A DNA stretch of 64,000 nucleotides from Perna viridis (taxonomy: Eukaryota): the NCBI GenBank assembly GCA_037379345.1, contig CM074517.1, positions 14,880,001-14,944,000 on the forward strand, given 5' to 3'. Both the position numbers and the translations under genes were made by a program. The notes beneath the pieces were generated by a model. That model did no database searches, had not been told where the DNA came from, and saw only the letters and a program-made list of their open reading frames with translations. Shown piece after piece: positions 1 through 64,000 of this stretch (position 1 is its first letter; each line of letters opens with the position of its first letter).

Positions 1-14346: not shown

Positions 14347-14702
14347 GTTATATGCTGTGGTTGTCAGGCTATAATACGGAAAACCTGAGCGCAAACCATA
14401 ATGGTGCACCGTGTTGGGAAAGATGCTACGTTCCTCGCACATTAAAGAACCCTGCTGTGGTATTCGATAGAAGTAGGAACCTTTGCGCTCCGCCATAGGA
14501 AGCTAAATTACCCGACCCTACCCATCCCTCCCTTTTTCCTGTGACAATCAAAATTTGTCGACCCTATTGTGCTTGTGTCCCATCCCAGTTTTCATCATCA
14601 TCATTTCATGTTCATTGTATCCTCCCATTTCATGTCCTTCGCCTGAAAATAGCTGAAATATTGCTGCTCGGGCGTTAAACCCCAACAATCAATCAATCAA
14701 TC
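14347..14702 (+). mobile_element. 5'-truncated copy of the same retroposon, with a (CAAT)n tail
   Basis: Colinear similarity to the reverse complement of about 30645-30980, e.g. GGTGCACCGTGTTGGGAAAGATGC and GCTGAAATATTGCTGCTCGGGC. It ends in CAATCAATCAATCAATC. Confidence 0.85.
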
Positions 14703-14770
14703 CTGGTCTTCGTCCCTGGATAACATTCTTTTGATTTCCGCTAGAATATTTGTTCCCTTGATTACTCTTT
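14703..14770 (+). mobile_element. Terminal fragment of the Penelope-like tail abutting the retroposon's tail
   Basis: GTCCCTGGATAACATTCTTTTGATT...GTTCCCTTGATTACTCTTT. Confidence 0.65.
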
Positions 14771-15968
14771 CTCTAAAAAAACGCTAGTGTTCATGCAAAC
14801 GATGTGCGTTTTCGGTATATCTGCTTATAAAATAGTTAAACTTCAAAAATAGAAGATAAATTAATTTTGAGATACACTAACTGGATGTACATGTACGGGG
14901 ACATTATTAAAATTAATGAATAATTAAATAAGCAAAAAACCATAACATGTTATTACTACACGATGCTTTGTATGAAAATGTAAGATGAAATTTGAATTGA
15001 TATACTTTGGACAAAATAATTAGGCGATCTGGTGTTTTGTTATCTAAAGGATTTAGCCCATGATATTTCTATGATTAATCCTTAAGAAGGACATGTCGCA
15101 AGTTTGATTATAGTTCTCAAACAAAATTAAAAAAACGTGATTATATATATTACACAAGGCGTCTGTTACATGATGAAAATTGTTTTTTTCCTCACTCTCT
15201 TAAATTCGTTACTGGCTGTTGTAATACTGACCAATATTTGTGCCAATATTTTATTCAAAAACCCTTTCCAGTCTATTTATTTTTTTGCATATTAAGAATT
15301 TAGGACATGATGTATCAAAAGTTGTTGCCGAGTTTATGCAAATGTTATCATGTTGCTACTATATAAGTAGGAAAAAATATACCTTAATTCATGGTATTTT
15401 TGCAGTAGTTTTATGACATTTTGTGATTCTCTTGGGCCGGTATCTAAAAAAGGGTCATAACAAGACAAGCATCATATATTAGACATGTGAAGAAATTTCT
15501 GTTTGTAATTCTCTTAAAACAACAAAATTGCTCAAGGTGTGTATAGTTAATGTTTTTAAGTGAAAATGTTATAGGAAGATAATGAAACTACAATCACTAT
15601 GAAGAGTTTAGGAGTTAACATTAATAAAGAACTCCCTCCAAGTTTGTTGTGAAGTCTTTATTTTTTATCCTTTTTCATTCGGTATCATTTTTCTTTATGT
15701 TTTCTTTGATACTTGATTATCGAACTATTAATATCAATTTGAATGTGTTGACTCAGTTTTAGATTAAAACATTCTAAATTACTAAGTCTAAAGAAGTTTT
15801 CAATAATTGTCGTAGGTGCTTTCGAAGGTTCCGCTCAATTCATCTAAATAGACGACTTCGTTTTAAATCATGATATCCAATCTCTCTTAATAGAATAAGC
15901 CGAGTTGTTTTCCGAACGACTGTACAAATGTTTAGTTGTTTTGAACAGAAGTTTAGTTTGTTTTTTTT

Positions 15969-16143
15969 ATGAAGTCCGAGTTGCTCATTTCTTTTGTTTT
16001 GTTTTGTTTTGTTTTTCCGTACGTGTTATTTTGGTTATTACATATTCTTTGTAGTTGTGTGTCTGTTTTCCGGTCTTGTTCTTTATCCTTGGATTATATT
16101 CTTTTGATTTCTGCTCGAATCTTGGTTCCCTTGATTACTCTTT
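15969..16143 (+). mobile_element. Truncated 3' tail of the Penelope-like family
   Basis: AGTCCGAGTTGCTCAT...CTTGGTTCCCTTGATTACTCTTT. Confidence 0.7.
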
Positions 16144-16721
16144 CATATGAAATATAACAGTTGATACACATTATTTTGTGAAAATAGTTTTTATATATCA
16201 TATGAACATATCAAAGGTATTATTTCTCGCAAAATGACAAATTCATAGTGCCTAATTCAAAATTAACAATCAGAGAGACCTATTGCAAATTCCGTAATGT
16301 TTTACACTTGTTTCTGTAGTAAATTGAATTTTAAAAGTTATCATTGGACAAATACTTCAAAGGAAACCACGAAGAAATTGTTTTTTTTATCAAGTTAGGA
16401 ATATTCTACAACAACTCATTAAGTGGCCTTTAATTTATGATACGCCACAATTCGTTAATTCATACTATTAATTATGATACAGTGTCGACAATGTGAGCTT
16501 AGCAAGAAAATTATGGAATGATAAAGTCAAATAAATATAGGCTGAAATAAGTTTCATTCATTTTATAATTAATGTGAATATAAGAAAAGATATAAAAATA
16601 TGTGTCATTTAGATAAAATTGGATAATGATACCTATTGTTCTATGCATTTACAAATGTTAACTTTTTAAGACAAAACGGCCTCTGTGGTAGAGATCGACA
16701 GTTTTCTCCTCAATACTTTTT

Positions 16722-16757
16722 GTCCCTGACGAAGGCCGTAGGGCCGAAAATTTGGGC
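16722..16757 (+). ncRNA. Minimal type-I hammerhead-ribozyme-like motif
   Basis: CTGACGA (16726-16732), an extra A, stem II GGCC-GTAG-GGCC, then GAAA (16746-16749). Stem III is the palindrome AATT and stem I is GTCC/GGGC. Confidence 0.5.
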
Positions 16758-17269
16758 TCATATTTTTCAATATTTTTACGTTTTATTCATATTTTTTGTA
16801 TTGAGTTTCTTTTTTACCTTTTATACGTGGCTATACTTCACTAATTCATTATTCGTATGTCGTAGGAAAATAAATTGAAACAAGATAACAGTCAAAAAGG
16901 TTTTGGAACTCAATTAACATATATATGCAAGTAGTCCCATTGAAAAGGAAATCATTTCCGAGTTTCTCATCTGGAAGCCACTCACAGAATTACTACAATG
17001 TAAAACTCTATCGAAAATATAAAAAAAATCAAGAAACTATAACTCAGAGCCATCAACTTGACTTCACAAAGAGAATACAGAAAAAGACTAAATTAACTCG
17101 ATCCTGTTATTCAATGTCTTTTTTCCTTCGCAAAAAATGCATGTATCAAATTTTGAACAAATGAAGTTAAAATGCATTATAACTACTTATTTTACCGATT
17201 TTGACTTGTGGCATATTTTTCCTCCCTATTGGTATCAAAATATACCAGAAATAATTAACTGTAATGGAA

Positions 17270-17430
17270 GAGGGGTATAGCATGCTATAAAGCCTGATTT
17301 AAACACCCTTCATTTTGGAAAGCTTGTACCAAGTCAGGACCATTGCGGTGGGGTCCAACTTTCCGGTTTTTACCCTGAAACTGCCATTTTAATATAAGGG
17401 CATTCATTTTAATTATTCCTTTTAACTACT
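17270..17430 (+). repeat. Dispersed repeat (TG(T/C)ACCAAGTCAGGAC family); further copies at ~41900-42070 (+) and ~20375-20465 (-)
   Basis: TGTACCAAGTCAGGAC at 17325, TGCACCAAGTCAGGAC at 41919, and reverse TCCTAACTTGGTCCAG near 20392. Confidence 0.55.
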
Positions 17431-17679
17431 GCCTAGATTTTATCAGTTTGTATCAGTTCAGTAATTTTGTTCTCCCCCTTCATTTTAAAAGACTCTTGGT
17501 TGGGACTGTTAATTGTTAAGCGGTCATCTTGTATCTAATTGTTTTATTGTATTTTTATTAAGCTTAGTGTATATTTCATTGAACATTTTTCGAATTAAAA
17601 TCGTGTTATACTAAGGTGAAAATGCTTTTTCGGAATTGTTTGCTGTAGATAGTATTTAAGGAACATCTTAGGGTAAAGA

Positions 17680-19090
17680 CTATAGGACATGTGCTTATAT
17701 CAAAGAGCATCCTCTTACGATGCAATTACTAGGAAACATTACTTGAAAAAAAAAACATATGCAATATCAATATGAATTGGTGTTGACCAAGATCATGGTC
17801 ATAGTTCCTGACTTATCAATTAATTAGTAACATAATTCAAGAAAAAAAAAGACTTTCGGTAATATTTAATAATTTATTCCTTTTGTATAATATAAAAAAT
17901 TATCATGAACAAAAATATTAACAAACTAATTGGTAAAATTTTACAAAAAGTGATTAGTCGAGACAAAAACGATAAATTAACTACAACCAATAAAAATACA
18001 AAGAGAAAAAAATGCAATGTAACCTGTTAAAGAGGCAAAAGACAATTAAGAGAAGAGCTGTTCCAATTAAACGTATTCATAATTGTATGACAAAACAGAG
18101 TAACAATGTGAAAGGGAAACAGAGATAAGAATATATTGATACGTAAAATATATAGACGATTCAATTAAAAAAAACTTATCTTTATCTTTCGTATGTTAAT
18201 TTTGTTATCTCTCTCTTGTTGAAGTGAAAACAACGTTTTGATTTAATCAAATTTTATGAAGTCACAGATTATGTGGGACTTCGACTATTTGTTATATTTC
18301 GATTCATTACATTGATATCTTTTATAACATCCCTCTAACGTGTGTGGAAATGTGTTTTATTCGCCAATCGTTATGTATATACATATAAATAACTCTAATA
18401 ACATCCTTTAACTGTGCGATTGCTAGGATATGTTCAGAGTAAAACAAAAAAAAAGACAAATATGCATTAGTGTTGCCCAAAGGCATGGTCATGGTTCCTG
18501 ACTTTTTAATAAATTAGAAAAATTATTTAGGAAAAAGCCTTTCGTGTGATGTTCAATAATTCATTTCTTTCCATAATATAAAAATTTATCATGAACAAAA
18601 ATATTAACAAACTAATTAGTTTAAAATTATAAAGTGGACTAAACCACAATAAATAAATCTACAGCCATTAGAAATTGAAAGAAACGAATGAATCGAGGCA
18701 AAACAATAAAAGAAGAACAATTCCGATCAAAATATACTTTAAAACTGTATGACAAAACAAAGTTACTGCCTTGCAAAGGAAACAGAACACAGAACATAAA
18801 AATGTGTAAAAAATTTATTACGTTATTCCGAGGATTCAAAGTTCATTTCATTAAAAACAGTTTTTCTAATGATAGTTTTTGTTTTATCTTTCCCTTTGGA
18901 GTAAAAAAAAACACGTTTTGATTTACACAAGAATATTAAAACAAACTTCATTAGGACATCAACGATGTGGGACTTCGAATGTTTTATTGAATTTCTATTG
19001 CATGTCTTAGTTGGTTACTTGTTATGTTAGGTCATGACACCACTCTGATATTTGTAGAAATGTGTTTTGTTTACCAATCTCCTCAGATAT
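17680..19090. repeat. Old ~700-bp tandem duplication (2 copies)
   Basis: Both halves share colinear anchors: CATGGTCAT(A/G)GTTCCTGACTT, TTATCATGAACAAAAATATTAACAAACTAATT, ACGTTTTGATTTA, ATGTGGGACTTCGA and GAAATGTGTTTT. Confidence 0.85.
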
Positions 19091-19520
19091 AGAAAAAAAT
19101 ATCTAATTCAATTTATCAGTAGTTGACAAAAATGATTTTACTGTTAAAAGAGTAAAACTGTTTTTAATAATTTGCCATGAATATCATAAATAAAACATTA
19201 TTAAAAGTGTTTAATTTTGTTGCAATAGCAAATTAAGTGACTATATTCTCATTTAGAATGTAGACTTCATTTAAAAAGAAGATCAGGAGCCCTACGATGG
19301 CAATCTTAATTGAAAATTTAATACTAATGAACACCAAATGAAACCAATAATAATGATTCAGCATTATGGTCTTTCCGTTTGAAAGAGACGTAGATCTTAG
19401 AAATTGGTTGTTGACAATGCACAAGTTAAAAAAAAGCTAAATTTCAAAAGAAAAACATTGAAAAAAATCTCATTCCATGCCGTTTCTTAGATAATGGGAA
19501 GGTTTAAAAATCTGAAAAAG

Positions 19521-19648
19521 GCGCCGATTTCACAAAAAGTCGCAAGTGTAAAGTTGATCGTAAGTAATGACCTAACAACCTAAAATAGCATTGTGACGTC
19601 ATAATTTACGATCAATTTCACACTAACGACTTTTTGTGAAATCGACGC
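19521..19648. mobile_element. 128-bp MITE with ~45-bp imperfect TIRs (PIF/Harbinger-like)
   Basis: GCGCCGATTTCACAAAAAGTCG...GTTGATCGTAA versus TTACGATCAAT...CGACTTTTTGTGAAATCGACGC. Confidence 0.8.
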
Positions 19649-22155
19649 AAGGTATTTCTATAGTTTCTAGTAAACCAAAACATACTTCCTATTGAAACAT
19701 TTATACATATCTTGAACAAAAATAAAACAAACAAATATCGGACATGACAAAAATCTTTTAAGTAGAAATACAACAAAACAAAACTCAGCTTTTTAGATGA
19801 AACCACGAAAGGACCAGCATGACCTAGATACTACCTTAGAGCTGAGTTCTCCGTACCGTTTCTATTAAAGTATAAAATTATCTTGAAAATATACTATTAA
19901 ACTAAGTTTGATAAAGCTACAATTTCACTCTGTATGTAAACCAAATGAAACACTAGTGAAGAGTATATAAAAAGTGTGAAAGAAAATACAAAAAAAAAGG
20001 ATAAAACATAAAACATGAAAAAGGCATACTGTAGTATACAAGACAAAGATTAAGGGTTAGAACTAATCATTAAAACTGCAGGTTTATATACAGGGTGTAT
20101 CTTTCGAATATTACTGTCAATGCGACAACCAAATCTGAAAACCCTGAGATCAGTTATATCAGGTCGCAAAAAGTTTGCTCCATTCTTTCACAGTTGCGAC
20201 TAAAACAGTATGGTATAATATGAACCATTTTAAAGTTTTTAAAACAATGAAGGATGAAAACAAAATTACAGAATCGAAAAACTTTATGCAATAAAAAGTC
20301 AAAAGGGAAAGTCAAACAGAAAAGTATAAAAAGTATTTAAAAAATGGCAATGTCAAGATATAAATCAGTACTTTGAAAACTGCCACAATCTTCCTAACTT
20401 GGTCCAGAAATTCCGGACAAAAATGGTGGGATAAACGAGATTTTGTAGCGTGTTAAATACCCTGCTTGTGTATTTACAAAACCCCAAAATAATGTTAAAC
20501 TAAAATGTTTTAAGCCTACTTCAAATTTAAATTTTATACATGAATTATTATCCAAATTTATTTTAATTACAATATCAAACTCTTTACATTTATTTTTATA
20601 ACGATTTAGAATCTAAATTAATCTTCTTTTTTATTATTTAAAAAAATACGAGCGAGTACATTGATTTGACATATAATTTCTAAAATTCTGATTTCAATTT
20701 TGATTAAAAATTGTTCGAAATACGACCTCTACATCGGTCATACCGATTCAAATATTGTTATCGAAAGGAACTCAAATAGGATATTGCTATCTAGAGAAAA
20801 AATTCGACGACAGAGAAACAACAAAAGAAATTCTGCTTTGATCAGTATTAGAATTCGATGTCGATATTGTAAGTCGAATTGGACTCTTGGTCAAGCTTCA
20901 AAATAATATTTAAAGCATATAATGGATTGATATGTTAATGAAATATATATAAAGCGTCAAAGCAAATGTGAAAATATAAGCAACTTGTATTAAATAGTTA
21001 AACAGTTGCGTTTATTTTGTATAATTTTATAAGATATGGTTTTGATTAAGCTATGGTAATTTGTTATACAAATGATATACTAAAACAAACCGCAAAACTG
21101 CAATGGACCTTATGTGTGTAGGATTCTGTATCTTACCATACGTGTTTCTTAAAAGTTCCCACCAAAACTTGGCATCAAGTTCTCCCTACTTTTATAGATC
21201 AAAGAGAGCAAACAGATGCACTATGGAGAGAACAAGTTGAAAATATTTTTACCATTTCACAAATCATCTGCAGCATTCGCGGTATTATTGGAACAAATCG
21301 TTCACATATAAAAACTGTTTGAAATAGAAAAACTTGAGCAATAAAATACAGGATGTTTAAGTGCATTTTTCTGTTCCCCAGCCGTTCAAGATGTATGATT
21401 GTCATCTGAAAAGGGGGTTTATTACCCTTTAAACATAAACTAGATAGAAAACGTCATTATCTAATATATTTTCATAACGCTATCCACCTTCTTAACACGT
21501 CTCAACACGGAGTTCGTTGAGGACAGCTGAAAGAGCTATTTTCTCCTTTTGTTACATTGCTTCATTAATGTCTTTGGTAAAGAATATAGTAATGATTTAC
21601 ACCGTTTAGGTTATCTGTACGATAATAATTTACAGAAATTGTTTCGTTTGGGAGGTTCCTCCAATCCACCTTTTTTGTAAAAGGTGACACGTTATAATTG
21701 TACGCGTACAACATTCTTGGGTCCGTGTAATCACGCCATGGGTTGAAACGGATGTGGAATGATACTGTTGGCAAAAATTCAATGAAAACCATGAAGAAAC
21801 AGTAATCAGGACACGAATTTAAAACACTAATATAAGTCTGAGAAAAAGATACATAGAAATAAAACATTATAAATGTATAGTAACCCATAAAAAATTTTAT
21901 AAAATATATTGAACTGATATAAGATAGGTTCAACCAGCCAACAACATAAGGAGATCGGACCATATGCTTCTTGTGGTAATGGTCACCACAGTATAAAGAA
22001 GACACAATTTAATATCCCGATTCTTCCTTTACATGTATAACAGTTTACAACATGTATTTTCTTGCTCTGTTATTTTTAAAATATTTTCTATAAACTTACT
22101 AACTAGTTTCGAAAGAAATGATATGGATTTGTTTTTCAGATATGTCTTTGGTATA

Positions 22156-22458
22156 TCAGTAATGACCGTTATAGTGTTTCGGTCTCTGAAGGAATAACCT
22201 CAATCATGAGGTGCACACTAAATTACCTGTGTAGCAGATTATTTTCAAGTGTGCACCACGGGCATTGGGGTTTTTTCAAATAGACCGAACAAAATGTAAC
22301 AGTTATTCCTAATATTTTAATTTAAGTATCAAAATTCAACGAGTCAAATATTAAAAAAAGAAGTTTGATGACGTCAAAATCATTACAAAAATTTGGTCCA
22401 TGAGATGATAACGAAATATTTTATCCAATCAGAATCCGAGTTATGAAATGAAATTATT
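22156..22458 (+). mobile_element. Non-autonomous palindromic element, copy 2
   Basis: Shares TTATTTTCAAGTGTGCACCACGGGC, AAAATTTGGTC and TTTTATCCAA with 2569-2871. Confidence 0.75.
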
Positions 22459-22758
22459 TAAAAAAAAATAACATTTAATTTATCATGAACTTTCATCTTA
22501 GTTTTGTATGTAATACAATGAATGGACTAACACAATGTGTATAAAATTGAATTATATAGATGCATGTATTTATGTAACTTTATTTTATTTTAAAAGCCCT
22601 AATCAGTCTCTCTGAATATATACGTATAATGCCAGTTCCTTGTTTTTATCATGTTTTATCAATATATATATATATTATTTTTTGATAGATATTCGTTTTG
22701 TCCCAACTTTATTTGATATACCTCCTAAGTCCCAAGAGTGTCCTCAGACTGTTTATTT

Positions 22759-23180
22759 AAAGGAAATTAAGAGAGAATCATAATTTGAACGGTCATCAAA
22801 AAGAACATTACCTAAGGATAATGACTAGACAATTAATGAAAGCAGACTCGCACACAACAAAAAAAGAAAACATAACCAAAACAACAAACACTGAGAAACA
22901 TATAAGCAACCAAACTCCGAAGCAGCTCCAATTCCGTACCGTTGACGTTCCTCCAATAATCACTGCACAAACTCCAAAACAGCTCCAGTTCTGTACCGTT
23001 GACGTTCCTCCACTAATCACTGCACAAACTCCAAAGCAGCTCCAGTTCCGTACCGTTGACGTTCCTCCACTATTCTGGAATGGAAAAGGTAGTGCAGGCA
23101 TGGAAAAGACCAATGCTCCGGAGTTTGATAAGCAACCCGGACTTCACTTAAAACTGGGAGAATGGACGGGGTGCACCGAT
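22759..23180 (-). mobile_element. Diverged Penelope-like tail interrupted by a tandem-repeat insert
   Basis: AGCAACCCGGACTTCACTTAAAACTGGGAG...GGTGCACCG and GACTAGACA match the reverse complement of the family. Confidence 0.55.
22911..23073. repeat. 57-bp tandem repeat, about 2.9 copies
   Basis: Units CAAACTCC...CCGTTGACGTTCCTCCA...CACTGCA start at 22911, 22968 and 23025. Confidence 0.95.
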
Positions 23181-24118
23181 TATAACATGGGGAAAGTTTT
23201 GCGTCTACATTAGGGCTTAACATATGAAAATGTTATAGAAAGTTATAATTATAGTCATGTTTAAGGTTAATTAGTGGATAAACGATTACTACCTGTTTAT
23301 TACTTGCCCGGAATTTAAAATAATGAAATTGTTCAACTTTATGTACTCGGTACAAATGTACTTACTACACTTTAAAGGAGTAGAAATAGCATGGACACTT
23401 TACCAAGTTAAATCACTTTATAATGATTTAAAACATGTCGAGTAAAATCCAAAAACTTAGAATCATATACATTAAAATGAACAACATACGTATGTACTAT
23501 CCGAAAACTGAACTGTTTTATTTTAATCAAAAAATCCATTAACTTAACTATGGAAGCAATTAAAACATTCAAATCTATATTTATTTCCATATTTGAAAAA
23601 GCAATATGTTTGGATCAGAGTGATTTGAAAGAATCAAAATATTTTTTCTACTATCTTCAATCTATCAATTATTTTTTCAAAAAGGTCTGTACAAATATAT
23701 TTATTTTTAACAGCCCTCCCCCAAATCAAATGGTCGTCCCAATAATATAAAAGATAATATAAAAGTGAATTTCATTGTTTGAGTAAATTACAATATTTTG
23801 AATGAATTAAAAAAACTTCTCAGGAATACTGCACGTTGCTGTTGTATAACTTCACTTCAGAGGCGTCCCCTAAACAAATGACATATACTAAAATAACGTT
23901 TGGTCGTTGGTGCGACGGACAAAATGACGTAGGGAGTAAGGGCCAAATGGTATGGTCATTGAAAAGACAATAGCAGCGTTAATACTATCATTTCACCTCT
24001 CGTAAATATCATCATATGAATTACAGTATATTAAAACCCAATAATCCGAACTAGTGTCACTTTAATCCCCGGATTTACCGGCCTGGTAACTGTCGTATCC
24101 AATGTCTAAGAATCAAAT

Positions 24119-24496
24119 TCGGACAAACCTATCCTAAGTGATACTGTCTAAGTCTATACGTCTTGTCCTATTACACTTGGACATTTCTATCCTAAGGGTG
24201 ATACTGTCTAAGTCACTTCATCTTGTCCTCTTCATCTCGGACATTTCTGTCCAAGGTGTGATACCGTCTAAGTCACTACATCTTGTCCTATTAAGTCTCG
24301 GGCATTCCTATCCTAAGTGTGATGCAGTCTAAATCGCTACATTTCGTCCCTTAGACTCTGACATTTATGTCCTGAGTGTCTAATCACTACAGCTTGTCCT
24401 ATTATGCTTGGGCATTTTTGTCCCGAGTGTGATACTAAGTCATTTCATCTTGTCATATTCAACTCTGACATTTCAGTCCTAAGTATGATACTGTCT
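24119..24496. repeat. Degenerate ~60-bp tandem repeat, about 6.5 copies
   Basis: Recurring GGACATTTCT(A/G)TCCTAAGTGTGATACTGTCTAAGTCACTACATCTTGTCCT. Confidence 0.9.
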
Positions 24497-24670
24497 GGTC
24501 ATATTCAAAAGACCATAACGTTTATAGTATACGTCTGATTGGGCTGATTTTTGTCTAGAAATTATTTACTGTATATTTTGCCTGACTTCTATCTGCTTTT
24601 TAATGTGGTAATAACAATAACGAATAAAATAGTGTGAATTGAACCAGCAATTCAAATAAACTACACACAC

Positions 24671-25022
24671 GCATACACACAAATAAAAGTAGTAACGTCA
24701 CAAAGTCTTCAATTCAACAACAACAAAAGCACAAATGTAGAAAAGTAAAAACAAAGACAAAGAATGTTAAAAGAACTAATTGTAGAATTTCTGACTATTT
24801 CTACCTTCGTAGAACTTTCGGTAAATAATAGGTTCGGATTATCGTATGCATACACACAAAGAAAAGTAGTAACGTCACAAAGTCTTCAATTCTACAACAA
24901 CAAAAGCACAAATGAAGAAAAGTAAAAACAAAAACAAAGAATGTTAAAAGAACTAATTGTAGAATTTCTGACTATTTCTACCTTCGGAGAACTTTCGGTA
25001 AATAATAGGTTCGGATTATCGT
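24671..25022. repeat. Recent 177-bp direct tandem duplication
   Basis: GCATACACACAAA...GGTTCGGATTATCGT occurs at 24671 and 24848 with only a handful of substitutions. Confidence 0.95.
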
Positions 25023-27354
25023 CTGTTTATATACAGATTAAGCTTTTTTTTAAAAAAAAAAAAAACTATTTTTCGACACAACTGTTTTAGATGGTAACAA
25101 AGAACAACAGGTTTCTCCTGATTTTGATATTTTACCTATAATGTACCTTAATACGAGAAAAATGTTGAAGACTAAAACCATGAAAATGGGATAAAAAGAC
25201 AAACATTATGTACCATCCGTTGTATTTATGATACGTTCGTAACTGATTGCGTCACCTTGTCTCATCTTCATTTTATTCGAGGATATAATGCAAATTAGAA
25301 AAAATGGCGTGATTAGAAAATAGAGACAATTTGGATTTCGCATTGAGTTACATACACCAAATAAAAATGTAAATTACAGATCTGTACAATTACATTAAAA
25401 AGAATATTAGGACATAAATCGTGCTGGGTTTCCGTCGGAGAAAGGGAGATGCTGGCACATTTCATACGTCCATACTTATTAAGATAAAAGACAGACATGA
25501 CCGGGTTAACGCAGACTTGAACTCCGGACAGATTTCTTATTAACAGTGATTTACTTTCTAAGCTCTTCCCTCATTATGGACATGTGGTAAGGTATTATTG
25601 GAAGAAAACTCCAAATGCATGGTTATAAATCTACGTCGCGTTGATGGAACAAGACAGTCGAATCTCGTATCTCAAATGGCCGCGGTTCCACTCGATAATT
25701 TGTCGAGAAAACAATTCAACACCATTCTTTGTTTATGAGTTGAAATTGAATTTTGTGGTAAAATTGACTTTGTTTATGGTCGCCAATAATTGTACGTTAC
25801 CCTTTTACAGACTGTAATTTGTAATTAAAGGAACCTTAGCATTTTATAATTACTCATACAGAACTTACAGGAAGATGGAGATAGTCTGTCTTTTTCGCTA
25901 GGGGAAACAACTCTACCACGCCCGCTACATGTACATTACATGATATTATATTTCCGACTAATGATTACGGTGTTGTACATTTAAATTTTAACGCCTAACT
26001 TTTAGATTCGATATATTTTTTCTGTATCAAAAACTATTATAAAAAACCACCAGCAGATTATAGTTTATACAAAATGTCACATAATAACAATACGCTATTT
26101 TCTAATCCTTTTACTGAAAGCGGTGCCCTTCATACATTGCTTACAAAGAGTTCCAGACAAAGACTTGAATTATTAATGCCTTAAGCATGTACCTAATTTC
26201 TTTGTAATTCTAAAATTATTAAATGTAAAAAGGAGGAAGAAGTAAAACAGAATTTGGCTTTGACAAAATGTGTTTTTACGAAAAGTACTTGGCTATGCGT
26301 CATTTTTCTTTGAGATGAAAATGATAATAGGCATGTAAATTAACATTCTATTCCCCTCAGTCTTTCAGCCTATTCACCATACACAATTGGGTCATTTTTC
26401 AAGGGAGTTGGGAGTTTTTTACGCCGTGTAAACTATTCCCCTTTTTACAATTTTACGATATCCTACATACTATATATATACATGAATATTCTGTGTTCCG
26501 CATATCTCAGCACATGCACCGATATTCAGAATTCGCTGAAGCGACTCAGCTTCATGTATTTATAGTTTTAAATATGTTTGATGCTTATGCTTCAAATATC
26601 ATCAACAGAAAATTATTGCGTATATATCAACATTCCATGAAGTATTTCACTCTGTAGAGTGCTTTAAGTAGTTGTAACACATACAATATAACCAAAGCTG
26701 ATAAATAACCAATACATTAGTTGAAGGAATTTAGAGGCATGATTATAATTACCTGATAAATAAAATTATCTTTTATCCAAATAATATGTGTATGTTTTAA
26801 TTTGAAGAAGTACAATTGTATCTGTTTTAATTTCCTTTTATAACGTTTGTTAAAGTTCTTATTTGCGAACAAACAAGACATCAGGACAGTACTAATAAGT
26901 ACGCATAAAACGCATTATGAACAAGTCCAGAACACCCCAAAATAGATTTCTTAGTACATGTGAATAAACGAAATGCAACCGACTCCATGAAATATAAATC
27001 ATCGTACTTCCACGAGTGAAACAGTTGTAGGATGTGTGATGAGAATAAAGCCTTAAAGGCCATAGGTTGAGTCCTATACTTTGATTAAGTATAGGCATTA
27101 TTACGTCGAGTGCTTGTAAAATTTATATTATAAATAATATTGGTCCATTTTTTTTTATTATGATGCGACCACATCTCTAGAAAAAATGTCCGTTGAGTTG
27201 ATGTACTGTCAAGCAGACGGATACACAAAGCTAGCAGAATAATGATATTCATACATAATAAAATACTAACGACACGAAGTGATAACAACACGGTTTCAGA
27301 ATGATTATAAATTATGTTCCATATTCTATCTAATTGAAAATATTTATAATTTTG

Positions 27355-28060
27355 CCTAAGAGTAATCAATTTAAGGCAACGAAGATTCGAGCGGAAATCA
27401 AAGAAATAAATTCCAATGATGAAGAATTGACAGAGAAAACAGACACACACAACAAAGAACCAATGATGAAGAATTGACAGGGAAAACAGACACACACAAC
27501 AAAGAATCAATGACAAAGAATTGACAGGGAAAACAGACACACACAACAAAGAACCATTGATGAAGAATTGGCAGGGAAAACAGACACACACAACGAAGAA
27601 CACGACATAACCAAAATAACCAAAATAAAACGTACACAGAAACAAATGTAAATGAGCAAACCGGACTCCACTTAAACTGGGAGCATGTACCAGATGCATC
27701 AGTAGGGCAAGTGTCCTTTGCTTTTCTAGAAACATTCGCCAAGTTGCTCATAAAATGTCACGTCCGGGGTAGACAAAAGGGGAAAGGAAACTGACACGGT
27801 GAAAAAAAATCGGTTCTCATGGTACAGATGATTAAACTATAACGGGCAACGATTACATGATGATAAAACTTTTGTAGTGATGACTTTAATCTTGTAGCAA
27901 CATACAAGTAACCCTGTTCCAGAAGCCTAATTGCAAGAAGTCTTGCAAAGTACAAAATTTCCGCGTAGTCTCGGCAAGCTCTGGCATAACGTATGAGCTG
28001 TAATATGACAATACTTACGCAGGTACCGAAGGGATAGTGTCACAGAATATCCAAAAAAGC
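27355..28060 (-). mobile_element. Decayed 3' end of a Penelope-like retroelement (RT C-terminal region plus 3' tail)
   Basis: The minus strand translates IPSVPA*..VILQLIRYARACRDYAEILYFARLLAIRLLEQGY..RLKSSLQKFY, matching the recalled PAYGVYISQLIRYARAC...QGY...LxKFY motif of Penelope-like RTs. Stops and frameshifts are present. It is followed by the tail shared with the other copies listed here. Confidence 0.75.
27414..27601. repeat. 47-bp tandem repeat, 4 copies
   Basis: CAATGATGAAGAATTGACAGGGAAAACAGACACACACAACAAAGAAC-like units start at 27414, 27461, 27508 and 27555. Confidence 0.95.
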
Positions 28061-28274
28061 TGTGGATGAAGATCACCACGAATCATGTTAACCCTGCGTA
28101 AATGCGTTGTCCTTTTTTCTAGAAGGATGAATGCTCATATCTTCACGATGTGACAAACAAAGTTCCTGTTTTAATGCGCAATGAGCTTTTCTCTAACTTA
28201 ATATGTTAGTTAAGAACATGCGGATGAACATGGACTTACCGTCTACTGAACATTTTACAACCTTTCTGAGAAAA

Positions 28275-28500
28275 TTGGTACAATATCTTCACTTCAAAAG
28301 TTCTACGACCGTTAAGCATGAACTTGTTGATCGTTATGGTATACCAATCTCCAATGTGACGGTGTATATTTCTCTCATTATAATGAAGTACTACTGCATT
28401 TTTTTTAATTAAAAGAAAACAGAAAGGGGTTTCCCTATTAGTGCACCTATTCCTTGCCCGAGGGTTTGTGTGGAGTCAACGTTGATCATTTACGTTTAGC
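28275..28500 (+). mobile_element. Second Penelope-like RT C-terminal fragment in the opposite orientation
   Basis: Translates, with a frameshift, SSLQKFYDR-HELVDRYGIPIS, which is homologous to the end of the minus-strand fragment. Confidence 0.6.
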
Positions 28501-30642
28501 TAGCTTCTTATTTGTTTGGTTTCTGTAATCAGAAAAGGTGACTTTGGTTTTTTGTTTGTGTTGTGATAAGAAGAAACCTTAGTTTAGCACATTATATCAC
28601 CTTTAGGTGAATTGCTTCGACGAAATTGTCAAAACTTGTGACCTGTCGCAAATTTAGTCCTCTAAAGTCGAAATGTGTGTCTTAAGACTCGAAAACACGC
28701 AATTGATCTATAATATTATGCCATATAGTGGGTAATTTTCGCGGTGTGCTAATTTTGCCGTATTTTAGCGGTCGGATTTTTCTATATGTAGATGCAAGTA
28801 TATTTATCAGCTAATGTCCATCCGAAGTTTAAAATATTTTTGTTTACTTCAGCGGGAATTAGGAGTGGAATATTAGACAACGACCATTTTTTTTCCAACG
28901 CAGTCGGTATTGAATTAGCTATGACATCACGTGACATCCACCATGCTTAACCATGGCAACATAACCGATGCTCTTACAACCTGGCATTCCATTGAACAAA
29001 TGTGATAGCAACCGTGGAATTTAAGGCTCCATTGGGACATTGTCCGGAATATTTTTAAGATCAAAGATCATAATAGATATAGCAGTCACCTGAGCCTATA
29101 GATTTGAAAATACCTGTTGCCATCAGCAATAAGACAAAACTGCGGGAAAATAGTTCCATTGGCATACCCCGTTAAGGTTCAAATGCAGATAGTTAGGTCT
29201 CTCGTATAGGCATTTTTAATATACGTTATTATTATTAACGACAATTAACTAACCCAATAAACAACTTTTATTGCAAATTAAATATGCTGATTAATTCGGT
29301 TTGAATTAACAACGATTCTATAAAAAATAGTTGACATTTAACCTAATTATCAGTACATGTTGTTCATTTCTATCAAATAACCCGAAATAAACCAGTCGTT
29401 CACTGTTAATTTATTCAAATTGCCTATACATAGATGCTCTACTCTAAGACGCATAATAAACCATCACATGTATAGCTAGAAATGAGAACCCTTCGAAATT
29501 ATAAATACTCAACAATCCTAGAGAGGAAATGTTTTTTTAAGAGGAGATGAATGCTAAGCACTTTATTGAAAGGGCTGTCTTCAGATATTGTATGCAGACC
29601 CGGACTGATCCAAATATTTACAGAAGTGGTAAGTGATTCCCATAAAAAATTATTTGAAGAAAGGAAGGTCCAGGCTATTATTTGCCTCTAAATATATTTT
29701 TTTGCAAATGTTAGCAAAAGGATAATCCAACCTCCGAAAAAATTCCGATGTATCAAACATGCGTACATTATTTTATATAAACGGAGCTTTTCTATGCATT
29801 AAACCGATATGCCGGAAGGGAATGTTATAACATTTACGGTCATAGAAGACTTTTTCATCTGATATCCCTATGAACGAAAAAAAAAACGCCTATAAAAAAA
29901 ATGGCGGCTATATTGAAAACAAATAATTATGAACTGATGTTAGTCCTAACATATTTTTGTTCGGTTACAGTTTCGTGACATCGGAAGCCCGGAAATGACA
30001 AATAAAAATAAAACTTTGCTTAGACGATGGCATAGGAATTTTGATAATGCAAATTTCACAAGAATGGTGTCAGTCTGTGATCTGGTGATATATCTTTTCG
30101 TAATAATTATTCTATTTGGCTATTTGGCGATGTGTTTAGACAAAACAGTTGTAGATTATTCAGGGCTTTAAAAGTACCTAATTGTTTAAATTAAATTCAA
30201 AGACTTTACCGTTTATATCTGAAATCAGGTACCCAGAAACTTAGCGCTCTAAAATAACACATTGGTGTCTATGCGACAATTTGTAGCACTTGAGCTATAT
30301 AGCTTATCAACTGAGAAATAATTGTAGGTAGTTGAGAGGTATATGCATCTAAGGACAGACTTATTTCAACGATTGTGGCTTACGTTGAATGAGTTTCGAC
30401 CTGGAGGTCGAAAATTTGAAATTTAGGAATTGTGGAAGACCAACTTATAGTTCGTAGTTTAATTATGCAGTATGTCGGAAAGTTTTTTATTCATTCATCT
30501 GGGTGTTCCATTTAAACCGATATCGAACCTGAAAATACATATATACGAAATCTAGCGAACTGCTACGACGCCACGTGAATTTTTGTGTGATTTTTAAAGA
30601 TAAATTGAGCGTCCTTCGTAATCAGATTGTTGAATTTAAATC

Positions 30643-31145
30643 TGTTTGTTTGTTTGTTTGTTTGTGAGGTTTAATGCCCGAGCAGCAATATTTCAGCGAT
30701 ATTCAGGCGATGAAAATGAAATGATGATGAAATGAAAAATGGGGTCGGACACATGGATAATGGGGTCGAGAAATTTTGATTGCCACTGGAAAGGGGGAGA
30801 GGTTGGTAGGGTCGGGCAATTTAGCCTCCTGTGGCGGAGCCCTATGGTTCCTACTCCGGGAGAATACCACAGTAGGGTTCTTTAACGTGCGAGGAACGTG
30901 GCATCTTTCCCAACACGGTGCACCACTATGGTTTGCGGTCATGTTTCCGTATTATAACCTGACAACTCCAGCATGTAACACGCCAGGGGTACCCTATTCC
31001 ACCACCTGGGGCACACAACCCAGTTGCTCAGTGGGCAGAGCGCCCTAGCCCCCGGCTAGGGTTCTGAGCACTATTTAGTCGCCTTTTACGACAAGCCTAG
31101 CGCTGTTGCAGGCCTATTCTTTTGACACCCGGACCTGCACGGGTC
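30643..31145 (-). mobile_element. Apparently full-length non-autonomous retroposon (SINE-like) with a structured non-tRNA head and (CAAA)n tail
   Basis: A GC-rich ~500-bp island. The 5' end reads GACCCGTGCAGGTCCGGGT...GCTTGTCGTAAAAGGCGACTAA. A central CACGTTAAAGAACCC resembles Meta/Deu-type SINE domains. The 3' end GCTGAAATATTGCTGCTCGGGCATTAAAC is followed by a microsatellite tail. The 3' 350 bp or so aligns with 14347-14702. Confidence 0.85.
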
Positions 31146-31429
31146 AAATTAAGATGTTCTATGTTAATCATTTACAATAGTAAGCTTGTGTTTAGATACG
31201 TTTGAAGTCGATTCCCGTTCTTTCCTTTCAGCATATCCCCTCTGCCTATCCCTATTTTTGTAATTTGACGATTATTTGATGCGTAAAAATTAAAACGATT
31301 CATATAAGTTGATTCAGCACATCAGTACTTTGATTGAACATTTTCTTGATATTGATAGTAGTTGGATATCTATAAATTTACGGTTAAATATATTTTTGTT
31401 ATGAAATTGGTTTGTGGGTCTGTATGATG

Positions 31430-31480
31430 AAAGAGTAATCAAGGGAACCAAGGTTATAACGGTAATCAAAAGAATGTAAT
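31430..31480 (-). mobile_element. Terminal fragment of the Penelope-like tail
   Basis: AAAGAGTAATCAAGGGAACCAAGG...AATCAAAAGAATGTAAT is the reverse complement of the family terminus. Confidence 0.65.
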
Positions 31481-33769
31481 GTATTATCATTCATTCCAAT
31501 CTGTCTGCTCATAGGGAAAATCCAATAGATTCTATTGTATTTTAGTGTCATTTACAGAGTTGCCTCCCCTAATTTTGAATTCTACAGTACATTATATAAA
31601 ATTTTATCTCCAAAGAGCACGGATTATATGAAAAGCCACATGTTAATTTCTGTTGGCTATAACATTTTAAACAAAATATCAAAAATTAAAATATGTAGGC
31701 TTTCCAACAATGAACCACATTTTGCATGATTCTTAGCTGGAGTGCTACTTAATGACAGTTTTGAAGCATCTAATGAAAGTATAGAAACTTTCTACAACCG
31801 GAGTCTGTCCGCGGCTTGCCCCTGCAACCGCTTGAAGGACTCCACGCTGTAATGTCTTTATAGAAACGAAACTTAGACTAAGCACATAAACCGAGCAATA
31901 ACTATGGAGGTAAATCCAGAAACACAAAAGCGTTCCAATCCATGAAATTGAAACTACAATGTTTCAAAAGACTGTCAGTAATTGTGCAATATAGTAAAAA
32001 GAAATGATAAAAAAAATTAAATTTAGAAAAAAAAAGTGCTCAGATGTTCTGACAATACCTATGTTATAAAAAGTTCGTGAAAATAAATAACAGCCATTCC
32101 TGGGTAATCATTTGCAGTGAAAAATAAAAATGTATAAAAAATAAAATAAAAATTGGCATTTATGATATAGCTTAGTCAACTTGATTCGTGACAAATACTT
32201 TAGTGTCTTGCCGAAAATGAATGTACTGCAATTCCCATGAGTATTTTGTATTTGTTTTGTGGGCAATAAATGCAATATTTATGTCTATATTTCTACTGAT
32301 ACTTAGTCATGAAGCTTATGTAACAATCCTTCAGTACAATATATAACTCGTGGGAAAAGACTCACCTTGAATGCACGACAAGCCTGACCGTGAACGATAT
32401 CCGTTTTATTTGTATCCGGTTTTTCCAAGACATTTTCTTTTGTTCAAACGGCTGTTAGTGAGATGTTTCTGAATCACTCTTGGTTTATTTTAAGTTTTTT
32501 TGCTACAATGGAGCTTTTGAATATTTTTACTTGTTTTTTTATGTATTTTGCATTTTGTTTCTAAAGAAAGGTTTGTAGACTGTTGGTATATACTGGTTTT
32601 GATAAGTTTCCTGGTGGTTATAGATGACCCTTTGCTTGACATATTTTGAGAGATGGACTTTCCCTATTCGTTCTTTCACATGTTCATTTCTGAATAATAT
32701 GTGGACCGTAAGAAGAAAAAAAATCATCGCAAATGTCATCCGTGCACGAATCGCGCGAAGGTTCTAAGCCTCAAATATACTGATATACAGCATCATATAA
32801 TACAACTACATCTGATTAAAACAGGTTTAGCTAAGACTTCACTTTCACTGACAGTAGGCTATTAGGATACACTGTATAAGTATCAAAACCCACTGCTTTT
32901 ACCGGAGACTAATTATATGTCCCTTATTTTCGTTTTCTATAGTCCTTAAACGATATACAGTATTGTAAAACTGGAAATTGTTGTAAAACTTGTTATCAGT
33001 AACAAATATAAATTCGTGTCAAGTGTAACTATTACAGGAAGCATAAGTACGGCCAATAAACTTCTTCAATGATATTTCAATTGGTTTCAACATAAATCAT
33101 GTATGCCATACAAATTGTTTTGCGGTTGTTTTTGGTTTTTACAACCCGTTGTAATTTTTCTACACGTTATAAAAATCTTAGGTCGGTAGAGAAAAACGAA
33201 ATGGAAGGTTAGGTTTCTCCACAATCGTTGAGGCATTGTGTCTTAAGGTTTCACGTACAAACTTCTAGTGGAGGTATGTTTAATGTATGTTCACATTCAT
33301 CTCTTCACGTGATATGAATGCCTGGACAGGCACTTTCTATGACAAGTGTTACACAGAGACTTTGACGTTCAGGCTACCCATTCTGCATTAAAAACGGTTA
33401 GTATTGTCTTCCTTTTAACAACACAGTTACTAATATGATCATGTCTGCTAGTTCCGCGTCATGAAGTCAGAACAAGGAGCAAATAAGGGTTAGTAAGTGT
33501 ACAATGTGTTATTCCAAAAATTGTGTTTAATTTTTTTTGTTTCCCCAGAAGTAAGTAGCTTTGAATATCGATACCTGCATTGTTTACTCTACCGGTTTCA
33601 CAATGTCTTATATTTGGGATTGCTACGGAGTTTGTTTTTATATTTAGGCTTGTTTTTTTTATATCTCTCAATCTGAGGTGACAAAATATTTCTCAAAAGT
33701 AAGATAATATGTTAAAAATTCATAACCAATCAAGGCTAAATCCTATATATTGAATACTTGTGCCATTGT

Positions 33770-34065
33770 TTCAACGTGTCATAGTTTTCCTTTCCTCTTT
33801 CGTCTACCCCGGACTTGATATTTTTATGAGCAACTCGGCGGGTGTTTCTAGAAAGCAGAGGACGCTTACTCTACCGGTGCACCTGGTTCATGATCCCAGT
33901 TTTTAGTGGAGTGCGAATTGCTCATTTGCTTTTGTTACTTTGTATGTATTATTTTAGTTACTTCATGTTCTTTGTTGTGTATGTCTATTTTCCATGTCTG
34001 GTTTTTGTCCCTGGATTACATTCTTTAGACTACTGCTAGAACCTTGGTTCCCTTGGTTAGTCTTT
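33770..34065 (+). mobile_element. Solo 3' tail of the Penelope-like family
   Basis: GTCTACCCCGGAC...ATGAGCAACT...TTTCTAGAAA...CCCAGTTTTTAGTGGAG...GGTTCCCTTG aligns with the reverse complement of 27355-27800. Confidence 0.75.
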
Positions 34066-34295
34066 CGTATAACAAACATATACGCATTTCTCGTTTCTTT
34101 ATGAGAGTGTGTAAATTTCAGTCTTGGTTCTGTGAAAGTGTTATTAAGTGTGAGTCGGTGAACTGTTCTAGTAGTCCTTATGTATTATATTAAACGTTGA
34201 ACTATTTCCTTTTGTTTCATATACGTCATATATCACCATGAATTATGTCAATACAATTCATTTTTGTACAGTTAAACAGGAAAGATCCTTCTTAA

Positions 34296-34623
34296 GAGGA
34301 TGTCAATGCAAAAACCAGACAGTTGGTCGCAAAAGACAATTTTTGATATCACAAATGCATCCTGTCTCAAAGTTAAATTTGGTTTTTTTCATTAAATGTA
34401 ACGGTTAAAGAGAAATAAGTTAAATAGAAATTGAAATTTATTGAAAAAGGAAAGTAACTTTTTATTTTTGCGCAAAATTTGGTTGCTTTGTCATATTCTA
34501 AGCCAGCCATTAAAAAATCATGCGTACATTTTGTATGATATAAACATCACCTTGGAACCAAAAATTCAGTGAAAAAAAATTATGTTATGCCACCCATTGC
34601 CTGAATTTTACATGGACATCCTC
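34296..34623. mobile_element. Kolobok-like MITE with TTAA target-site duplication
   Basis: TTAA|GAGGATGTCAATG ... CATGGACATCCTC|TTAA; the imperfect TIR extends about 49 bp. Confidence 0.8.
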
Positions 34624-34949
34624 TTAAATCTTCTACAATATTACATCGTGCAGTATCAGATTCCAAGTTGCTTTTCAAAGAAATTTTTAGCCTTCTTTTC
34701 AGTGTAATGTATGGGTTTTGAAGGCGTCGTAGGAGAAATTTCAAAGAGACAAAACGACGTTTTGTTATTTATTTGTTATGCGAAATTTTACTTTGAACAC
34801 CGTACATAATTTGTTTGTTTGGCTTTTTTTTTAAGAATTTCATTTTTTTTTCAAATACATCAACATTCATGAAAGTTTCTAACGAATCAGGAATTAAGAT
34901 GACAATTTTTGAGATTTGTGAATGAGTTATTTTCTTGTAACAGCTACAA

Positions 34950-35086
34950 ACTACAGACAGTCCATCATGTCAGACGGAAAGGGGGTTACAGTTGCCCACT
35001 ACAGACAGTCCATCATATCAGACGGAAAGTGGGTTACAGTTGCCCACTATAAACAGTCCATCATGTCAGACCGAAAGAAGGGGGTT
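34950..35086. repeat. 48-bp tandem repeat, about 2.8 copies
   Basis: ACTACAGACAGTCCATCATGTCAGACGGAAAGGGGGTTACAGTTGCCC-like units start at 34950, 34998 and 35046. Confidence 0.95.
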
Positions 35087-38000
35087 TCATCTCAGGCTTC
35101 ATATATTTCGTTGGTTTGATACATGTTTTTATTATTATTGTGTGCTCTCGACAAAATGAATTTTCGTTGTCAATGACTGAATCCGTCAGAATGTATTCCA
35201 TTGCACACCTTGAATTGAGCTCCAGACTGCCTACACCTAACCGGTCTAACGTATCAATGGTACCATCAGTTATAATGTGAAATCACGAAACTTAGATATA
35301 TATACACTTTTTGTTTCCCTTTTATTAAAACCTTAAAGGTGAAGAAAACGAAACAAAAGTCAAACAAGTTTGTTTATGCCAAAGTTTCTCTAAGTCGTGT
35401 AAGAAAACAATTTATTAAAGACATGACCTGTCCTAATTACCAAAATTATATTCCTTCTTTAATCGTAAATAAAATATATACATGTTTGTAATATGATTTA
35501 CATGATATTCCACGTCACCGAAGAAGTATAAATCTCCAAGTGCATGTAATAAACAATCTAAAAACATTTGAAGAAACCGTAAAATCGCTACATGTTGCAA
35601 GGGCTACATATTTATTACCGGTGCCTAGGGGGGGGAAATTTAGTTATTCATTCGGGTATTTCATTTCTGAAAGACCTGGACTTCCTTAGCGGTTAATGTA
35701 TGTCCAATCGGCCGAAAAAACTATTTCTAATTTATTCATGGGTCTAATGTGTTTGTGGTAATGTCAAATTTCGGAAGTCACGATACCAAAGAAAAAATCA
35801 TTTTCGCTAGCACTGGAGTATAGAAGTGAGCGTTATCTGGTTAAACGGATAACGAAATTCGAACGGAATTTTATCTCGGGAATTAAATTTATGTTCTAGT
35901 GCCAACAGTTTCCTATTAGCAATGTTTACTTCTTGTTTTATGGAAGAATGTGCATAAAAATTGGAGTTAGTTAGAATAGTTCTAAATTTTCATCACGTGA
36001 CTTATGCAAAACTATCTCTTTCTTTGTTAGCTCCATTCTTTCATGGGATGCATTCTATTTTTGTTTTATGTGAATTAAACAAATATTCATTCCATGTTTA
36101 AATGGGATTTAAAAAGAATGGTCTGGAATATATGAAAACAGAAATGTTTGACAAGAAACGGTAAGTTTTTGTTGATTGTATATAAATAGTGCCATCTGTA
36201 ATCAGGAAAATGAAACAAACTACAAAAGCCGATGAAACAAACTACAGAAGCCAGATAACAATTTTAAATAATCTCTCAGAGATCTTGAAAGCATGGAATT
36301 ATTCTCTCAGAATACGATACTATACTGTAAACATAAAAGCAGGACTGGTTACGGGAAAGGTATATACTAGCGAACGAATATGTGTATCAACAGGTGATCT
36401 CTAACATCAGGAAGTTAGTTACAATGTGAACGAGTACGGTGTGTATGTTAAATATGTATGAATATTTACATGCATTAATAATAGGTTCATAAATGTCAAG
36501 GGAACGTATTTATTTGAACAAATCCATCGAAGCTCATATCTTTTAGTCAATGGGCCTGTTCGTCTGAAACGATTTTCTTGATTAAAAATAGATTTATACC
36601 GAAACTATGAGTAAGCATAAATAATCTTAATATAATAAAGGTGAAACTTAGCAATTTTTCTCTATCAAAAAGTATTGGTTTTTCGTTTGATACGACAGGC
36701 ACTATTCTTCTTGGTACAAACAAAGATATAGAGTTGTTTTCCTCATTCACTTGCGTGTACGAGGTAAATTTTGGGATTTCAACAGGTATACGACTTGTCG
36801 TTTTGAATTTCAATATATAGGTCTCCGCTGCAGTCTACAGTTACATCTTTTGACATACTATTATGCATAATTAACGTATGAAATAGTAAGTGGTCAAGGT
36901 CAATCGAAAAAGCAAATATACTCGTTTAAATAGTACCCGTCTGTCATAATTATTTTCACAACCAAAGCTTAAATTCGACAAACATAATCAACTTCAAGTT
37001 TAGACCAAGCAAGAAGTTCTAGACGAATGACGCTTGGTAATGCAAGTCATGACATCTAGAAATCCAGATATTACGCGATCTCGTTTGATTTTCTCAGACA
37101 GAAACTTTGCGATGACGATATAAGGTCAAAAACAATAAAACTGCACTTAATCTCAACATTCTTCGAGTAGCAATAAAACTTTCATATCGAAAATGATATG
37201 TGAGGCCATAAACCATGACAATACTAGATAAGCAAGGAAATACAAGTTCTTTTATCACTTATATAATCTGACTGATTATGGAAGCATATTTTTCTGGCTT
37301 CGTCGGGTGGTGGAATCAATCTTTTGCGAGGTTAGTTCTTATATACTAAGTGCTTGTGTAAGCGAAATGCCGTGCATATGCAATATGTAAGAGCATACTC
37401 AAACATTTCATATTAGGCGGATGTTTTATGTATAATATTGAAACACGCTGTTGTATGGAAATTGATTTTGTAAAAAGATGGAATTGTTTTTGATGAACAG
37501 AATGAAACTTGTCGCAAAGGTTTATCCAAAGCCTTTTATTTTATTTTTTTTTGTATTAAAAGTAACAGTAAAGTCATGGATAGTTCAGTTTTTTGTATAG
37601 AATTGAAATTTCACTCTAATTAATAAAGAAGTGAAAGACTTCTTTCACTTTTTGCAAAAATAACAAAATTAAGTAATGAATAATGGTTTATAAACTTAGT
37701 TTCAAATTATAATTTAAGTGTTTGTATAAGACTGAAACGTCATTCTTAATATACACCGATTGTCTTTCGCAATGTCGAACAATGCTTATGAGACCGAGGG
37801 ACCTCGCTAACAGCAAGGAAGCAGATAAAATGCTTGACGAAATTTTTAAAAAATTCTGGTACGGGATTTGCGTCTTGTCTGTTTTTTTTTTATGTAAAGA
37901 GTGTCTTTCACAATTAAAGATTGGTCGTATTGAAATGTCTAAATCCACTACTAATCATTTTATAGCGACGGCAAATACAAACTTCTGTACACGTATCTGT

Positions 38001-39069
38001 TCTTTTGTTTAGATCGCAAGAATATCTACGTTTGACTTGTCTAGAAAATCAATAGACTTTGGAACTATGTTACCGCAATGATTGAAACATTTTGTATGTT
38101 AATGTCTCCTCTAACAATGAAACTGTTTTTTTTCTAAATTTGGCAAGAAATAAAAATGTAAACATACTTTTATAAAAGGAGTGGACCACGCCTTGTGTTT
38201 TAATCTTGTGGTCGTAAAATATGAAGTATGTATGGTAAAAAGAAAGTCTAGGCAACAAGCGAGTACCATAAAACATATACTTTGATATGTCTTCTGTAGT
38301 ACCCCAACAGTAGACTGTAAAACTGACAATAATCCAGGTAGACTTCGTTGAAGGAGTATGTAAATATCACCCGAGAGTTTTGTGGGCCTCCAGAATGCTA
38401 TCACAGTTGGTCACATCATCGAAACGCATAGTAGAAATAAAAGGAAAGTCAACTTTTCAGTGCGACTGATACTTAGAAATTGAAGAGAAATAATAACATA
38501 TAAAATTATAAAAATGATTTAACTGAATGTGTAAGCATATTAAGTAGCATTATTTTCCGGCTATGAATGTCACATGACTTCAAAGAGAATATGCAAAATT
38601 AATGTATCTACTTTACTTTGATTTAAATAACTCCGATTAGTGATATAAAAAAAAACCTAAGTTTGTTTCTTGTTTACAGGTTAATTGCATATTAGTCTCC
38701 GTGGATTTCTTTTAATAGAAATAGGTCACTGGAACATTCTCTAAATTAGCTCTTGTCAATTAGGTCAGTCAGCTGAATCATTGAATATTTTTCAAATTCG
38801 TATTCTCCTTCGGATTTTATATTTCTTAATGAGTTTTAGATAATTGAATAACACAGTTGTAAATTAGTACAATCGATCCTGAAGTTCAAATGTCCCTATT
38901 AAGGCACATTCCATCAAATGAAATGATTTGGCAGATATTTCCTCCACAGTCTGTGTTTAGAAAGTCAACTATAGGAACCGTTTTCTAATTTGAGGTAGAT
39001 GTAACCTACATGAGGCCTTATCGATAGATGTGTCATTTATCTTTAGTTGGTGTCGTCTTAGTCTTATTC

Positions 39070-39188
39070 TTGTACATGAATAGTTAGAAGTATCTAAACT
39101 GAAAATGTACTCCCTGGACATAGAACAATTTTGTACATGTGTAGTTAGAAGTATGCTAAACTGAAAATGTACTCCCTGAACATTGGAA
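39070..39188. repeat. ~61-bp tandem duplication
   Basis: TTGTACATG..TAGTTAGAAGTAT(G)CTAAACTGAAAATGTACTCCCTG occurs twice. Confidence 0.9.
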
Positions 39189-42100
39189 AAAAAACAAATT
39201 ATAGAAGACTGAAGTCCAGCACTGTGGAGGAAGCTGATTAATGTAAACATCTTTAGCTTCAATATACATTTGTATATTTTTTTAGTACAAATCCATAAAA
39301 AACTCAGATACTGTCAATTGTAGAATTGGTACTGAAGGAGCAGGAAAAAACCTGTCATCAAGCAATGATGGGTTTTTTTTTTGTCTTTACGCAGACCATA
39401 ATTTTACGTAACTATAGTGCTCTCGGTATACAGATTGAGTTTTGCTGCAAAGACCATACATCAACAACAACAAAAAATAACGATAACTCTTGCTTAGTGA
39501 CAAACTCGATATACAGTATATATATTTTTTTTCTCAAAAATGCAACAAACGATTGACAAATTAAGATTGGTTAAGTTGTCTGTAACTCTTTCTGTAATAG
39601 AATTTACACTCCTGTCTGATGTTTAATAAATACTTTGTAGAGTAACACGTGACGAAAATGAGATAATTAGCGAAAATTAGATATAGAATTTATGTTTAAC
39701 AAACTACAAAAAGTTAAAATGTGTATTGAACAATTTGAAAGAGCGTGTTTAATGCCTATCTTTTGTTAAAATGAGAACACAACCATTCGTTCACACAAAG
39801 GATGCATTACAAGTTTCGTGACAATTTGTAATTATTCAGCTCTGGTTGTGACCGCTTCACCTATCGATTGACATAGTCTTTTGTTTTGGGGTATGTTTAC
39901 ATTTTAAAGGGGCACCAAAGGGATGTTGCTTTGATCACAAATCCAATGACTTTATCTATTGAAAAATTCTGGCGATTAAAATTGCGCAACTGTTTATTTT
40001 TGAGAGAAATCTTACAAAAATAAATTTAAAAAGTAAGATTACCGCGCATACTTGCTACGCATTTTTGTTCCAACCTGATTAGAATTGATGGTACGGTGAA
40101 ACAATATATACACGGTTACAAAACAATATGTTTTCTACAAGAAATAAGAGCTAATTTAGAATATTAATTTCATTTGTATTGTTGTTCTGATGATTTTGAC
40201 TCTGATAAGTTACATGCATTGGCAAGCACCAACCGGAACGGGATCTGATACTGTTTGTACCTTGTTTTACTTTACTTAGATGTAAGTGAAGATTACTTCA
40301 AGGTACAGAAAGTGATATATTCCATACAATTTTCATTTTAAGAATTTTATTAAGAGAGCTTCCGATGTGCTTTTGGTAACACGATGTTGGTTAGTTCTTA
40401 CCATGTTTTTTGTTCTTGGAATGTGTCCTTTCGGCTGTATTTCATTTTTACGTCCCTTTTGCAGTGCCTCAGTCAACCACCGGAAACTATGTTAACAGAT
40501 TGTTAAAATATTTTGCTTATAGGACGAGGAATTTTGCTAATTACACTTCCGTTTACAGTAGATTGCAATTATTAACTAATACTTGGAAACCAAACCGTTC
40601 CGAAAGTACCAAACAATTTTAGCAACTTTGCTGCTTAAACCGGAAATGGGTACCTATCACAGGAGGTAAGAAATACATAAATGGAAAAGATATTAATCCT
40701 TTTAATTATTCGTTGTTAGAATATGTAATTAATATTCAGCATCTTATTGACCTCTACAAATCTGACCAATCAGTTAAATGTTACTTTTGTTCAAACTGCA
40801 GAATATTAGTACATACATATGATATGTTAGAGCTATCATTTAACAATATGTAATTTGAACACGTGGGTATCAACATGTGACAATGGTCTTCAGAAAATCA
40901 TCCTTTGGAGTTTTCATGTACCTGCACACCAAATTATCAATGCATTTTGGGTAAAAAAAAAAGTCATATAATTAGAGCATACTATGTACACTATCAAATT
41001 TTACTGATCAAATACAGCATACTATTGCTACTGTAGAAAACCATTTTCTATATAAGCAATCTGACATCAGCTAGACCAATTTGCCTAATGATTCACCAAT
41101 AGTCTACTTAACACTAAATACCGAATTGAGTAAATTATGGTCATAACACCTCTCCATTTTATAGTTAGCCCGTAGAGTTTAAAACAACAAATGACTTAAA
41201 GAGAAGCTATAGGTATGTATTAACACAATATAGACATTTTAGCATTGTTGTTAGATAATACAATCGCTCGTACCTTGTCCTAGGTATAGCCGAGCTTTGA
41301 CATGCCTAAACTGTACAAAGACAACAAGCTACTAGTATTGACTTCGCCTCGATCTTACAGGTCTAAAGGGGTAAGTCTTATGTCAAACACCTACATAACA
41401 TATAAACTAATCCATGGGCTATCCCTAATGCTCAAAAAGATCGATTGACACCATGAAAGAAAGAGTGGAATTCACCCGGGCACCCCCGGTCGGAATTTCT
41501 GGATCTGCCATTGCACACATTGGTCTGTCGTCCTGAACACCAGAGTATTCATGAATTCTTGTATTATACTGGATCTGCCTACAATTTGATAGTACCTGTA
41601 TTTGCAATGTGTGTTTTCCACCACCCTATCCCATGTAAAAGGATTGACACCTGAGTATTCATGAATATAATCTGAGACTTTGTCTGTCCTATGAAATTGA
41701 TATGATCTTTTTTCTTATGGGGATTTCATTACCTGTTTTGTACATTTTCTTGTCTCTTGTTGCATCTTGTATGACGACATTCTATGCTTGCTAAAAAATG
41801 CCCAATGAACAAAAAAAAAAACACTGACCAATGCAAGGTCAAACTATATCATAAGTGTAGTTAATCTATTTTTTTTCCAATGGTTTTGGTTTAACCAATT
41901 ATTTCCATCAGAAACGCCTGCACCAAGTCAGGACTATTGTAGTTGCTTGCAAATTTGCAGGATTAGCCTGTAAATTGACATTCTTTATATTGACTTTCCT
42001 TCTTTTAACTTTTTCTTTATGACTGTTGCCTGAAGTGTTTGCCTAATCAGTTCTGTAATTTTGTTACTTCAAGGGGTAGTGATATTGTTTCTACCCATCC

Positions 42101-44379
42101 TATACCTAAAGTTTCCAGACATTTCGGTCTATCGAACATCAGATTGATTGTTAAGTTACTAGGTCAATGTTATCGTTACTAAAAATATTGTTTGTTAAAG
42201 AAAAAGAAGATGGACTTTGAGTACGCCCTAGATTTTACTTTCCTGTCTTTGCCTTCATTTAACACCATTTTTGTAGCAGATGAGACGGTGTTTCTGTCTG
42301 TTTATTCTCTCATGAGCTGTAAATGATGTCTTTTCAATTTCTACATTTGTGACTTCGTGTGTCTTTTAGGCAGCTTTGATCCTTTAACAAAAAAATTCTG
42401 TATGAAGAAATGTTTAAATTGGCAATAAAGATTTCCTTCTGTTTCCTATGTTAACTAACTTTTTTTTCTACTCCACATTCGCCATATAACAGTATAGATA
42501 TATACACAACACTGTTATACTTTATCCAGTCCTATTTCAAACTTGCTAGCCCGTTCGTTGTTTTCATTCTATTCTCCAGTTTGAAATAAAGTGGTTTGCG
42601 GAATTATATCTGCAGTATATCCGAAGGATATGCCATATATTGAAACTGAAGTGTGTACATCAAATTTCTTACAACACATCTTCTGTTTTTTTTCTGTGCA
42701 AATCGAAGCTGACCTTATTCGATGCCCCTTCTCATTTATAGAGGCGACATCTGTAGAAACTGTAGGCCTCTGGGACAACTATAATCATTTCCCTAATAAC
42801 GTTTCTCTGTAACATTCAGTACTGCTGTCCTTTTGAAGATTAGATATGTCAGGTTTACAATAATTACTACGTAATGCGATGAACCATCTTCTAAAGAAAG
42901 CATGGCTACAAGACACACGTCCTATAGTCTGCTGTATTGTTGTTGATAATGCGGCCTGCTTACATATTCACTGCCTTCTCTTGTGTTTGAATGTGACCAG
43001 TACAACTTCATACCTAAGAATATTAGTAGTAGGTCAAACTGTTAGCAAATGGTGTGATATCAGAAACATCAGTATGATGAAGGAAAGCTTTTCGTTGGTC
43101 TCGTAAGAGTTGATTATAAGTCAAGTGTGTATACTGATCGGTTGTTCTGTTATATTGTACGTCTCTAATAGCATAACTACTTCTTTGAAAAAGTGTAATA
43201 TTTTGTCGTTAGCCACCACTGCTTCCTATGTGTTAAATTCGAGGCTTATAGTAGTGAAGGGAAAGTAAATTTATGGCAGAAACACTATGTCCGTTTAAAT
43301 CATTTCCACGGACTTGTTTAGTCCTACTTTTAGCAGCTTGGTAAAAAACAGTAGTGTGTAATATATACCTGATACTAAAGTAAACCATAATATGATACCA
43401 AGTTACTCCATACTGGCAAAGCATACGAAAAGGTTTATCATGCATTTTTCTATGGACTGTTTTCAGGTGTACGTATAGTCGGCTTGTTCCCCAAATATTG
43501 ACATCATACCTATAGGATTCTGATCACAGACAGTATCGTTATTCCTGTAATGGCATGGTTATCCAAGGTCACCTTTCTGGTACAGCCAAACAGTTTTCGT
43601 TCATAGGTAAACCATAATGAAATATATTTTAGGTAGATTTCCTTTTGTAGTTGGTCGTATTGGACTTGTGGGTTTTGCTATGTGGAACATTTACTGTTTT
43701 ACTACGAACTATTTGTTTTGTTAAGGTCTTGTTCTTATAATATAACGTTAATGTTAGTTATAATGGACACAGTTGTAAACAATGTCACTGTTAATGGTGA
43801 TTTTTACAGGTATGCCAATAGTCTGGTCCTTAGAGACCAAGTTAACCTTGTTGGAGGTTCCAATTTTGGAACGCTTTGACTATGAAGACTTCATATAAAT
43901 ATGATAATAAATATTATAGTGTTTATGATATGACATCAGCTTTGTTTCCGCAGTCTATTCCAACCAATGCAGCTCAACTAATAATGAAATCTGCTGTGGC
44001 TGAATACAATACGGTTAGCAAGACATGGGACTATTACTTTTGCTTTACTTTTTGATGTGTTGTTTGGAGTTTGTTGCCTAATTGACTTTTTTTTTTTATA
44101 AAACTTGAGCTTCACTTGTACATCGCTACTAATTAAGATTCTATACACTACATATGAATGCCAATTCTATTTCAGTTTTACACTTCTTGGTTGGATGCTT
44201 ATTGATTTTAGCCTTCTCTTATTTTGAGTGGTTTTGATTTTTTTATATATGTTAAGGGTATTTGGTGAGCCGGTACATTGGTCGTTTCAAGAGGCCAGAC
44301 CAAGGCAGGCTACAGGGTTTGGAAAGTTATCATCGTTCATTTAAGGCCCATAGATATTCATCGGCCGTCATCTTGTGGT

Positions 44380-44812
44380 ATGATGCTGTCGTCGTCGGCG
44401 TTGTCTGTAGACATTCGGTATCCAAACAATCTTCATGAAATTGTGCCAAAAGGTACCATTCCATTAATGAAATGATATTTTCATGATGACCGGACAATTT
44501 ATATACTATAACTGAATGGATCTCTTTAAAAATGTATTACAAAGTGTTTTGCCAAAAAAGGAACGCTGGGATGAATTTGGTGGTTGTGACCAGAACCGAG
44601 TATGAATGAGAGGTCAGAATGGGATCAGAACTAGATATTATCCAAATGTCCGAATAATATGTCGAGTTAAAATGAATATAGACCCTTTTGAAATTGTACC
44701 ACAAGTGTCATACCCCAAAAGAAAGACTTGGATTGATTTCGTGGGTTATGACTGGGACCATTCAGGAATTAGGGACACAAAGGGATCACCTCGATTATGG
44801 TCAAATATTTAA
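44380..44812 (+). mobile_element. Partial HINE-like element related to 3690-4428
   Basis: GTCGTCGTCGGCG start, TTTGAAATTGTAC(C)ACAAG, AGGAATTAGGGA and TCGATTATGGTCAAAT are shared with the first copy. Confidence 0.5.
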
Positions 44813-47800
44813 TCACAATCAAAAATTAATTGAAGTTCATTGTTTGAGTTTTTCAACCTTTTTTTCTCTTTGATCAATTTCCAGTTTTCGCTTACTATAG
44901 TAATACAATCGTGGTCAAGCCATTTGTTTTGATCTCACTAAGTGGTCAAACTATTTTGATACAGTTATTGTTACTCGTTTTACAATCTGATATGTTTTAG
45001 CTTTATTTATTCATTCTCATTATTTCGTTTTAATTTTCGTTTTTGGTTATATATTTGTTTTTACCAAACCAGTAGGGTGTCTTATCAAAATTATGGAATC
45101 CACTTCATGGTATTGTTTTAAAAGGAAACATTCATACATGTTTTATAAAACATACATGTAATTTTCTTTTTGACTTTGATTAGTTTGTTTGTCTGTTGTT
45201 GTTAGCATTTTTGTGCTTGTTTTGTTCCGTTTTGTTTTTGTCTTGTCTTTTCTTGTGCAGATTATTTTTCCTAAATACATTTTCAACGTAACTGGCCACT
45301 ACAATTTTCTCGTAAATTTGATCAAATTAATGGCTTAAGTATTGTTGCATATATTTGAATTTATATCTACAAAACGCATTAAGTGTCAGTCTCTGTAAGA
45401 GTCCGGCAGTGGGTGAAACATGTTATGAAAAAAAACATCATTTTGATAGCGTGATTTTATTATTTGTACCATCAGAATAAAGGAAAAAGGACAATATTTT
45501 CCATATAATGTTAGTGCATTGAATTATGATTTCATTAAAATACACTGAAAATGAACATTTCAAGGGCAGACAACTCGGTCAAAAACCTCATTTTCTAATG
45601 TTCTATTGAAAAATTTGTGAGCAAAGCCAGTATTGCAGAGTTTAAATAATGGTATTTTCAAATACAGAAAGCATCCTTAAGTGATATTACATTGTCAGAT
45701 CGATGGGGTTTTAACATGCATGTTTCTGATTTTTTCCATTTTGCCAGATTCTTACAAACACTTACACTTAAGATGTGTGCATAAAGGGAGGTAATCAAAT
45801 AATTACTTTGGTATACATGTAGTAGTTCATAAATTATTTTCCGTACATCGAAATTATGAAAGGTATGGGTTTTGTTCAACCAATCAGAAGAGAGTTTTCG
45901 TGACGTTAATGGCGGTTGTAGCTAAGGGGAGGACAATGTGGTCGACGCTGTCAAATTTGTTCGATATCCCATCCATCACCTCAAGTCTTGTCGTGTCTTT
46001 GGTGTCCCAGTTCCATTTTAATCTATCAAAGAATGAACCGCTATTATCTAATTCGTAATTGAGGCAACAATGAAAAAACCAAAATATATCTGTGTGCCTT
46101 TGAGTTGTCTAAGTTTGCTCTTTGAGCGAGTTATGCTAGCATTTTTAAACATTTTTGTATTTTTTATGCTGACAGTTGGTTAGTTGAACAAATGTTTTCA
46201 ATGGTTTCTTTTGGCATTATCAAAATCAAAGCGAGCATGTATATCAACGTAAAGAAGCCATGTATTATTTATACTGTACAATTTACCCCCAATGAAGGAG
46301 AAAAAAGAATAGATTTAGGGTGTTCTTAAGGATGTAAAGATATCCACTCTCTCCATCGTTGTAAATATTACGTTAGAATATATTTAACCACCCAAGATCA
46401 TGAGGGAAAACATGTCCTCCAAAATATTAGAATCTGATTGCATTTTATATGTATTCGCATTTTCGGAATGACACCAAATTGTATCAATAAAAAGAAAAGA
46501 AAAGTCAAGAAAGAAAATTTAGAGCTTTAGCAAAATTTTACTTTTGTATTTTTAGCCATGTTCTCTTAATTTATTGTAATATGACCATACGGCAACAGTG
46601 TTGTTTTCCTATAAATTTTCTATAGAAATGGCACAATTATCTTTAAAAATTGGCACTTCATCGGTACAAGCTTTACAGATTGCTTTAGCTAAGCGTTGTC
46701 CACTTTGTTTTGTAGGTGATGTGACAGATAGCGTGAGGAAAACAGAAATTAAACTCGTGTCTAGTGCAAATTTATGTGGTTAAAGGGTCAGTCCGTTCGA
46801 ATTTGAGTGGTCATTTTAATGGTCAATTAGAACATAAAGATGGCCGGTGTTTGACACCTTGAATGTGTAGTTTATCTACTTTATCTATTGGTTAATTGAG
46901 TTGTAAAGTACAAATAATATTTGTATATTTGACATCAAAGAAATTCTCTTTTGCCGTCGGAATATAAGTCCTATATTTGGCCTTGTCAGTTCCTCGTATT
47001 TTGTAATAAGAACGAACGAACTGCGAATAACATAAATATCAAGATGATTTTCGACCATGTTGTGATTTTTTGATGCAGATTCGGGAGGGTCTTTTTATTT
47101 ATCTAATTTATGTTTGGAAAATTTGTTATAAAATTTTTCATGTTACTTGCAATTTTATATTTGTTCGTTTTTTTTTTTGGTTGTTGTTTTGTTTGTTTGT
47201 TTGTTTTTTCATATAATTCTATAAAATATCATAAATTAATTGAAGTATAATATATGCCCCTGTTTAGCAATGTGCACTAAAACTAGAAGAATTATAAATT
47301 ATTTGTAAAATAATATTATAATTTTGGTGTATGTTTAGACTGCCCGCTTGAAAATCTTTATAATTGAATAAAAAAAATGCTTTTACCACACAAGTTGAAG
47401 ACAAACCGGGGATGTAACCCTTCTTTCAACTTGTTAGCAAGACTATAGTTACAATAGCAAATTTATACGACTTCAAATAAATTTAAATAATCTAAAACGC
47501 GAGGATTTGGGCTTAGATTATTGAATTGGAAAGATTAGCTTTTGATAATTCTTTGTGTTTTTGTGGTAGACTGCATCTGTGTATACTTCATATGTTTAGT
47601 ATGTACTTTGATTATTAAAATTAATATGTAAACAACTTGAAAAAAATCTACATTTATCTGCTGATATTTTGTGATATTTGATTAAATCATAGATTGTCTT
47701 CAATGATATTCAAACTTGTCAAACAATACGTGATTTTCTAGGTGTGAGAATTGTCCGAAAATAAGATAGATGTTGCTTTTTTTATTTAGATAAAAAAATC

Positions 47801-50800
47801 TTTATTTTCTTGGTAAAAATAATTAAATTTGAATTAGAAAGCCAAGTTCTTAATCATTACATTTATTTGAATAGATAATGAAATATTTGTAAGAAATATA
47901 ATTTTCACCCACTTTTTCTTCATTGAAAATGATAAATAATAACTTATCGAAAAATACTTATTATGTTTAAGGGGAATGTGTTTTTAAAAATATTTATCTT
48001 CTTGAGACTGAATAAAAATAATGAGAAGATGAAAATATATTAATTAAAAGAACTTACAGAAATTTTCACTTTTTAAGTCCAAATTATTTTTATCTTAACC
48101 GAAGAAACACAGTTAAGCAAATCTAAAATTGATCTTTTTCTCCATTTATTTTGAATTTGTAAGCGATACTGGCATTTATATCCGTTAATTTTTATTTTTA
48201 TGTTATTTTTATTTTGGAAAATCAACTGCAAACATTTGCACTGGTTCTTTCTTCTAGTTGATTGTTGTCATTTGTGTCGAGTCTTTTCATTGGTTAATCG
48301 ATAAGCTTTGTATATTCATCCGCACAACTGAAAGTAGTGCCGAAAGCTATTTATTATATGTCGTGTCTTCACGCCGTAAATCTATCCATATCTAAAATGA
48401 TGTGTACGTCGGAATAACACCTGTATTAACTCCTTATTTTGTAATAAAAGAAAATTATGGGAAATTTCGTTACTCGATACTGATCTGAGTTATGATATCA
48501 TTAAACTGGAGTTTCCCGGAAGATAGTAGTATTACATTTACAATAGAAATGTGTTAAGTAGTAATTGATAAAAAAATTATATATTCTTTAGATTTTCGTT
48601 TAATAATACATGTAAATTAACCGTATACTCGTGCATAATTTTAATTTTTCGTCAATCTTAAATTCTGGTTCACTTTTTTTCTAATGTAAACAAGCGTTGT
48701 AGAGACAGTAATAAAATTGTCATGAAAATGCTAGAAATTTGTTAAGCCAAGACAGAAACCTTTAGCTCTCCATAAATAACAAACTTCACATCAAAATGCC
48801 AAGAGAGAATTGTCAGCATCGGGAGTTGAGATATGTTAAGATCGCTAATGTCATGAGAAACATAAAAGTCAAATATGACTGCCCTATCTTTTTAAATCAA
48901 GTTGGTTGGAATTCGGATTTTTTTGTATGCAATTGATAACAAGGTTTTGAAAACAAATCTATAAAAAACTTGTTAAAAAATATAATGTAAATTTATTTCA
49001 TATACTAGGAGCAAGCATAAAATATCTTATGCTAATTTGTTTGAGAAATATTTATTTTAACAAAACCATGTTGCTCGTGTCGCATGGTTTAAAAACACAG
49101 CTGACATTCAAATAAGCAAACCAAACTTGTAGTATTTTTATTTCTCGCCAATCATCTGTGTTATAAAAGATCAAACGAAAGCGGAAAATATTACTTAAGT
49201 TGTGAACAGATGCGTCTAAACACAGAAAGCATTAATAATTCTAAACTGTTAAGAAAGACATACTATTTATTTTGCAGTTAAATCTGGCCCGCATTTGATA
49301 CCTTTGTGCATACGAAAAACGTAAAATAAATGGATTTTCGAGGTATTTTTTGTGCCGGAACCTCACACCTTAGATAAACACAACAATTTATCTTTTCTCT
49401 CAGTAAATCTGGCTACTGCCACTCATGCTTTTGTTCTTCGTAATTGATTAAAGTTGAAAAGGGACATAATTCACACTCAAGTAAGATTTGTCATATTCCC
49501 GCCATATTGTCTGATTCTAGGGAAAAAATAAATGATCTCTCACCCAGTCCTCCCAGAAAGGAGGATGAGGGAAAAAGGTAGTGTCTTCAGTTATGTGGCG
49601 TGGTAGTATTTTCTGAATAAAATAATTGAAAAGGCATCTCTCATATTTCTTCACTCTCAATAAAATGTTAATTAATATTCATATCTGTATCAGTGCATGA
49701 AGTTCGTTTTAAATTAAGAACAAATGTACGGCTAACCCAGTTTTCTTTACAAACTGACGGGAGCAGTGAATTAACTGAGAACATATTTTTTCTTCTGATT
49801 TAGCGCACTCGTTCACCGCATTATAATTGCATCCATAAAAATAACACTTCGTTCAATAAAATTCCCATCACCGTTAGTGAGATCAAAGAACACAACTTCT
49901 ATCTCTTCATCTCAATTTACTGAAAATATATTCCTTAAATAATATTAAACTCTGTGGTTCAATGGGGTGTCGTTATAACGAAAGATGATTCTAATTTTAT
50001 AATTTATGGAGAAATATTACATATTTTACAATGAATTTCATATCTATATAATCTATAGTGTTATGTTGACAGTAGAATAATAACACTGAAATTTAACCAA
50101 AATTGTTGTATAGAATTGTTGACTTTGTGCATTATTGTGCCTTGATAGGAATGAAATATTGATATACTATATTATACAAATATAATAACAATGAATATTT
50201 ATTTAAAACTTAGTAATTTTTTAAGTATTCTAAACTTAATTCTGTTGTAATTTTTATAATTTTGTTATATATATTTTTTTGTTTATCTTTTTATATTTAT
50301 TTTAAACGTGAGTTAAACTCTTCTTTTCCGACATTTAGTGTATATATAGAATATGAATTAACAACTTACAAACCAGTGTTAAAATTTAATGTGTATGGGA
50401 CACGAAAATATACATTTTGTACATAATCTGACATGGAAAAATTAAATAAATCTGCAATTTTACATATAATAAATCAATGGAATGTTCGTTTTCCATCTCC
50501 CCACAAGGTGAAACAAATCTTTCAAATGGACAAGTTAATAAAATTGATTTTGAACTTTTTGACGTCTAAACAATGTCCTAAAGCGAAACTCACTAGTTTT
50601 TGAACGATTTACAACCGTAATTTGATGAAATTTACAAGCATTAGCAAAACATTTATTATTTGTAAAATCGGAAAACTATAATCGAATAGGAATCAGTTCA
50701 GTCATTTGTGTTTGGATGCCTAGCAAATGCCGAAAGGTTCCGAGTGAAACATGGCCGCCAATAGAGCAAATTATTGTATACCTACGCCCTAGAATGTACC

Positions 50801-51384
50801 TAGATAAAAAGGTCAAGCTTTTAAACAGCAGGGTTCAACTTAAAGATCAGTCAAACAGCTTTTAATAAACGACCATCTTTTGCCTAATAGATTAAGTTAT
50901 TTTTTCTGTCAAAATTAAACTGCGAAGTAATCTTTAATATTGCCGCGTACGTCGACTAACAACACATTTGCAGATTAATATAAATTATTAACTAACGTAA
51001 AAATCCCATTGGCCACCCCAGAACGTAAAAAAGCCTCACATTATGATCAAATAAACTACATTGTGACGAATAAGTTATACTTCAGTTGATTTGTCATTTT
51101 CTATCTTATGGCAGTTTGCAAGACTAATGTGGCCTAGATTCTCATTAATTTATCCACTTGAACATGCAGAAATATTTGCATATTGTTTTTTCTTCTTCTT
51201 TTTAACTGCATATATTTTAAAGTAGTATCATAAAGCAGCCCCATTAGCACTTCTTAGACAATAACTTTTCTTTTTAGCGCTTTCTTGTATTTCAATATGT
51301 AAGCATAGAACTAATATATTTCCTTGTGTCGTTCTGTTATATTTCTCTATTTCTGAATGAGAGGGAGAGAGTATCTATCTCTGA

Positions 51385-51454
51385 CGTCTTTACCCTGTAG
51401 AACCGAGCGAGTGATTGCATAGGACACTGTTCGATTCTAAGGGTCAACACGACG
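51385..51454 (+). ncRNA. mir-10: miR-10-family microRNA precursor (divergent paralogue)
   Basis: The 5p arm TTACCCTGTAGAACCGAGCGAGTG (51390-51413) carries the miR-10 signature TACCCTGTAGA. It pairs with the 3p arm CACTGTTCGATTCTAAGGGTCAA (51425-51447) around an 11-nt loop. There is a basal stem CGTC/GACG and a CNNC motif (CAAC) at 51466-51469. It is on the same strand as, and next to, a Hox gene. Confidence 0.9.
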
Positions 51455-52122
51455 GGGTAAAAGTTCAACTTTTATTCAATTTTTTTCCCTTTTTCTGAGC
51501 TTTCAATTCTTTGCTTCTAATGCTTTCTACAGATTTGCGTACTTCATGTATTAACTTTTTATTTTTTATTCTATAATTAATTTATTTATTTTTCTTCTTT
51601 ATGTACTTTTTTAAAATTTTATTTTTGACATATTTCATTATCATTAATTTTATTTTTTATGTAGGTTGTCCATAGTTTACATTATCCATATTTATCATTT
51701 GTTAATTAAAAAGGCTTTTCAAAATTTGTTTTCTTCTATTATGGTAGACATTAAAATTGAAACAATAACAATCAGGTTTTGTATTGTTTCAGTCACCTTT
51801 GACTCATGATGGTATGTAAATACCACTGATAATCTCGCTTTCAGCATCAAATTTCATAACAATGGCAAGCATACTCTTTGAACTTGAAGGCTAATGCTTT
51901 TCCGTGAATATCCATGGAAACGAACCTAACTCAAGCAATTATTTGAATTACTCATTAACAATGATATTCTGTATCAAAGTATAGTTTATTGGAGCAGGAA
52001 ACAATTCAACTGAGTATTATTTATTTATATATATATTTTTTAAATTCAAACTAATTTCGATCTCTCTTAAAATCGATATGCAATCAGTGAAGTTACATAT
52101 AAGTAATAAATATATATTAATA

Positions 52123-52128
52123 ATTATA

Positions 52129-52169
<41 letters not shown>
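52123..52169. repeat. (AAT)n microsatellite
   Basis: Run of AATAATAAT units with imperfect copies at the 5' side. Confidence 0.9.
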
Positions 52170-52170
<1 letters not shown>

Positions 52171-53105
52171 CTGTAAAAATTGATATTATATGCTTGAAAA
52201 GTGTTACAATAATCTAATGATTAAGTCAAAATCTATTTAGCAACTTGGCGCTATGCACCCGCAGAGATGTACAAAAGGTTGCGGCAAGCTGGCGTTGTAA
52301 GTATAACCGTGTTGACAGTTTCAGTCGAAGGCTATCGCGGTATGGGTTTGTATTTTGAATACTTAAAGAAGAAAAAATGAAATGATCTTTCAACAAGTGT
52401 TGGTCCATATAATCGTATGATAAATGAATTCTATAGGATTACAGTATTCGCTACCATATGTTGAAAGTCTTTAAATTTCTATAAATTTTACTTCTTGTCC
52501 TTTATAATTAATGGTATTTTCCGAACCACAAGGATCTACTGAAAATTGATACAGTACTGTGTAGAATAATGCATTTGTGTTTTTGGTTTCTGTATTAAGT
52601 GTGCAAAAAGGAAATAAGTCATTGAAATTTATCCTTTTCAGAAAATGCATGTGGTGGAGTGAAATGAAATTGAAAAAAAGAGATCATTAACATGTACATG
52701 TATGAACATGCACTAACTCTAGAATGTATATTTGTATACAGGGTTTATGGGAAGAAAACGCCCTTAGTAAATTTAGTAAGAAAACTCCAGTTTCCCATAT
52801 AAAACAATTGGTCCGACAGTTTGTTCTTGTTGTTTTTGGACCTAATTAATCAGCAAGGACAACAACTCTTAAATCTTTCACCTTGCTATCTTAAATAATA
52901 AAATCCGGACAAGCACCGGTCAGACGCATTAATTCCTTTACTGGACTCTGATCTGGGGCGAATGCAATATATGATCGGGGTCAAACGGAATGGCATATCT
53001 GGTAAGATATTAAATTGGATACCCAAATCGTGTAGGCTAGAATTCACCAGGGATGAAACTGTTCGACGGAATTGCATTAGTGTTCGTAGTGGAATTCAAA
53101 CTGGC

Positions 53106-53115
53106 TGATTTATGG
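53106..53115 (+). promoter_or_regulatory. Consensus Pbx/Exd-Hox site TGATTTATGG
   Basis: Exact TGATNNATGG-class composite site in a locally GC-richer patch 1.8 kb upstream of the Hox ATG. Function is untested. Confidence 0.4.
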
Positions 53116-54799
53116 CTGCGCCGGAGGACATTGTATTGATCCGAAGTAATAACGAAAAATAAGCCTCCACACGATGTTTGCTTTCATGTGGGTTAGGGTC
53201 TTCAGGACAAATTCTATATAAACGTCAAATTTAGACATCTTTATGGTTTTGAAAATGTAACCACTGGATAGACAAAACAATGAAATTGTGTATTGTCTTG
53301 GAAAAAAAACTTTCGCAACAAAAAGACGACTGAGAAAAATCTAATTTTAACAAGTTTATGTGTTTTGTCTTAAATGATACTTGAATGCAGTAGCCGATTT
53401 TGTCTGTAAAATCTCTTAATCGGTTATTCAATCTGCAAAGAACATTTCCGTTCATTTTTGAAAAGAAATCCGGAAACATTAAGAAATCTCTGTAATGCCG
53501 TAATCCGCAACAAACATAAAATGATAGACTTCGTTGAATTTCTAAGGCCAGAAAATAAACACAAATATCAACTTGTCGAAAAACTCATCTATCAGATTTG
53601 TGGTTAATTAAATTTCCTGAATGGGGCGATTTTACGAAATAAACGAATTACAAGTATTTGTATTAATGAAGCTTGAAAAACACATTTACACTATAAACTG
53701 TCATTTTTGAGTGCACATTCTATTTCTTAGATTTGTTCCGCAAACAGAATGTCCAAATACTGAATAATGAAACTGCTTTTCTATCAAATTCTTCATTTTT
53801 GCAATTTGATTTATGTTCAACGGAAAAAATTATCAAAATGGAATTTTATTTAAATTTTCCATGGTAACCCGGTACTCAGTGACAAAACGTATTTAATTCT
53901 GCACAACATCTCGCCGTGGTAACTCAAAAGAAAATTAATTTTGTGATTTATTCCTATTTTCTTATTACAAATTTATAAGAAATGGCGAAAGTGGTTTGAA
54001 AGTGTTGTAAGTTCATCAAAAAGGTCTTCCCCGTGGATCTATGTAATATTACGGATAAGATTCGATCATAAATATCCGGAAAGTCATAAAACTGTCTTGG
54101 TGATCCGAGAAATTCATAAATTCATCTAATATTGGAAATTTGAATAATTTCAATATGTAAGCCTAGTAACTGTGGAGAAATAGAAGATAACAGTTATTTA
54201 TTTTTCTAAATTAACCTTCTCTAATGAAATAATGAAAATTAAAAGGAAAATGTTCCATTATAATATATGAGCAATCTCTTGACACAAAATTATCCATATC
54301 TGTTGTTTTACCGTCTTAAAGAAATATTTATTAGTTTTGCGAGTGTTAAAATAATATATGTTTGGAGTCCTTTTCCACTTTGTTTAATTGTCCATCAGAT
54401 ATAAGTAAAATGATATCCTTGAATATCCCCAGCCCTTTCTTACATAGAGGTGACTGTGTAATATAAACCAACGCAAGATAATTACAAGACAATGCGAAAT
54501 TTAAATCATTCTAATATCTCATCTTTTTGTTTGAGCAAAGATCAATATATAGCATGCAAATATTTTAGATTTTACAAATAATATGATATAATATGAAAAA
54601 AAAATATTTGTGACGTTAATTTATATTATTTTCTTCTATTGAGACATTTTATATTACTTAAAGAAAATAAAATATTAATCTACTAACTAACGACCATTGT
54701 ATTAAATACATAAAATCGTTTTTATTTTTCACTTGAATATTGTGAGGGTGTGATTCGGTCATCAGATCGACTTACTAATACGTCTTTTGTTATCCTCGT

Positions 54800-54952
54800 T
54801 TTGATTGGCTAATCGTACACTACTCTGATTTCTATGCAAATGATTTATTTTGGCCGACATCGAGTATGGACGAACACAAATCATAGGTTATTTTATTGTG
54901 TAAGGTCATGAAGTGAGTAAAATAAGAAAAATAAGTTGAAAATTGTGGAAAA
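54800..54952 (+). promoter_or_regulatory. Candidate Hox proximal promoter / 5' leader
   Basis: Inverted CCAAT box TGATTGGCT at 54802-54810, octamer ATGCAAAT at 54834-54841 overlapping TGATTTAT at 54841-54848, all within about 150 nt of the ATG. The TSS is unknown. Confidence 0.5.
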
Positions 54953-55466
54953 ATGAACTCCTATTATCCGGCATCGTTTTTCGCGCAGTATTCTTCTGAC
55001 AATCCTCATATGTCACATAATGTGGGCTATAATTCGAACAATTTTGGATTTTTAGCATCTCGTTTTGCAGATCAGTTATCGGCATATCATAACAATAATT
55101 TTAATTCCGAACACCATCGTTTGACAAACGGATATTCTGCGTATCACCATGACTCTCATTCAAGACAAAATTCGTCAGGAAATTCGAGCGAACACGGAGG
55201 TAGACAGAATTTCCAACCTCCCCCAGCGCATCAATCCGAGGACAATTTAGTGTCAAGATCCTTTAGTAATTGTAGTACAGAGAATTGGAGTCCACCACCC
55301 CACGGAGCTCAGTCTGGATCGCCAGATTCTTTACATAACAGTACCAGTCCATACTCCAACAATGCTGATTCCAACTGCCCTCTCATGTTACAGAAAAATT
55401 TAAAATCCGATCAGAGTTCAGGGAGTGAACCGTCAACGCCCTTTTATCCCTGGATGGGAATTGTTG
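54953..55466 (+). CDS. Lox2: Exon 1 of a central-class Hox gene, Lox2/Lox4 (Ubx/abd-A-related) group, most likely Lox2; homeobox exon not found in window
   Basis: The N-terminus MNSYY matches the Hox SSYF-type motif (Ubx MNSYF). The body is His/Ser/Asn/Pro-rich. The hexapeptide FYPWM is followed by GIV-G, interrupted by a canonical phase-1 donor G|GTGAGT at 55466/55467, the usual Hox intron position. The Hox exon call is strong (~0.95). Lox2 versus Lox4 rests on recalled hexapeptide context and needs the homeodomain. Confidence 0.85.
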
Positions 55467-58400
55467 GTGAGTAAGCAAATTCAGTGTATAAATTATTAAT
55501 TTTTTCTTTAATATTCAATTTTTACACTTTATAAATGTAACATTTCAAATAGTCTCAAGAAGACAGAATATAATTTTGATTAGGAGTCTATTTTCATTTG
55601 TTCATTTGAAATTTTTTGATGTTTTTGTATACATCATTTTAGTACAATAAACAAAAAAAAACAGAAACAAAAACAAAATTGTAATAAAATGTGTGTATTT
55701 TGGGGTTAAAATAATGCATAACACAATTTACAAAGTAAATAAACATTTTAAGCTTTATAGAAATACATTAATATTTTAGAGACTAAGTAAATTAAGCAGA
55801 CAGAAACATTTATTTATTAAGATAGATAAATCAACTCATACTCATGCATTAAAAACCTATATATTCACTTTATATTTCTCTCTAAACATACAACAAGGTT
55901 AACTGCGTACTAACTTGGTAGTGTGGTATTTAGACATCACTCGGGGTCAAATAAGTAAAGAAATTCTAGTCTCCCTTAGCTTGTAGATTTAGTCCTCTTC
56001 GAAATGATGAACGGGTTGTAAAAGGAACATAAAGTCCGATTAAATCGCCAGATAATTCTAGAGATAGTTTCACGTTAAGCAGAATGAAAATGGCATTTTA
56101 TTTATCTTTAATTACTTTCAATTATAGAAATTATGTCTAGTTTTATTGTAACTGAGGCGTTAGTATGATGGAATTGTGTATATTGAATGAATGTACAAAT
56201 TGTAGCTTTTATGTTAGATGCTTAAATTTTCGTTTTGCTGATTTTATTTCCTAAAATTAGAATAAAACACATAAATTTTATTTCCCGGCAAAAATGTGTT
56301 ATTTTTATGTGAGAAATTTTGAATGGCTTAAAGCAATATTGTTAATATTTATACGTATTTTATGTCTTATTATTACTATCTATAAAAAAAGTTGCTGTAC
56401 ATGATTTTTGTGAAAAATTCATGTGCGTTTTCAATACAAAACTAGTGCGAAATTATTGTTGTACATTTTAAAAAGCTTTAAAACTACGTACACTATTAAA
56501 TCCCAATGGATTAAGATTACTACTTATAAGAAACAATAAAAAATCGGGGTATAGTGAAACAGAGAGGAAAATGTAATATGCAAGATATATATATATATTT
56601 TTTTTTTAAATAAAAACGGTTTTATTTCTCTCTGCCCTAGACATGCATAACAAAAACAAAAAGTTATTCTAAAATTATATCCTTTCATGTTTAAAACGTG
56701 ACAATTTTTAAAAATGCAAGAGCACATAAAATTAAGGTAAAAAAAACATGAAAAATCAACACGTGTGAATGAAATATCATTTCTTTCCATTAAAATCTGA
56801 TCAGGAATTCTGTAAATAATATTTGATAGATTATGCTCTGTAAAGATCTATTTTTCAAAATAAACCTCCATTGTTTTGTTGTGACATGTTAACAAACTGA
56901 ATCAATTTAAAGTCATTTAGCAAATAAACATGTGAAATGCTGCGGAAAAAACGAATAGGTTACCACACTCGTATTAAAATGGCGACAGCCGATTGTCAAA
57001 TTCTAGAGAAAATGGAGAAAGAATTAATGCGCGTTGATGTCGGTTTATCGAACACCTAATTATTTGTGACTTTTTCACAATTAAAACTTCTACTTCGATC
57101 AATATTTTCCTCGAGTTACGTCGTGCTGTGGGTGAAAAAACGTAAGCTAGCACGAAACAGCTTGTTAAAATCTACAAGAAAGATATTATTAGAAATTCTG
57201 GTCTGTGTTTAAGCTTAAAATATTCACGATGTGCTCTCAGTGACATGCATTTGTGTATTTTGATCATGTTTTTGTATGTGCTCTTGCATTAATTATTTAA
57301 GGCCTTTTAAGTCCTCTGTAAAATCAAAAACACCCTTTCAATTAAAGATGGAAGGATGGCGTCAACATAAATATTTGGTCGAATAAAATGCATAAGATTA
57401 TTTTTTAACAAACACGCATGTAATGGACAAAAATCGGGCATATTAAAGCACCATTTATATCCACGGAAACAAAACTTTCATAATGTATTTTGGGGTTTTA
57501 TGTAAGGCACATATATCCAGGTTTGTAATTTGTCCCGATAAAAGTGAAAAGCAAGGGATATGAAGTTGTCCAAAAATCCATTGAGTTTCTTCCTATTAAT
57601 AACTGAAGGAATTTCTGCCTAGGCTTAACGTTTTATTCTTTGTTTTATCTAAAAAAAATAATTGGTTAATTCACACTTCTGATTACATCTATTAACGGGG
57701 CATGCATTTTTCAATGTATACTAAAGCACCTTCAAAATATTTTGTCAAATTCAATTTCAGACCAAAATAAACACAACTCTCATTTTCATAATTCAAACAA
57801 ATTGACTACAAAATGTCTAAACATAAAAATGGAAATAGACAAAAAATCTGTGTTACAATTTCTTATGGATTAAAGAGTGCCTTAGTTGAACAAGATCCAT
57901 TAAAGTGCCAAGATTGGGTATTATCAGATATAAATTTCACATGATATTAATTTAAACAAGATTTTATTTGAACAAAACCGTTAACAGATACGGAGATGGT
58001 TCCACGGGGGAAAATAAGACCATAAAAACTGAATATATTTTTTGTTAGGGGGAGATTTTTATGACAGACGTAAATTTGAACCTAATTAGATCAGCAGTTA
58101 CAAATTTATGGATATTTTTTAATAAATTAAATTTATTTGATGGCTCCAACACGTCAATGTAAATTTAATGGCTGAAATAATTAAATTTTTACACTTTAGT
58201 GACCCAATCTTTCTATAAATAATACAAGAAAACGTTTGTGTAGTTTTCACAATTAAATAAATGTTTGAAACGCTTTTACGCTTGAAAATACACATTTGAT
58301 AGCAATTAAGTAAATTGATTTTCTGCATGCTTCAAAGTAAAACATTTTTGAAATATTCATCTGTATTTCATATTTTTAAGATTGTTTCAGCTTGATATCA

Positions 58401-61400
58401 ATCACAATGGTGTATGTGGTCCCCACTTATTAAAAAAAAAATAATTGAATATACAAGACAACATTTTATATAACTTGTTTTCCTATAAAGTGATGCAGGA
58501 ACCCACAAGAATTTAATGTAAGTTTCACGTCTAAATACACAACTCATCCATTAATTATTATGTTAATTTCTACGTGGAATAAAATATTGTTTACCTCGAG
58601 AACACACCTGCGAAAAATATCATACTATAATTATAACCATTACATGCAAATGAAACTTCGAATTCACTCGACCGTGAAATATGTGTTCTTATATTTCTAT
58701 GACTGATTTATACCTTCAACACTAGTTTGAATAACAACATTACTCTAAAGTCAATAATTTAATGAAAATTAAAACCTCGTTTTTGTCAGTAATATAACAT
58801 TACAAAACCTATTTGAAGCGGATGAGTGCCCCCTTCTGGAGATATTGCATGATACAGAGAGGGAATTGTTGACTTGGAGGTTTTTGTACTTAATAGCACG
58901 CTGGGAGGAACAACAAACGTTTGTTTGCCCCATTAAGTAAAATATGTAAACACTGAATTGTACACACGAACACCCTGGTTAATTCTATACCATCTTACGG
59001 GGGTTAGTCTCCGAATGTAGGATTTCATGGTCGAACAAGATTATTGGCTGGTATTAGCTTTTTCCGGAGAAACTTAATCTTTAAATACAAGTTGTCGGTT
59101 GTTACGGTAAACTAAGCATTACTGGAATAGTATTCGAAATTCGATTTGAATTTCGAAAACATAGCATTGATATTCTATCTGGTAAAATGATACTTATTTC
59201 AATAAAAACGGATAATTGTAATACCCTTCGTTTGTATCGGGTTGGTGTCTTGTTTACGTGTTCGCACATCTAATTTGAATTTCAATGTGCAGTAAGCGAA
59301 AGAAGGGGTGTTGTTACTTGTATCCTTTCGAATGCACTATAGACAACATTTCAGAACATAATTAGGTTATAAAAACATTTTGGCAGTATTCCCCACTTTA
59401 AAGGACTTCAGATTGTATTTTGAAACTGCTGAAGGTATACATACAATTTGGTTTTAAAAGGCTTTTGAACAATTTTGTTTTGCTGCAGGCTTCGTACACA
59501 ATAAACATCTATACCGGTACTTCATATGGTTCATGAAAAGCATCATTTGAAAAAAATTATGGTTGTGTCTCATTCTTCATAGTTGTAGAAAAAATACTGT
59601 ACAAGATTTGCATACAGAGACCACTATGAAATACACAACTTTGTATATAACTAGCGAATTTGAAAAAAAAAGAAGCGCCAATGCAATAGTGGTACTATTT
59701 AATCCGAAAATGGCTTTTAAACTTATTAGGCGTCACCACATACCAGCAACGATTCCGGTAAAGAATCAAAAATATCCGGTTAGGTAATAAATGGGAGGCG
59801 AAACAAAATACCCACATTAATTCAGTATTCAATAATAGTTTATCAATAGAAGCTCACACTACCGCAGAAAATAAACAGAAATAATCTATTACAATGTTCC
59901 TATTGAAGGTGATACGATGTTTTATCGTAGCACAACCTGGCGAATCTATTGAATTTTTTGTTCAAATTTAAACGATCATGAACCTTTGAAGAAAATGACT
60001 GCGAAATCTTTCCGATAAAGTATTAGATTCCAATGGTCTTTTTCTAATCATGGTATCAAAGAGTAAACGTTAGAATACTTTGATATTTTCCAATTAGACT
60101 AAAATCGAAATGTTTATTCCCAAGATAAAAAGTTAAAATGAATGATTTAAGATCAGAGACAACCTGGGCATGGTTAATGGATGTAGAAAAAAGACAGTCT
60201 GTTTTGTCACGAAAAACCAATAATTTGGCACTGAAACGGTCTGTAAATGAAATCTTTATTTCTGGTGGGAAAAAAAAGTCGAAAAATACATACATAAATT
60301 TTAAAACTCAATTTCTATATACATTTACTAAACAGTGGCGGATCTAAAGGGTTCCATAAGTCAGAACTCGCCTTATACCGAAAAAAGGTTATTAATTTCG
60401 TGTAAAATTTTGGCAAGAATGAGGAATCATAGTTCAGTACCCCACTTTCTCCGGAATCCCTTCTTTTCAAATTATCTGTCATCGCCATTGCTACAGCGGT
60501 ATTTCCAAAAATATTCTTCTTCTCGATAACCATTACGAATAAGTTTTAACGCATGCAAACAGTAAGGCATATGGTTGAAATTGCCCCATCAAATTATTCC
60601 AAAGGTGGGTTAGTTTTAATTTGGTTTTTTTTAGGCATCAATAAAGCAATTGTGTAACAATATATTGACTTATTCAAACCAGTTTTATAACTGCTACATA
60701 TATAATTACTAGCATTAGTGAATGACGTTGATGTATTAATTTTTGAATCTATTGAATATTTCATTTTGGGTGACTTATTAGATAAACAAACAAGACCACA
60801 ATGAGTTGGCTTGTAAGTAGAAGGGGGATAACTGCCCAAGTTTAAGCACATAGGCGACTACCGAAATTCCACAAAACAAATTAGTACAACTACTGGAGAG
60901 AACATTCTGAAATTTATCTTTGAGTTCGGTTTTAAATGATCTTATATCCTCATCATTCATAAAACAGCACAATTTAAATAGTACAAATTAATCAATAGGC
61001 GAGACAAGGGGAAATTGAATTGAAAATAACATTGTAAAAAACAAACAAGCAAGTACAAATGTCCGCATTCGGAGAAGAAAGACGGGTGAACGTCCTTACT
61101 CATCCAACTTACAAGTTCTTGGAGTTCGTAACCTAAGTCTTTACCAGGGGCCATTTGAAGAACATGCTTATTTATGGTAAATATGCTCTGAAAAATGTGC
61201 CAAAATTAGTTCCTTGGTATAATATGAATCTTTCTATACTATAGTTCTGTTATCGTAGAATACAGACAACGTCAGTCATTGGTCACTTATATTCCAGTAT
61301 TGTTGTTACCAATCTTCTCTCTATGTTAGAGATACCTTTGAACACAGTATTGTGTCGTTTAAAACATTTTACTGGTAAAATTTTAATACGATAAAAATTT

Positions 61401-64000
61401 TATTATTCGATGATATATTCTGACCAGTTTTAATGTTACATAGACATCTAAACGTAGATTTTGTCTTCCATAGCATGCGTGTGATAATTGCTTTATATAC
61501 TAGGAAGAAGCTAAACTCAAGAAAATTTACACTTATCTTAACCCCTACTTTGTTTTGTCTACAGTAATAATATTTACACTTGCATGTACGAAAATTCTAA
61601 ATATTTCTTTGGACTCCCTTAATTGTAAGCTCAATTATGTTTCTATGTTGTAAGTTTTGACTACCTTTTAATGAAGGTTGCCAAATTAACATTGACTTGA
61701 CTTGTATATCACTTACAATTTATTCTTCCTTATTTAGACTTATGTTTATAAAGTGTTTTTAACGGAAACAAGTTTCTTTTTTTTCTTTGGGGTTAATGAA
61801 CGCCACACGAAAGACCCCCAGACAAAGAAAAAATGTCAAACTGACGGAACTAAACATAAAATTCAGCAATAATCGAAACAAACCAGTAACAATAACGTCT
61901 ACCACGGCGACTGTGCAGTATAAATCATAGAAACACAGTCCGCCATCTTAAATCATGTCGAGAGTCAACCCCCAACAATCCTGCCGCACTTGGCGGGCAA
62001 CCACAGGTATATAGAGAAGAAAACTCAGGATTATGACAGATTGTCACTAGTTGATTGATGACACCATCATTGATGTTCCATTTTGTACCGTTTTGTCATT
62101 ACCTGTTTGTTTTTACATGTAGGTAAAGGAGTTTTTTTTTTTTGCTTGCTTTGTGCATGTTCCTTGTCGCCATTTTACTAGGAGTTGTTTGAAATATTAG
62201 CCAATTGTACAAGATCTAGAATGTTCAGCTCTTTGGCTCTTCACTCTACTTCGTGTAAATTCTTTTTTATTAGCCTAAACTCCAAATCCTTCTTATTTTT
62301 CTATTTTTTAAAACATTGGTTTGAAGTCAAAACTATAGTAATGAAAACTCTTCTACAAATCGCGGTAAAAAAAACCGCCTTACTCATTCCCTCATAATTT
62401 GAAAACAGTTACATTTTGTGTGCTTCACGTATGATGATTATATTTTGAGATCCTCTCATATGTTCGCTAAATTCTTCTGTTGTATGATGCTGTTATCTTA
62501 AACGTTCACTTCCAGCATGGGCCGGTTGGAAAAAGGGGATGCGGGCCTCCTTTTGTTCGAAAGGTTTGGTTAAATATATAAATAAAAACTGAAAATCACT
62601 GGAGCGCCTCTTTTTCGGAATTTTTGGATTTACCACTGTCTTGTTTGGCGCTGCAAATTTTACATTTCACTTTCACTTCAAACTAAACATGAACATGCAT
62701 ATGTATATATCATTCTGTACTGAAGAAAACTTCGTTCCAGTATTTACAAATGAAATAAATCGGTGAAGATATACCGAAGGATTAAATGAGAGCCAATTTA
62801 GAAACCTTGATGTATACGACTTTACTGTCTTGTACATGCAACTCGACACATTTGTTTTCAATCTTCTATACCGACATCGCCTTGGAGTTATAGGCTTGCA
62901 CGTCAATTTTCCATTCTGTTCGCAACACTCCTGTTTTTTTTATTTTTCCCTTGTACATTGAATGCTTATGCGTTAAGTTGAGATGGATGAGCATTTTTAG
63001 ATGCTCCCATAGCATCTAATTTCTAACCAATGCCCTTGTCCTGTAAAAAAAACTTCAGTAGATAGTATAAATTCGATCGATCACATTTACAATTTTCAAG
63101 GACGGGGCATCAGTCAACAGACATAGACATGTAATTTATGGAAATTAGACTGGAATCAATGGTGTAGCATGACATATGTGCAAACAATCTTTTTTCATTA
63201 ATTAAAAAGTATTATTTCTTTTTGCCTCTACTAAAGGTATATATTGTTTCATTTCTCTGATGTCTTTTGGTACAATGGGATGGCAACGGCAATAACACAC
63301 TAGTACTACATTAAATCATGGCGGACATAAATTAACCCTTCCCGTTGATATGAAATGCAACCAACATAATAATTTCTATATTCAGCTCGCAGTTATTACA
63401 TGTATTCGCCTATTGATCTACGACAGTATATAGATTGTCATATGAATTATGACTTCATTTGCCTGAACTCCAATAACACGATAGCAATTATCGAAATTTT
63501 GTCGAGTAATATGTTGGCCGTTTGGTTTTGTAACTGTAGATGCTACCTTATTTTTTCATATTGTGTGTAGCTGTACCATCGCGTGCAGAGTTAGCTTACT
63601 TGTTCTCGGACTATTATGCCATTATAAGAACAGACGCTACCAATAGTCCCACGAGGAGTAGAATCAGACAAGGAACGGTATTGTTCAGAAAACAAAAATC
63701 ATTGTTTTATGTTATTGCATTGGAGTCGTCTGAACAAAAGCAATTCCATTATTTTCATATTTCAACGATTTTATTTTATGTATTTGAAAAAGTGAAATGA
63801 TGAGAGAAAATAATTTTAGGTAAAGTATAAACAAATGTTTTCGAAAAAATGGTAAAAACCTTCCATGATTTATTTTAATCCCATAAATGGCGCTTACTTG
63901 TCCTTCAACAAAACATCCTTGAACAATAAAAACTCATCATCAACGGGCATGGAAATGTATTGAAACTCGGAAATACTTGTAGACAACTAGTGTGGTCTTT
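55467..64000 (+). other. Hox intron 1 (more than 8.5 kb, continues beyond the window)
   Basis: Starts GTGAGT immediately after the hexapeptide codons. I saw no homeodomain-like sequence (RRRGRQTY, WFQNRR) in the downstream ORF track or by eye. Confidence 0.75.
58020..58171. promoter_or_regulatory. Intronic cluster of homeodomain/TALE sites
   Basis: CCATAAA at 58020, TTTATGA at 58058 overlapping TGACAG at 58062, CGTAAA at 58069, TAATTA at 58083, TTTATGG at 58105 and TTAATGG at 58165. Confidence 0.4.

What the first reader, a model, noticed from the sequence alone, without database searches (positions are those of the whole stretch)
51381..51470. Extra miR-10 paralogue 3.5 kb upstream of a UbdA-class Hox gene
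Canonical miR-10 lies beside Hox4/Dfd. This hairpin lies beside Lox2/Lox4 and has a distinct 3' half (GAGCGAGUG instead of GAAUUUGU). The extra U at 51390 may shift the seed to UACCCUG. It resembles the additional miR-10 paralogues recalled from annelids and molluscs. It occupies the central/posterior part of the cluster, where arthropods have iab-4/iab-8 and vertebrates have miR-196, so it could be a convergent lophotrochozoan Hox-repressing miRNA (inference). ORF-based annotation would miss it.
Basis: partly seen in the sequence, partly recalled or inferred. Interest (0 to 1): 0.7.

Follow-up and report, generated by a model that had tools for sequence, protein, structure and literature searches.

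The report
Known Hox microRNA Mir-10-P5 beside Lox4
This is a copy of an already catalogued microRNA gene, Mir-10-P5, lying between two body-patterning Hox genes, and two other Hox genes of the cluster carry matching sites through which it likely dampens them.

Summary
The hairpin is real (stem 51379-51457, + strand, single copy). Its 5' arm, 51390-51413, is identical at 24 of 24 letters to the commonest read of oyster cgi-miR-10a and at 23 of 24 to Platynereis Mir-10-P5. It is therefore the known lophotrochozoan paralogue Mir-10-P5. The one-base seed shift is documented: 99.65% of oyster reads start at the base matching 51390. The parallel with miR-196/iab-4 is also in print (PMC12257675, PMC3394115). 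One correction: the hairpin lies between the two UbdA-class genes, not at the central/posterior boundary; the paralogue beside the posterior genes here is miR-1991. The new detail concerns targets. Lox5 and Scr each carry, behind the stop codon, an 8-mer seed site plus 8 or 7 letters complementary to the P5-specific 3' half. They are the only two such sites among 44 non-self seed matches in 764 kb. The Lox5 site was not seen in 48 other Lox5 groups, which favour the unshifted seed. No small-RNA run of this species was available. The scan noted a similar gene upstream of Lox4 in another genome (e1-7275731).

The parts
51379..51457 (+). Primary-microRNA stem-loop (lower stem plus precursor) of Mir-10-P5
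   Evidence: Fold and pair probabilities; z-scores; Rfam mir-10 E 2e-7
51390..51413 (+). Predicted mature 5p arm; nt 2-8 seed = 51391-51397, shifted one base against canonical miR-10
   Evidence: 24 of 24 letters match the commonest oyster cgi-miR-10a read; 23 of 24 match Pdu-Mir-10-P5_5p; compared by eye
51414..51426 (+). Predicted apical loop removed by Dicer (13 nt)
   Evidence: Inferred from the fold and 2-nt overhang geometry
51427..51448 (+). Predicted star (3p) arm, 22 nt
   Evidence: Inferred from the fold. It lines up end to end with the longest oyster star read (9 of 34 star reads), 16 of 22 letters alike by eye
51451..51453 (+). Lower-stem pair/mismatch/pair element (partner 51383-51385), mGHG-like register for a cut at 51390; third letter is C, so not the canonical motif
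   Evidence: motif definition from PMC7668254 and PMC7174388 passages
51466..51469 (+). CNNC motif 18 nt after the predicted 3' cut
   Evidence: 16-18 nt range from PMC7174388 passage
54854..55466 (+). Exon 1 of the Lox4-type Hox gene (CDS from 54953; hexapeptide FYPWM from 55442); intron runs out of the window, homeobox at G000:C7:14945975
   Evidence: spliced contigs in X1, X2, X9; stranded raw reads in X6-X8

Best explanation
The hairpin at 51379-51457 carries the arm of the known microRNA Mir-10-P5 and lies between the Lox2 and Lox4 Hox genes; it is predicted to be cut at 51390 and to likely repress the more anterior Hox genes Lox5 and Scr. Shown: sequence, fold, single copy, position in the cluster, identity with expressed orthologues, and the two target-like sites. 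Inferred from orthologues and stem geometry (about 0.9): transcription on the Hox strand, Drosha cuts at 51389|51390 and 51448|51449, loading of the 5p arm, and a seed moved by one base. Inferred from sequence only (about 0.5): the seed pairs with an 8-mer 31 nt behind the Lox5 stop and 749 nt behind the Scr stop, while the P5-specific 3' half pairs upstream of each. This would make P5, rather than canonical miR-10 or miR-1991, the preferred regulator, lowering anterior Hox output where Lox4 is active.
For: Identity. Shift: oyster 5p reads start at the shifted base in 215,771 of 216,523, at the canonical base in 325, one base earlier in 303; PMC12257675 states the shift for P5. Geometry: lower-stem pair/mismatch/pair at -7..-5 and CNNC at +18 for a 51390 start. 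Other paralogues accounted for: canonical miR-10 at C7:15174924 between Scr and Dfd, miR-100 beside let-7 on C5, miR-1991 between Post1 and Post2. Synteny: in Capitella, P5 falls about 1-32 kb 5' of lox4 by my arithmetic on coordinates. Targets: the shifted 7-mer occurs 4 times in 8 x 3 kb Hox tail windows against 0.72 expected, 0 antisense; 2 of 420 same-composition words do as well. Lox5 and Scr are the only 2 of 44 non-self seed matches in 764 kb with a run of 7 or more letters to the 3' half; random flanks gave such runs in 1 of 5000 and 12 of 5000. The Lox5-type composite occurs twice in 723 Mb, the gene itself and Lox5; control 0. An oyster study lists a HoxB7-like gene among predicted Cgi-Mir-10-P5 targets.
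Against: No read shows the 5' end or the star in this species. The shifted 7-mer is also the 7mer-A1 site of canonical miR-10, and both 8-mers also fit miR-1991, so seed enrichment alone cannot be assigned to P5. The composite patterns were drawn from the sites after the fact; the Scr-type pattern has 7 matches against 2 control. Energy-based nulls are weaker: Lox5 30 and 23 of 5000, Scr 656 and 133 of 5000. In 48 other Lox5 groups (65 metagenome loci; 33 of 48 with 500 nt or more behind the stop), the shifted 8-mer occurs 0 times, the shifted 7-mer 3 times (control mean 2.34) and the 3'-half word 0 times. The unshifted 7-mer occurs 30 times in 22 of 48, best of 420 words. The closest relative, L113, has a shifted 7-mer at +443 without 3' pairing. 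Lox5 pairing covers nt 15-22, only half of the usual nt 13-16 region.
Confidence: 0.85

Rival explanations
1. Same gene, but functionally a dosage back-up of the miR-10 family: Hox tails respond to the shared seed core and the 3' pairing at Lox5 and Scr is incidental.
For: One 9-letter site serves P5 (8-mer), miR-1991 (8-mer) and P1 (7mer-A1) at both Lox5 and Scr. Other Lox5 loci favour the unshifted seed and lack the 3'-half word. In oyster P1 has about ten times more reads than P5 (2,011,064 against 216,523). PMC3394115 raises the dosage idea.
Against: Two independent sites with 8- and 7-letter runs to the P5-specific half. The arm is unchanged between oyster and this genome and differs by one letter in an annelid, which implies selection on the 3' half.
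Confidence: 0.35
2. An iab-4/iab-8-like locus read from both strands, giving an antisense microRNA as well.
For: The minus strand folds as well (z -3.31) and scores 29 bits with Rfam mir-10. Platynereis Mir-10-P4-1 is expressed from both strands.
Against: Canonical miR-10 and miR-100 also score on their minus strands, so this follows from hairpin symmetry. No antisense product is listed for P5 among the 9 Platynereis Mir-10 rows.
Confidence: 0.04
3. A silent or decaying copy of P5 in this lineage.
For: No direct expression data for the arm in this species.
Against: The arm is identical to the expressed oyster read. The five differences in one other sequenced allele (contig of X5) all lie outside 51390-51448. 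Stem and processing landmarks are intact.
Confidence: 0.03

Closest known systems
Mir-10-P5 (MirGeneDB name; Pdu-Mir-10-P5, Cte-, Lgi-, Cgi-Mir-10-P5; oyster cgi-miR-10a of PMC4138081, homologue listed as cte-miR-10b)
   Same: Arm identical at 24 of 24 (oyster read) and 23 of 24 (Platynereis); same strand as the Hox genes; posterior to canonical miR-10; shifted start.
   Different: Star arm differs at 6 of 22 letters from oyster; loop unrelated. That cgi-miR-10a equals Cgi-Mir-10-P5 is my inference from the Platynereis sequence; I did not see the Cgi-Mir-10-P5 sequence itself.
Mir-10-P1 (canonical miR-10)
   Same: First 11 letters after the extra U are shared; same cluster and strand.
   Different: Lies between Scr and Dfd, 243 kb away; different 3' half; unshifted seed; flanks show no meaningful similarity.
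miR-1991 (Mir-10-P6 in the supplement naming of PMC12257675)
   Same: Hox-linked, seed-shifted lophotrochozoan miR-10 paralogue.
   Different: A separate gene here, at C7:48762422 between Post1 and Post2, 34 Mb away; Rfam mir-1991 70.4 bits, above the cut-off.
Arthropod iab-4/iab-8 and vertebrate miR-196
   Same: Hox-embedded microRNAs upstream of a central/posterior gene, with predicted or shown Hox targets.
   Different: No sequence relation; they lie between abd-A and Abd-B and between Hox9 and Hox10, whereas P5 lies between the two PG8 genes.

Membership tests
MIR-10 family | Arm and fold match the family model | tested here: met
   Rfam RF00104 E 2e-7, 38.9 bits; below the gathering score of 47.5, as is this genome's canonical miR-10
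Bona fide microRNA (criteria recalled) | Hairpin with 16 or more pairs between the arms and a loop of 8 nt or more | tested here: met
   20 of 24 arm bases paired; 13-nt predicted loop
Bona fide microRNA (criteria recalled) | Reads from both arms, 2-nt overhangs and a uniform 5' end in this species | not testable with these tools
   No small-RNA library among the 24 runs listed; met in oyster and Platynereis
Mir-10-P5 | Mature sequence | tested here: met
   23 of 24 to Pdu-Mir-10-P5_5p; 24 of 24 to the oyster read
Mir-10-P5 | 5' end one base upstream of the ancestral cut | tested here: inconclusive
   Shown in oyster reads; here only stem geometry agrees
Mir-10-P5 | In the Hox cluster, on the Hox strand, posterior to P1 and 5' of Lox4 | tested here: met
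   Cluster map; Capitella position by arithmetic; order P1-P5-P6 in Lottia and Platynereis. The names Lox4 and Lox2 rest on gene order and recalled residues; UbdA class
Mir-10-P1 | Between Dfd and Scr with the canonical arm | tested here: not met
   That gene exists separately
miR-1991 | Between Post1 and Post2; Rfam RF03858 | tested here: not met
   That gene exists separately; no RF03858 hit at the finding
iab-4/miR-196-like positional class | Between the last central gene and the posterior genes | tested here: not met
   Lies between the two PG8 genes against the positions
iab-4/miR-196-like positional class | Represses Hox genes lying anterior to it | tested here: inconclusive
   Sites behind Lox5 and Scr, none behind Lox2, Post1 or Post2 in 3-kb windows; no functional test; not conserved in other Lox5 loci

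The most novel reading that the evidence does not exclude
Mir-10-P5 has its own Hox targets: Lox5 and Scr are selected through pairing to the paralogue-specific 3' half on top of a seed site shared by three paralogues. This is a concrete posterior-prevalence circuit built from a duplicated miR-10, in a cluster that lacks Antp and miR-993 and is split from its Post genes.
Probability: 0.45. Interest if true: 0.55.

Novelty: already known. Interest (0 to 1): 0.3.

Why it matters
The gene itself is an orthologue of a catalogued microRNA, and its seed shift and the parallel with miR-196/iab-4 are published, so it needs annotation rather than discovery. What could matter is the pair of target sites. 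They give a direct test of why near-identical miR-10 paralogues keep invariant but different 3' halves, and of whether lophotrochozoans use a Hox-embedded microRNA to lower more anterior Hox genes, as vertebrates and flies do.

Tried and rejected
Expression search: no RNA holder listed and no small-RNA library among 24 runs, which is no evidence either way. Raw mRNA reads X6-X8 (19-25% of each run read) cover Lox4 exon 1 on the expected strand and give depth 0 to 0.13 in the hairpin bin; such libraries lose small RNAs, so I did not use this. Contigs of two runs guessed to be RNA begin at 51457 (X1) and 51450 (X2), just behind the predicted 3' cut at 51448, while a contig of X5 crosses the hairpin; X9 of the same study has none. 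This would fit a Drosha 3' fragment, but it is one study, contigs cannot show ends and RNA is a guess, so it is not counted. No contig bridges hairpin and Lox4, so a shared transcript is neither shown nor excluded.

The Lox4 tail site at +2539 probably lies past the main transcript end (contig lengths put the end near +2480 to +2505, beside AATAAA at +2486). The two Lox4 sites at +1487 and +1540 fit miR-1991 better (8-mers) than P5 (7mer-A1).

The 11-letter seed pattern over the genome was uninformative (169 matches against 181 control); the 10 other listed C7 matches did not fold as microRNA hairpins. No recent duplication: flanks of P5, P1 and miR-1991 share nothing meaningful. The promoter scan is bacterial and irrelevant.

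Literature: the literal arm sequence gave 0 papers; the six-term search gave 0; 'Lox5' with 'miR-10' gave 10 listings, none on targeting by title or abstract start. PMC4613790 is not held. Figure 5C of PMC12257675 is not held, so I cannot say which paralogue its arrow marks, nor see its map for molluscs. bioRxiv supplements were not available. The earlier-findings look-up by place gave nothing.

Full report
Observation. The arm at 51390-51413 and its stem (51379-51457, + strand) are as described. Rfam mir-10 matches at E 2e-7, 38.9 bits, under the gathering score, which is why the whole-window scan found nothing. The locus is single-copy in G000.

Surroundings. A homeodomain search of G000 and translation of 764 kb of contig C7 give eight Hox genes on the + strand: Lox2, Lox4, Lox5, Scr, Dfd, Hox3, Hox2, Hox1. 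The names are recalled from diagnostic residues and agree with the Capitella order; the UbdA class of the two neighbours is supported. The hairpin lies 54 kb behind the Lox2 stop and 3.5 kb before the Lox4 ATG (54953). Lox4 exon 1 is spliced to its homeobox exon in contigs of X1, X2 and X9. Canonical miR-10 lies between Scr and Dfd. miR-100 lies beside let-7 on C5. miR-1991 lies between Post1 and Post2, 34 Mb from Lox2. Of 65 matches to the seed core in the 764 kb, only 2 fold as microRNA-like hairpins: this one and canonical miR-10.

Identity. In supplement 3 of PMC12257675, Pdu-Mir-10-P5_5p (3405 mature, 7 star reads; origin given as Lophotrochozoa) matches 51390-51413 at 23 of 24 letters. 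Oyster cgi-miR-10a-5p in supplement 2 of PMC4138081 matches at 23 of 23, and its commonest read (123,805 reads) at 24 of 24. These comparisons were made by eye. Cgi-Mir-10-P5 makes up 1.26% of oyster microRNA expression in PMC7488030. Coordinates of Capitella P1 and P5 with the gene spacings of PMC2603591 put P5 about 1-32 kb 5' of lox4; this is my arithmetic and assumes P1 lies between Dfd and Scr. Paralogue numbers differ between the text and the supplement of PMC12257675 for P6-P8, but P5 is consistent.

Processing. In oyster, 215,771 of 216,523 5p reads (99.65%) start at the base matching 51390, 325 at the canonical base and 303 one base earlier. The longest star read (9 of 34) ends at the base matching 51448. 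Here a 51390 start gives a 59-nt precursor, a pair/mismatch/pair element at -7..-5 and CNNC at +18; a 51391 start moves both by one (definitions from passages of PMC7174388 and PMC7668254). The element is not the canonical mGHG and there is no basal UG, so this is agreement, not proof. No small-RNA run of this species was listed.

Targets. In 3-kb windows behind the stops of the eight cluster genes, the shifted 7-mer occurs 4 times (Lox4, Lox5, Scr, Hox3) against 0.72 expected and 0 antisense; 2 of 420 same-composition words do as well. None lies behind Lox2, Post1 or Post2. This word is also the 7mer-A1 site of canonical miR-10, so it does not single out P5. The two 8-mers do: Lox5 +31 pairs also with nt 15-22 and Scr +749 with nt 12-18 of the P5 arm. 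Among 46 seed matches in 764 kb (2 are the microRNA genes read backwards), these are the only two with a run of 7 or more; random flanks reached such runs in 1 and 12 of 5000. The Lox5-type composite has 2 matches in the genome, the gene itself and Lox5 (control 0). PMC7488030 lists a HoxB7-like gene among predicted P5 targets in oyster; which Hox gene this is I did not determine.

Against the target reading. The composites were defined after seeing the sites; the Scr-type one has 7 matches against 2 control. Energy nulls are 30 and 23 of 5000 for Lox5, and 656 and 133 of 5000 for Scr. Both 8-mers also fit miR-1991. A scan of metagenome contigs for Lox5 gave 65 loci, 48 distinct peptides (longest locus of each kept; 33 with 500 nt or more behind the stop). 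The shifted 8-mer occurs in 0 of 48, the shifted 7-mer in 3 (control mean 2.34) and the 3'-half word in none, while the unshifted 7-mer occurs 30 times in 22 of 48, best of 420 words. Many of these loci are close to each other and not independent, and their hosts were not determined. So Lox5 looks like a widespread miR-10-family target, but the P5-specific site is not shown to be conserved.

What is in print. Section 14 of PMC12257675 (read whole; same passage in the preprint) describes P5 as a lophotrochozoan paralogue with a one-base shift and calls the placing of miR-10 copies near the miR-196 and Iab sites genomic parallelism. PMC3394115 (section 5, part 1 of 2) made both points in 2012. 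PMC4138081 (passages) places miR-1991 between the Post genes. From 10.1101/058669 I saw passages only. I found no paper on P5 sites in Lox5 or Scr in searches; the library lacks most subscription journals.

Verdict. A real, known microRNA gene. The target sites are a modest, testable addition. Novelty: already known; interest 0.3.

Noticed in passing
G000:C7:14946244-15045121 (L002-L011, L022): No Antp homeobox between Lox4 and Lox5, and none elsewhere among the 7 best genome matches to the Lox5 homeodomain; Antp appears lost or unassembled.
   Followed up: partly
G000:C7:15214727-15383083 (L039-L055): No miR-993/Mir-10-P4 hairpin found between Dfd and Hox3; the two oyster lists searched also lack it.
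   Followed up: partly
L083, L081, L085 (G000:C7:48.64-48.85 Mb): Post1 (-), miR-1991 (+) and Post2 (+) sit together 34 Mb from Lox2 on the same contig, so the Hox cluster is split.
   Followed up: yes
L002, Lox4 tail +1487 and +1540: Two 8-mer sites for miR-1991, 53 nt apart, inside the transcribed tail; Lox5 and Scr sites also fit miR-1991.
   Followed up: partly
L103-L167: The unshifted miR-10 7-mer is the most enriched of 420 same-composition words behind Lox5 stops (30 sites in 22 of 48 groups); some carry pairing to nt 13-18 or 16-19 shared by P5 and the annelid P7.
   Followed up: partly
window 51450-51629: Short contigs in two runs guessed to be RNA begin just behind the predicted Drosha 3' cut; one study only.
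   Followed up: partly
window 51382 and 51463: Another allele (X5; 51463 also X2) differs in the lower stem and the 3' flank but not in either arm.
   Followed up: no
window 45335-46001: A repeat element with very many RNA reads from other loci on both strands.
   Followed up: no
window 9590-9680 (C7:14889590, +): A long stable hairpin (-47 kcal/mol over 87 nt) between Lox2 and the microRNA, with no Rfam hit at gathering score; possibly a transposon inverted repeat.
   Followed up: no
L072: miR-100 and let-7 lie about 550 nt apart on C5; miR-125 was not seen in this 3-kb locus.
   Followed up: no
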